Of a DNA stretch of 64,000 nt, positions 1-64,000 are shown in pieces (within the stretch, counting starts at the first letter, position 1; every line of letters begins with the position of its first letter). The position numbers and the translations under genes are program-made. Below the pieces are notes generated by a model. That model was not told where the DNA came from, searched no databases, and saw only the letters and a program-made list of their open reading frames with translations. The DNA is from Paraspadella gotoi (Eukaryota; Animalia; Chaetognatha), in contig CM119263.1 in the NCBI GenBank assembly GCA_051294375.1, positions 26,679,130 to 26,743,129 of the forward strand. Reading direction: 5' to 3'.

Positions 1-476
1 GACTACATAATATGAAAATAGGTTTTAAAAGCTTTTAATAGAATTCAAGCGCCTCAAGGATTCCAAATTTAGAATTCATCCATCCCATTCATATCCATAT
101 CTTTAAGAATTAGGTTCAGCCTTTCTTTCCTTTCTTTACCAATTTTCTGTCTTCACAACTATCTTCTATCTCCATCACAATCTTCATTAAACATAATTCT
201 CTCTTTATTCCTTTTCATTTTCTCTCCATCGCATGAATGCCGCAACGACAATGAATTACGTATTCTTTCGGAAAGAAAGCGAGTTTTTGGAAGGAGAAAA
301 GAGGAAAAAGACAAAAAATATAAAAGGAAAATAAAGAAGGAGAAAAGGAGAGAAAGAAATGAAAAGAAAGAGAGAGCGGGAAGAAGCCTTTTCTCCTCAA
401 AAACCCAGAGGAAATTATCCCAGGCAACAAAGAGACCTCAGATCTATATAGATCGAATAATTATGCGTGAGCGCGC

Positions 477-562
<86 letters not shown>

Positions 563-577
563 CTCTCTCTCTCTCTC
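477..577. repeat. (CT)n microsatellite (one of dozens of AG/CT tracts)
   Basis: Read directly. Other long examples: 5544-5621, 7220-7293, 7437-7518, 9253-9359, 19814-19920, 25199-25263, 30590-30740, 31010-31114, 46383-46449. Confidence 0.98.
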
Positions 578-1537
578 TTCAACTAACTCACTCACGCTTT
601 TGGTTGCCTTTGTTTACACTGGGCTCCAAAAAATTTAAAAATTCCGGTGAAAAAAGAGAAGAAGAAAAGTTAATACTGTAGTTGAATTTTTAAAATTATC
701 AAGAGAAAACTTTCCAAAAAAAAAAGGAAGATAGAAAAAGCTAAAAAAAAAAAGGGAAAAAAGTGCAAAAGAGCATCAAGGGATAAAAGTTTACAGCGAC
801 AGTTAAAATTTGAAATAAAATTATGATTTAAAGAAGAAAAGGTACATGGGGAAATAAATGTAACTAAAAAGGAATAGAAAAAAAAAGGAAAATAATGTTA
901 AGACAAACTTTGAAAAGCACAGAAGAACAAGGAGGAGGAGGAAGAGTAGGAGGAGGAAGAGTAGGAGGAACAGGAAGAGGAGGAAGAGAAATCCTCCCCG
1001 ACGAAAACCTTCGGTGGCAGAATCTGACCTCTCGTGTGTCGAAACTCTTTTTCTTGCTACTCCTCCCCCTTCTCCTACTTATTTTACTCCTCCCAAACAT
1101 TCTACCCTTCTTCCTCCTAATTCTCCTCTTTGTAATTCTCCTCTAATTTGTTATTCTCCAGCTCGCCCATACAGACCAGCATCAGGCTGGCTGGCTTCAT
1201 CTCCTGACCCCAGAGCACTCCTACTACCAATTCCAACTTCAAACAAACTCCGAGCCACTCCAAAATCCCTCGCCGATTCAACTCTGCCTCAATTCAGTCC
1301 CTCCCTCCCGATGAACTCTGCCCCCTGGATGCTCTTGCTTTTCCTCCCGGGAGAAAAGGAGAGGTGGCAACTCACTCAAGATTCTGGATTCATTCTCTCT
1401 TCTTCGTCCACTCTGTCTCTCGGTGTCTCTGTCTCTCTCTTTGCTTCCTTTTTTTTTGGTCTTATTGGGGGACTCTTAATTGCGGGGACTCTTAATTTTA
1501 TTTATAAAGTATTGATTGCAATTCTTTCTTTTCATTT

Positions 1538-1573
<36 letters not shown>

Positions 1574-1656
1574 TTTTTCTTTCTTTCTTTCTTTCTTTTT
1601 TTTATATTTATCTTTTTTCTTTCTTTCTTTTTCTCTTTTTTCTTTCCTTCTTTATT

Positions 1657-1658
<2 letters not shown>

Positions 1659-1733
<75 letters not shown>

Positions 1734-1734
1734 C

Positions 1735-1752
<18 letters not shown>
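1659..1752. repeat. (CTAT)n microsatellite flanked by (CTTT)n
   Basis: Read directly. Confidence 0.97.
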
Positions 1753-1778
<26 letters not shown>

Positions 1779-2379
1779 CTTTCTTTCTCATTTTCTTCCC
1801 ATCTTTCTTTCCCGCCTCCCTTTTTTTCTTTCCTCCTTTCTCTCTTTCCGGTTTCAAAAGAAAGTTTCCTTTTTCTCCGGTTTCGGTTTTCGATACCAAA
1901 AAGTCAAACTCATCCTTATTCCGTGGGTCATTCGGTTCTTCTCTCTTCTTTTTCCGGTTTCACTCACTCGAACCGATTTCACGAGAATCTATCCACACTC
2001 CTCACCGATAATTACACCTCCCAGGATAAAATATAACTCGTCTATTTGAAAACTAAACGTGATTTTCGTTTGTATTTGTAAAACATATCTAAAGCTTTAT
2101 GCTTGGTACTTGGCAAATATTGAAACGTATTTTTTTGGAGGGCTTTTTCTTTAATGTTCTAAAATCCCCCGCTTAGCTTTATCTTATTCTAGTAGACAGA
2201 GTTAGTTTTCATTCAGAATGGAAAAATGACAAGGTGTTAATAACAGGAAAAAAAGACTAAATATATTTATATTTATTCTCTGTTGACATAAATGACAAAA
2301 TGAGGAACTGGTCGGAAAAAGAGAAGAATTGGGCGAAGAGGTAATATGGACAATTGGATCACGAGAGGCTCGTTCTTCA

Positions 2380-2452
<73 letters not shown>

Positions 2453-2791
2453 CTCATCCTCTTCTCTCCTCCCTTTTCGCCATTTTTCGCCCGGCCCTCG
2501 GTTTCCTCTCAGTAATTTATTATGACGGTGGTTTTTTTCCTCCAATGATGCGTTATCATTGGAATTTCATCATCTCTCTGTTCATCAACTTTTCTGTTTG
2601 TTTTTTTTTTTTTCTAATTTTTTCTTTTTTTTACGACTTCATCTCCGAATTGATTTTCTTTTTTTTTTTTTTCGATACGATTAGTCGACAGGAAGTTTGA
2701 TTTAATTCGCTTCGAGTTCGTTTAAATCGATTTCTGTACAGTTAAAACTGGCAAAGACGTTAACGATTGGCGAATGAAGTCAGGAGACTGT

Positions 2792-2901
<110 letters not shown>

Positions 2902-3722
2902 ACCATTTTCTTATTCATACTTTCTCCTTTCTATGTTTCACTTCCTTCATTCTACGTATCAAGATTGTCTATATCGCTTTTGTCGATAATGTTCACTGTT
3001 CACTGTTCAATGACTGTCAGTTTTTTTCACAAACAAATATTTCCTTTTTTTGTCTCGATCAAATTTTTTTATTTTTTTTTCGTCAAACGGATTCAAATGT
3101 GATTCCCTTTCGGCGTCTCTGGTGAAAAGTTGTTCAAAATCTCAATCACGTGACGCTAAACTACGCCACCCGATTCTACGAGCGCTGATTTCCGGACTTC
3201 GCCGCCAGCTGGCGCCAACGACACATCAGGGTTCCCTTCAGGTCGCCGCCGTTTCACCCTTTCCAAAAGTCACTTCCGGCGCCCCTTTAGCCGCTATCTA
3301 AAACGTAGTAGCCCCCGGACACCGCCACAGCCTCCGCAGAGAAAGCAGGCTTCAGCAGCCTCCGCAGCCGCTGCAGCACCTTTAGCCTTTGCCTTTTCGC
3401 CGTTTTCTGACTTGGTTGTTTTTGGCTCATCTTAGTTCATCATCTCTGTCCCCTCTCGGCCGCATTCTGAGCTATCTCTCTTGCCTTACTTTTTATCCAT
3501 CTTCACACTCGCGTCTTCACATTATTTCGCTCCATTCTCCATTTTCCTCCCTCCTTTACAGAGTCTCGGTTGTAAAACCTTACTCGTGCCTTACCGTCTC
3601 CTCCACCTTCGCCCGCCTCTCCCTCGTCGCTTATTGCATATCCGTTGGCATCGAATCGCGTTTATTGCTGAGAGTCGAAAAACGTCGAAAAAATGCGGAC
3701 TGCGAATGGCGCTGAGAGAGAG

Positions 3723-3801
<79 letters not shown>

Positions 3802-3929
3802 AGAGATAGATAGAAACTGCGAATGGCTCTGAGAGATCGTTAATGGGAAGGATCAAATTTTGGGTGGAGGAGGGCAAAAGGGTAAGAGAGAGAGAGAGAG
3901 GAGAGAGAGGAGAGAGAGAGAGAGAGAGA

Positions 3930-3977
<48 letters not shown>

Positions 3978-4009
3978 CCAGACCAATAGGTAAATCTAGA
4001 GTATAAAAA

Positions 4010-4072
4010 AACCTGACAGATAGACTGACAGACGGACGGACGGACGGAACGTCTTAAGCCGGCGGAAAATCG
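4010..4072 (-). mobile_element. Possible degraded HINE-like fragment
   Basis: (GTCC)n/(GTCT)n tract preceded by TTTTCCGCCGGC on the minus strand. No other hallmarks. Confidence 0.2.
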
Positions 4073-5541
4073 AAAGATTCCGAATTTGACAAATGGATTT
4101 AGTTCGTGGAGTCTGAAGTCGGAAGGGTAAAAAAGTCTTGAAAGAAGTGGAGAGACGAATCGCGGAAAATGGAGCAAGGACGGGTAAGTGGAGCAGGAAG
4201 CAGGGCTCAATCAGCGATTCCCCATGAAGATAGTTGCGGGGATTCCCACAGTGGTTAAAAAATAGCAGACTTGAGAATAGTTGAAACTGTCCTTTATGAC
4301 CCGATTTTCGGCTGTTTTTGAGCGGCATGTAATACTTGTGGAAGGCGACACGGAGAAGGGGAGCGAGGCGGGAAGGGTAATTGAGTGAAGAGGAGTGAAG
4401 AAGAGTGGTACGGGAAAGGGATGGGACACGGAGAAGGGATCGAGGCGGGAAGAGGAACAGAGGGGAAGAGTATTTTAAGATGTGACGGAATGGAAACGTG
4501 AGAGGATTCAGATTTTAAAGGGAACAATGGACCATTGGGGGAGAAGGGAACTGGGAACGAGGCCGGACACTTGACCTGTCATTGTCTGACGGGGAAAGGG
4601 ATTGAGGCGAAAAGTAACATGGGTGCCAAAGGAGCCGGGGGCGGAAGTCGCGATGGGAAGGGAAACCAGGATTGAAATGGAATGAAGAGGATTGAAATGA
4701 AGAGGATTGAAATGGAAGAGGATTAATAATGCAGAGAGAGGTGAGTCGGACGTGACACGTAGGAAAACGTTTCTGGAGAGGACTCCTACTTCTCTCTAAG
4801 TTTTATCTTTTCCTTTTTAATGTCTTTTTTTTTTTTTAAATCCCTTTTCCCGATTTTCTCTTTTGTTTTTACGCCGACCGCTCTATTCTCTGTTTTCGAA
4901 CCCGCCTTACCCCTCTCACCTTTCTTACTTCTCTCATACTCTTACCTTTTCTTTTCTGCAATGCTGAAGGAAAGGAATGTCAACTTCAATGACGATCGCC
5001 TTCTTCTTTTCTTTTTTTTTTTTCTTTTCTTTTCTGGCGGAGAAACGTGTCGAAGATTGACCCTTTCTCTTTTTTCTCCTTTGTTTGGCCTTGTACCTTT
5101 CACTTTTTTCTCTTTATTGGCCTGGTTCAATTCGTTTGTTCTTTTCTTTATTGTCTTTCCTAATTTGTTTTTTCTTCTGGGTCATAATTGGCTTTATTGA
5201 GTTTTTCATGTATAATTTTTTTTTTATTTTTGAGCTAGAATATCCCATTAAATTCAAAAATTCGACTGACTATATCTAACTATAAATACTTTACTAGATT
5301 TGATTTTGACGTCAAAAGAAAACATCCGCTCATTGTTTTCTGCTCGACTTCAAAATCGCTTTTCTTTGTTTCCAATCAACTTTTCTTAATTAGCCTCCCC
5401 TGACCCGAGCTCGGCCTTTTTCTCAGAGCTGTAAATTTTTTAGTGGAGAAATGAGCAAAACTTCGGCCACATGTTCCACGTTTCCACAGGAGCTCATTTA
5501 AGATGATGTAAAAGATTCACAGCGGTAGGTCTCGGAAGGGA

Positions 5542-5627
<86 letters not shown>

Positions 5628-5768
5628 AAAAAAGAAGAAGAAATTTTCTTGAAATTTTTTATCCGTCCACGCTTTGGAAGTGGTTCATGAATTTAGGAAA
5701 TTCATGAAGTCTGCTGCTTTCCGCCCGCGCTCCTCTCTTCTCTCTCTCCTCTCTCCTCTCTCTCTCTC

Positions 5769-5823
<55 letters not shown>

Positions 5824-7216
5824 CCCGCATATTTATGTGTAATTCAGGTTGACTCTCGCCGACTTGAGCGACCTCTGTTTCGACCTTGGGTCGGTCACTC
5901 CGTCTTCCATTACGAATAACACTTTACTTTGTACCCCTCTACCCCCAAAAAATCACCTCGCCCTACCTCACCCATGCCCTGCTCCTCCTTTAATTCCCGT
6001 TTCCTCGCGTCTTGACCTTTCCCGCTTTCACCCACCGTGACCGGCAATTTCGCGGTGCATGATGAATTTCCGGGAAGCCCCAGATGTGATTTTCGGTCGC
6101 AATTGGCTTTTGATGGACACTTGCTCGGTCTGACCCCCCAAGGGGGGGAGAGGTGAAAGAGGGATGGGGAGGAGGCGGATGACGAGGAGGGGGGAACTTT
6201 GGAGTGAGGATGGTAGTTTTATTAGTGATGAAACTGTGTACTAGGATCCCGGAGAAAAAGAAAAAGAAAAATATTTATATTGATAATAATGTTTCATTTC
6301 GCATCGCTTGCTGCCGAAGTCGACGAAACGGAAAAGAAATTAAATATTTACAACATATAAACGATTCAGATTTGCGGAAAACAAAAACAACAAAAGAGAA
6401 AAAAAACAAATATCGGAAAACATGGGGAGGAAAACAATGAAAAAAAAAACGAAATGAAGATTAAAAAAGAAAGATATTGAAAAAAAAATGAAGGAAAATT
6501 CGATGTCGTCAGGATTAAACTAAAGGCGATATTTTTAAAATAAATTAAAAGAAAAACAACGAAGAAGACCTAAGGAAAATAAAGGAAGGAAAAATTTTAA
6601 TCAAGTTTTATAAAAGTCGGTTAAAAAAAAAATAAAAACGAGAGGAAATAATAAATAAGAGGGAAGATAACTAATGTTCATTGTTCAAGAAGATAAGAAA
6701 AAGACAAGGGGAAGGAAGAAAACAATTTCGAAGAAGAGAGAAAGAAAAAAAGAAAAGAAGAAAAACAATGGCCGTGGAGCGAAGAGAGAGAAGGAGAGCC
6801 TCGCTAATGGCGCGAACTATATTAAGCGCGAGCCGAGAACCGTTCCCGAGGCTGCAATGACTTTCTGATCGATTTCCGGGAAAAGCTTCTCTCTCTCGCC
6901 CCGGGAAGAAGTTGCCCGGGGGTATCCACTGTAATACTGTAATACTGTCATAACATACGAAATATAATGCATTTGGTTACGATACTATTAGCTTTGTAAC
7001 TTGTTTCACTTTTTTTATATGAAGGACAAAGCGAGGTACATTCAATTTCGGAATGCAAAGCAGGTAATACGTAATTCTGCGCCGCATTTGCGAGGCCTAA
7101 TGGCGGCCTTGTCAAGGTGCCGGCCTAATTTACTTTCCTCTTTTTTTTCCGTCAAATTCTGTCAACTTTTTTTCCATGGCTTGCCTCATTAGCACTTGTT
7201 TTGACCTTAACCTTCT

Positions 7217-7298
<82 letters not shown>

Positions 7299-7434
7299 CT
7301 TTTCTTTCTTTCGCTCTTCTTTTCCCTTCATCTTGTCGCTGAAATATGAATTTGCATAATTCTATTGAAATCTACAGAGGATGATTTTAGGAAATGAAGT
7401 TAGCAAAGTAGTAATAAGAGAAAGAATAAGAAGA

Positions 7435-7521
<87 letters not shown>

Positions 7522-7810
7522 AGAGTGAGACGGAGAAAGCATTAATTTAGCGGCGCCAAGAAGGTTTTCTCTTTTTTTCTTTCATCTTTTTTTTCTGCCG
7601 CCCGAAGTGAAAAACAATTGCTTTGATTAACCTTAGACGAGAACGAAGCCAGGGGGAACAAATTGGCTGTGGAAAAAAAATAGAGGGAAGGAAAAAGGAG
7701 GCAGTAGGTGTGTTGAATGAGGAGTGGAAGAAATGGAATATTTGTGGAAATTGGAGAATGAGTAGTGGAAGGAGTTGGTGAAGGAAGGAAGGATGGAAGG
7801 AAGGAAGGAA

Positions 7811-8113
7811 NNNNNNNNNNNNNNNNNNNNNNNNNNNNNNNNNNNNNNNNNNNNNNNNNNNNNNNNNNNNNNNNNNNNNNNNNNNNNNNNNNNNNNNNNN
7901 NNNNNNNNNNNNNNNNNNNNNNNNNNNNNNNNNNNNNNNNNNNNNNNNNNNNNNNNNNNNNNNNNNNNNNNNNNNNNNNNNNNNNNNNNNNNNNNNNNNN
8001 NNNNNNNNNNNNNNNNNNNNNNNNNNNNNNNNNNNNNNNNNNNNNNNNNNNNNNNNNNNNNNNNNNNNNNNNNNNNNNNNNNNNNNNNNNNNNNNNNNNN
8101 NNNNNNNNNNNNN
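7811..8113. other. Assembly gap (other large gaps: 26130-26936, 57250-57779, 59113-59281, 60435-60692; 10 N at 60364-60373)
   Basis: Runs of N. Confidence 0.99.
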
Positions 8114-8761
8114 GGAAGAAGGCGAGTGAACAAATTGAAACGCGTGCAAAAGGAGACAAAATGTTTTTACCAAAATCTTAGCCGAAAATTCCATTTTTTT
8201 AAGCAACGAAAATAAAAACGCGCTAAGAGACGTTTGTCGTAACGAAGAGATAAAGCCAAAAGACAGACAAAGTCAAAGAGATAGAAATATATAACTAGAA
8301 ACAAAGAGAGACGCACAAAATTGAAAATATAGGAAATACTGTAAGTCGTAAAATATTAGTTCCGCTGCAACCATACTTTACGGCCCGCTCCTCTCCAACC
8401 CTCATGGAAAGGATAGCCACCCCCCCGTTGAAACGTCCACCTAACCACCATCCCACCAAACCACCACCCTCTCCTACCCCTTAAACCCCTTCAATGAAAT
8501 CAGCGAATCCGAAGCGAGGATTCTAAATTCAGCCTTCGGCCAGTTGGCAATTAGCCTCGGCCGAGTTGCGCCCGCGCCGGGCGCCGCCCGCCGATGGAAC
8601 TAGCGAGGGCGGCGTCAATCCTGGGCTCGTCAGCGGTTGTCACGGGCGTGTCGGAGGGACGGAGCAGCGGGGCGCCCGATCCGTACGGGTCGGTGACGGT
8701 CACGTGACACCGGCGGTGACAGTGATTGGCCTGAGAGAATTTTCCCTCTTTTTTTGTGACG

Positions 8762-8899
8762 TCGATGTCTGTCAACTGTGTCAAGTGGCGGAGACATGAC
8801 GTTCTTATCGATGTCTGTCAACTGTGTCAAGTAGCGGAGACATGACGTTCTTATCGATGTCTGTCAACTGTGTCAAGTGGCGGAGACATGACGTTCGTA
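8762..8899. repeat. 46-bp tandem repeat x3
   Basis: Unit TCGATGTCTGTCAACTGTGTCAAGTGGCGGAGACATGACGTTCTTA starts at 8762, 8808 and 8854. Confidence 0.95.
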
Positions 8900-9248
8900 T
8901 CTTTGTCTCGTCGTCGATAGCTATTTTCAAATTCTCTCTTTCTCTCATATTTTCTTTCATTTGTAGCTTAAGTCAGTTACATTGTAACCATTTCGCTGCT
9001 GTCAGTCGTCCATGCCTTCCCCAGCGGGATTATCCGTTAGGATCATTTTTTCCATATTTCTTCACAGTAGCAGTCAGATTTTAAAATATACTATTTTTTT
9101 GTATCAGGACCATCGCGTGTACTACATATATATTAATATGTGTATTAATATGAAATAAATAAATAATACTATTATTTATTTATTTCATAGCGAATTACGT
9201 CATCTTCGCTTCAGTTCTATATATTTTTTTTTGTAGGAAAGGTCCCTG

Positions 9249-9360
<112 letters not shown>

Positions 9361-10508
9361 ATCTAATAGGATTTCGTCCCGCGAATACGAAACGAAATAA
9401 AGCGATTAATAATCTCGTTAACGAAAGGCAAATGGACGACGGCGCACGAGAAATAAGTCATTTTCATTGCACCCTAACCGTCGTCACCGCCGAGTTTTCA
9501 CCCTCAGTCTTTCTCCAATTTATAAAAGTAACGGAACGATAAGTTTTTGATCTAGCTACATATCACGGTTACCTCCTACGTGACCTTCTTGTGACTTTCG
9601 TTTGATCAGCTTTGCAAAGTTAAGCCCAAAGTCATCAGTTCATCCCAACTATTTTCAGCTACTTATCTAAATCCAAAAGCAATTAATTAATCTGTAATCT
9701 TTTAAAAACTCTCAAGTTAAATCTGTAATCTGTAAACTCTCCTCAAGTTAAACCACTATTCAAAATTCCTCTCCCATTCCTCGCCACACGCCCCACAATT
9801 CCCTCCCACATACGCCGCCACGCGGCCACGCCCATCGTCACGCTTCGTCCGAGTCTCTTGTCCGAAATGATTGCGAACAGCGTCCCCTGCCGCCCAAGAA
9901 TTCAATCACGGGCGACACGGGCGCTTTTTCCTTTCGTGATTGTAATCGTCGAACTGCGGCGAATCTCCGTCCCCCGTTACCCTCTCCCCTTTCTACCGCC
10001 AACCTCTCGCCACGCCCTCTTTTTCGCTCACCGCGTCACGAAGGTCGGACGCACGTTTTTGAGGTCCCGCGTTGGACGACGGTTAATCGAGGTCCGAGGC
10101 GGAGCGAGAGAAGGAGACTCGTAAAAAGGGGATGATCAATTCTTGGAAGGGAGGAGAGGCGGAAATGGGTGGAGCGATACGGCGAATTTTCTTATATGAA
10201 AAAAACAAAACAAAACAAAAAAACAAACAAAAGATTTCGAGTAGGCGGACACCGATGAGCTGATCAGGTTTCGTTCCAAAGAATATCCCTCGGCCGAGAT
10301 TGATTACCGGTTGGCGTCGCCGAGGAAGCTGCCGTCTTTGCCGCGGCTGACGCCGCTTTCGCGTCCTCGGAAATTAAAGCGAAACCAGAGGCTGCGCTGA
10401 GATTTTAGACTCTAATCAATGGCCCATTAGACGATGGGACGGTGGATTCAGGAGAGAAGAAGGGCTAACGATTAAACATCTGTACCTCGTGATGAACCGC
10501 GAGCTGTT

Positions 10509-11525
10509 TAGTCCGAAAATTTAGACTGGCTTAACAACGACGAAGCTGCCACTAAATATTGCGCCATGAATTTAAAAGAAAGATAAAAAGACATCGACCT
10601 TCCAATCTCGCTTCTCGATCTCACCGTTTCACTCGGCTCAAGATCTGTTTTCGGCGTTTCTCACAAAGCAATCACTACCGAATATCAAGGCGCAACGTGA
10701 ACCCATAAAAGTAGTGTTTTTGGTCTTTAAATCCGAATGGTTCGGACACTATCGACCCGAAGAGAAGGAACGCCAACTCGTAAAACGCATCTTGGGCCGA
10801 AATGGAAAAAAAAGACGAGTTCACTCTCACCTTTCTCTAGTGTTTTTCATCATGGGTTGCGTTCTTGCTTTCTTCTGTTTTTTTTTTCTCTCGAATTTTT
10901 TTTCTCTTTTTTGAGTTATGTCGTTGGCCTAACTTTTTCAATCAATCAATCAATCCATTGGTAGCCCAAAAACCATAACAAACTAACCCAGTCACCCGTT
11001 TCAGACTCAATTCTCCTTCAATTCACCTTCAGCCGTTACAAGTTTATTGGATCCGGGGATTGGGTTTAAATCCTTCTCCTCTCCCGTATGCAACCCGTTT
11101 TGCGGCGATAAAGCGAATTAATGTGATAACCCTGGATGTAGTAAAGCGAGGCCAAGTCCGGGGGGGAGAAGCGAGCGGTCGGCTTTATGGGATCGACCTT
11201 GTCGGGGAGAAGAGGTGGAATAACAGGTGGAAAAAGGTGGTAGAAGTGAAAAATGAGTGACTTACAGGACTAATTAAATTTCAGCTGTGATATTCTTATT
11301 GCTGTTTTGAGAAGCATCGACTTAATTGTAAGGGGGTCATTCACCAAGAAACACAAACTAAATTATTGGTTCAATTCTTATACGCCTCTGAAAGATGGAC
11401 TCATTGGTTCCGGGTCCAGAATTGGCCACTTCCTCTTTCGCCTCCTTCTCTGCCTCCATCTCGATTTCTCCATTAAAACGAGAAACGAGGGCAAATGAAA
11501 GAAGATCATCAAAGGAAAGGGGGTA

Positions 11526-11556
<31 letters not shown>
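10509..11556 (+). repeat. Left arm of ~1.04-kb near-perfect inverted repeat
   Basis: Reverse complement of ~11810-12847. An identical 63-aa ORF appears on opposite strands (11307..11498 + and 11867..12058 -). Differences are mostly single-base indels. Confidence 0.95.
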
Positions 11557-11581
11557 NNNNNNNNNNNNNNNNNNNNNNNNN
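11557..11581. other. Exactly-25-N gap (also 32363-32387, 34830-34854, 52845-52869, 61175-61199)
   Basis: Five gaps of identical length 25, a placeholder typical of long-read gap-filling tools such as PBJelly. Confidence 0.9.
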
Positions 11582-11670
11582 TCATCGGCGCCCTCTTTCG
11601 TCCCGCTCATTCTCCGCCGTGAGTTCGATTCAAGGTGACTCGCAAAATGTGGCCGTAAAAACGGAAACTG

Positions 11671-11763
<93 letters not shown>

Positions 11764-11787
11764 AAAAGAGCTCTGTATCCTTTCTCT

Positions 11788-11809
<22 letters not shown>

Positions 11810-11837
<28 letters not shown>

Positions 11838-12847
11838 TGTTTACCCCTTTCTTTGATGATCTTCTTTCATTTGCCCTCGTTTCTCGTTTTAATGGAGAAA
11901 TCGAGATGGAGGCAGAGAAGGAGGCGAAAGAGGAAGTGGCCAATTCTGGACCCGGAACCAATGAGTCCATCTTTCAGAGGCGTATAAGAATTGAACCAAT
12001 AATTTAGTTTGTGTTTCTTGGTGAATGACCCCCTTACAATTAAGTCGATGCTTCTCAAACAGCAATAAGAATATCACAGCTGAAATTTAATTAGTCCTGT
12101 AAGTCACTCATTTTTCACTTCTACCACCTTTTTCCACCTGTTATTCCACCTCTCTCCCCGACAAGGTCGATCCCATAAAGCCGACCGTCGCTTCTCCCCC
12201 CCGGACTTGGCCTCGCTTTACTACATCCAGGGTTATCACATTAATTCGCTTTATCGCCGCAAAACGGTGTGCATACGGGAGAGGAGAAGGATTTAAACCC
12301 AATCCCCGGATCCAATAAACTTGTAACGGCTGAAGGTGAATTGAAGGAGAATTGAGTCTGAAACGGGTGACTGGGTTAGTTTGTTATGGTTTTTGGGCTA
12401 CCAATGGATTGATTGATTGATTGAAAAAGTTAGGCCAACGACATAACTCAAAAAGAGAAAAAAAATTCGAGAGAAAAAAAAAACAGAAGAAAGCAAGAAC
12501 GCAACCCATGATGAAAACACTAGAGAAAGGTGAGAGTGAACTCGTCTTTTTTTTCCATTTCGGCCCAAGATGCGTTTTACGATTGGCGTTCTTTCTCTTC
12601 GGGTCGATAGTGTCCGAACCATTCGGATTTAAAGACCAAAAACACTACTTTTATGGGTTCACGTTGCGCCTTGATATTCGGTAGTGATTGCTTTGTGAGA
12701 AACGCCGAAAACAGATCTTGAGCCGAGTGAAACGGTGAGATCGAGAAGCGAGATTGGAAGGTCGATGTCTTTTTATCTTCTTTTAAATTCATGGCGCAAT
12801 ATTTAGTGGCAGCTTCGTCGTTGTTAAGCCAGTAATTTTCGGGACTA
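11810..12847 (-). repeat. Right arm of ~1.04-kb inverted repeat
   Basis: For example, 12781-12833 is the reverse complement of 10525-10577. The spacer between arms contains a 25-N gap. Confidence 0.95.
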
Positions 12848-13089
12848 TCTCTCTCTTATGAGGTCAGACTCTGATGTGGGCCAATTTGTGGGCGAACATG
12901 TGGCGAGAGTGTGAGACCACACTTTGCCATTTTCTAAAGGCAAAACGGGATGAAAAACAAAGTGGATCCGTTGCCGACAGATTGCCAGAAGAAAAAAAAT
13001 CCCGATTTGACCTTCTCTCTCTTTTATTAAAGCCTCCGTTGCGCTTCACGTCAAACTCAATGTCGACGAGTCGAGATAAACGCTTCATT

Positions 13090-13152
13090 TCGTGGCGTAG
13101 GCGGGTTAGGACTCTGGCTTGGTCAAATAATTCGTGGGTTCGATTCCCGGTT
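13090..13152 (+). pseudogene. tRNA-derived SINE head or tRNA pseudogene (Pol III A/B boxes)
   Basis: A-box TGGCGTAGGCGG 13093-13104 and canonical B-box GGTTCGATTCC 13137-13147 at tRNA-like spacing. No complete cloverleaf. Confidence 0.55.
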
Positions 13153-13376
13153 GGTTAGGATTTAATTCTTGGTTTGATGAAACTTAAAACAGTGCACCTT
13201 CAAAAGTTTTAAAATCTTTAAATTTAATTGTTATTCTAAGTTTTTTAAAGTTTGTTATAAACAAACTAGTGCCAAACTAAGCAAGAGCGTTAATAACAGC
13301 AAGAACAGGAACCTTCGAGATTCCCATTCAATTGAAAGAGAGAAAAAAAAGTAAATGGAAACGAGAGAGGATTTCG

Positions 13377-13900
13377 CCGGAAGTGAACCGGAAGTGAGAA
13401 CCGGCGCCGGAAATCCCCGCCCCACGAAGACCCGGATGATCGGTCATTCGTCGGACGTTTAAGTCTCCAGTCGAAATCTCCATTCCCGAGACAAAAGGTG
13501 GGCGGTGAATAAGGGGAGAGAGAGAAGAGGGAGAAGAAGGAGGAGGAGGAGGAGACGTGAATAAAGTGGGCGTGGCAAGACGAAAGAACGGTGACGGGTC
13601 AAGGTTGAATTCGGACGAACAGGAGGAGAGTCTGGGGAGTGAATGGTCATGAAAAGAGCGCTAAGACTGGGACGAGAATTAGGGTCTGGAAGGGGCCGAA
13701 ATTATGGGTCTGGGACGAGGATTGGGGTCGAGAAGGGGGCGAAATTATGGGTCTAAATTGAGGAAGAAAAGAGACCGCGGGTCAGGGACGAGTGCGTGGG
13801 GCAAAAATGGCCGGCGAAAAGGAAGAGAGAGAGAGAGAAAGGGGGCGGGGACTTGACAATTGAGTGGGATGGATTGGCGAAGAAAAGAAGATGAGTCACC
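13377..13900. promoter_or_regulatory. Putative promoter/enhancer motif cluster
   Basis: Tandem ETS/GABP-type CCGGAAGTG at 13377 and 13388, CCGGAAAT 13407, GC boxes at 13415, 13568 and 13842, ATTGG 13873, and AP-1 TGAGTCA 13892. Confidence 0.35.
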
Positions 13901-15127
13901 GGCGTGGAGGGCGACTATTGGGAAAAAAGTAAGTAAAAGTATGTGAGAAGTAAGTGAGAAATTGAAAAGATTGAAAGAAAAGATGAGTTAGGTATACAGT
14001 AGATAAAAAGAGCAATAAAATGATTTCAAAGAATTAACTCATGAAAAGAAATAAATAGATGAAAGAAGATAGAACACGGTGGTAGAAACTGAAAAAAAAG
14101 CAGGAAATAAAGATAAGAAAAGTGTAAAAAAAAATGTTAAAGCGAAAAATCGTCTAAAATTGTTGAGGCGTCGTAGGCGTTCAAGATGCAATGGCCTTCC
14201 CTTGTTCCATGTCGACTTACCTAAGTGTCGATGGAACTTTAAAGCGGAAAAGAGGTTGAAGAGGAGGAGTAGGAGGAGGAGGAGGAGGAGTAAGAGGAGG
14301 GAGGGAGGAAAAGAAAAAAAGAAGTAAAGAAGATGCGAAGAAGGAAATAGACCAAGAAAAGAGTCAGGACAGAAAAAAAAAAGAAGCGAGGAAATTAAGA
14401 GCGAAAAGGGAAGATCATCCGACGGACGGAGTGAAAAGAAAAAAAAAAGATAAAAATAAATAAACCAAAAAAAGTTGTGAGACGAATTCATTAAAAATCC
14501 GAGAAAAAAAAGAGCATCCGAAGAAGAATTCAGATCTTAATCTCTTTTTTTTTTAAAGAATAAAAATCATTTCTCCCCCCCTCTGCCGCCCCCTCCATTT
14601 CTCATCTTCCCCGAGTTTTTTCCTTTTCCTTTTTTTTTTTCTTCTTCGTTCAAAAAAAAACTTAATTTTCTTTTTTTTTTTACTTTCACTTTATCCTTGA
14701 AAGGAATTTGATGAAATCCCGTCAGGACTTCTTTTATTTTCAAAGGCTTTTTTCTTTTTAAGTTCTCCCTTTTTCTCATCTCTTTTTTTTTTCTCCAAAA
14801 TCTGATTCTTTTGTTTCCTCAACCTCCAAGTAGTTTGCTTGGCTTCTTGGAGGGTGGCGCTTCCGACCGCCTTTTCTTCTACCTCCCCCCACCCCCCCTC
14901 ACCCCAAACGAGTCTGTCTATTTTCTCAAATCATTAGGCTCTCAGTATCAAACCCACGTGTTAGGCTAATTCTTTTTTCGTAGAGTTTGAGAATACCTTG
15001 TGTTTTTTTTTTCTGGTAAAAATTATGTTGCGTCTTTTGTTTTGATTTGAGAAGCAATCTACGTCCCGCCGCGCCTAGGATTTTCAGTAGCATCATCTCT
15101 TTTCTCTATCTTTTTCTCTCTTTTCCC

Positions 15128-15935
15128 TTTTTAGTTGCGACGCGAGTACTCGCGGAGCAACGCTATCAGTCACTTTTCGGTCGGTCGGTCCGTCGGTCGG
15201 TCCGGTCGGTATGTCTGTCCCATCGGTCTGTCCCACTTATGTTAAAAACGCTTATAACTTGCCTATAGTTTGTTGCTCATTTGTTAAAAATCAAATCTAA
15301 GCGACTACTGGTAGCGGTAGCCGACCAAATTCAAATTTTAATGGGAACAGCATTAAACTAATCCATTATTGGTATTAATTATTGTGTTAAAATATTTTTT
15401 TGCAAAAATGTTCCGAACCATGAGTAATTCGCTAATTAATATTATTATATTGCTATATAATGTTAAAATTTTTTTTTTTATATTTTAAGTTTTTTAATTG
15501 ATTCTGATAGAGCTTAAAAAGTTAAGCAAAAAATAATTACAACTTTTTAAAATTTTGATGTTTTATACTAAAAATTAGTAAAAACTGCTAAAATCATCGG
15601 ATGAGATGATGATGATGATTTTTTTAAGGTTTTTCTCAATTTTAAACCCACTTATCATCAAAATATTGAAAAAAGAATTATACTTTGTGTAGATAACTTT
15701 TCATAAGCTATTTGAATCTGCTTTTAAAAATAAAAAAATCAAAAAATATTTTGGACATTTCCTATCTATAAATAAATTTAAAAAATTAATTACTAATGCT
15801 TCTTGCCATTTTAGAAAATTTTGCTCCATTGAAAGTTTTCTCAGAAATGTAGAAGTTTCATTTGGAAAGGTTCCCAAATCAAACTTCTGACCCACCCCAT
15901 TGACGAAGTTTGGCTCTACTACTGGCGCCTTTTGT
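15128..15935 (+). mobile_element. Helentron-associated non-autonomous element (HINE/DINE-1-like); 3' end uncertain
   Basis: Starts TTTTTA, then GTTGC..CGCGAGTACTCGCG..GCAAC (a palindrome nested in a short inverted repeat, 15134-15161), then a (GGTC/GTCC)n tract at 15179-15210 and an AT-rich body lacking (AG)n. This matches the 5' layout of HINEs. Confidence 0.5.
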
Positions 15936-16421
15936 TTTTAAAGAAATCTTATAAACTATCAGCAATAAATGACATGATAAGTAAAAAGAAAGGTAACACC
16001 TTGGAATAACCGTTTTAGTCTATTTTAACTTTCCTCCTTTCAAAACTTTTCTTTTTTTCCCATTAATTGTCTTCTCTCCGAGCTATCGATATCCCTTTCA
16101 TTTCCAAATTAATACCCCTTACTTCTTTTATCTCCTTTTCCCCTTCTTTTCCATTTTTCTTCTCTCACAATTCTCTCTTTTCCTTTTTTCTTTCATTTCT
16201 TTTCCTTTTAACTTTCTTTCTCCTTCTCTTTTTCTTTTCTTCTCCTCGACTTCCCTCGCGCCCATTTCTTTTGGCGCCGTTCCCTCCCCGGATTTTAACC
16301 CGCCTTTTTCTCGCTCGATTTAAGCGTCAGCCTCTTCACCCTTTTTGTAAACCAATGTTTTTATGTCATCCGAATTTTCCTTCTTTTGGGAGGGGGTTTG
16401 ACTTTAGCCCTCAATTCCATC

Positions 16422-16465
<44 letters not shown>

Positions 16466-16615
16466 AAGGGGGACGAATCTACAATTAAAATTTGGAGGCG
16501 CCAACTGATGACAAACTGCGCAAAGTTTGTCCTCCAGGAAGAACAAAGGAGCAACGATTTCCAATTCAAATCGGGAAAAACTTTGGGTTCGGGACTTTTG
16601 GAAGTGAAAGGTCGT

Positions 16616-16745
16616 GATTGGGGAAAGGGAGGTTGTGATTGGGGAAAGAAAGGAGGTGATTGGTGAAAGAAAGGTTTTGATTTGGAAGGGAAAGGTCGTC
16701 ATCGGGATTTGTGATTGGGAAAAGGAACGTTTTGATTGGTGAGTG
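16616..16745. repeat. Degenerate ~21-bp tandem repeat with GATTGG core
   Basis: GTGATTGGGGAAAGGGAGGTT-like units recur about six times. Confidence 0.7.
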
Positions 16746-17474
16746 AATGTTTGTGATTTTTGAAATAAGGATGTTGATCGTTAAAAGATATAGTAAAAGG
16801 AGGTGACTGCATGCAAACTTGTACATAAAATACGATAATAATTTTTTTTTAAATTTAATTTAATAGTTTGATCGGAATTATGCGTTAAAAAATTTAAAAA
16901 AAAACAGGGATTTCTCAGCGACAAAAAAGGTCTTGAATGGAAATTGAATTATTACGAATGGTCAATAAGAAAGCAGAGACGAGAAAAAAAAGAAAAAGGA
17001 AAAAAGGTGACAAATGGAAAACCGAAAGGTCGGGAATGGAGATGCGCGAATCACTTGGTGAGAGGCAAAGGTCTTGTGAATAAGCAGCAAAAGTGAGGAT
17101 GGGAAGGAGAAAGAATTACGTGACGAGAGGAAAATGTCGACGTGACAAAAGGAGGAAAATCTTGTGTGACCCAACGAAAGACCACAATAGGCTGTAAGAT
17201 GAAAAGTAAGCGAGAATGATTTTAAGCACTAACGTAGTAGTAAAATATTTGCCCGAGGATATGTTTTATTTTTTTAAATTTTACAATAATATATTTAAAA
17301 TATACAATAAAGTAGTATTTTTTTTTATTTTAATTTCACTTTTTATTCTGTCTTTAATTCCTCGTTTCTCCTTTTCTTTTTTACCTTCCTCCTTTTCCTC
17401 CCTTGGGTCAGAGGGTTCGAGTTGGAGGGTCACAGGTCACGGGGTAATCAGCGAACTCTGCGGGACGCGTTGAC

Positions 17475-17640
17475 GGGGAGTGTCACGGCGTGACGGTCGA
17501 GAGTCACGGTCTGTCCTGTTTGAGTCACTGCGTGACGGGCGAGTTACACGTGTTACACGAGAGTCATGGGGTGATTAGTTAGTGTTACGGAGTGACGGGC
17601 CGAGAGTCACGCCGTGATGGGCCGAGTGTCACCGCGTTTC
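17475..17640. repeat. Degenerate ~22-bp repeat carrying GTCAC-N3-GTGAC palindromes
   Basis: GTCACGGCGTGAC 17482, GTCACTGCGTGAC 17524, GTTACGGAGTGAC 17584, GTCACGCCGTGAT 17606, GTCACCGCG 17628. Confidence 0.7.
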
Positions 17641-18098
17641 AAGCGAGAGTGGTCGCCTTGACGATGATGTCGCCGTCGGACGAGAGATCTCATCTGGGCG
17701 GATAAAATTATTCCTGATGCTCTACTATTATAGTTTGGATGTTAATTTTACTACTTATACTTTTTTGTTATATCGCAAGAATATGCTGAGGCTAAGAATA
17801 GCATTATCAAGAGTCAGATATCCAAGCAAAATTTTTAAGATTATAAATTAGATTAGATTGTATTAAATTAGATTAGACAAGCAGAGTGATAAGAGACAAA
17901 AGCCAAGTTTCTTGTATTAACAATTTATTTAGCGACATCCTAATTGATTTTAATAATCACATATTCTTACTTCCGAAATCCTTGTCTTCTTTGTCGTCGT
18001 CGTCGTCGTCGTCGTCGTCCTCGGCCCATTCCGCGGCGCCATTACGCACTTCCAATCTCCATTTCGACCGTGACGATCGTTGGCGCTCCAAGATTTCC

Positions 18099-18152
<54 letters not shown>

Positions 18153-19813
18153 ACTCTCTTTTCTTTCCATTTCTCTTTTTCCAACAGATTCTCATTTTAA
18201 TTTTACATTTGAGTTATGACGAGAGAAAGAAGGAAAGAAGGAGTAAGAAGTAGGAAAAGAAAAGGGTAAAAAGAAAAGGAAAAGGATAAAGAAAATAAAT
18301 TTGGGAAGAAGGTGGAGATGAAGAGGAGGAGCGAGGACTAAATGAAAAGGAAATGAAAAGGAGGAGCGAGGACAAAATGAAGAGAAGGAGCAAGAAGGAA
18401 ATGAAAAGGAAATAAAGAGAAGAAGCAAAAAGGAAATGGAAAGGAAATAAAGAGAAGGAGCAGGAAAGAAATTAAGACTCTTATTGAAGAGGACCGGCGA
18501 GAAGGAAATGAAAAGGAAAAGAAGAGAAGGAGCAAGAAAGAGAAATGAAAAAGAAAAAATGAAAAATGAAAAAGGAAATGAAAAGGAAATGAATAGGAGG
18601 AACCAGAAGGAAATGAAGAGAATCGGCGAGAAGGAAATGAAGAGAAGGAGCGAGAGGATCATTCAAAACGAGATGGCGCTCGTAAAAAAAGTTGGAGGCG
18701 CCGCCCCCCTACCGGGCCGGCGAAGGCGAAAAGGTTCAACGTCCGGATCTTGTGACATTCTTTACATATTAAAATATATATATTCGTTTTATGTCAGACG
18801 TGAGTTCCTAAGGTTTCGTCACACGCATCTTCAGCTCAGTTTTAACAACTTTTACGCAACTATTTGGAAATTAACAATGATAGTAAAACCCAGTTTTCGC
18901 TTTCACTTTATTACCTAATTACAAAATCATTTCCAGAAAGAAAACGACTCCGAAAGACTTTTTCTTCTAATTCAAATTCCTCCTTAAATTCCTCATCGAC
19001 AGCCGAGTCTCACCTTACCTCTTCTTAAATCTCCCCGGATGTAAGCTACTTACCTTAAAACCGGGATGTTAGTCGCTTAGCCTACTCTGTCTGAACCCCT
19101 CATCACCTGGGAGACGGCAATCTCGGCGTCGGTCTTCCCCCCGCCCTAGTTTTGGCGTTGGCGTTGTCCTCTGGGTCGGTTGGCGCGGTCGGTTACAATT
19201 TTTTTTGGCGCAGTTTTTATAAAGGTTTTTTATAGTCACCAAGATCTTTGAATTACCACAGTCGAACTAATGCATTAGTATTTAAGATTGAGTTTACATT
19301 TCATCTCAAACAAACGCGCTCAATAGTATTTTTTTTTTTTGTGAATATATGTGTCAAAATGACGCTCATCTAACAAATTTTACCCATTTCACAAAACAAT
19401 TTTCCTTCACGAAAATCTCCGATTAGTATAGCCTACTTGTAAATTATCAGTAATCAATTACACAATTGAATAACTTACATTCGTATCCCAACTTTTCAAC
19501 CCATTTCTCTCAAACTCTCTCCTTCTTCGCCAACAGGAAACAGAGAACGCAGATCTCACTCTCCTCTCTTTGTCTTCTATCTCCTTTTTTCCTTTCTTTT
19601 TCCTTTTTTTTATTTTCCTTTTCCTCCTTTCGGTTTCCTTTTGTCTGGGAGAATTCGGTTCCTTGACGAATGGAACGATGACCAATAAAATTCCATCGTT
19701 TTCTAGATCGAGCATAAATCAATTCTTCTTTTTTTTCGGCTGCGGGAGCTAAACCGCCATTTCTCTCTTCTCTCTTTCTTTCTTTCTCTTTCGCGGGAGA
19801 GCTTCATTCATAA

Positions 19814-19912
<99 letters not shown>

Positions 19913-19989
19913 CTCTTCTCTTTTCCCTCTCCTCGCAATCCATTTCTCGAATTAACGACTTCTTTGTTCATTTGTTTCGTGGTCGACTA

Positions 19990-20026
<37 letters not shown>

Positions 20027-22651
20027 AGTACATTTCGCCGTCGTCCTTGAAAGAAAAGAGATGACGTCCTCGGAATGGTTTTGCGGGCGACAAAGGAAGG
20101 AGATCGGCCGGTGGGAGGAAGGGGGAAGAAATTGAGTGAGGAAGCGGGTGAGTTTATAGTCGTGAACAATTGGATTGGGTGATTGGGTCCTTTTGTTTCA
20201 CATCCAATTTGACAGAGGGCGTAAACGATGGCTTTTTAGAAAATGTGAATACCCGACGATCGATTCCTTTCACTCTTTCGTTCACTTCGACGTTTTCGAC
20301 GATTCCGTTTGTTCTTCACTTTAATTTTCTTTTTCTATTCATTCGTTTACTGGTTTATTCATTCACAACTTCCCTCGTTCACCGCGTCGTTCGTTCACTG
20401 AGTCACAAGTTTCCTTCTCTTTCGAATCCGAAAAACTGGTTTTTTTTTCTCTCTCTCTCACCAAACCGCTTCGCTGATCCCCAGATGACTGGGACGACCT
20501 TTCGAGTGAAACCCAATTAATTTATTCAATTTTCGTCAACTGCGGACGAATTCGTCACAAAACTTAACTAGGCGAGACATTTATATACGTTATACTAAAC
20601 GAAGGATTTGAGAAAGTTTAAACGATTTCGAATTAAACGATTGACGGTACAGAAGGGAAAGGCATGTTACGTAAGAAAGGATGTATCTTCTTTTCTCGCT
20701 GCGAAAAGGAAAAAAATAAAGTGAGAAATATAAAAAAGAAAAAATTGCAGAAAGAGAAATAGCAAAAATGAATTTTTAAAAAGAAGAAGAAAAAGAAGAA
20801 AAAGAAGAAGAAGAAAAAGAAGAAGAAGCTTCTCAGCCAAATCGTTCCTTTTTTTTCCCCGACCTGTCAACTCACCAAAGTTATTATTGAAGGTCATTTC
20901 TGGGAAAATTGTTTGAGACTCTGGGTTTTCTCGGTCGAATTGGTTCCGTCCCGACACGCCCCCTTTTCTTTGGGGCTTCTAGGGGGCGGAGGGAGGGGGT
21001 GGGGGCGGTCACCGGCGGTCTGGATATGATTTATCATTTCGGTTCAAATATTTTTCTTTTATTTTAAAGAGTAAAGAGAGAAGAGGACGGAGAGGATAGA
21101 AAAAGCGGCGATGTCAAAGACGTGAAAAGGTGTGAGGATCCAAGGATAAAATAAGAAATTCAAATTTTCTTAAATTAAAAGTTTAAATAAAAGGCGGAAA
21201 TTAATGAAAATTAAGATTCGCGAAAAAAAGAAATGTAAAGAGCCAAAGACAAAAAAAAAAACATCAGAAGAAAACAACAAAGGGAATGAAAAAAAGAAAA
21301 GGTAATTCCGCGAAACTCGTGAGACCCGAAATAAAATAAAGAAAAGGAAGAAAAAAAAGGAAAAGGTAAGGAAAAGGTGAGTTCGTGACCCGGGGAGTGA
21401 TTTTTCGCTAGTAGGAGACTTGCCGACGAGGAAAGATAGAAGCGAGAAGGGGAAAAAGCCACAAAAAAAAGAGGGGCGGGGCAAAGGAAGGAAAGAAACA
21501 AAACAGAGGAAGGAATAAAAATAAACTACAAAGAAATCTGATACGAGGATGACTTGAGAGCAGACGAAGCTGAACAAATTGTTTTGATTATTTACAGTAG
21601 TGACAAATAACGACTGTTTCTTATTGGAAATAAAAACAATTAATAAAAAAAGAAAATATCGCTTCAATCAGACGGAAAAAAGTGTAGAAGCGCAGCTCTA
21701 GAATCACATAACAATGCGGCGAACCGTCGAGAAAATGCGACGAACCGCTGGGAAAATGCGGCGAACTCGTAGGGGGGGTATATTTGCGGCGAAATTTCCG
21801 TTTTCGTTCGCCGTTTTTTTTTTTCATCCCGGATTCTGGATTTCGCACGAATGCGTCGCCATTGATGAATTTAATGAGGAAGGAAGAAAAACCGGATGGG
21901 GGGGGGGAATGATAGGAGTTGGGGGGAGAAAGGGAAAGGGGGTTGAGATGGGGATGAGATGTGAGGTGTTATTCAAGTTATATTGAGTTTGCGCGATATA
22001 TTGATCGAAAACAGATTATTTTTTTTTTGTGGAGAAAAGACGAAAAAGTAATAAAAATCTGGAACAAAAAGCGTCAATTAAAAAAGTCTTACAACACCTG
22101 GTCACGCGTGAAATCTAAAAAAGCTAAAGACATGTAAGATTTGAAGGAAAATTTAACAAAGTGGAAAAAAAAAGGAAAGAAAAAGAGAAGAAAAGAAAAA
22201 GAGATGAAAAAGAGATGAAATAAAAATAGGAGGCAAAATTTGGGAAAGTGAGATGAAAAAGAGAGAAAAAAAAGGCGGAAAATTGGAAGCGGAAAATAAG
22301 AAAGAAGAAAAAAATGACGACGACGACGACGACGACACGACGACTTTTTTATTCTCCTTTTGTTTTCGAAATCCAAGAACACAACTCGTAACGTGGGATC
22401 ATAAAATCCTCGTCGCACTTTTCGCAACAAGAGATTTCACAACTTGCCTAAAAAAAAGAAGAAAAAAAAAGAATTCGAACGTTGGGTGGATTCAAAAAAG
22501 AAGCAATCTTACAAAAGCGTGCAATGGAAATTCTTGGCTCCTTGTAGGTGAAACCTTTGGACTGCAGATATGCGCCTTAGTCGAGGATTACAAACTTTCC
22601 TTCTTTTCTTTTCTTTTTTTCTCTTTTTCTTTTCTTTTCTTTTTTTTCTCT

Positions 22652-22716
22652 TTCTATTCTATTCTATTCTATTCTATTCTATTCTATTCTATTCTATTCT
22701 ATTCTATTCTATTCTA
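22652..22716. repeat. (TATTC)n microsatellite
   Basis: Read directly. Confidence 0.97.
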
Positions 22717-25194
22717 CAGTATACTTTTCTTTTCTTTTCGTTTCGTTTCGTTGAATTTTTGTGTATTTTAAATCAAATCACCTTCAGTTGTCTCCCCAAA
22801 GATTAAAAAGGCCATTCACCTCGTACGAGCTCAAGATTTATCATCGTCATCATCTTCGTCATCATCATCACCATCGTCTTCTCTGTTTGTTTTCGTTTCT
22901 CCTCGTTACTCTTTATGTTTTTGTTTTGTTTTTTCCTCATCGTTGGGTTTTCTTGTCGGGGTCGACGAAGAACGACAACGATGTTGAAGACAACGACGCT
23001 GCCGTTGACGATGACAACGACGAAGACGACGACGATGACAAAGATGAAGACGACGACGAAAACGACGAAGACGATGTCAGGATTATTCTTGTAAAAATTG
23101 AATGGCTCATGCCGTTAACCACGAATAGAGTGGAAAACAATATCAAAGATTGTGTACGGTAAGCAAAAGAACAACATTCACTCTTATATTAACGATATTA
23201 ATATAAGACGACGACGACAACGCCGGCGATGACGACGACGACGATAAATACGACGACGAAGACGACGAATACGACGATGATCATAAGAATTGGGAGAATC
23301 CTTCTTTCCTCGATTATTTCTCATCCAAAATTCTCTTTTTTTTTTACGATCGAAATCGAAATAAAAACTCAAACGAAACGGATACAGTTGAGCTCTTTTT
23401 TTTTTGGGGGGGGGGCAGAAAATCGCAATCGGAAGGAGAGAAAGTGGATGAGAAGTGAGAGTGAGAAGTGAAAGTGATTTGAAATGAGATAAGAGAAAAA
23501 GAGAGAAAGACATGATGAGTGCAAAGCGTGAGCGATTAAAACAGAAGTTGAAAAGAGTTGAGAATGTTGAGAGTATTAGAACGAATACGAGATGTAACTA
23601 GTCAATTGTGTTGAGTTTATTGCTTTACATCCCTAAGAATCGTTAAATTAGCTTTTTAGGGGAATTAGCTATTTACTACTCGAGCCATTCTTGTGAGAGG
23701 GTGAATCGTCTTATTGGCCGTCGTCGTCGTCGTTCTTGTCGTCTTAATGGTCGTCTTCGTTGTGGTTCCTTGTTTACGTCCAACTTCACGAAACAACCTC
23801 CGGCAATCTGGTCATTAGCAGTGGCGCTTTTATCGTCCTCGTTTTCTCCGCCCAACTCCATTCTGTTTCCCTGTTTTTTTGTTTTTTTGTTTCTTTGTTT
23901 GTGTTTTGTTCTTTTTTAGAAAGCAAGGCAAGCTCAAGAGCTTGTTGACTGATGGTTACCAGTTGAGGTAATTATTTCAACTGACTCAGTCGCTTGGTTC
24001 CCATTTATTTTATTTGAAACGCTCGATAATTTTTGAATTTTTTTTAGTTTAATCAATGGTAACTTTACATTTCAACTTTCTTTATCGTGCTAAAGTTCGT
24101 TTTCTTGTCATTACCAAAGTTGTCAACTAATCGATTGATAAATATCTTTTAAATTAAAAAAAAACGAAAAAGTTAAAAATTTTGGTTAAAATTTTTGACC
24201 TTTTTTGTTCGTTGTTGTTGTTATTAAAAAAAGAAAAGGGCGAGGCGAACGAGAGAAGTGAGACAAATTAAGTGAAAGACAAGTTGAAATATTTTTTAAA
24301 AATTGAGAGGCGCTAAAATTCATCTTTGAAGGCAGAAAAGTTTAAAAGATTCTTCGTCAATTAGTTCAGACGATTTTGTTGATTAAATTTAATACAAAAA
24401 CGAATTAAATAGAAAAGGCGGTCTGTCTTTCTTCAAGAAGGAAAATTCAGACAGTCATAGAAAATTGTCACGAATGATATAATGATTTAAAAAATAAGGA
24501 AAATTTTAATTTGTCTTTTGGTTGTTTTTTTTTTTTTAGAAGCGAAACAAAACGATGACGGTAAAACCGAACTGTCATTTTTTTTTTCAAAAACAACGCA
24601 AACCGAAAGAATGGGTGAACCGATGTAAAGAAAAAACAGCTTGGAAAAAACCGAGAAGCGTCGTAAAACGTTTACTGTGGTGTTTTTTCTCATAACCGAC
24701 AACGCACATGTCTCGCTCTCTCTCTCTCTCTCACGCTTATTCTTAGAAAGCCAATACTCGCCCAGACAAAAACATATTCTCCAAAATTTAATCGACTTAC
24801 TTTTTGATTGAATTTTTTTCAGCAGATCCGGTTTTGTGTTTCTCGGCAGTTGTTTTATTGGTTGTTTTTTGTTGTTTTTTATTATTTAAAAATATATTGG
24901 AATTTGAAGATGATAAGGTTTAAGTTAGAAGCCTTCTTCGTCGTTATCGTCGTCGTCGTTATCGTCGTCGGAGTTTGAGAAGACACGAGTTTTAAACCGA
25001 GAAAAAAAATATCAAGAAAATGAAAATATCTTTTCTTCTTTTATTTTTTGAAGGAAATCAGACGAAATTCCTTTTCTTCGAAGTTTTGTTTATTTACTTT
25101 TTTGTCTACTGTCTTTTTTTGTATCGAATACTAAACACTGAATTTGTTTGTTGTTCGAGACTGATGCGCATGGATTTCGGTTGATAGTCTGGTT

Positions 25195-25265
<71 letters not shown>

Positions 25266-26096
25266 CTATTTCCACCAAGAGTCCTTTGCCCGCGCTTCAG
25301 TTTCTCCGAGTAGCGTAAACGAAAGCGGATATTAAGTTTCTAAACATCCTTCATGACTGAAGTTTTAACTCTCTTACGATATTCTGTGTCGGTACAGTTT
25401 CGCCCAGAGCCTGTTACTTGAATATGGCAGCTCAGACGACGGAGGAAGATTTAAATACGAATGGCGGGACCGGGCAGAGAATCATATATCATCCTTCGAT
25501 AATAAAGAAAACAAACTTATGAGCTCATGATTTTTGTCGGATGTCAGTTTTTGTTGTTATTGTAATAATGTTTATTTTGATGAAAGTCTGTACACTTTTT
25601 GATAACGAGATATCGCTCTCTCTCTCTTTCTCTCTGTTTGAATTATAGAACAATGATTTTGTTTCGGTGAAAATTATTTGTTTCTTTGTTTGCAAATAAT
25701 TCATTTGAAAAAGACTAAAATATTTTTTTTCAAACGATGAAGAATCACATTATGAAAAAATCATAAAAATAAAATAAATTAATGGATAATTTTTATATTG
25801 GTTGTACCAATTTCATTAATTATGTAATTAGAAGATCAGCTAAAAAGAAACAAAAGTATTAAGCACCCGGCGATACAGGCGCTCTAAAGTATTATTTTCT
25901 TTACGAAATACCTGATTAGTCTGTCACTTGTTTAAATTTCAGAGGAATATTTTTTTAACTAATTCAATTTTACTTATAAAATAAAATGATCGATTCTTTT
26001 TTCTATTGTCGATTTCTCTTTCAATTGAATTTTTTCGATCCCTCGATCTTCCGCCTTCTTCTCCCGCCAAAAGGCCCCGGCCGACCTCGGATCGAA

Positions 26097-26127
<31 letters not shown>

Positions 26128-27047
26128 GANNNNNNNNNNNNNNNNNNNNNNNNNNNNNNNNNNNNNNNNNNNNNNNNNNNNNNNNNNNNNNNNNNNNNNN
26201 NNNNNNNNNNNNNNNNNNNNNNNNNNNNNNNNNNNNNNNNNNNNNNNNNNNNNNNNNNNNNNNNNNNNNNNNNNNNNNNNNNNNNNNNNNNNNNNNNNNN
26301 NNNNNNNNNNNNNNNNNNNNNNNNNNNNNNNNNNNNNNNNNNNNNNNNNNNNNNNNNNNNNNNNNNNNNNNNNNNNNNNNNNNNNNNNNNNNNNNNNNNN
26401 NNNNNNNNNNNNNNNNNNNNNNNNNNNNNNNNNNNNNNNNNNNNNNNNNNNNNNNNNNNNNNNNNNNNNNNNNNNNNNNNNNNNNNNNNNNNNNNNNNNN
26501 NNNNNNNNNNNNNNNNNNNNNNNNNNNNNNNNNNNNNNNNNNNNNNNNNNNNNNNNNNNNNNNNNNNNNNNNNNNNNNNNNNNNNNNNNNNNNNNNNNNN
26601 NNNNNNNNNNNNNNNNNNNNNNNNNNNNNNNNNNNNNNNNNNNNNNNNNNNNNNNNNNNNNNNNNNNNNNNNNNNNNNNNNNNNNNNNNNNNNNNNNNNN
26701 NNNNNNNNNNNNNNNNNNNNNNNNNNNNNNNNNNNNNNNNNNNNNNNNNNNNNNNNNNNNNNNNNNNNNNNNNNNNNNNNNNNNNNNNNNNNNNNNNNNN
26801 NNNNNNNNNNNNNNNNNNNNNNNNNNNNNNNNNNNNNNNNNNNNNNNNNNNNNNNNNNNNNNNNNNNNNNNNNNNNNNNNNNNNNNNNNNNNNNNNNNNN
26901 NNNNNNNNNNNNNNNNNNNNNNNNNNNNNNNNNNNNAGTCGGATGGAGGGGTGTGCGTGGGAAGGGTTGCAAAAAGAGGTGATGGAGAATGAAAGAGGTT
27001 GTTCGGTAAGTGAGGGAAAAAGCGAATATTGAGAGAGGGGGACGGAG

Positions 27048-27078
<31 letters not shown>

Positions 27079-28780
27079 AGGAGAGACACACTACCCTTCC
27101 ACCTCCCCCTCACTCGACCCTTCCACGCCCGCCCACCGGCGAATCCCGATTCACGTCACGTTGTTTCGTGACGTCACGCGCCGCGGAGCCGTTCGACTTC
27201 GCCGCAGCGCGTCGTTAGTTTGCGTCTCGTCGCGGCGGCGGCGGCAGCGGGGGCGGCATCAGCGGCAGCGGCAGCGGCAGCGGCGCTGTTTTTTCTTTTA
27301 TTTCCTCACAAGTTGTTTTTCCTTATGTTGCTTGGGAAAGTTATCACCGCTCCCGTTGCGATAGCTCTTGTGATATGCAACATTGGTATTCTGGGTTTAG
27401 CAATAAAGCAGCGGTAAACCACGTGAAATGTCCTGCGGCGGGGGGCAATGACCCGTCAATTGAACTTTTTTTACGGTGAGACACAACTTTTTTTTTTTAT
27501 TCTTAATACTAACTGCGTCATGATTGCACAAACTCTCCTCAAGAAATTCCTTAAAATTCCTTGAAAATTCTCAAAACTTTGTCACCGAGTTTTTTTTTTT
27601 CCTTTCCACTCTATGGAATTTCTTTCGTCTTCCTTCTCTGCAATGGCGCAGTCGACTTCGGCGTTTTCTGGTGGCAGCGGCGACGGACGATTTTTTTTTG
27701 TCCTGCGGCGACTTAATATTTTTTTTTTTACTTCTCCTCAGGTCACGAAATCGAAGAGGATTTTCGGAGAATTATTTGTTGTTGTTATTGCAAAGGACCA
27801 GGAGGCGTAGGTAGTTGAAGAGAGAGAGAGAGAGAGAGGGTTGGGGATCGGGAAGGTAGAGTAGGGAGAGAGTAGGGGCTTTAGGGTAAGTTAAACGGTG
27901 GATGTGGTTGTGCATGTACTAAGTAAGGATCTGGAGCTGAACGGGGATTTGTGTGTTATGGGTTGATTGGAATTGTTTTTTTGTCGTTGGTTCGTTGGAT
28001 TAGTTGAATTAGAGTTTCTTGGTCAACAAAGTAGTATTAATCTCCTCCTACTTTTTATCTACGTACTCGTCCTCCTCCTCCTCCTCCTCCCTTTTTCTTC
28101 GTTCTTTGTTTCCCCAATTGTCCTGCGACAATTATCGTCACTTTGGGTAATAAATGAGACGGAAAAAAATGAGAAGAGAAAAGAAACGAAACCAAAGAGA
28201 GAAAAAAAAAAGAACAACGATAATAGAGAGAAAAGTCGAAAGAAAAAAAAATCGAAACCTCCGAAGGCCTTCGAAGGCTGACGTTGTCAAAAAATAGTTT
28301 ACATGTTTAGTTATAAACGAAAGATTAATGTTTAAAAATTGAAAGGGAGATGATTACTAACGACATCTGCGATGAAAAGAAGAGAGAAAATCATCTGGAC
28401 GAACGAAGCGATAATGAAGAAGGAAATCTGTCGAGTTTTCTTTTTTTTTTTTTTTTTTTTGAGTCTAAAGTAATTTAAACTTGAAAGATTTTAAATAAAG
28501 ACGAATAAAAGAAAATAAAGAATGAGAACCAAAAAAAAAAGCACAATTGGAATAATTCAAGTCGATGAAAATCCTAGAATTCTTATAAACAAATAAAAAT
28601 AATCGGAATTTTTTAGAAAGAAAATAGTATGTCACTAAAAATATTTTCTCACGTTTTTCCCATAATAAATTAGATTCCGAGAATAAATGGTTGTAATTCT
28701 GGGGTAAAATCTACCTTCCCTCCACCCTTTCTTCTCTCTCTCTCTCTCTCTCTCTCGTCTCTCTCTCTCTCTCTCTCTCG

Positions 28781-28860
<80 letters not shown>

Positions 28861-29223
28861 TTTTTTTTTATGATGACAGCCTCATCGACGGAAGGTAGAG
28901 AATCTGCAAGTTTTCTCTTGATGCGTAACAAAAGACTTCTTGCACTTTTTTCCTCTGACGTCATGAGCAGCCTTCAAATCAACGTTATCTTCACTGTTTC
29001 TTGTTCTTAGTCATTCTAGTCGTCGTTGTCGTCGTCGTCGCATTCGTCGTCGTCTTTCAATTCTTTTCACCCTTGCCTCATCATCGTTCTTGAGACTTTT
29101 CCATTCTTCTTCTGTACTTCATTGCACCGAAAAGGGTTTTTTTTTCCTTCATTTTTTCCGTCTTTTTTCTTTTGCTCCTTTTAGGGCCTTTTTTTGCCTC
29201 TTTTGCTTTTTTTGCCTTTTTTA

Positions 29224-29331
29224 TGACTCTGGCGCCACATTTGGTGGAATCGTTGACGGCGCCAGTTTAATAGGAGCCGTTGGCGTCTGGAATTTTGGTG
29301 GAGCCTCAAGCGGAGTCACTTTTGATGGAGT
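29224..29331. repeat. Degenerate 27-bp tandem repeat x4
   Basis: Units start at 29224, 29251, 29278 and 29305. The minus strand reads TPSKVTPLE/APPKFQTPT/APIKLAPST/IPPNVAPES-stop. Confidence 0.6.
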
Positions 29332-30589
29332 GTTTTGGTTGTCAACTTTTGAAAGAGCTGTGTGAAAACCACTTTTAGTATTTACATGCACCAGTATTTG
29401 GCTCGTGGAACTTTTAATGGATATTTAGTACAAACGTATTTTTTTTGTTTGTTCAAAATCTCATGAATAATTTTTGTCAATGTTTCACTATTAGATTTTA
29501 AATCATTCATTGTCGACAGCCAAACGTATTATTACTAAAAACTCAACGAAACGTTACTCTTTCGAAATATCTAACACATAATCTTACTATGTATTAACCT
29601 ACAAACCCCGGATGAACCCGGATTATCAAAGAGGCTTTAGTCGCTTCCATCGTATTCTCTGTCGATCGTGCGTCGTCTCTTAGCAACGATCCACGCGTAG
29701 CGAATTCCATTTCCGGCCTTAATTACCTCGGCGCCGATTAAAATATTCATGAAGAGGAAATTGGAATCGAATTTTCTTCGTCGTTAACCTGGTTTCGGCG
29801 ATAAGCGGCCGAGGAGAGATATAGAGAAGGGCTGGACCCGGATATAATAGAATAGTGGAGGTTAGAACCTGGATGTGAGAGGAAACCGACGGGCTAAAAC
29901 TGGATGTAATAGGGTAGAAGCGATTAACGAGGAGTAGCAGTCGCAACCTGGGATAAAAAATTTAAACGAAAGACCCGAAGAAAGTTCCTTGATGAAATAG
30001 CTCAAACTATTATTGAAATCTCCGGAGAAAATGACGCTAAAAATATAATTAAAAAAGGAAAATCGATGACATCTCTCGAATGCAACGTTCTCCCTTTGGT
30101 TGATTTCGATTACGACGACGACGATAACGACGACGATAGCCGTGACGGAGACAGCGACATCGATCGTGGCAGCGACCGTGGCAGCGACCGTGACAACGAC
30201 AACTTCCCTTTTCTTTTTAGCCGCTTCTTTCTTTTTTTTCCACAACTTATCGCCCTCTTCCCCGTCCCACCCCCCCAGCCCCCCCAGCCCCCGCCCGCCT
30301 CCAAAAAAAACAAACAAAACAAACTCAAAAACACGAATTTAGAAAAGAAAGTGAAAAAGGTTGAAAGATTAAAAGGTCGAAAGGATAATCGTTTCAAGCT
30401 TCGTCAGTGTCAACGTTTCTCTTTGTTTTCTTTCTTATCTTTGTTTTCATGTTTTTTTGTTTATATTGTATGTTTATAACTTATGTTTTTTCACATCCTC
30501 GTCAAAAAAAAGTTATGGGGCAAACAACTGACTTCGTACTTGGCCAAATGGAAGCACGTCACCAAACTCCGTGACCAGGGATCTCTCCT

Positions 30590-30683
<94 letters not shown>

Positions 30684-30687
30684 TCTG

Positions 30688-30720
<33 letters not shown>

Positions 30721-31007
30721 CCTCTCTCTCTGCTCTCTCTCACTCTCTGTCTACTCCGGCTCCCTTTTTCTCCTCCGGATGCCGATTTCCGGTCAGAATC
30801 CTCCAAGAAAATGAGATCTACGCCTTGGACTCTTTGTTGTGGTGATTCTCCGCGGGGGTTAAGGGGTGTATGGAGGGGAGAGAGGACCAGGGGGGTCTGG
30901 TGATTCATGATGGATGTGGAAAGGTGACAGAGGAGAAAGGAAACGATGAAGGTCAGGGTGGCTTTTCAGGAGGAGGAAGAAAAAAGATGACCACAAAGCC
31001 TTGAGAT

Positions 31008-31116
<109 letters not shown>

Positions 31117-31985
31117 CACCGTTTTTTTGTTTTCCCCATCATGTTGAGGAATGGATTCCGTTTCACTCGATAAACTTATCCTCGCATCTTTCTCCTTCTC
31201 GCTCAATAAAATTATTATTTTTTATTAGCTTTCATTATTTTCTATTTCTTTACATACATAAATACATACATACAATTTCTTTTCTCCCTCTCTCTCTCTC
31301 TCTATCTCATCGATCATTGGAACTTCTCCGCCAGGTTGCGTCAGTGAGATGAAGCAATGAGACGAGAATTGGACGCCCGACTCCGCAGCCGACACCGACC
31401 GCCGACCGCCGATTGCGAGCTCGAAGCCATAAATATTGACAAGTCGTTCGGACGGACGGAACTGAGTTTTAAGTTTATGGTCCAGCGGTGAAAAAAAGGA
31501 ATTAATAATAATAATTAATAATAAGCCATTTGCTTTTGCCATTCGCTATCGGTCGATTATTGATCGATTGTTGATCTACCTTAAAGACTGAGTAGCAAGT
31601 ATTTTTGACAAGCAACGGTTTTATTCTGTTTATCTTCCCTTATACAATATACAATATACAACCACCCGCGATTCCGTATATTGCATCTTTTTCCGCTTCC
31701 CCTCACGAAATCGCTGAGAAGTGAAATTTGCAAAGCCGAGCAGATGCCGACAGATGCCAACAGATGCGGACCAACTGAACGAAAACGCAACTCTCATTTT
31801 CGTCACGACTCGTAGAATCCGAGCGAATTCGAGTCTACTCTCGGAAATAAGGACAAGGAGATGGAGAGAAGAATGAAGGCATCAATAAATGAATGAAGGG
31901 ATGAATAAATGAATGAATTTAGAAAGTATTGCAACGGATTCACCAATTATGGCAACCGTGGTCTTCCTTGTAAAACCCGACATAG

Positions 31986-32048
31986 TATACTATACTATAC
32001 TATACTATACTATACTATACTATACTATACTATACTATACTATACTAT
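31986..32048. repeat. (TATAC)n microsatellite
   Basis: Read directly. Confidence 0.97.
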
Positions 32049-32543
32049 GATTTGAGCTGTTGACTAACAGCGACCGCCTCATGTCACTGGCTTATTAAAA
32101 ACCAGTCCTGTAAACGTTTTATCCTGAACCGGGATAATCAAGTTTCGAACCCAGAACCCAAAGTTGAGGGAAGAAGATTTAGCTGAGGAGTGACAGCGGT
32201 GAGACGGCTTCTAATATATTACAACACTATTACTGAAAAAATGAATAAATGAAATATTTAAAGAAAAAAAATATATCTGTTATGAGGTCCCATTGACGTA
32301 TAGACACAATCAACGATAAACGAGAAAAACCTCACGCATCCAGATATAACCGTTTCACCAGCNNNNNNNNNNNNNNNNNNNNNNNNNGCAGGCAGGAAAG
32401 AATCGGCCAACTCCGGCTAACATATCATCTCAATTTTACAGCAGGATCTGGCCTGGATTTCTCTCTCTCTCTCTCGTCTCTCTTTCATTCTCTCATCTCA
32501 TCTCTCGTTGCTCTCGTCTCTCTCGTCTCTCTCTTTCTCTCTT

Positions 32544-32593
<50 letters not shown>

Positions 32594-33774
32594 GCATCTT
32601 CAATCTTTTTCGGTCAAAAGAGTATTACAAAAAAATCTCATCATAAATGACCAAGCGGTGGGGTGGGAGCTTTTCCTAGGAAGAATCACAACCGCGATCG
32701 AAAGAAGCGATTCTAGCAGTGGGCTGGTGCATAGAAGGACAGAGAGAGAGCGAGAGAGAGAGAAGTGAAGCAGAGAGGAGAGAGAACGAGAGAGAGAGAG
32801 GAGAGAGAGAGCAGGAGAGCAGAGATAGAAGAAGAGACGTGAACGACATTATTGTGCAAAGGCTGAAGATGAGAAAAGCGAATTTTTCAATCCTGGCCGA
32901 AGTTGAGGCTGTGTTTACGAGGACAGTTCGTCACCAGACCAGTGCGGCCGGCCCCCAGTGGCAGAGAAGAGAGTGAGAGCAGAAAGAGAAAACAAAAGGC
33001 CGGGAGTGCAAGCAGACAAGCAGATAGAAGACAAAGTCCAAGGCGCGAATGGAGGAGAAATAGGAATAATATAGAAGTGGAAAAACCGATAAAAAAGAGT
33101 ATACAAAAACTAAATTGCCAATCAACATGATAAAGGACCGCGACACCGCAGCCCAGATGCCCATTAATTTCGATCTAGATTTTAAACATTTAACATTTAA
33201 ATCATATCCCCTACGCTCTTTCCACAATTCTTTTCTCCTCCTTTTGACGGCTTTTTTTATAGGCTTAAAACCTTACGCCCTTTCCACTTACGGACCTCTC
33301 CTCATTCTCTTTCATCTTTACATCTACTCTCCGTTAGTCGCCCTCGTTTCGACGCCGACCACAACGTCTAAAACAACCCAAAACAAAAAACCAAGACACA
33401 GGACGACGTGTAACATGAGACGAAAACTATTTTGCGCTCGAAATTTAAAATATTAAAAGAAAGAGCAAAAAGAAAAAAATTCTTTTTTTTAGAAAAGAAT
33501 GAAAAAAAAGGATATACGAAAGGAGAAGAATAAGATGAGAAAGTAAAGCCGTGACTGTAAAGGAAGGTGCGTGGAGGCTCAAGAAGTTTCTCTCTTCATT
33601 AAATTTAAGTCTTTTCCTTTTTTTTTTTTTTTTTTTCTCTTCCTTTTTTTGTTGTTTTATTTACTGTCTCTGATTCTCTTACAGTCTTTTGTCTGTTAAT
33701 AGTATTTGGTCCTTCATTATATTTACACGTTCACCAGAATTGTTGTCACTCGCAACTCTATATATTAAGAAAAA

Positions 33775-34829
33775 ACTAGCCACCACGTTTATCTCATATA
33801 TTTAATACTTTACGTCGCTCTCTTGGTTTTCATCTTTTGTTCTTCTCAACCTCTTTTTCTCCTGGATTTTACTCTAACCGATATATCGATTACTTACATC
33901 CCTTATTCTCCTTCGAGAGAGAGTTATAGAATAGGTGGGAAACATTAAATCTCCTAGGCAAAATTGTGCATGGACGCGTGGTGCTTGTTTCTCGGTCGGA
34001 GAGTGTGCCTGTGTGTCCGCGAAGTCGTGTGAAGTCTCGAGGTCTTGTGTCGGCGTTCTCCTGGGATGCTCTCCTTCCTTCCTTTCTTCCTTCGGTTCTT
34101 CTTTCCCCTAGCTTTTTTTAAAAAATGTTGTCAGGGTGAAAAGTAGTAGGTGAGAATGCGACGAAGGGGGAACTCGCGGGTGCCTCGATATTATTTTTAG
34201 TATCATTTTTTAATATTTTCCCTTCTACATTTCTTTCTTTTTCCCTCTTTCTTTCCCTTTTTTTTCCCCGTCTCCTCATGGCATTTTCGATATTTTTTTT
34301 TTTCCATTATCCCCTCTCTTTATTTTAAAAAAAACCCCACGTTTATCTTCATATTTATTTTATCCTTTTGTTTTCATTTTTTTCTCTCAACCTTTTTTTT
34401 CTTTTACCTCAACCGAAATCTTTCTTCATCCCTATTTCCCTTCGGGATTACGATAGGTGGAAACAAAATTCTAGGCAAAATTGTCTGGACGCGTGGCTGT
34501 TTCTCGGTCGGGGGTCCTGTGGTCCCGAAGTCTTGAAGTCTCGAGGTCTTGGGTTCGGCTCCTTCCTTCCTTCCTTCCTTCCTTCCTTTCTTCCTTCCTT
34601 CGTTCCTTCCTTCGTTCCTTCCTTTCTAGCTTTTTTAAAAAATGTTGTCAGGTGAAAAGTAGAGGTGAGAATCGACGAGAGGGGACGACCTCGATATTTT
34701 TAGTTACATTTTTATTTTCTCTACATTTCTTTCTTTTCTTTCTTTCTTTCTCTCATGCATTTTCCTATTTTTTCCATTATCCTCTCTTTTTTCCCTCTCT
34801 TTTCCCCACTTCCCCACTTCCCCTCTTCC
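33775..34829 (+). repeat. ~550-bp direct tandem duplication with indel-type divergence
   Basis: CCACGTTTATCT.., CTAGGCAAAATTGT.., GAAGTCTCGAGGTCTTG.. and AAAAATGTTGTCAGG each occur twice in the same order. Confidence 0.85.
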
Positions 34830-34854
34830 NNNNNNNNNNNNNNNNNNNNNNNNN

Positions 34855-35989
34855 ACGCCACAACCGAAGACGAAAAAAGATGACGAAACCGCGCCGTGAA
34901 GAGAGAAAACTTCAAAGCCACGGAGCGTTTGAAAAAATACGGAAAAGAGAGAGGAAAGGAGAAGAGCGAGATAAGCAGAGTATCACTGTGTAAATATTCT
35001 GAAGTCTCCAAAAAAGAAAAAAAAAAAAGAAAAAGAGAACAGAAGAGAACGCACAGAGGAAAGAAAAAAGAAGAAAAAAGAGAGAGAAGAAGGAAAGAGA
35101 GAAGAAGACGAAAAAAAAAAAAAGTAAGAAATACAACATAAATAAAAAAAATACTAAAAAAATAAAAATACAAATATAATGAAAATTATGAAAAAAAGCT
35201 AGAAAAAAAAATCACAAAAAAAAAAATTGGAAACTATGGGTACTCAAAAAACCACAGCGACGCGCACCTCAAGTCGTCACCAAAATGCAAACAAAAAAAA
35301 AAAAAAAAAACATATAATTCAAAAAAACACAACAAAAAAAAAAAAAAAAGAAGATAACCTGCAGCCTAAACGCTATATATCCTGAACCACGGCAAGAAAA
35401 TAAAAAAGAAATAAATCCAAATTATCGCACCCAAGAACCCAAAAGTTAATTAGGACATAGTGCGGGAAAAAAGCAAAGGGAAAAAAAAAAAAAAAAAATA
35501 TAAATAAAGAAAAAAAAACATACAGAAAAAAAAAAAAAAAAAAAGGTAGACAACCGAAAAGTGACAGCAAAATGGTGAGACGCTATGTCTCAATACATAT
35601 ATAACTAACTATTCAAAAACTCATTGAACATGAAAAAATTATAGAAACATCAAAAAAATAAACATGAAAAAAAAAATATTTATAAAAATATAAAAATTCG
35701 TAAAACTATAATGCTGTTATGATCCGGGGTCGCAATTTGACGAGCCGCGATTATACGACACAATCAACCGATAAGTGAGCAGGAGGGCGCAAAAAAAAGC
35801 CTTCAGCGCATCCAGATATAAACCGTTGCGTACAAACCACGAGAAGAATGCATAAGAGATAATTCCCGACCTATTTCTGTTCTAAACATATCATCGTTCG
35901 TTCCACGGTGCTTTACGCCAGCCAGGCATCTGCCGCCGATTCTCTCTCTCATCTCTCTTCTCTCTCTCTCTCTCTCTTTCTCTCCTCTC

Positions 35990-36043
<54 letters not shown>

Positions 36044-38125
36044 GTCTTCCTTCGAATCTCTCTCGGTCATTCTCTTGCGCTCTCGCCATGCTTTCAATCT
36101 TTTTGTCACTGGTCAAAACAGTCGATACAAAAAAATCTCAATCTAAAATGCACAGAAGCGACAGGGCGCTGGGCGGCCGGAGCTTGTTCCACTAGAAAAT
36201 CCACGCCGATTCGAAAGAAGTCCAAGGAGGCGCTTCATCCAAGCTACGCGGGCTGGAGGAGCAGGAGAGGATAGAGACGAAAGAGAAGAGGCAGCGGAGG
36301 GAGAAGAGAGAGAGAAGAGGATCGAAGAGGAAGAGAGAGACGAGAGAGAGAAGAGAGGAAGAGATAGAGAGAGGAGAAACGAGATAGAGAAGAAAGGAGC
36401 CAATCATATTGTGCCAAGGGAGGCTGACGAGAGGAGCAAAATAGATGCGCGAAGTTTATTCATCCATGCTGAGTGTGTACGCCTTGTTTACGAACGCTCG
36501 TCTAGCCAGAGGTGAGACGCTGCCGTCCCCAGTGGCGCAGCAGAGAGAGAGAGAAAGAAGAAAAAAAAGAAAACAAGGGAGATGCAAAGACAAGAGAAGC
36601 GATGAAGAAGTCAGAGGCGAGCGAGCAAATATGAAAAGTAAGAAAAGAGTGAAAAACCGCCAAAAGAGTATATCAAAACTATAATGTCACCAAATTCATT
36701 TATAGCGCCCTCACCTTACAACCCCCCCCCCCCCCCCAACGCAAGATCCCATTAAATTTACAGATAGATTTAAACATTTAACATTTAAATCATCCCCTTT
36801 TCCTCCCACCAATTTCTTTTCACTCTCCCTTTTGACCCTTTAGTATTAGCCATTAAAACTTCCTACACCCCTCTACCCCTCTTTCCCACTTACCCTTTCC
36901 TCCTCTCTCTTTCTTTTCACTTTCTAAACTCTCTCCGTCCTTGCGCCCCTCTTTCCGAACGCCGCTTTACGCCACTCAACATAAAACACAAAACAAAAAC
37001 TGCAAGACGTGACATGCCAGACGGCAAATACTATTTTTCCTGCTGTTCGCCAAATTTAAATAAAAGAAGAACAAAAAGCAAAAATTTCTTTTTTTTAGAA
37101 AAGAATTTGAAAAAAGCCCGCAATAAAAAGGCAGAAAGAATAAAGAGAGAAAGTAAAAGCATTCCTCGAGCTGGCAGCCTGACCTAATAGCGAATAGGGT
37201 GGAGGCTTCAAAGGAAGTTGCTTCCTCCTCATTGGATGCATTAAGTCTTTCCTTTTTTTCCTCTTCCTTTTTTTACTTTACATTGTCCCTCTTCCTGATT
37301 CTCTTCAGTCTTTTTATGGCTCTGCTTAAACTATTGTCTCTTTCTCTTTTTCATTTTCACTATCTTTTGTCACCTCGCCCGTCCCGTTTAGTATACTGTA
37401 AAAAAAAAAACCCCAGCGCATTAGCAAAAGGATGCTCACCTTTGTATTTCTTTGCACTATTATTTATCCTTTGTTCTTCATTTTTTTCACTCAACCTTTA
37501 TTTTTCTTTCTACCCTCAACCGATAATCTTCTTCATCGCCTGATTTCCTGCTTCGGTAGGGGATTACGAAAGAATAACGTGATGGCCCAAAATGAACAAA
37601 ATTCCTAGGCAAAATTGCTTTTTCTTTATACGCTTCGCTATGGGTTTCTCACTCGGTCTGGTGTCACCATAACGTAAACGGTCCCGGAGCCCAAAGATCT
37701 TCTAGAAAGTACTCGAGGTCTTTTTGCATTAACGGCTTCCTTCCCTTCCTTAATTAAAAATTCTCACACCTTCCCTGTTGCGACTTTATCTCCTCGTTCC
37801 TTCCTTCTCTGTTCCTTTCCACTTTCTACGCCCACTCTAATTAATTAAAAAATTTCTTGATACAAGTTTGTGCGAGAAGTAGCATGTCTGAGATCGATCG
37901 TTACCTAGACGCGCGGCACGACCTACAGCATAGACAGTACAAATTCGGAATTTCTATTATACCATTTTTATATTTTCACGAGTCTACATTGTCATTATCT
38001 GTTTCAATTCTTTCCTTTACTCAAGTGCCAGATCCGTGAAAGATTTTTCTCCTCAACATGTATCCCGTCTCTTTTTCACCTCTCTTTTCTCAAGCCGCCA
38101 CTTCCCCACTTCCCTTTCCCACTTC
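34855..38125 (+). other. Error-rich second copy of ~31750-34829 (probable uncorrected long-read gap fill)
   Basis: Colinear anchors: CGCATCCAGATATAA 32335 vs 35807; TACAAAAAAATCTCA 32626 vs 36126; TTTAAACATTTAACATTTAAATCAT 33181 vs 36769; CTAGGCAAAATTG 33954/34471 vs 37605. The copy is insertion-rich and begins at a 25-N gap. Confidence 0.85.
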
Positions 38126-38919
38126 TCCCCCCCCCGTCTCCCACCAATCCAATTCTCAAATTGAACCCGAAATCAGAAATTTAAGATACTTTTTTCGAGG
38201 ATGTGCTCAGTTGCGTTCACTGCTCTCTCTTTCTGGTCTGTCTTCTGATTCTCATCTCTCTCTCCTCGTCTCTCTCTTACGTCTCTCATCTTCTACTCTC
38301 CCTGATCTCTCTCTCATCTCTCTCTCTCTCTCTCTTCAACTAATCTTCACTGACTTTTCTTTTTCTTTGTGACGTTTCACTTCACGATCGCCGCCCAATT
38401 TCCTTTCAAATCTCCATTTACATTTACATTTAGATAACCTTCGCTCTCGCTATTTCCAAAGCGATAGAGGGCGTGGTTGTTCCGCGCGTTTTTTCTACAC
38501 TTTTCGGAGTTGCTCTAGAGGCTCTAGTTCAAGGTGAACACCGTTTGTCGGAATTTTCTTTGCTTTTACGTACCAAGCGTTTTGCATTATTCTCTCCCTC
38601 CTGATCTTGATGCGTTAAAGTCAGTTGTTGACCCTACGGTTAAAGAAAATACGAAAACTTGTTTTCCTCATTGTAACCATCATCGTCCTGGTCGTTATCG
38701 TTGACGTTCTCGTCGTTGTCGTTGTCGTCGTCGTTTTCGTCGTCGTCGTCGTCGTTTTCGTCGACGTTTCGTCTCGACGTTTTTTCATCAGACTTGGGAG
38801 TCGATGGAATATTTTATTCCATCAAATCCTGCAAAGCTTTTTCGAATTTACTATAAAGCTTTTTCACTTCTCTCTCATCTCTCTCTTCTCTCTCTCTCTC
38901 TCTCTCTCTCTCATCTCTG

Positions 38920-38965
<46 letters not shown>

Positions 38966-39689
38966 AATCTCTTGCACCGTGGCTACAATTGCTAACATCA
39001 TTGGCTACATTTTACATCTATCGACGCCACAGGGACTTTGCGCTGACGCCCGTGGTGATTAATCCTGATCTACATCTAACGAAGTTTATTTAATTGTTCC
39101 CTCGGTTTTTGACGAAGAGATCTCAGTTTTGACGAGCTTAGATTTCGTTTCGGATCAAAAGTAAGAACCGTCGTTTTTCGTCGACCGTGAATCAATACCC
39201 CCATATTAATTGCGGCAGGTCGGCCGTAACTGGGTATCAAAGGATTGTCAGTTGCAGTTCTGTGTTTTGTCAGAACGGATGTTGAAAAACAAAGACCGTG
39301 TTTAGAAAAAATCGCGGAAGTTTTAATTAATGAATGAGCTGTCACTTGCGCAAAAACTAAGGTTTAAAAATGAAAATAGCGTTTCTAAAGCAATAAATTT
39401 TGGACTTTTATTATACATTTATTATTAACTGCGAGCTTTTTTAAGGATTTTATCCAATCACTTAATTAAATTGTAGTCTCCAATTAATATTCTGCCTTTT
39501 ATCTATTGTCATTTAATGTATCGCTAACTTTTTTTTTTCTATTCTTTTATAAAGCGAATCCATCATTTAATTCTTTTTTCAATTGAACTGCAAAAATGGT
39601 TATTTTTACGTCCCACTTAAAGAACTTCATTAGTATTTTTTTTCATGCTCCCATATTATAACCAATTTTGAAAAGCATTGACAACAGTA

Positions 39690-39762
<73 letters not shown>

Positions 39763-42700
39763 TTTTTTCTTCTCTTTTTCTCCTGTCTCTTGCCCATTGA
39801 TATTCAAGTTCATCCTGTTAAGTTCAATAATCTTATCTAGCCTTTCAGAGGCACGCATTAATTGATTTAATTACAAAGAATAACAAACATTCGATAAAAG
39901 TAACAAGATTTTAAGTTCACAATGCAAAGTGGTTGTAATCAACTTTGTTAAGAGTGTCGAGTTTTTAAAATGATTGGTTTAATCCCCGTTCAACCTAATA
40001 AAAATAAAGTACAGTAACCCTTCCTTAATTAACGCTTATTAGATATTTTAATCCTGACTGAACACAACATCGACACACATTCTCCCACCGCAACAAAAAA
40101 AAGGACAAAAGGAAATAACAAAAAAAGACAGCCAGGCACCCATTCGAATTTTTTCACAAAAAGTGGAGATCTTCGGGTGACTTTTTGGCAAAATTGACTT
40201 GAGCGTTCTTCAGGTGGCGAGAGAGAGAGAGGAACGACGAAGTTTACAGTAGTTCGACGAGACAAGAGTTATTTGAGAGAGAGAATTAGAGAGAGAGAAT
40301 GGAGAGGAAGAGAGAGAGAGAAGAGAATTTAGACCTTGAAGATGAGCCAAAAATGCTATTTATCTCTGAAAAGAGGCTCCAAATTTATATCGAAACTTTT
40401 AAATTCGCGACTGCAACGTAATTATCGTTTAATTTCAAAAACCTGATTTTTTTTTCCCCTCAATTATTTAAAACTTTAAAACCTTTCAACTTTATTGGGC
40501 TGACGCACTGACGTCAACTGTATCGTTTATCTATTTGTATTTTGACTCATCTTTTATATTTGACATTTATTGTAAGAATATTTAATCATTAATGTTCATA
40601 TTTAAATGTTTAATAAATGAATCGGCGTTAAAGATTAAAATATTTGATCGAGAAAAGGAAATTAAACGAAACTCGTTTCTTTTGCTTTAAAAATCTTAAT
40701 CATTTGAAATATGATTCCACATTTACTATGACAGTAGGATAACTTTGCACACTCATCGTCCTTTTGTTCTAACCCCTGTCTTTTCTGGTTATCATCGTTG
40801 TCGTTGTCGTTGTCGTCTTCCTCTTTATCGTCCTCTTCGCGATGGGAAGGCGCGACCGGGTTTAATCCCACTCCATCATCGGAGCGTCGCTGGATTTTGG
40901 AGGAAGAGAGAGAGGGAGAGGGAGAGAGAGGGACTGGGACTGGGAGAAGGGATGGAGAGAGAAAAAGGGAGGGAGACAGAGAGGGAGTGAAGGAGAAAAG
41001 GAGAGAGAAAGAGAGAACGGGAGAAGGAGAAAAAGAAAGACGAAAAGAGAGAGAGAGAGAGAGAGAGAGAGAAAATAGGGAAGCCGGGAAGTGAGAAAGG
41101 GAAAGGAAGGTGAACAAGGAGGAGGGCAAAGGACGAATATTGGTAAAGTAGTCTACCGGGATCTCTTCTCCCAGTCTGCCAAGGTTCGGGGGTGGCTGAG
41201 TCTACCGGGGTCTCCTTCGGCCGGTCTCTGGTGATTGATCGTTTTTGCATCACTACAAAGTGACATTCAATCTTTGGCAAAGTTGGAAGGAGGCAAAAGA
41301 TTTCACCCAAGCGAAAGATGAAACAAATTTGAGGGGAACGATTTTGGGAGTGTGATGGCTTCTCGGGGGTTTTGAGGTATGTGGGGAGTGGTGGGTTTGG
41401 GAGGGTGGTGGGGGGTGGAGAGTGGTGGGAAGTTGGGGTGAGGTGCAGAACGACACGAAAATCTTCTCGATTACTATTCAAAGTTATTATTATTATTATA
41501 ATCTAAGTTTAAAATAAAATAATAACCCAGAGATAAAGTGTTGGATAAAAGTTTTAACCAAAAACATTTTTAAACTTGGCATATTTCGGGGGCATTCGAT
41601 ATTTTATCCTCGCTTTTTATAGCCTCAAACCAATTTTTATTTTATTTTAATATTCTATTACCTTTTTTTTTTCATCCATACCGACTCTTCCCATTCAATT
41701 ATTATTCGATGAAACGTGCAGAGAATTTCCATATTCTTTTTTTTTTTTATTTTTAAACCTTGGTTATTTTGATGCGACGTCGAAATTGAAAATCGACAAA
41801 TCAAGATTCACGACGAAGATTTTTCAAACTCGAGTCGCGTCGGCCAATTCTAGAATTTTTCATCTCGAGAGGGAAAAAAATGAAGATTTAAGACCCAATG
41901 GATTTTACGGTATTGGGAAGAGTAATTACTCGAGCGGGGAAATTTATCAGCGAAATATTGAGCTCGAATTAAATTATTTAATTAATATTTTGAAATTATT
42001 ACAAATTGAATTTATTAATTTTATCACTGGACTAAACAACTAAAAGATAATTAATTCAATAGTTAATAATTATTGACTTAATATCATGCGTTTTGCCAAG
42101 CGAAAATATGGAAAAAAGCTGTAACTCAGATTTCTTTTGTTTTCTAAGAGAATGCTTTTACCAAGGCTCGGTAGATGTCGGAGTGGTACGGGTGATGGTC
42201 ATATCTTTTGTTTTTAAAAAGCTCTCTCATATTTGATGTTTTTACTTTTATTAATTTAGTTAAGTTTAGTTAGTAATTTAATAGTTATAAATTCTATTTT
42301 TCAGTCAATGTATCGTTAACAAAATTGATAACAATTCTTATACAATAAAAGTACCAATTCCCTTTGTTATTATTTTCATAAATAAGGAGAATTAAAATTT
42401 GATTGATTTATTAAGAAAATAGAGATTTTAGAAATCTTAAATTTCTAAAAGACAGACCCGCGAGCCAGGAACGCAAAAAAAAAAAAAAGGATTCGAAGGA
42501 CAACGACGACGACGACGAAAATCTGTCTCGAAAAAAGAAAGCCGAAGAATCCCAAGTACAAGACGGTCAATACTCGTTTGGATCCTCTTACTAAAACTAA
42601 AAGGGGAAAAAGGATGGAGAGAAATCTGATATCCTTGAACCGGGAAACATTTCTGCTTATGGGGTTAGCGGGGGTAAGTGGGGTTTTAAGGATTGTTGAG

Positions 42701-43344
42701 TTGGGGTTTAATTGAAGTGGGGGGGCAATTAGAAATAAATTAATAAGAAATAAATTATATTTGAGGGAATCGAGCAAAGAGGACAAAAGATCTGAGTGTT
42801 CATTTGACCCTACTTTCTCGTTAGATGAAGAGAAAGCAAGGCGCCAAGCAGAAGGGAGTAAGAGAGAGAGACAAAGAAAGAGATAGAGAGAGAGAGCAAA
42901 GTGCTTTTTTGGAGATAAATCCTTTAGAATCTCGGGTTTTCTCGTCGTCGCCGTTGTCGTCGTCGTCGTCGTCGTCGTCGTATATAGTCCTTCGATTTCG
43001 TTTCTGTTTTTTCTTCTTTTTTTTCTTCTTTCGTCTCAAATTTCGTCCAGGAGTCAAATCTCGGCGCGCGTCGGGCAGACCTGGCTGCCAGTCGGTCAGA
43101 CTGCGCAGAGAAAGTCGGTCAGACTTTGGGGCGAGTATCTATATTAACATCGGATCGAGAAAAAAAGGAAATTTAAAAAAAATCAAATTTTAAATGATTT
43201 TAAAAACAGAAATTTTTCCCTTTGGAAAATTAAATTTCTAAAGTTCTAAAGACGTAAAAAGTGAGGTTTATTAAATTTATTAATCAAATTACTGAAGAGA
43301 CAGTAATTATTGATAAGTGTTAATGACAGAACCGTTCAATATAA

Positions 43345-43418
43345 GCAGTTCCTGAGCTTCGGATCAGGCTGTAACACCATGTTACAGGCGGGTTAAGCGC
43401 CCCGTCCCTCTTAACTGC
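43345..43418 (-). ncRNA. Twister self-cleaving ribozyme, circularly permuted type-P5
   Basis: The minus strand reads GCAGUU AA GAGG GA CGGG GCGCU U|AA CCC GC CUGUAACA UGG UGUUACAG CCUGA UCCG AA GC UCAGG AACUGC. Helices: P5 GCAGUU/AACUGC, P3 CUGUAACA/UGUUACAG, P4 CCUGA/UCAGG with loop UCCG-AA-GC. Pseudoknot T1 is UCCG/CGGG (covaried relative to the usual UCCY/RGGG) and T2 is GC/GC. The catalytic GA after P2' and the N|AA cleavage motif are present; the predicted cut lies between 43395 and 43394. P2 is imperfect (CCC vs GAGG) and P1 is vestigial. Confidence 0.85.
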
Positions 43419-43421
43419 CAG

Positions 43422-43493
43422 ACGACCACCGGGCTAGAACCCCGGACCTTTGGGTTGGGAGGCGAATGACTTGCCTCCGGCACCAATGGCCGC
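43422..43493 (-). pseudogene. tRNA-derived (Gly-CCC-like) Pol III head, not a functional tRNA
   Basis: 72 nt long. Acceptor-like stem GCGGCCA/UGGUCGU, A-box-like TGGTGCCGGAGG, anticodon-loop-like CU-CCC-AA, and T-arm CCGGG-GUUCUAG-CCCGG with B-box-like GGTTCTAGCCC. The anticodon stem does not pair; the D/anticodon region can instead form GGAGGC/GCCUCC. Confidence 0.7.
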
Positions 43494-45147
43494 TGATGAA
43501 CGGTTGGTGGATTTTAGTCCACCATATTACCATCTACAGTACAGTTTCTTATATTTAGCCACTTTATAGAAAAATATTAAAATAACCCGTTGTATTTCCT
43601 TCGCTTCCTTGTTTTCGATATCACCGCTCCCCTTAACCAGCTTCCGTTCAACCGCGTGGCAAGAAACAACAACAACAACAACAAATCAGCCGGCAGTCAA
43701 GTCCAATAAGGAAAGAGAGAGTGAGGCTCTTTCATTCCGAATTTTCACAAATGCCTCTCACGCTTAATTTTTCAAAAGAAGTGATCTTTTTCATTTTCAT
43801 TTTGTGATTTATTTACATAATTTATAAATCATGAGTTATAAAAAACTGTTTTAACTTTTCACTCTCCAAGTTAAGATGAATTTCACCGATGGGAAGCTGT
43901 GAACTTTTATCGCATGAGTGAAAGCCGCCGCAGTTTCACGGTGACCATTTGCTTCAACCTCCTTACTTCTCCTCGCCCTCCTTTCCTCTGCATCATCATC
44001 ATCATCCTCTTCCTCATCCTATTCCTCTTCTTCATCCTCTTCCTCTTCTTCATCCTCTTCCTAACCTCTTCCTCATCCTCTTCTTCTTCCTCCTCTTCCT
44101 CTTTCTCCCTTTTCGCTGTTTTTTAACGAGGGACTTCCTCGAGGCGAGAGACGCAGCTGACGGTAAGTCGAGGCCGACGCGAGGCCGCAGGGTAACGGGT
44201 GGGGTAAGGGAGAGGGGAAAGAGTGAGGTGGGGTAAGGAGTGTGAAGGAAAAAGGGGAAGTAGAAGGAGAAGATTGGTGGCGGGAAAAGGAAAAAGAAAT
44301 AAGATAATGGAGCAAGCTGCGTGCATAGTCCATACAAGAACAAAATGACAAAAAAAAACACAAATATTGTACTGTAAGAATTATATTTCTAAACAGTCGC
44401 AATATGTAAAAAATTTACAGAACACGGTCCTTGGAAGACGTTCGGTGTCATTTGCATCAATAATAAAGAATTGTATTAATTTTTTTACGAATTGATAAAA
44501 TTTTGTTGGAGACCAAGAAAACGTAGTAGTTGGAATAAAATGGAGAATTTTAAGTATCGGCCGCGCCGTTGCCGACAACGAAATAACAACAACAACGACA
44601 ATAAAAATGAGTTAAGAAAAGTGGAAAGTCGGGAGCGAGGAAATAGGTTACGAAGCATCGGAGATAAGATATTCGCCGATAAGGAAAGAGAGAGGGGATT
44701 AGGGAATAGGGTAGGGGAAATTAAAGGGAATGGGTTAGTCTGGGAAAGGTAGAGGGGATTCATTGTGAAAGGTTGGGGAAAGATGCGGACAGCGCTGGCT
44801 GAATTTGACTTACCAGGAAAACTGCGCGGCTTGCTTGTGCTGCAATCGGTGATTCCGTTATTTTAAAGAATGGGGAAAAAAAAACGATGGCGGCTGAAGC
44901 TGGTTTGGGGACTTGAACTGGTGGTTGCGTGACTGCGTTCGACTGAAATTGTGGAAGGTAAGGACGACAGGGTTTTGGGTGAGTCATATGGTAAACAATG
45001 CTTTTAATTCAAATAGTTTTATAGTTCTGTTGAAGGAAAGGAGTAGACTGTGGAGTCGAATTGTACGTTGGGTGTGGGCGTGCGAGAAATGATGAAAGAT
45101 ATCCTTGGATTGAATGGTAAAAAAAAGATTAAAAGTGCAAGTAGCTT

Positions 45148-45268
45148 GGTGAATTGGTTTGTGAATTGGGTTGTGTATTTGTGGCTGAATTCGTGGTTGA
45201 ATTGGTGATTGAATTGGTAGTTGAATTGGTGGTTGAATTTGTGGTTGAATTGGTGGTTGACTTGGTGG
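45148..45268. repeat. 12-bp minisatellite, ~10 copies
   Basis: Consensus TTGAATTGGTGG. Confidence 0.85.
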
Positions 45269-45777
45269 CGCGATTGCCTTCAAGTGAGATGGTGATGGCG
45301 AAAGGCGAGATGAGTGGTGGCGCGTTTATCTTTCGATCCCAACACAAACGGCGATGAGAAAAGGTCATGGCTCCGGGCGTCGGCGGCCGCTGCTGATGGG
45401 AAGGGGCGGGTGGGGAATTGGGGGGAAAAGTAAGTGGGTGGAAGGGGAAAGGGAAGGAGGGTTAGCGGTGGATGGAGGGTCTTAGTTAGTGATAATGATA
45501 TTGAAAGATATGATATGAAGAGCTGATAAATTGACAGATCGGGCAAGGCCGAGAGGTATCGTGATTTTGTTAGGAAAAGGAAAAAAGAAAAGGAAAGAAG
45601 TCAGAAGGATGAGGTTTGAAAAAGACCGTGGCCTGGTGGGGTCCTGAATTCGAAAAGACACTGACCTCGCGGCTTTAAAGGCTCGGAAGAAAACAAAAAC
45701 AGACGAGATCCATTGGTAGAATTTTTTAAAAGTCTAACTAAAATATTACCAACTAACATTGTGAATATTCGGCTCAA

Positions 45778-45843
45778 TATGTCATGGGCAACTGATCGAA
45801 ATGTCAGGAGCTACTGTGCGATATGTCATGAGTAACTATGCGA
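45778..45843. repeat. 22-bp tandem repeat x3
   Basis: ATATGTCATGGGCAACTGATCG / AAATGTCAGGAGCTACTGTGCG / ATATGTCATGAGTAACTATGCG. Confidence 0.65.
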
Positions 45844-46379
45844 TCGGCGAAGATTTCCAACCGACAAGAGAAATTGGATGCGAACCTCAATTTTGTTTTC
45901 GATGTTTTGACGGTTTTTCTTCGCTTCGGGGTTCCTGACCTTAAGTGAGGTCAGAGAAAAATAAGGAGGGGGTCGGTGGGTTGGGGAGGTTTGAGAGGAG
46001 AAGAGGAAAAAGGGGGGGGTAGTGAAATATGGTGATATAGAATAGAAAAGATATTGAGTCGAATCGATGGGGGGGGGAAAGGGATATAAGAACAGTGAGA
46101 AGAGTGAGAGAGAGATTAGAGTTGAAGAGAAGAAGGCATGTCACGAACCAGTACTCGATAAGAACAACAGATAGATAATATCTCCTCATGAAAACCAGCA
46201 CCACAAAGATTAATAAAAAAAAGCAAAGAATCGGCTTCTGTCAAAATAAAGCTCTACATTCACAAATCTTGGCGCCGTAAATGAGAAAACGTCAGAGCGG
46301 CGCGGATGTTTCTTCACACTTTTCGGGCGGCGCCGCTAAATCTGGGCGTCGCTTTTGGCACGGCGCCAATCGATCGTGG

Positions 46380-46452
<73 letters not shown>

Positions 46453-47302
46453 TTTCGTGACTATTCTTCCGATTTCAACATTTTTTCTCCCTTTTCCTTC
46501 ATCTCCGTCTCTATCTCGCTTTGTCTCTTGTTACTCACCCTTTTCATAACTCCCCTTTTTCTTTTCCCTACCAACCTATTTTCACTCTCTCTCTATCCTC
46601 CATCCTTCTCTCAACTCATTTCTTTCTCATCCCATTTTTGTCAAATTTCGAATCGACTCTTTTTCATTTTTGCCGGTCGATGACCTCGGCTGCAGTTCAT
46701 GACTGATAGACGGAATTTATTAAACGCGAGTGGAATCGGAAATTAATTATATAGTCGGTTTAATTAATTGTATAGTATTGTTTGTTGTTGAAAGCCCTCT
46801 TAAAATTGGTTTAAATGATTACGATACTATTTTTTTTTCTTATTATGTTTTTGATCATAATTACCGCATTAGAGCAAAACTAATATATTTCATATTAGTT
46901 ATAGTAGATATAGATATAGATATAGATTGCGACAGTAAAATACTAAAAAGAAAGAAAAAACGAAAAAATGAAAAAAACGTCAAAAAAAAAGAAAATAAGA
47001 TTGGAAAAGAGAGAAAAAAAAAAGGTAGGAAAGTCTATTTTTCCGTGAAAAGCGGCTCGGCTCTCATACGAGAAAAGTCAGTTTCCATTACGTCTGCTTT
47101 CCTACCAACCCTTTTCTTTTTCTTTTTATCTTCAACCTCCTCTCGGTTTTCTCCTTCTCCTTCCCCTCGAGGCTGACAATCCTATTACTCCCACTGACAC
47201 GATTTTGATCAATAGAACTTAATTCGGAAGGATAAGGGAGAGGGAGGGAAGACGAAGAGGAGAGAGGGGGGAAGAGATAGGGAGGAGGGAGGAGCGGAGG
47301 GA

Positions 47303-47355
<53 letters not shown>

Positions 47356-47617
47356 CAGAGAGAGAGACAGACAGATGAGAGAGAGATAAGAAAGGAACAG
47401 AGACAGACAGAGAGGAAAGAGACATGTCCATTGAAGAACGACAATTCAGAAGAAGGAAATGACGTTGAAATGGATAAAACTCTCACTTCACAAGGAAAAA
47501 GAAAAAAAACCTCCTTGCATCATTTTTGCTTTTATCGCATCATAAAATAAACGCCTGAGCTGAAGGGAGGAAGAAAGAAGAATGAGAGAGAGAAGAACGG
47601 GGGAGGGGGGGAAGCGA

Positions 47618-47659
<42 letters not shown>

Positions 47660-48518
47660 GAGGGTAGAGAGAGAGAGAGAGAGAAGTAGAAACGAGTGAG
47701 GGGAAATTGAGCACGAAATTACATTTGCGCAAATCTTTTGCTGGTTTCCGTCTGTAGCGTTAAAACACCTGTTAATATTTATTTCATTTTAAACCCATGA
47801 TAAAATAAAGGAAAAAATCGAATTATTATAAGACATAAAAAACAGAAGAGAGTACGATGACCATCGAGAAATTTGCGTCGCAAATTACGATCGCCGTGAC
47901 TGTCGTTGCGTTGCTGATTCGACTGTTGCCGCGGGAAACACCCGTGCGAAAGCAAAAACAATGAATTGCAATCTAATTATGAGAGAGAGAGAAGAAGAGA
48001 GAGAGAGAGAGAGAGAAGAGAGGAAAGAGAGGAGAGAGAGGAGAGAAGAGAGAGGAAGACGAAGAAGAGAGAGAGAGAGAGAGAGGAGAGGAGGGCAGAG
48101 AAAGAAGAGAGAGAGGTACGTGTCAAAAATGGTTCCTCTCATTCCCTCATTCTCCCTTACCCTCCTTACTCTCCCTTACCCCACCGCCAAACTCCAGACA
48201 AAACACCCCCCCACCCTGCTCTCTTCCGAATTTTAACATTTTCCCCTTTTTTGAGCGCGAAGAGAGGAGACTTTGAACACGTTTCGCAATTTTCTTCATT
48301 AACAGAAACCACAATCTAACTTTTTTTTTCTTCTCTTCTCCCGTTTTTTTTTTTTTATCAACCTCGCCGCTTCACTTATTCTTTCTCGGGCGCGGATTCA
48401 TTTGCATTCGACCCGGGAATTCCGAGGAGGAGAACTCCCCTTTTTGCTTTTGAAGAAGGCTCTGTCTCTCTCTCTCCTCTCTTCTTCTTTTCTCTCTCTC
48501 TCTCTTCTCTCTCCTCTC

Positions 48519-48552
<34 letters not shown>

Positions 48553-49523
48553 AAAAGAAACCTGGCAAGGAAAGGAACTTGTACCCGAACGAATTAAACC
48601 TCTCGCTAGTAATTGTCTTTTATGAAGGCCGCATCGCTGACTGTTGGATTAACCAGAGGCGCTCCAGTGGCAAGATGCTTACTTAGCTCCATCTTTTTCT
48701 TTCATTAAAAGGTCACGATTTTGTATTCATTCCGGGAGAGATTGAGATACCAGATATGGGAAATAAAGAGAGAGACGAGAGAGAGAGAGGAAGAGAGGAG
48801 AAGAGAGAGAGAGAGGAGATGAGAGAGAGAGAGAGAGAGAGACCTTCAAGGCATCCGATTGCAAGATGATTGGCGGAAGGAGTGAGAAATCAGTGGGAGA
48901 GCGAGTAACCGGTGAAAATTAAGGAACATTCGTTCTCAATTCCCCCCAACAGATTCCCCCATCTCTTGCCTTTTCAAAATCCCCAATTCCCCAATCCCCC
49001 AAAATCCCCCTCCTTCTTTTTTTACGGTTGAAGGAAGACGGGCAGAGTAACGTTCTGATTTATGACTCCTTCCCAATATCCTTGCCAACTTCATTGTTAA
49101 TTGTCTCTCTCGCCGTTTAAACTTAAAAAGAGTTAACTCGCTCTCGTTAACTTCTAGGTCTCTATTTTCCAGGGGAAGTTTAGACGCGAATATATTTAGT
49201 TTAAAATCTATATACATTTTCCGATGAGGGCTGGAATTGTTCTTGATAAATATTGAAACGATTTAAACTAATTTTCTATTTCCTTTTTTTTTTTGCAACC
49301 CCAACCCTCCCTCTCTTTTCCCGCCATCTCCACGGATTCTCGTTAACCATGGTTAAGAGAATCATTTTTTAAACTTTTCCGCTTTTTTTTTTTTTTTTTT
49401 TTTGGCATTTTTTGTGAGTTTTTATTTATTTTTTTCAAATTCATTTCAGTCCCTGATTTTCGCCGGCGCATAACCGTTCTGATAATCTCTTAATTCGAGA
49501 AGAAATCACAAGCCAATCGGTTA

Positions 49524-49554
<31 letters not shown>

Positions 49555-52500
49555 CTCTCTTCCTCTCTCTCCTCTCTTCTCTCTCTCTCTCTCTTAATCG
49601 GTTGTTTCGATCGGGCTTTCCTCACAGATATATCCTAAACATGAATAAATTGAATTAAGGATTCATCTTGTTTTTATATTCTTCAATAACCAACCAAAGG
49701 TTTTTCTGTTAACCTGAAATCGAGTTAGCCGCCTTATTCCACCCGACTAAAAATATATAAAAAAAAAAAACCAAAAGAAATGAAATCCAAAGTTCCCTGG
49801 CAATTTAAAGACAGTCTAATAGAATTCTTTTTCTTTCTGTCCATCTCGCACCTCAAGCTGTTTCGTCCTTTAAGCTTAATCCGAGAACCTCGCCTGGAAG
49901 GGTCCCCCCCCCCGGGGAGCCAGCGCGAGTCTCAAACATTTTCCATCCCATTTCCATTATCCATCAAACTCAACAATCCATTCATCTTCTTTCATTCATC
50001 TGATTCATTCATATTTTGATTGATATTTTCCATTCATTCATTCATATTTATCCTCAATTCATATTTAAGCTTCACTGTGAAACACTTTCAGTTTTTCAAA
50101 GCAGGGCCACCGCTTCGCCTCAAATTGGAACCAGAATTTACTTCCATGCATAAAACCTCAAATGACCAGAATTTAACTTTCAGCATTAAACTCGGCCTCG
50201 CCTCCTCTGAACTCCCTTACCATTTTTGCCGCCTTTTCATCTCTACCCCCACCTTCTTCCCCCCACCTTACACCTCTCACCTCACCTAATTTCACTCATC
50301 TTCACCCCGGTCGCCGGCGACCCTTGACCCTAAAAAACGAAATCAATTTTCAATTTTTTTCTATGAATTCTTTTTTTTTCGGTTTCTGCCAGGGTCGGAG
50401 AAGGAATGTTTTAAAGGTGAAAGGTTCAATGGGATGCATCGGCCTATTTGGGCGGACTGGCGTGACGAGGCTGGAATTGTTTTGGCCATTAGGTGTCGTG
50501 ACAATTTTGAATTTTTACGACTAAAGTTGGGTTTATAACGAATTATTTCAAGGCTAAAAAATGTCGATATTAGGTAATGAAGATTGATATGAAAATTTAA
50601 GGTTACCGCATTTTATAAAAAACGATAACAGTCGTGATTCGAGAAAATGGATATGTTTATAGGACAGCCGGAACCTTCGCCAAGGGGACTTTTTGACATC
50701 GAGAGAAGAAAAGAGAGACGAGTAGAGAAAGACTGAGAGAGAGAGAAGAGAGATGAGAGAGCGAGAGGAGGACGAGAGAGGGGAAGGGGGAGAGAGAAGA
50801 GAGAGAAAGAGAGGGAGAGAAGACAGCACGAGAGAGATTATTCGGCCCCGATTACGGGAAAATGGGGGGAGAAACAGTGAGACGAGAGACAAAAGACCAT
50901 TCTGATTGCGCTCTGAGCTAAAATAGTGAGAAACGGGGGGCCGAAGAAGAAATGGGTTAAATTTAAACCAAGGAAAATGGCGTGAGAAGAGGAAATAGAG
51001 AGAGACAGAGAGAGAGAGAGAAAGAAGGGACGAGAGAAGAGACGGACGAGAGCTGCGGAAAATGTTCAAGGTAATCGATACATTGCCTCGAGTTTAATCA
51101 ATTTAAAAATTCTACTATCTCTCAGGAATTTGGCGTTAATTCTTACGAGTGAACTTCATGTGCCGCCTAGCAAGCTCTCTCTTTTTCGCCAATTAGTTAT
51201 AATTCACCGGTTCCTCCCATCCTCTTTCCAGTCCGCCAGTCGGCTTCGCTTGTCTCTTATTTGTACATCTGCTCCGTACGTCTCCTCGTCCCCGTCTTTC
51301 CCGAACTTCGAATTCTGCTTTGCTTGATAGAGTTATTCGGCCGTCGTGCTTTCTCCAGGACTCGAGACTCTTCCCCGTTGATTTCATTTCCTTTCCTTTT
51401 CTCTTTAAATCGTTCGAAGAATCTTCTAAAATCCTTATCTCTCTCTCTCTCTTCTCTCGATTCATCCATCCTCGATTCTTTATCTTCTCCAATTTCCCGA
51501 TCTCTCGGATTTCTCGCTGATCCGAACCGAGTGAGATTGCGCCTCTATATATTCAGCTCTTTGGCCTCTAAATTCTCTTCCGATCCGGTTGCCTAGTTTG
51601 ACTTTTCTATCTTTCTTTTTAATTTTTTATTTTTAAATCCTTCTATTCAAAAATTCAATTCTCTTTATTCAAACTTCACAAAAAGCCCTCGACGAAAATC
51701 TTTTGAGAAATTTGCGCCAGTAAGGGCGAGCTAATTAATTTTTTTTTTTTTTTAATTTTCTTTTATTAGCCAAAAAAAAAAATCCTTGAAAATTAACCTA
51801 ACGTCGATAGGCAAAAGAAACTCAAGACGAGACTCGAATCGAATTTAGCATCTTGCGGGAACCGATTCCCTTCATTTTTCTCTTTCTTTTCCTTTTTTTC
51901 AAATTTCTCATCCAAATTTTTTCCGCTTCGATTGCAAACTTCTGAGGAAAAATGCGAAAAAAAAACGACGTCAAATCGAAAAAGTCCTTTTTCTATTTTA
52001 ATTTTCTTTTTCTCCTTTATTTTCTTCTTCCTTCATTTTCCTTCTCTTTCTTCGGTCGGATGAATCAGAGACGAGAGGATGAGAGAGAGAGAGCATAACG
52101 AGAGAAGAGAAGACGACGAGAGAGAGAGAGGAGAGGAGAGACGAGAGAGAGATGAGAGAAGATGCAGAATGAGAAAGCCTTCGGTCTTATCACCAACCCT
52201 GTGGACTTTCCATGATCGACAAAAACGAGAGGATCCCGAGATGATATCGCATCAGGGGTCCAAAACTTCTTGTCTGTCTCGGTCAACTCCATATTCTTGA
52301 AAGGACCGAAAAAAAAAAGAAAGAAAGAAAAAAGACGCTTCAGTATGCAATTCATTTCAGATTTATGTGACGAACGCTATGAACAAGAAGCAATTGCCGC
52401 GTTTTCCTGATGTGGGGGGAAGTTAGCGGGGGACGATGAGGACGACAACGACGACGAGGTCGGTCCCTTTTTTTCCTTTTTTTTTTCCATTTCCTGTTTT

Positions 52501-53254
52501 CTTATTTTCTTTTCCAAACGTCATTTACCATCTGGAGATTACTTCAATTATTGAGACATTAACGATTTCCCTTGGGCGGCGGAAGGAGAGAGATGCAGGA
52601 GGAGGAAGAGGGAGGGGAGAAGAGAAGGGGATGCGAAGGAAGATGAGAGAAAGCAGGCAGAATAAACAAGGTATGACTTGATGATTTTCGCTGTATCAGC
52701 GCAGGCTCGAAGAAAGGATTACTATTGTCTCGCTCGGATAAAAGGTTTTTTTTTTTCTTTCATTTCCGTCTCTGGAGCCTTTCTTCTTTTTCTCTCTGTC
52801 TTCTACTTTTATCTTCTAGGGGTCTTATCTATTTATCTCTCTCTNNNNNNNNNNNNNNNNNNNNNNNNNTCCCTCACTCATTCTCTTAAGCATGCTTCCA
52901 ATTTATTTTTTTAAACTTTTAACTTCATTTTCACTTCAAAAGTTTTGCTTTAACTTTTCAAACTTTTTTTTTAAATGTTTATTCGCCTTCTCGATGATTT
53001 CCGTCTTTTCCATACGAACGCGTTTATCGTTTTTTATTTTTAGCGAACGTTTATAATTGGTTGTATGTTTATATTTATTTGCTCACTACAATGAGAGGCT
53101 TTCACGACTTGTCGCGAGCAAGCCGATTACGTAAACAACAATCCCTTACAACGATTATTATGTTTTTAATTTATCCTGACTTTTTTTTTCCCATCTGTCG
53201 GCCTTGGCAATAGATCGCTTTGAAATCCGGGAAAATTACGAGCGCCGCCTTTTT

Positions 53255-53286
<32 letters not shown>

Positions 53287-56000
53287 TTTATTTTTTTTCT
53301 CTTTTCCTTCCACGCTGTAAATTCACATTTAATCGCCGCTTGCACGGTCAGCCCCCAGCTCCCTCTCACTCTCTCTCATCTTGTCTCTCCTCATCTCTCT
53401 TCTCTCTCTCTCTCTCTCTCGTCTTCTCTTATCTCTTTCTAATCTCTGCTTCGAGAGTAGGATTCCTCAATGAAAAAACTTGATCTATTACTTGATCTGA
53501 ATCAGCCCCATAGTGAAGTGGGCCAATGTGCGCCATACCTTCATGCGCCGGCCTCTCATGGCCTGCATTAGCATATAGATTGTTCTCTCTCTCTCTCTTC
53601 CTCTGCGTCTTCCATTCGTTTTCTTTCTCACCTGCTCTGTCTCCCCTTCCGTCCCTCTGCTCTCTCTCTCCTCTCCTCTCTCTCTCTCGTCTCTCTATTT
53701 ACTATTAAAGGCCCGAATTTGATCCATGTAACCATGAACTCCGTCGGGCAACCGTGATCAACTTTCTTCAAACAGTTCTGGGTTGTGGCCAAAGCTCGTT
53801 CGGTTGTGGTCCGCACTGTGGTTCCGCTGTGGTCATCCAAGTCTCGACCAGCTGTTACGTCCAGAGTCTATTTATTCTTTATAGCTAGAAATTCCCGCCA
53901 GGGATTTTTTCTTTGACCAAAGCCGCAGCCACTTAACTTGGATTTCCAAGAAATTCCCTTTTTCCCCCTTTTTTTTTCGTGAAGGAAAATGGATTCGACC
54001 AAACGCGAATTTGGTCGATAATTTGAAGTCAGTTGAGAATTAATGACTCTTTAATGCTATTATTAATTTTTTTAAACTTTCCCGCGCGATTCAGATCTTT
54101 TTTCGACGACCGACGTTGGCGACGTCGTTTCCCGTCCACAAAAATCAATCTTTTAAAATTCGCTTCGGGAAAATCTTTGCCGCAACGTTTCCGCAAGGTT
54201 GCTGCACGCGAAAAACTGGAATTAAGTTGAGCTTCATTTGTTTTTGAATATATTGGTTTTAGAGTTGATATTCCGTATATCGATCATTCAGATATTGTAT
54301 TCGCAAATGTAAACTGTATTTTTTTAAAAACAATATATTCAACGTCAATATCCCCATTATCCCCTTTGACTCTATCTCTATCTCGCATTTCAATTTCTTT
54401 CCAGTCTCAGGACGCAGAGACTTGCACTAAATTTCCAAGCGGGTGTCTTCTCTATCAGCGATTTCGACCATCAAATTTATTATACTTTAAAAACTGCGCA
54501 GAGATTGATCTATAAATTTAATTCATATAAAATAAAAAAGTGTAAAAAATACCAATTTTAATGTAAAACAGTAAAAAGAAACTTTAGTCTCCTTGAGTCT
54601 ACCTGTCATTGTTATTTCCATTATTCCTTTTTCTTACCTATTTTCTTTGACTTCCTCAACTTCTCCTTATCCCCTTTCTACATTTCTTCCTTACCTTTCC
54701 CAGCGTCTGCCTCACCCTCTCCTGCTCTCCCCAGCCTCATTCTTTTATGAAGTCGATAAAACCTCATATATTCCTTCTTTCCTTCGTCGTCGTCGTCGTA
54801 GTCGTCGTCGTCGTCGTCGTCGTCGTCGTCTTCGGTATTTTCTCGAATCATCATTTTTCCTTTCATTCGATTTCTTCCTTTTCTTTTCCATTTTCTTTTC
54901 TTTTCTTTCTATTTCATCAGTTTTGTTCTTTCTCAGTCGCGATTTTTCTTTTTTCTCTTTCACATAAAATCGACTTTCGATCAATTTTTTTTCCGTGAAA
55001 AGAGAAGAAACGTTTTCTTTCTTTCGATCGTCGACCTTTTGACGCCTTTTGTTCGCGCGAATTTAGACAAATGAACAATGAGTATTCGTACCATTTAAGA
55101 TTCATAATAAAAATATTTATTTACAACAAATCAAGTAATCAATTAGGTTTTGTTATTGTTGCGGCATTGTCTTCTACGCTATTCTAAACATTGAATATAA
55201 ATCCAATTATTCATTAAAATGTTCTTAACTAAAAGAATCCACTTTCAATATCTCGTTGTCCTCAGTATCCAATAATTGTGTCTGAGTCGGCGGCTCGTCA
55301 TTCTCCGGCCGCGTAGCGTTATCTCGTCTTTGTGCTTTTTGTTCTTCACGATTCTACACTATATGTTACGTCACGCTACGCTATTCATCGTTACTCTCAT
55401 GCCTAATCCTGTCATTTATTTTGACGATTTTTCTTCGATACAAAAAAATTCCATTTTAAACGAAAACAATCATTTTAATTTATACACCCGACACCATCCA
55501 AACAAGATTCCACTAATCCTTATTTTTTTCCACCAAGACCTTCCCTCCATCCACCAATACTCATGTCTCTTCTGCTTTTTTTTTTACGGACCAAATCATT
55601 TTTTTCCGGAACTTAATCTCAGGAATCGCTTTTTGGCTCCGGTCCATAAAAAGAAAAAAAAACTATGGTTCCATCTATTTGTCCTTCTTCCTGTTCCTCT
55701 CCCTCTTTTCCTTCCTCTACCTCCTCCTCCTCCTCCTCCTTCTCCTACTCCTTCTCCTCCTTACATTCTCTTTCTTTGAAACGAACGATCAATAACCAAG
55801 AAAATAATCAATCGCTTTTTACTGTCGTTTCTTCCTCCTTCATCTTTTTTTTCCGCCGCCTGCTTACTAAAGGTTACTCGCTTGCTTGCTTGCCTCTTTT
55901 TCTCGCTTGATTTTGTTCCTTTCTTTTCGGCTTATCGTTCTTTCTCGCTTTCTCCATTTCTTTCTTTATTGTTTTCTTTCTCTATCTTTCTGTCTGTCTG

Positions 56001-56001
<1 letters not shown>

Positions 56002-56080
<79 letters not shown>

Positions 56081-56081
56081 T
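56002..56081. repeat. (CTTT)n microsatellite
   Basis: Read directly. Confidence 0.97.
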
Positions 56082-57044
56082 CCTCTATTCTTTTTTATTC
56101 TCTCGACCTCGAAGCGTCTTTTGTTTTTTCTTCCCGCGATAATCGCTTCGTGGGATTCCCGCGAGGGGCGCGACCTTGAAGAGTCGCTTCTTCGTCGCCG
56201 ACGCCTCTGGCGTCGGAACAAGGAAGGGAATAGAATTAGATATCGGAAGAGAAGAGACCAAAATAGTAAGAGAGGAGAGAGAGAGGAGAAGAGCAGAGGA
56301 CGGACGAGAGAGAGAGAGATAGAGACCGGAGAGAGAGAGATACTGAGAGGAGGACGAGAGAGAGAGACAGATGAACCGAAGAGAGAGAGAGAGAGAGGGA
56401 GAGAGAGAGCGTGAGAGAGAGAGAGAGAGATGAGAGAGAGAAAGAGAATCGAAATGGAAGAGAAAAAAGCGAAAGAGAAGAGCCATGAATAGCAAACAAA
56501 ACAAAAATAAATTCGGGGAAAGGAAAAAAAAATCGGCGCTACGGAACCGAAGGGGAATAATGTAAATATAAACAGAAGAAAACAAAAGGAAAACTGATTT
56601 GCGAGGAGGAAGCAAAAAAAAAAGGGGAAAAGAAAGGTAAAAAAAAAAGGAAAATAAGAAAGGAAAAGGAATAGGGAACGAAATCAGAGTAGGAAAAAGA
56701 AAAGATTGAAAGCGAACGGGCAAGGGAGAACGAAATCCTCCGAAGACAAATTTGATTTGTGGTTCTAAAGCAAAACAGGCGGCGTAAAACAGGGAACTAA
56801 TTGACAATTTGACATGTCGCAAAAATGTAAACAAATCGTTTTTCATCGACGTGGTCTTTATCTTCATCATCAGTGCCCTTTGACACACTTTTGATAGGAA
56901 GCGATGGAAAAAAGATAATATAATGAAAAAGCAGAAAATAACAATTCTTGGCTTTTTCCATTAAATTTGTATCATTTCAAATTTTCTTGAAATCTTATTT
57001 CAAAGCGACGGTTTGTTCTTTAACTTATCTTTTTAAATTCCTCT

Positions 57045-57200
57045 CTTCAAACTCTTCTCTTCAAACTCTTCTCTTTAAACTTCTCTTTTCTTTAAAGTCT
57101 TCTCTTTAACTCTTCCCTTTTAATTAAATTTTTTAAACTCCTATCTTTAAACTCTTCTCTTCAAACCCTTTTCCTTAAACTTTTCTCCTTAAACTCTTCT
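57045..57200. repeat. Degenerate ~14-bp tandem repeat
   Basis: AAACTCTTCTCTTC/T units. Confidence 0.65.
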
Positions 57201-58111
57201 TTTTTCAGGGAAACTTCACAAAACGCTTTTTGAGAAACGGATCGTCCAGNNNNNNNNNNNNNNNNNNNNNNNNNNNNNNNNNNNNNNNNNNNNNNNNNNN
57301 NNNNNNNNNNNNNNNNNNNNNNNNNNNNNNNNNNNNNNNNNNNNNNNNNNNNNNNNNNNNNNNNNNNNNNNNNNNNNNNNNNNNNNNNNNNNNNNNNNNN
57401 NNNNNNNNNNNNNNNNNNNNNNNNNNNNNNNNNNNNNNNNNNNNNNNNNNNNNNNNNNNNNNNNNNNNNNNNNNNNNNNNNNNNNNNNNNNNNNNNNNNN
57501 NNNNNNNNNNNNNNNNNNNNNNNNNNNNNNNNNNNNNNNNNNNNNNNNNNNNNNNNNNNNNNNNNNNNNNNNNNNNNNNNNNNNNNNNNNNNNNNNNNNN
57601 NNNNNNNNNNNNNNNNNNNNNNNNNNNNNNNNNNNNNNNNNNNNNNNNNNNNNNNNNNNNNNNNNNNNNNNNNNNNNNNNNNNNNNNNNNNNNNNNNNNN
57701 NNNNNNNNNNNNNNNNNNNNNNNNNNNNNNNNNNNNNNNNNNNNNNNNNNNNNNNNNNNNNNNNNNNNNNNNNNNNNNNTTTACAACTCTTGATTTCTGC
57801 TGAATCGAGACATATATATTTTACTTGTTATTTCTAGCTTTTCGTTTCGTTGCGTTTGAAAGTGAAATTGTTTATTTTGTTCACAGACATTTAAAAATAA
57901 AAACAAATCATTGTCTGTAAACAAAAAAAAACAATTTCACTTAATTGTAATATTTTACTTATACAAAAGACAACAAAAAGCAGTTCTATCTTCAAAGAAA
58001 ATCAAAAAAATCAAAAAGAAATTCTCGGGGAAAAAAGTCTTCGATTTTTCCGTCAGAAAAAAAGTTGCGGAAGTTTTTACGTCAAAGAATCGATTTTTGG
58101 TGAAATTTCGA

Positions 58112-58625
58112 TTTCTTTTCTTCATTTTGATTATCACTTCTTTCTTCTTTCTTTTCTTCATTTTATTATCACTTCTTTTATCTCTCTTTTCTTCATTTTG
58201 ATTATCACTTCTTTCTTCTTTCTTTTCTTCATTTTGATTATCACTTCTTTCTTCTTTCTTTTCTTCATTTTAATTATCACTTCTTTTTTCTCTCTTTTCT
58301 TCATTTTGATTATCACCTCTTTCTTTTTTCTTTTCTTCATTTTGATTATCACTTCTTTCTTCTTTCTTTTCTTCATTTTGATTATCACTTCTTTCTTCTT
58401 TCTTTTCTTCATTTTGATTATCACTTCTTTCTTCTTTCTTTTCTTCATTTTTATTATCACTTCTTTCTTCTTTCTTTTCTTCATTTTTATAATCACTTCT
58501 TTCTTCTTTCTTCTCTTCATTTTTATTATCACTTCTTTCTTATTTCTTCTCTTCATTTTGATTATTACTTCTTTATTCTTTCTTTTCTTTATTTTTATTA
58601 TCACTTCTTTCTTCATTCTTTTCTT
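58112..58625. repeat. 36-bp minisatellite, ~14 copies
   Basis: Unit TTCATTTTGATTATCACTTCTTTCTTCTTTCTTTTC, head-to-tail with no spacers. Confidence 0.95.
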
Positions 58626-58949
58626 TTCACTTAACCAGGATTTTTCAAAAGCGGAACATATAAAATTTTGATTCATTTTTTCTTTTTCTTTTCGACTGCA
58701 TCATTCATCCATCCATAACATCGATTTATCAATCGTCTTCACCGTCGTTTTTATCGTCGTCGTCTTCTTCCTCTTCCTTTTCGTCGTCGTCGTCGTCGTC
58801 GTCGTGATCATCGACTCTTCCTTTACTCACCCTCCCTTACCGACTTTCGCCGACTGGCGATCATCATCATCATCATCATCATCTTCGTCTTCGTCGTCGT
58901 TCGCCTTTGAGGTGATAACGTTTCTCATCAGTCTTTTCTGGGGGGCTTT

Positions 58950-58990
<41 letters not shown>

Positions 58991-59872
58991 ATTGTCCTCT
59001 AAAAAGCCATATTCGATCATTGTCATCATTTTGGTCTCCATAGTCATTTTTCAATTTTTTTTAAAAAGAAATTTCCAATTTTAATAAAAAAAACTAAAAA
59101 AAAGAAACTTTTNNNNNNNNNNNNNNNNNNNNNNNNNNNNNNNNNNNNNNNNNNNNNNNNNNNNNNNNNNNNNNNNNNNNNNNNNNNNNNNNNNNNNNNN
59201 NNNNNNNNNNNNNNNNNNNNNNNNNNNNNNNNNNNNNNNNNNNNNNNNNNNNNNNNNNNNNNNNNNNNNNNNNNNNNNNNNTTTAATTCGCGGAGAGGGG
59301 AGAAAAAATGTAAATTTAAACTGCCTACGCAATAAGGATCGAAACGTGAGCCAAATTCAAAGGACCCGTAATTAGGACCTTTTTAATTAGGACCTTTTCT
59401 CCGCCCGTCGGAAATTCATTCTCTTTTTATTATGGATGGGGGGATTTTTTCGAAAAATAAATAAAAGATCGCAAATAACGAAATGAATTGGATAAATGAA
59501 AGAAAAGATCCGCTTTCTTTGTTCTTTTATGATTTTGTTTGATTTTAAATGTTTATTAGTTCGATGATATCATTCCGTTTTTGTTTTTTATTCTGATTTA
59601 GGCCTTCATCAACTAGACGCCTCGACTTTAAACGTTCAGATATACGTAGTATCTTGCGTACATCGCCCCCTAGCGAATAAATCTTTGAAAGGCCGTCTTG
59701 CTTTTATTTAAAATAAGTTTGTACTACAGTAAAAGTCGCATGTTTCTTGAATACTGTATTCTTATTGAGGGAAAACATTTCTTCCGCTCCACTTAGTTTT
59801 CGGTAAGGATGGAATTTTTCGCGATTTGAGAATTGAACCGTAAAAACTTGGTTATTAAATCGAGTATTGAGG

Positions 59873-60235
59873 CGAACCTGATTATTCAGAGGGACAAACT
59901 TTGTCCGAACCTGATTATTCAGAGGGACAAACTTTGTCCGAACCTTATTATTCAGAGGAACACACTTTTTCCGAACCTTATTATTCAGAGGGATAAACTT
60001 TGTCCGAACCTTATTATTCAGAGGAACAGACTTTTTTCCGAACCTGAATATTCAAAGGGACAAACTTTGTCCGAACCTGAATATTCAAAGGGACAAACTT
60101 TGTTCGAACCTGATTATTCAGAGGGACAAACTTTGTCCAACCCGAATATTCAAAGGGACAAACCTTGTTCGAACTTGATTATTCAAAGGGACAAACTTTG
60201 TCCGAACTTGATTATTCAGAGAAACAAACTTTGTC
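59873..60235. repeat. 33-bp minisatellite, ~11 copies
   Basis: Unit CCGAACCTGATTATTCAGAGGGACAAACTTTGT, head-to-tail with point variants. Confidence 0.95.
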
Positions 60236-62094
60236 GCAATGAACAAAGTCATCGAAGGGAATTTTTTTCTTGAGACGAAGAGTTTCGTTCTTCCGAATTT
60301 CCCGGCGTCCAAACTTCGGGTTAATTACTCAGTGTTTGACGGTCGAGAGTAATAACTATCTTTNNNNNNNNNNTCTTTTCGGACCTGAGGCCCGAGATGA
60401 TACTCAGAACATCCTCTCTCTCTCTCTCTCTCTCNNNNNNNNNNNNNNNNNNNNNNNNNNNNNNNNNNNNNNNNNNNNNNNNNNNNNNNNNNNNNNNNNN
60501 NNNNNNNNNNNNNNNNNNNNNNNNNNNNNNNNNNNNNNNNNNNNNNNNNNNNNNNNNNNNNNNNNNNNNNNNNNNNNNNNNNNNNNNNNNNNNNNNNNNN
60601 NNNNNNNNNNNNNNNNNNNNNNNNNNNNNNNNNNNNNNNNNNNNNNNNNNNNNNNNNNNNNNNNNNNNNNNNNNNNNNNNNNNNNNNNNNNNTCCCTCTC
60701 CTTCCATCCAACCCACTCCCTCTCCGTCGTTGTCCCAATTCCCTTAACCGAACAAGTTTTCTTTTTTCCAACTTTTTCTCTCCTTTTTCTTTCAAAATCG
60801 ACGAAAAATTTTCCGCTTCATTGACCCAAAGAAATTCCGACCTTTTAAGATTTGTCTCGTTTTCGAGTTGAAGTCACGTGACAAATAAATCACGTGATCG
60901 AGGAAAAACCCAACGAACTGAAACGAAAGCAAAATCTTCGCCTAATCTATTTCTTTTTTTTTTCTTTTTCAAGTTCTTGATCGAAGGCCGATCTTTTTCT
61001 TTTCTTTTTCTTTTTCTTTTTCTTTTCTTTTTTTTTTTTTTTTTGAATGCGACCGATTAAACACGATTTTCCTACATTTTGACTTAAAATCGATATTCAT
61101 AATTTCATATGAATGTAATTTTTGTTTAAATTCGATGTCTTTTCTTTTTCTTTTCTTTTCTTTTCTTTTCTTTTNNNNNNNNNNNNNNNNNNNNNNNNNT
61201 TTTCTTTTCTTCTTTTCTTTTCTTTCTTTCTTTTCTTTTCTTTTCTTTTCTTTTCTTTCTTTCTTTCTTTTCTTTTCTGTTCTTTTCTTTTCTTTTCCTT
61301 TCCTTTCCTTTCCTTTCCTTTCCTTTCCTTTCCTTAACTTTCTTTTCCTTTCCTCTCCTTACCTCACCCTTTCTTTCGTTTCCTTCCCTTACTTTTCTGC
61401 TGGACTTAAAACATTTTTTTTTCAGTAGTCCTATCTCTAATAATAATCTCCCTGCTTTACCCTGATTCATTCCACGATCACTCCTTTCAACACTCTAATT
61501 TTTCATGCTCCAGTCAACAGCCTAGAGTTAGACCCACTACCCTTGACTCCATTCAGTAGCTCCTTTCGGCGCAAGAATTCTTTCCGATTCTTTGGCTTCT
61601 TTTAAAATTCGGCCCTCGATTCAATTTCTTTCTCGATAAAAAAATCCTTGATTTCTTTTTTCCATCCTTCCTTCCATCCTTAAATCGTACTATATTTTTA
61701 AGTTCACTTACTTTACCTTACCTCATCTTTTTCCCACTGTGCCTTCCTACTTTCTCCCCTCATTTTTTCACCTTTTTCTCCTCCTTCCTTTCCTCCCCTT
61801 ACCCCTTCTTCCTCTCTTCCTCTTTTCTCCACCTGAACTATTTCCCTCTCTCAAAATCCCTTCCTTTTTTTCGCGCCCTTCTTTTTTCAAAGATAATTCG
61901 GGTTTTCTCACTTGGATTTTTTTTCTTCAGTCGACTTTTCCTTCTTCTTTTAAATCCTTTTCTTGATCCCTAATCCCTTTCCTTATTCTCCCATTTCACC
62001 TTACTTATCTCCCCCATACTCTAGTTTTATCTCTAATCTTCTTTGTCTCCATCTTCCCCTTTTTATACTGTAAGATTTTCAATCACTTTTCCCT

Positions 62095-62212
62095 CTATCC
62101 CCTTTCTCCGTTCTCATTTCTATCTTCCCCTTTCTCCGTCTCATTTCTATCTTCCCCTTTTTCCGTTCTCATTTTATCTTCCCCTTTCTCCGTTCTATTT
62201 TATCTTCCCCTT
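62095..62212. repeat. ~27-28-bp tandem repeat x4
   Basis: CCCTTTCTCCGTTCTCATTTCTATCTTC-like units. Confidence 0.75.
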
Positions 62213-62535
62213 TCCCCCCCAACTTTCCCTTCCACCTTCCCCGCTGTTCTCTCCCCCCATCTCATCCCACATCTCAACCAGCCCTAATTGCCAATTATCT
62301 CCACGCTTGCCCCAAATTTCTCTCGGAATACGAGAAATAAAAAAAAAGATAAAGATATGCGCAACAACAGTTGTCGTCGTCGTAATTATCGTCGTCGTCG
62401 CCTCCGCTTTATTGGAATCTCTTTCTCGTCATCTCTTTTTCTTCTTTTTTTCTTTTTTCTCGTCATCTTCGTCTCTGTCATATTTGAAGTCGCCCGCATA
62501 TCCTATTGTATTTCGATTACCGCCACCGCGATCAA

Positions 62536-62575
<40 letters not shown>

Positions 62576-62884
62576 TTATTCTTCTCTCTCATCGCGGCGT
62601 CTCATTGAGCTCAGATTTCCTTCGTCGTCGTTTCATCGTTTCTCACTGTCCTCGCTTTTCCCACATTTTCAAACCCTTGACCTTCGTCGTTCACAATTCG
62701 CACCCCCCATCACTCTCACACCACCCGTCGATCGTTTCCCAGCCTCCCATGACACTCCATCCTCGTTTCTTCTCACAGCGGTGCTCGCGCGAACGACCCT
62801 CCCCTCTCTCTCTCTCTCTCTCTTTTTCTATTTCTCTCTCTCTCCCCTTCTCCAGCCTCGTATTCCCAGGTGATCGGATGCCAG

Positions 62885-63701
62885 GTTCTCGATTGGCTCC
62901 TCATTTTCCGTAAATTCTCCACCCGATTGGTCGAGAGGTCTTCGCGACGCGTTTGGTCGAATCTTGCGATCCGGCCCGTGATTGGTCGACGGTTCTCGCG
63001 CTTCTTCCGAGTAAATAATCGTCGGATTCTCTTTCGCTCTTTTTTTTTTTCTCGGAGTATCGCGATTGTGCATCTCGCCTTTAAATTCTCTCGCGCGAGA
63101 ATTCGAATTTTTTGGGTTAAATCTTCGATTGTGAATAAAAACAACTTATGGCATCTGTATCAAATTTTACGATTTAATTCCGTTATCACAAAAATATATT
63201 TTACCTAGTATTTCTTTAGCTAAATCAATATCCGCGATCAAACTCCTCCCCTTTAAATCGGGTAGCGTCGCGCCCCGCCCACGCCAACGCGGAGATGCGC
63301 GGGTAACAAAGTCTCCCCACATTTGAACAGCGATTCGAATCTGCGTGAAATTGTTCTTTTTAATATTTCGTCGCCGTCGTCATCTTACTTCTTATTGTCG
63401 TTTAACATTTAGTGAAAATCCCCGACAATTCTCTCAACGTCTCTCTCTCCCTCTTTTGACGTCACCGCCCAAAAAAAGGTGGCGTCTTTGATTAGCGGCG
63501 CCATCTTCGGTCGCCAGCGTCGCGGAAATCCTCAGTGGGATCGAATATTTCTGAAAGTAAATTTTGATTAAATGAACAAACCGACTCCATGTTTAAACTG
63601 TACAGAAAATAAACAAAAGCGCGTAAGAAAAAAGTAAACAAAGAAAATAAACAAAGAAATTAAAACATAATCTTCGGATCTAAATAAAAATTCTAGCCGC
63701 C
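62885..63701 (+). promoter_or_regulatory. Putative TATA-less promoter and 5' UTR
   Basis: Three reverse CCAAT boxes (ATTGG at 62892, 62926, 62981), palindrome TCTCGCGCGAGA 63089-63100, GC box CCCCGCCC 63273, full CRE TGACGTCA 63457, YY1-type CGCCATCTT 63499, and three forkhead-type RTAAACA (63609, 63633, 63647), all upstream of the Kozak ATG. Confidence 0.55.
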
Positions 63702-63757
63702 ATGGCTTCTCGCCTTTCCCTCAATCATGCACATATCTCACCCAAGACGTCGAAAAA

Positions 63758-63794
<37 letters not shown>

Positions 63795-64000
63795 CCTCGC
63801 CCCTTCACCCCGCTCGCCTCTTCGTCCAGACGATTTATCGAAAATCAAAAGGCGCGGCGGCGAAAAACCGCCGACGCCGCCGTTCGATGGCGACGACGCC
63901 CTCGAACGCCGGCGTCGTCTCCGTGGCCGCCGCCGACGCCGCTAGTGGCGCTCGTGACGCTAACGACGCTATTGACGTTGACGTTTCTCCCCCTGTCCGA
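63702..64000 (+). CDS. Probable first coding exon (partial, runs off window) of an unidentified, possibly secreted or membrane protein
   Basis: Perfect Kozak GCCGCCATGG with an in-frame upstream TAA at 63681 and no stop before the window end. Translation: MASRLSLNHAHISPKTSKN-A12-PRPFTPLASSSRRFIENQKARRRKTADAAVRWRRRPRTPASSPWPPPTPLVALVTLTTLLTLTFLPLS, a basic region followed by a hydrophobic stretch. It is missing from the ORF track because it has no stop. An alternative open frame starts at ATG 63887 (MATTPSNAGVVSVAAADAASG...). Confidence 0.6.

What the first reader, a model, noticed from the sequence alone, without database searches (positions are those of the whole stretch)
43330..43505. tRNA-headed, stem-closed 176-nt RNA carrying a permuted twister ribozyme: candidate new SINE/retrozyme class
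Seen: on the minus strand a 72-nt tRNA-like domain with A/B boxes ends 3 nt before a type-P5 twister fold, and a 9-bp inverted repeat closes the whole unit. Established: twisters occur at the 5' ends of non-LTR retrotransposons (e.g. in Schistosoma). Pol III SINE-like repeats with hammerheads exist (Schistosoma Sm-alpha, animal retrozymes), and phage theta ribozymes are HDV-like motifs directly 3' of tRNAs. Inference: this is an analogous but different pairing, a Pol III transcript that cuts itself 27 nt downstream of the tRNA-like domain. Cleavage leaves 2',3'-cyclic phosphate and 5'-OH ends, which are RtcB-type ligase substrates, so this could be a small non-autonomous mobile or circular RNA. 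I do not know of a described tRNA-SINE with an internal P5 twister, but novelty is unverified.
Basis: partly seen in the sequence, partly recalled or inferred. Interest (0 to 1): 0.92.

Follow-up and report, generated by a model that had tools for sequence, protein, structure and literature searches.

The report
Twister ribozyme inside a tRNA-promoter LTR
The stretch is the core of a 234-base mobile repeat scattered in many copies through this genome, most likely the lone end-repeat (LTR) of a miniature retrotransposon, in which a tRNA-derived promoter sits beside a predicted self-cutting twister RNA that would let full elements make circular RNA, a pairing I did not find described.

Summary
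On the minus strand there is a 72-nt tRNA-like domain, a type-P5 twister layout with both pseudoknots paired, and a 9-bp inverted repeat. Public contigs show a dispersed high-copy repeat with sharp ends at 43293 and 43526 (234 bp). The window copy has a 4-bp target duplication (TTAC) and TA…CA ends, starts 33 nt before the tRNA part and has no SINE tail. One contig from a second organism continues straight after the CA end into 13 of 14 letters of a published tRNA-Trp primer-binding site. So this is most likely a solo LTR of a Helenus-type miniature LTR retrotransposon (Kojima 2024), not a SINE. No ribozyme is reported for Helenus. By eye, however, the two Trp-primed Synergus Helenus LTRs in that paper's supplement carry a complete hammerhead in the same position. 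Together they suggest Pol III-driven LTR retrozymes, a type so far described only in plants. Cleavage, transcription, circles, the polypurine tract and a full two-LTR copy are not shown. Rfam does not match, and P2, P1 and the P4 closing pair depart from the consensus.

The parts
43293..43526 (-). Whole 234-bp repeat unit, TA…CA on the tRNA-sense strand; read as a solo LTR
   Evidence: loose ends pile at 43293 (150/112/33 contigs in X1/X5/X9) and 43526 (188/134/37), flank agreement 0.41-0.46; summed depth about 1-2.5 million inside against 76-84 outside in X1
43289..43292 (+). Target-site duplication, left copy (TTAC)
   Evidence: chance of a 4-base match about 0.006 from flank composition
43527..43530 (+). 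Target-site duplication, right copy (TTAC)
43505..43524 (-). 7-bp hairpin at the 5' end of the unit (role unknown)
   Evidence: I16
43497..43505 (-). 5' arm of the 9-bp inverted repeat
   Evidence: I6
43422..43493 (-). tRNA-like domain, predicted Pol III internal promoter (A box 43485-43474, B box 43441-43431, both imperfect)
   Evidence: z -2.8, 1 of 200 shuffles as good. Common alleles at 43422 and 43425 turn both acceptor G·U pairs into G-C, and one at 43479 restores the A-box A. Not called by ARAGORN or Rfam
43345..43418 (-). Predicted type-P5 twister ribozyme; predicted cut between 43395 (U) and 43394 (A)
   Evidence: Pairings; layout against Table 1 of PMC8501958; descriptor controls; no Rfam hit
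43330..43338 (-). 3' arm of the 9-bp inverted repeat
   Evidence: I6
43293..43329 (-). 3' tail of the unit ending in CA (U5-like); in one organism-B contig it is followed directly by a tRNA-Trp-type primer-binding site
   Evidence: tables 7-8 (X10 record 10: 38 letters on the element, 4 differences) compared with Fig S2 of PMC10886601
43256..43260 (-). First run of 4 or more T downstream, in the flank; predicted Pol III stop for this solo copy (the unit itself has no T run longer than 2)

Best explanation
The window holds one copy of a 234-bp high-copy dispersed repeat with a 4-bp target duplication, most likely the solo LTR of a Helenus-type miniature LTR retrotransposon whose LTR carries a tRNA-derived Pol III promoter followed by a predicted twister ribozyme, so that full elements would work as retrozymes. 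Proposed cycle (all inferred): Pol III starts at the tRNA-like domain of the 5' LTR. It meets no T-run in the LTR and reads through the internal part into the 3' LTR. The twister cuts at U^A in both LTRs. [quoted passage not shown] The circle replaces the strand transfer that needs an R repeat, and Gypsy integrase inserts the cDNA with a 4-bp duplication. Solo LTRs such as this one arise by LTR-LTR recombination or directly from short cDNAs. Shown: repeat, ends, one duplication, one primer-binding-site junction, the fold. Inferred: everything about RNA and enzymes.
For: Sharp shared ends with hundreds of unrelated flanks in three runs of organism A. TTAC duplication and CA end. 5 of 6 flank consensus 4-mers have TA in the middle, and one head-to-tail joint has CTAG between the units. 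One X10 contig leaves the element exactly at the CA end and matches the tRNA-Trp site of Gypsy-32_NVi and Helenus-2_SyJa at 13 of 14 letters (chance about 2e-5 after allowing 15 site types, 5 offsets and 2 contigs). Animal Helenus have tRNA-like LTRs of 104-323 bp, 4-bp duplications, solo LTRs and Gypsy-type primer sites. The twister has both catalytic residues, both pseudoknots Watson-Crick paired (CGG/CCG where S. mansoni has GGG/CCC), P3, P4 and P5. Of the 11 alleles at or above about 10% of depth in X1, 10 leave the twister core paired or improve a stem. There is no Pol III terminator in the unit. Analogy: the Trp-primed Synergus Helenus-2 LTRs hold, by eye, a full type-III hammerhead 3' of their B box. 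Plant retrozymes give the mechanism, solo LTRs included. RtcB circularises animal retrozyme RNA in vitro.
Against: The primer-binding site rests on 1 of 2 contigs of organism B (151 letters, depth 5.4, 38 letters on the element). It was not seen in organism A, whose flank consensus shows no trace of it. No polypurine tract, internal part or two-LTR copy was seen, and both flanks are known at one locus only. One X9 flank consensus (AATT) and the other X10 flank do not fit the TA pattern. Rfam gives no twister hit. P2 has a 3-nt strand and needs a bulged A, P1 is at most 1-2 pairs, and the near-invariant G-C closing P4 is A-U. The predicted minimum-energy fold pairs the pseudoknot strands into a competing helix, with P2 probability 0.0 (pseudoknots are not modelled). 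A CpG allele at 43360 (10% of depth) breaks pseudoknot T1. Both promoter boxes are imperfect. The terminal inverted repeat of the LTR is weak. Expression is not shown.
Confidence: 0.6

Rival explanations
1. It is the LTR of a Helenus-type TRIM, or shares its 3' end with a Gypsy LTR, but the twister is inactive, a captured fossil from an RTE or Penelope-like element, or only trims transcripts. The element moves by the ordinary linear LTR route.
For: No Rfam hit; departures in P1, P2 and the P4 closing pair; competing helix. Most Helenus read in the supplement show no ribozyme core yet are mobile. Twisters are common at RTE 5' ends, a ready donor.
Against: The core is kept across the common subfamily alleles, with a compensated T1. 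P1, P2 and P4 imperfections were tolerated among about 1,950 natural twisters scored. A cut inside both LTRs would destroy the R repeat needed for linear replication unless circles form.
Confidence: 0.2
2. The 234-bp unit now spreads by itself, without an internal part. Head-to-tail dimers give 234-nt circles, the TGG that follows the CA-TA junction serves as primer site, and a Gypsy integrase inserts monomers.
For: Head-to-tail joints 43526-to-43293 in 6 contigs of X1 and 5 of X5; very many apparent monomers; no internal part visible in organism A. The junction would read CA-TA-TGG.
Against: The joints are few and at single-copy depth. No purine tract lies in the unit's 3' end. A normal Trp primer site exists in organism B. 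Contig data can hide an internal part, because even the window's own flank contigs do not overlap the element (table 8).
Confidence: 0.08
3. A tRNA-headed SINE or non-LTR retrozyme (like Schistosoma Sm-alpha) moved by a LINE or Penelope/Naiad element.
For: tRNA head plus ribozyme is known from Schistosoma repeats. An unchecked earlier AI note (e1-6818684) reports P5 twisters without P1 in Naiad terminal repeats.
Against: The fixed 5' end lies 33 nt upstream of the tRNA part, neither end is at the cut site, and there is no A-rich or tandem tail. Depth is roughly level along the unit, with no truncation slope. The duplication is 4 bp, whereas animal non-LTR retrozymes are tandem, lack primer sites and have longer duplications. 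The primer-site junction also argues against it.
Confidence: 0.07
4. A non-autonomous DNA element (Helentron/HINE type, from recalled anatomy: sub-terminal inverted repeats plus a terminal hairpin) that passively carries a tRNA-twister fragment.
For: 9-bp inverted repeat with a hairpin next to one end; AT-rich flanks.
Against: A 4-bp duplication (rolling-circle elements make none; recalled), the primer-site junction, and common alleles that improve RNA pairing.
Confidence: 0.05

Closest known systems
Helenus (TRIMp3; Kojima 2024, PMC10886601), above all Helenus-2_SyJa and Helenus-2_SyUm of Synergus wasps
   Same: tRNA-like A/B boxes inside a short LTR, 4-bp duplication, solo LTRs, tRNA-Trp primer site (13 of 14 letters). 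The Synergus LTRs start with similar letters (10 of 12 with one gap, by eye), have the tRNA part in the 5' half and, by eye, a ribozyme in the 3' half.
   Different: The ribozyme here is a twister; in Synergus it reads as a type-III hammerhead, and the paper's main text mentions neither. Most Helenus LTRs read have the tRNA part near the 3' end followed by a T-run. No listed family matched this element's motifs. The copy number here looks higher than the largest listed (5,575 LTRs).
Plant LTR retrozymes (Cervera et al. 2016, PMC4918200)
   Same: Non-coding LTR element with a self-cleaving ribozyme in the LTR, 4-bp duplication, primer site, solo LTRs, Gypsy helper.
   Different: They use hammerheads and tRNA-Met, and no tRNA-type internal promoter is described in the passages read. 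They are reported from plants only; animal retrozymes are described as non-LTR.
Twister ribozyme, type P5; S. mansoni Perere-3 twisters (PMC8501958)
   Same: UAA cut loop, GC pseudoknot, U-NNN-AA-GC loop, GA-NNN partner, and a P3 resembling the S. mansoni one.
   Different: P5-open permutation with almost no P1, bulged P2, T1 CCG/CGG, A-U closing P4. It lies inside an LTR rather than at a LINE 5' end, and the Rfam model does not hit.
Schistosoma Sm-alpha tRNA-plus-hammerhead repeats and animal non-LTR retrozymes (PMC6765202, PMC7229834)
   Same: Pol III-type promoter next to a ribozyme in a short repeat.
   Different: Those are tandem, lack LTR ends and primer sites, and use type-I hammerheads.

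Membership tests
Twister ribozyme, type P5 | N^AA cut loop with general-acid A, and general-base G followed by A | tested here: met
   UAA 43395-43393, GA 43406-43405; layout as
Twister ribozyme, type P5 | Two pseudoknots (3 Watson-Crick pairs; GC/GC) | tested here: met
   CGG/CCG and GC/GC all Watson-Crick
Twister ribozyme, type P5 | P4 stem with U-NNN-AA-GC loop; near-invariant G-C closing pair | tested here: inconclusive
   5-bp stem and loop present, but the closing pair is A-U
Twister ribozyme, type P5 | 4-bp P2 and a P1 stem | tested here: not met
   P2 has 2 pairs plus a third across a bulged A; P1 is a 6-nt linker with at most 1-2 pairs. P1 is dispensable and P2 flaws are tolerated
Twister ribozyme, type P5 | Ends lie in P5 | tested here: met
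   6-bp P5 closes the fold
Twister ribozyme, type P5 | Match to the Rfam model | tested here: not met
   No hit at gathering score or at E up to 10
Twister ribozyme, type P5 | Site-specific self-cleavage | not testable with these tools
   Needs an in vitro assay
Helenus / TRIMp3 | tRNA-like sequence with A and B boxes inside a short LTR | tested here: met
   boxes imperfect; 234 bp lies within the 104-323 bp of the animal families
Helenus / TRIMp3 | 4-bp target duplication (animal families) | tested here: met
   TTAC at the one locus with both flanks; flank consensus 5 of 6 with central TA
Helenus / TRIMp3 | Primer-binding site behind the 5' LTR | tested here: inconclusive
   13 of 14 letters to the Trp site, but in 1 of 2 organism-B contigs only and not seen in organism A
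Helenus / TRIMp3 | Polypurine tract and two LTRs around a short non-coding internal part | not testable with these tools
   No genome is held; the contig tables do not resolve it
LTR retrozyme | Self-cleaving ribozyme inside the LTR | tested here: inconclusive
   Fold predicted, activity untested
LTR retrozyme | Hammerhead ribozyme and tRNA-Met primer site | tested here: not met
   Twister layout and Trp-type site; works like one, is not a member as defined
LTR retrozyme | Circular RNA spanning the two cut sites | not testable with these tools
   No raw RNA reads available
tRNA-derived SINE | 5' end at the tRNA start | tested here: not met
   Shared end at 43526, 33 nt upstream of 43493
tRNA-derived SINE | A-rich or tandem-repeat 3' tail | tested here: not met
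   The unit ends in CTTCA
Helentron / HINE | No target duplication, insertion into T-rich site (recalled) | tested here: not met
   4-bp duplication at the window locus

The most novel reading that the evidence does not exclude
Animals, probably including wasps, have an unrecognised class of Pol III-driven LTR retrozymes. These are Gypsy-dependent, tRNA-Trp-primed miniature retrotransposons whose LTR holds a tRNA promoter and an exchangeable self-cleaving ribozyme: a twister here, a type-III hammerhead in Synergus Helenus-2. They replicate through circular RNA and, in this genome, left on the order of ten thousand active or once-active twisters.
Probability: 0.5. Interest if true: 0.85.

Novelty: new variant of a known kind. 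Interest (0 to 1): 0.74.

Why it matters
LTR retrozymes are described only in plants and only with hammerheads, animal retrozymes as non-LTR and promoterless, and Helenus as ribozyme-free. This element joins the three. It would be the first twister in an LTR element and would give a concrete biological job to a eukaryotic P5 twister. It would show that circle formation can replace the R-repeat strand transfer in a Pol III retroelement, and that the ribozyme class can be swapped within one layout. It also makes a cheap test available: the published Synergus consensus sequences and this 74-nt fold can be assayed directly. The twister escapes the Rfam model, so similar families are probably being missed.

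Tried and rejected
No whole genome is held, so copies could not be counted or aligned. There is no second copy in the 64-kb window. Rfam: 0 hits at gathering score; only chance hits at E up to 10. ARAGORN: 0. Twister-pattern scans gave 7 metagenome, 6 prokaryote-genome and 0 viral stretches; all 13 lacked the stems and any BLAST similarity to the element and are chance. No RNA holder was listed; X9 is only guessed to be RNA, and contigs cannot show RNA ends, so nothing is concluded on expression. A second laying of contigs from further runs gave no result, so covariation in other organisms and the internal part in organism A stay open. I laid 4 of the 11 listed runs. A Pfam scan of 120 of 802 stop-to-stop frames gave no hit above cut-off, so the host could not be placed. 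The wasp-like guess rests only on the Synergus resemblance and a window CpG ratio of 1.11; CpG-type alleles at 7 of 12 CpG sites in the element sit less well with it. The supplement of PMC11662667 could not be read, so I could not check whether this twister is among its candidates. The GCTTAACCCGCC match in Ajax LTRs has no twister loop nearby and was rejected. A literature search for the primer-site letters gave only irrelevant papers. Earlier scan notes: none by sequence, place or the first word search.

Full report
Observation. Pair-by-pair checks give a 9-bp perfect inverted repeat, a 72-nt tRNA-like domain (43493-43422), a 3-nt linker and a 74-nt twister layout (43418-43345) with the predicted cut at 43395/43394. 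The 176 nt fold better than all 200 shuffles (z -3.6). The 234-nt unit does too (z -3.3, 0 of 200), the tRNA part nearly so (1 of 200) and the twister part less (5 of 200). Neither ARAGORN nor Rfam recognises any part.

The twister. I compared it with the column layout of published S. mansoni twisters (Table 1 of PMC8501958). It has the U^AA loop, the GC that pairs with the GC of loop 4, loop 4 as U-CCG-AA-GC, and GA-CGG as partner; the usual CCC/GGG pseudoknot is replaced by CCG/CGG, a change on both sides. P3 (8 bp), P4 (5 bp) and P5 (6 bp) are perfect, and the ends lie in P5, which defines type P5 (PMC5408937 passages). A descriptor built from that table hit only this site in the window. 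In Markov controls it gave 2 hits in 30 windows, and 6 core hits but 0 with P5 in 300 windows; it was written after seeing the site. Three departures count against activity: P2 has a 3-nt strand and needs a bulged A, P1 is a 6-nt linker, and the pair closing P4 is A-U where G-C is near-invariant. The predicted lowest-energy fold also locks the pseudoknot strands in a competing helix (pseudoknots are not modelled). In favour, a test of about 1,950 natural type-P1 twisters found P1, P2 and most P4 flaws tolerated, and pseudoknot or catalytic changes not (PMC11662667 sections 31, 32, 35). Those sensitive parts are intact here. I put activity at about 0.7.

It is a dispersed repeat with other ends. 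Eleven runs from 5 studies hold the stretch or part of it; I laid four. In X1, 14,251 contigs were laid. Summed depth is 76-84 in the flanks and about 1-2.5 million between 43293 and 43526. The tool warns that this is not a copy number, so I say only 'order of ten thousand'. The firm count is of loose ends into unrelated flanks: 150, 112 and 33 contigs at 43293 and 188, 134 and 37 at 43526 in X1, X5 and X9, with flank agreement of 0.41-0.46. The unit is therefore 234 bp. It begins 33 nt before the tRNA part, ends in CA without a tail, and neither end is the cut site. The window copy is flanked by TTAC on both sides (chance about 0.006). Five of six flank consensus 4-mers have TA in the middle, X9's right one does not, and one of two X10 flanks does not. 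Head-to-tail joints are few (6 contigs in X1, 5 in X5), one with CTAG between. Table 3 lists 23 alleles inside the unit, 11 of them at or above about 10% of depth in X1. Three lie in the tail, two in the P3 loop or its last pair, one in the linker, two turn acceptor G·U pairs into G-C, one restores the A-box A, and one turns the end of P5 into G·U. One, a CpG change at 43360 (10%), breaks pseudoknot T1.

Why an LTR. Organism B (X10) gave two contigs. One, of 151 letters and depth 5.4, covers the last 38 letters of the unit with 4 differences, three of them the family's common alleles. It leaves exactly at the CA end and, read on the tRNA-sense strand, matches the tRNA-Trp primer-binding site of Gypsy-32_NVi and Helenus-2_SyJa at 13 of 14 letters (table 7 against Fig S2 of PMC10886601; chance about 2e-5). 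Kojima 2024 (main text parts 1-4 of 6; supplement parts 1 and 5-11 of 11) defines Helenus as miniature LTR elements with a tRNA-like sequence in the LTR, 4-bp duplications in animals, solo LTRs and Gypsy-type primer sites. Some have TA…CA ends. The element fits that description. The weak point is that the junction is one contig from another organism. Organism A's flank consensus shows no such site, though contigs can hide it: the window's own flank contigs stop at the element's edge. No polypurine tract or two-LTR copy was seen.

An unreported parallel. Kojima's main text has no 'twister', and mentions hammerheads only in one reference. The two Synergus families with the Trp site nevertheless carry, 3' of their B box, what reads by eye as a complete type-III hammerhead: GUC triplet, 7-bp helix I, CUGAUGA, 4-bp helix II, GAAAC, 6-bp helix III, and loops I and II complementary over 12 nt. 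A search of the whole supplement found the CUGAUGAG core 5 times, 2 in these LTRs and 3 in fungal entries without the rest in the context shown. Twister loop words appeared once, outside a twister layout. Line breaks can hide matches, and parts 2-4 (fungal) were not read. This reading was not computed.

Mechanism. Inferred, by analogy with plant LTR retrozymes (PMC4918200 passages and discussion) and RtcB ligation of animal retrozyme RNA (PMC7229834 passages). The unit has no T-run longer than 2, unlike most Helenus LTRs read, so Pol III would run on. In a full element, cuts in both LTRs release a unit whose ends are held by P5 and the 9-bp stem, ready for ligation. The circle is primed by tRNA-Trp and copied and inserted by Gypsy enzymes. 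The window's solo copy would end at the flank's T5 (43260-43256) and cut once, a dead end. A large excess of solo LTRs is known from plant retrozymes (nine full among hundreds of loci; PMC9695139 passages).

Novelty. Searches for twister with SINE and tRNA, twister with retrozyme, ribozyme with Helenus, and related combinations showed no twister in an LTR element and no animal LTR retrozyme in the listings and passages seen. Reviews state that plant retrozymes are LTR and animal ones non-LTR and without promoters (PMC7761336, PMC9695139, PMC6765202 passages). Repbase, Dfam, Roth et al. 2014 and the supplement of PMC11662667 could not be checked, so the repeat or its twister may already be deposited. 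The host is unidentified; 'animal' is inferred from the 4-bp duplication and the primer site.

Verdict. Real feature. New variant of known kinds: it works like an LTR retrozyme, is probably a member of Helenus/TRIMp3, and is not a SINE. Confidence is about 0.85 that it is an LTR, 0.7 that the twister cuts, and 0.6 for the whole cycle. Interest 0.74.

Noticed in passing
PMC10886601 supplement, Helenus-2_SyJa-LTR and Helenus-2_SyUm-LTR: By eye, a complete type-III hammerhead ribozyme with a 12-nt loop-loop pairing, 3' of the tRNA-like promoter; not mentioned in the paper's main text.
   Followed up: partly
window 10509-11556 and 11810-12847: A 1,050-bp inverted duplication at 98% identity around a gap and GA microsatellites; foldback element or assembly artefact.
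   Followed up: no
window 32460-34258 against 34316-37157: Degenerate duplicated blocks at 67-72% identity with many small indels, suggesting error-rich or doubly assembled sequence.
   Followed up: no
window 59873-60235: Tandem array of a roughly 33-bp unit, 85-92% alike.
   Followed up: no
window 43293/43526 joint: Head-to-tail dimers of the unit in 6 contigs of X1 and 5 of X5. A direct join would read CATATG, a palindrome followed by TGG like a primer site.
   Followed up: partly
window 43369-43423 (table 5c): An internally deleted copy, seen in X1 and X5, has a different 6-nt linker between pseudoknot T1 and the cut site whose end pair is A-U instead of G·U, hinting at a one-pair P1.
   Followed up: no
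whole window: No protein family in 120 frames scanned, microsatellite-rich, CpG observed/expected 1.11, 2,202 N.
   Followed up: partly

What the first reader, a model, noticed from the sequence alone, without database searches (positions are those of the whole stretch)
43345..43418. Type-P5 twister with covaried T1 pseudoknot, vestigial P1 and bulged P2
All hallmark twister nucleotides line up: N|AA, GC after P2, L4 UCCG-AA-GC, and the catalytic GA. The T1 pair UCCG/CGGG is a compensatory variant of the common UCCY/RGGG, which argues against chance. P1 is reduced to a 5-nt linker (GCGCU), a natural mini-twister-like arrangement. P2 (CCC vs GAGG) looks like a 1-nt deletion from CCUC, so this copy may be attenuated or decayed.
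Basis: partly seen in the sequence, partly recalled or inferred. Interest (0 to 1): 0.8.

Follow-up and report, generated by a model that had tools for sequence, protein, structure and literature searches.

The report
Twister ribozyme in tRNA-bearing solo LTR
A twister-like RNA fold with a shortened stem sits right behind a tRNA look-alike in a young, widely dispersed 234-base repeat that is likely the leftover end (solo LTR) of a miniature retrotransposon, which would make it a twister-driven animal counterpart of plant retrozymes, although cutting is untested.

Summary
The motif is real (minus strand 43418-43345): cleavage-site UAA, catalytic GA, T1, T2, P3, P4 and P5 are in twister order. 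A descriptor finds it once in the window and never in 150 shuffles. Rfam gives no hit. Both pair swaps (T1; L4-closing A-U) keep activity in published rice-twister mutagenesis (0.86, 0.85). The 3-nt P2 and missing P1 are family state, not decay of this copy, and a misfold is predicted to dominate the monomer. The motif lies in a sharp-ended 234-bp repeat (43293-43526) with at least 150 insertion sites, a 4-bp target duplication, TA...CA ends and a tRNA-Gly-like segment just upstream; a related end in a second organism abuts a tRNA-Trp primer site. Best reading: solo LTR of a Helenus-type miniature retrotransposon that works like an LTR retrozyme with a twister. Two published wasp Helenus LTRs carry an unremarked hammerhead in the same slot. 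A palindromic linker replacing P1 may make cleavage need both LTRs. No full-length element, RNA or cleavage was seen. This scan's AI notes already report P1-less P5-type twisters (Naiads) and Helenus solo LTRs on other DNA, separately.

The parts
43293..43526 (-). 234-bp dispersed repeat, probably a solo LTR; starts TA, ends CA on the minus strand
   Evidence: Loose ends pile at 43293 and 43526 in three runs (150/174, 112/134, 33/37 contigs) with unrelated flanks; 9,815 contigs laid in run X1; ends read
43289..43292 (.). left copy of the 4-bp target-site duplication (TTAC on +)
   Evidence: sequence; chance of equal flanking 4-mers about 0.006
43527..43530 (.). right copy of the 4-bp target-site duplication
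   Evidence: sequence
43505..43524 (-). 7-bp hairpin at the 5' end of the element
   Evidence: fold of the whole element
43497..43505 (.). arm of a 9-bp inverted repeat; pairs with 43330-43338 and encloses the tRNA-like and twister domains in the RNA fold
   Evidence: such a repeat arises in 101 of 5,000 shuffles
43330..43338 (.). second arm of the 9-bp inverted repeat
43421..43493 (-). tRNA-Gly(CCC)-like segment: acceptor and T arms intact, anticodon arm broken, B box with one mismatch at 43441-43431, A box degenerate; likely Pol III promoter
   Evidence: ARAGORN lists it only at relaxed threshold (-ps80, 'possible pseudogene'; none at default); B box; family variants 43422 and 43425 turn G.U acceptor pairs into G-C
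43345..43418 (-). type-P5 twister-like fold (P5, short P2, T1, T2, P3, P4/L4; no P1)
43405..43406 (-). catalytic G and following A
   Evidence: aligns with G45-A46 of the rice twister numbering (header of the matrix)
43396..43401 (-). 6-nt self-complementary linker in place of P1
   Evidence: self-duplex -8.3 kcal/mol; 47 of 4,096 hexamers do as well
43394..43395 (-). predicted cleavage site U|A
   Evidence: inferred from twister homology (PMC8501958 section 17)
43356..43363 (-). L4 loop carrying the T1 (CCG) and T2 (GC) partners, closed by A-U

Best explanation
This is a twister-type fold sitting just behind a tRNA-like segment in a 234-bp repeat that is likely the solo LTR of a miniature (Helenus-type) LTR retrotransposon, where it would cut the element's RNA as hammerheads do in plant retrozymes. 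Shown: the fold, the repeat, its ends, its target duplication and the tRNA-like segment. Inferred cycle: RNA polymerase III would start at the tRNA-like segment of the 5' LTR and read on (the minus strand has no run of three or more T). [quoted passage not shown] A host ligase would likely close it into a circle, and a Gypsy-type helper would likely copy it from a tRNA-Trp primer and insert it with 4-bp duplications, giving full, solo-LTR or multimeric copies. A single copy of the ribozyme is predicted to be slow or off (short P2, no P1, competing helix), which would keep the circle intact.
For: Twister order and rarity. Both pair swaps are activity-keeping in the rice twister: T1 swap 0.86 against 0.13 single, L4-closing A-U 0.85 against 0.24 and 0.80 single (PMC5113685 supplement rows). 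P1 is dispensable (PMC5408937). P3 opens with the same five letters as 5 of 7 Schistosoma twisters in Table 1 of PMC8501958. Family variants spare the core: 0 of 24 listed variants lie in 43410-43388; the commonest one inside the fold is in the P3 loop (36-43%), and about 99% of depth differs from this copy at 43350 in a way that keeps the P5 pair as a wobble on the minus strand only. LTR signs: two sharp ends, no tail, 4-bp duplication, a 4-letter spacer in one tandem joint, tRNA-like segment 33 bp inside the end, TA...CA ends as in four wasp Helenus LTRs. In organism B, 1 of 2 contigs at the homologous end continues into a stretch matching the tRNA-Trp primer site of Helenus-2_SyJa and Gypsy-32_NVi in 13 of 14 letters (rough chance 0.001). 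Helenus-2_SyJa and -2_SyUm, also Trp-primed, carry a type III hammerhead directly behind their tRNA-like part (read by eye). Plant retrozyme hammerheads are also predicted in a blocked fold and leave solo LTRs with 4-bp duplications (PMC4918200).
Against: P2 has 3 nt on its 5' strand and only 2 contiguous pairs; the review reports the suggestion that any change in P2 length might disrupt the active site. A helix of 43404-43401 with 43392-43389 is predicted at P 0.99 and lies 7.2 kcal/mol below the native secondary structure; T1 and T2 stacking would return at most about 9 kcal/mol before loop costs. No Rfam twister hit. No two-LTR copy, primer site or polypurine tract was seen in organism A; the primer-site evidence is one low-depth contig of another organism, and the target duplication rests on one copy. 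The A box is degenerate and the B box has a mismatch. A 2-6% variant at 43360 breaks a T1 pair (a CpG site). No fixed-pattern relative with the same fold among 17 matches in prokaryote and metagenome collections and 0 in viral contigs.
Confidence: 0.45

Rival explanations
1. Same solo LTR, but the twister is a dead passenger: an ancestral ribozyme lost P1 and one P2 base in the master element and was copied along, while the element moves by ordinary LTR strand transfer.
For: Short P2, no P1 and a dominant misfold; most Helenus LTRs that I read have no ribozyme and move anyway; a young family shows little variation anywhere, so an unvaried core is weak evidence of selection.
Against: Two separate compensated pairs of an activity-keeping kind, a linker more self-complementary than 99% of hexamers, and a hammerhead in the same slot of other Helenus LTRs.
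Confidence: 0.25
2. Not an LTR but a SINE-like or Penelope-hitch-hiking unit, like the Schistosoma tRNA-plus-hammerhead repeats or animal non-LTR retrozymes: tandem copies are transcribed, cut to monomers by the twister and inserted by a LINE or Penelope-like (for example Naiad) enzyme.
For: tRNA-like part followed by a ribozyme as in Schistosoma (PMC6765202); exact head-to-tail joints in 5 contigs each of runs X1 and X5, and one contig of X9 whose loose end reads like an inverted copy of the right end; unit size within 150-450 bp (PMC7229834); AI notes of this scan report P1-less type-P5 twisters in Naiad repeats (a lead, not verified here).
Against: Both ends are sharp and lie away from the cleavage site and the tRNA start; no tail; no gradient of 5' truncation in the depth profile; unique flanks outnumber tandem joints about 30 to 1; no pile of loose ends at 43394/43395 among the 20 rows shown, 587 not shown. 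Non-LTR retrozymes have longer duplications than 4 bp; Naiads are strongly 5'-truncated (PMC8557442).
Confidence: 0.2
3. The likeness is accidental: a cluster of hairpins, perhaps selected on the plus strand, where the L4 loop reads as a common C(UUCG)G tetraloop.
For: The plus strand folds as well as the minus strand (z -2.83 against -2.26) and has the tetraloop at 43357-43362 and a TATA-like word at 43339-43345; no Rfam hit.
Against: The tetraloop explains six L4 letters only, not UAA, GC, GA, the T1 partner, their spacing or the helix order; wobble-to-pair variants in P5 and in the acceptor stem are compatible only on the minus strand.
Confidence: 0.05
4. A non-autonomous DNA transposon (Helentron-like or a 4-bp-duplication cut-and-paste type) that captured the tRNA-like and twister parts.
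For: Terminal hairpin, sub-terminal 9-bp inverted repeat, head-to-tail joints.
Against: No terminal inverted repeats; the inverted repeat is weak (2% of shuffles); a target duplication is not expected of rolling-circle elements (recalled); primer-site flank in organism B.
Confidence: 0.05

Closest known systems
Twister ribozyme, type P5 (Rfam twister models; Roth et al. 2014, not read; described through PMC5408937 passages and PMC5113685 whole text and supplement rows)
   Same: Order and letters of UAA, GC, L4, GA; T1 and T2 partners; P3, P4 and P5 helices.
   Different: P2 5' strand of 3 nt instead of 4; P1 replaced by a self-complementary hexamer; A-U instead of G-C closing L4; T1 CCG/CGG; no covariance-model hit.
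Helenus (TRIMp3), animal families; Kojima 2024, PMC10886601 (main text parts 1-5 of 6; supplement parts 1 and 6-10 of 11 and two motif searches)
   Same: tRNA-like segment inside a short LTR, 4-bp duplication, solo LTRs, TA...CA ends in some wasp families, Trp primer site; Helenus-2_SyJa and -2_SyUm have a ribozyme motif in the same slot.
   Different: Twister instead of nothing or a hammerhead (0 hits for this L4 and 1 unrelated hit for the canonical L4 in the supplement; line wraps could hide some); internal part and second LTR not seen here; different host.
Plant LTR retrozymes; Cervera et al. 2016, PMC4918200 (passages)
   Same: Ribozyme inside the LTR, blocked in the minimum-energy fold, 4-bp duplications, solo LTRs.
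   Different: Animal-type genome, twister instead of type III hammerhead, tRNA-derived promoter, shorter LTR; circular RNA not shown here.
Schistosoma tRNA-plus-hammerhead repeats and animal non-LTR retrozymes; PMC6765202 (section 11 part 2, passages), PMC7229834 (passages)
   Same: tRNA-like part next to a ribozyme; amphibian hammerheads with a palindromic loop cleave well only as dimers.
   Different: Those are tandem arrays with type I hammerheads and no LTR signs; here dispersed single copies with fixed ends dominate.
Twister variants at the 5' end of Perere-3 LINEs; PMC8501958 (abstract, sections 3, 17, 19)
   Same: Twister serving a retrotransposon, with a weak or variable P1; similar start of P3.
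   Different: Type P1, at the very end of a LINE, with the insertion boundary at the cleavage site; here type P5, internal, boundary about 100 bp away.

Membership tests
Twister ribozyme | N|AA at the cleavage site and catalytic GA | tested here: met
   43395-43393 and 43406-43405
Twister ribozyme | Pseudoknots T1 (3 bp) and T2 (2 bp) can pair | tested here: met
   CCG/CGG and GC/GC; equivalent T1 swap active at 0.86
Twister ribozyme | P4 with invariant G-C pair closing L4 | tested here: not met
   P4 present, pair is A-U; the same swap keeps 0.85 activity in the rice twister
Twister ribozyme | P2 of four base pairs | tested here: not met
   3 nt on the 5' strand, 2 contiguous pairs; no length variant at 2 in 100
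Twister ribozyme | P1 stem | tested here: not met
   6-nt linker; P1 reported dispensable
Twister ribozyme | Match to an Rfam twister model | tested here: not met
   none at gathering score or at E <= 10
Twister ribozyme | Self-cleavage at U|A | not testable with these tools
   needs an assay; runs were contigs only
Helenus (TRIMp3) | tRNA-like sequence inside the LTR with box B | tested here: met
   43493-43421; B box one mismatch
Helenus (TRIMp3) | Box A motifs conserved | tested here: inconclusive
   no good match at the D-arm position among the three best hits
Helenus (TRIMp3) | 4-bp target-site duplication (animals) | tested here: met
   1 of 1 copy with visible flanks; 4-letter spacer in one tandem joint
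Helenus (TRIMp3) | Two LTRs around a primer site and a polypurine tract | tested here: inconclusive
   primer-site-like flank in 1 of 2 contigs of organism B; nothing seen in organism A; no genome held
LTR retrozyme | Active ribozyme in each LTR and circular RNA | not testable with these tools
   no RNA-level data
tRNA-derived SINE | 5' end at the tRNA start and an A-rich or repeat tail | tested here: not met
   33 bp of fixed sequence upstream of the tRNA-like part; sharp 3' end without tail
Non-LTR retrozyme / Penelope-like hitch-hiker | Mostly tandem arrays or 5'-truncated partial tandems, type I hammerhead, long or no duplication | tested here: not met
   5 tandem contigs against 150 and 174 unique junctions in X1; 4-bp duplication

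The most novel reading that the evidence does not exclude
An obligate-dimer twister that counts LTRs. The self-complementary hexamer replacing P1 lets the two ribozyme copies of a full-length transcript (5' and 3' LTR) swap strands and cut together, while solo-LTR transcripts and the ligated circle, which hold one copy, stay uncut. Ribozyme-bearing Pol III TRIMs (twister here, hammerhead in Synergus wasps) would be a so far unrecognised class of animal LTR retrozymes. In the folding model strand swapping gains 11.7 kcal/mol and cuts the gap to the misfold from 7.2 to 3.3 kcal/mol per ribozyme, but does not abolish it.
Probability: 0.2. Interest if true: 0.87.

Novelty: new variant of a known kind. 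Interest (0 to 1): 0.7.

Why it matters
LTR retrozymes are described from plants and with hammerheads; animal retrozymes are described as non-LTR. A twister in a tRNA-promoter LTR, together with the unremarked hammerhead in two published wasp Helenus LTRs, would extend the circle-making retrozyme life cycle to animal LTR elements and show that the ribozyme class is interchangeable. It also supplies a natural, family-wide twister with a 3-nt P2 and no P1. That makes two open structural questions directly testable with a 74-nt RNA: whether P2 length is fixed, and whether twisters can work as dimers as amphibian hammerheads do. No paper joining twister with an LTR, Helenus or a tRNA-derived repeat turned up in my searches (listings only except for the papers named as read); the library lacks most subscription journals and Repbase was not available.

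Tried and rejected
Rfam scans: nothing at gathering score; only chance-level hits at E <= 10, no twister or tRNA model. No whole genome is held, and BLAST finds no second copy in the window, so paralogues could not be aligned and no covariance model was built. Pattern scans for the same variant: 0 matches in viral contigs, 10 in metagenome contigs, 7 in genome contigs; none of the 17 has P4 of 5 bp (best 4 bp, with a broken T1), so I treat them as chance. No RNA holder listed (one run is guessed to be RNA and consists of contigs), which says nothing on expression. Summed contig depth (0.6-1.4 million inside the element against 17-41 in the outer flank bins in X1) is not a copy number and was not used as one. 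Variants rarer than 2 in 100, and whether truncated copies cluster at the cleavage site, remain unseen. My first reading, an ordinary SINE, was dropped because of the fixed 33-bp leader and the tail-less sharp end. A 4-bp T1 was dropped in favour of 3 bp. The idea that dimers fully rescue the fold was not borne out: the swapped misfold (-56.7) still beats the swapped native form (-50.1), and the dimer minimum (-65.0) comes from generic P3 arm exchange. The inverted-repeat and T-arm probes used wrong coordinates and are not evidence. Four canonical L4 8-mers were looked up in the Naiad/Chlamys consensus file (21 places); I recognised no fold like this one by eye, so the Naiad lead is unverified. 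A 12-letter match to Ajax LTRs is about what chance gives and was ignored. Supplements of the bioRxiv preprint could not be seen; parts 2-5 and 11 of the Helenus supplement were searched for motifs but not read.

Full report
Setting. The window looks like gene-poor eukaryotic DNA: rich in GA and GAC microsatellites, 11 gaps of N, no convincing ORF. No genome is held for it. The finding lies on the minus strand.

Reading 43418 to 43345 gives, in type-P5 order: P5 arm, AA, P2 3' strand, catalytic GA, T1 partner, linker, U|AA, P2 5' strand, GC, an 8-bp P3 hairpin, a 5-bp P4 around an 8-nt L4, and the second P5 arm. A descriptor of these features hits once in the window and 0 times in 150 shuffles of the window (both strands) and in 20,000 shuffles of the element; it was written after seeing the motif, so the figure is generous. 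Rfam lists no twister hit at gathering score or at E <= 10. P3 starts with the same five letters as 5 of 7 Schistosoma twisters tabulated in PMC8501958.

Four departures from the consensus. (i) T1 is CCG/CGG; by the crystal-structure review T1 has three Watson-Crick pairs (PMC5408937, passages). In the rice twister the equivalent double change has relative activity 0.86 against 0.13 for the single change. (ii) The pair closing L4 is A-U, not the near-invariant G-C; the equivalent double change gives 0.85 against 0.24 and 0.80 for the singles (PMC5113685 supplement). These are 2-hour end points that hide large rate losses, as the paper says, and the two swaps were not tested together. (iii) There is no P1. 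P1 is reported dispensable. The 6-nt linker is self-complementary (-8.3 kcal/mol; 47 of 4,096 hexamers do as well). (iv) P2 has 3 nt on its 5' strand; the review reports the suggestion that changing P2 length might disrupt the active site. In addition, the T1 partner can pair with the P2 strand and one T2 base; this helix is predicted at P 0.99 in the core and whole element (0.38-0.86 for later starts) and lies 7.2 kcal/mol below the native secondary structure. Activity is therefore open; I put cleavage in some form at about 55%.

The motif is part of a young, dispersed repeat. Laying contigs of four public runs on 43260-43580 shows a unit from 43293 to 43526. In run X1, 9,815 contigs were laid, two thirds of them at 95% identity or more; 150 and 174 contigs leave the element at exactly these two positions into unrelated flanks (112/134 in X5, 33/37 in X9). 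So there are at least 150 insertion sites and probably thousands. Of 24 listed variants, 5 fall in the fold: P3 loop (36-43%), P3 tip (2-6%), the first A after P5 (up to 2%), a CpG site in T1 (2-6%, breaks a pair), and 43350, where about 99% of depth differs from this copy and keeps the P5 pair as a wobble on the minus strand. None falls in 43410-43388. This fits constraint but is weak, because the family is young and contigs are not copies.

Anatomy of the repeat (minus strand): TA start, a 7-bp hairpin, a tRNA-Gly(CCC)-like segment at 43493-43421 (found only at relaxed ARAGORN threshold; B box with one mismatch, poor A box; two acceptor-stem variants turn G.U into G-C), then directly the twister fold, then 52 bp ending in CA. 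The whole unit folds better than all 200 shuffles (z -3.71). It has no run of three T on this strand. The window copy is flanked by TTAC on both sides (chance about 0.006). Five contigs each in X1 and X5 join two copies head to tail, and one X1 contig has four letters between them. In organism B two contigs hold the homologous 3' end; one continues, on the minus strand, into a stretch matching the tRNA-Trp primer site printed for Helenus-2_SyJa and Gypsy-32_NVi in 13 of 14 letters. I assume that the 30 letters shown adjoin the end; rough chance 0.001.

What it is. A fixed leader before the tRNA-like part, two sharp ends, no tail, a 4-bp duplication and TA...CA ends fit a solo LTR of a Helenus-type TRIM: animal Helenus make 4-bp duplications, leave solo LTRs, have LTRs up to 323 bp and are thought to ride on Gypsy elements (PMC10886601); four wasp LTRs in its data file start TA and end CA. 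I put the LTR reading at about 70%. The internal part, polypurine tract and second LTR were not seen in organism A, so membership is unproven. In the same data file, Helenus-2_SyJa and -2_SyUm carry directly behind the tRNA-like part a type III hammerhead: cleavage triplet, 7-bp stem I, CUGAUGA, stem II, GAAA, and 12 complementary letters between loops I and II (read by eye). The paper's text and supplement do not mention it. Two unrelated ribozyme classes in one slot is the best sign that the slot is functional.

How it likely works. By analogy with plant LTR retrozymes (PMC4918200), all steps inferred: Pol III starts in the 5' LTR, reads through the internal part into the 3' LTR, the ribozyme cuts in both LTRs, a host ligase closes the unit (RtcB does so in vitro for animal non-LTR retrozymes, PMC7229834), and a Gypsy helper copies the circle from the Trp primer. 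Plant retrozyme hammerheads are also blocked in the predicted minimum-energy fold. The boldest version is that the palindromic linker makes the two LTR copies cut as a strand-swapped dimer, as amphibian hammerheads with a palindromic loop do, so that single-copy RNAs and the circle are spared. The folding model gives partial support only: swapping gains 11.7 kcal/mol and halves the gap to the misfold, but the swapped misfold still wins by 6.6 kcal/mol before pseudoknots are counted.

Rivals. A dead passenger ribozyme in the same LTR (0.25). A SINE-like or Penelope-mobilised unit (0.2), which the tandem joints and one inverted-looking junction favour, but the fixed ends and the 4-bp duplication do not. 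A plus-strand hairpin cluster whose C(UUCG)G loop mimics L4 (0.05). A DNA transposon (0.05).

Earlier notes of this scan (AI notes, leads only). No look-alike of this element and no note on this genome. P1-less type-P5 twisters in Naiad repeats, one with a dimer proposal, were noted on other DNA; I had written down the dimer idea before seeing them, and a look-up of four L4 words in the published Naiad file did not show me such a fold. Helenus solo LTRs were noted in several other genomes, none with a ribozyme in the lines shown.

Verdict. Real feature; twister-like but not a textbook member (P2, P1, L4-closing pair and Rfam tests not met); most likely the ribozyme module of a tRNA-promoter LTR element. 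New variant of a known kind, interest 0.7.

Noticed in passing
PMC10886601 Data S1, Helenus-2_SyJa-LTR and Helenus-2_SyUm-LTR: Both published wasp Helenus LTRs carry an unannotated type III hammerhead motif with a 12-letter loop-loop complementarity directly behind the tRNA-like part; read by eye, not folded.
   Followed up: partly
window 43339-43345 and 43357-43362 (+ strand): TATA-like word and a C(UUCG)G tetraloop on the plus strand of the element; antisense transcription or a plus-strand role is not excluded.
   Followed up: partly
window 43494, run X9 (table 7): One contig leaves the element after 33 bp into letters that read like an inverted copy of the same end: a fold-back junction or a tiny two-ended derivative.
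   Followed up: no
window 43293-43526 (table 3): Six of the 12 CpG sites show C>T or G>A variants at 2-6%, which suggests CpG methylation of this repeat in the host.
   Followed up: no
window 43293 and 43526, flanks: Majority letters next to the ends, the tandem spacer and the window's duplication mostly have TA in the middle of the 4-mer, hinting at a weak target preference.
   Followed up: no
window 10509-11556 and 11810-12847: 1,050-bp inverted duplicate at 98% identity next to an N gap; possibly an assembly or haplotype artefact.
   Followed up: no
window 32460-33547/35952-37157, 33756-34258/34316-34753, 59873-60235, 8762-8908: Older local duplications (67-72% identity), a tandem array with a period of about 33 bp, and a 46-bp unit in 3.2 copies.
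   Followed up: no
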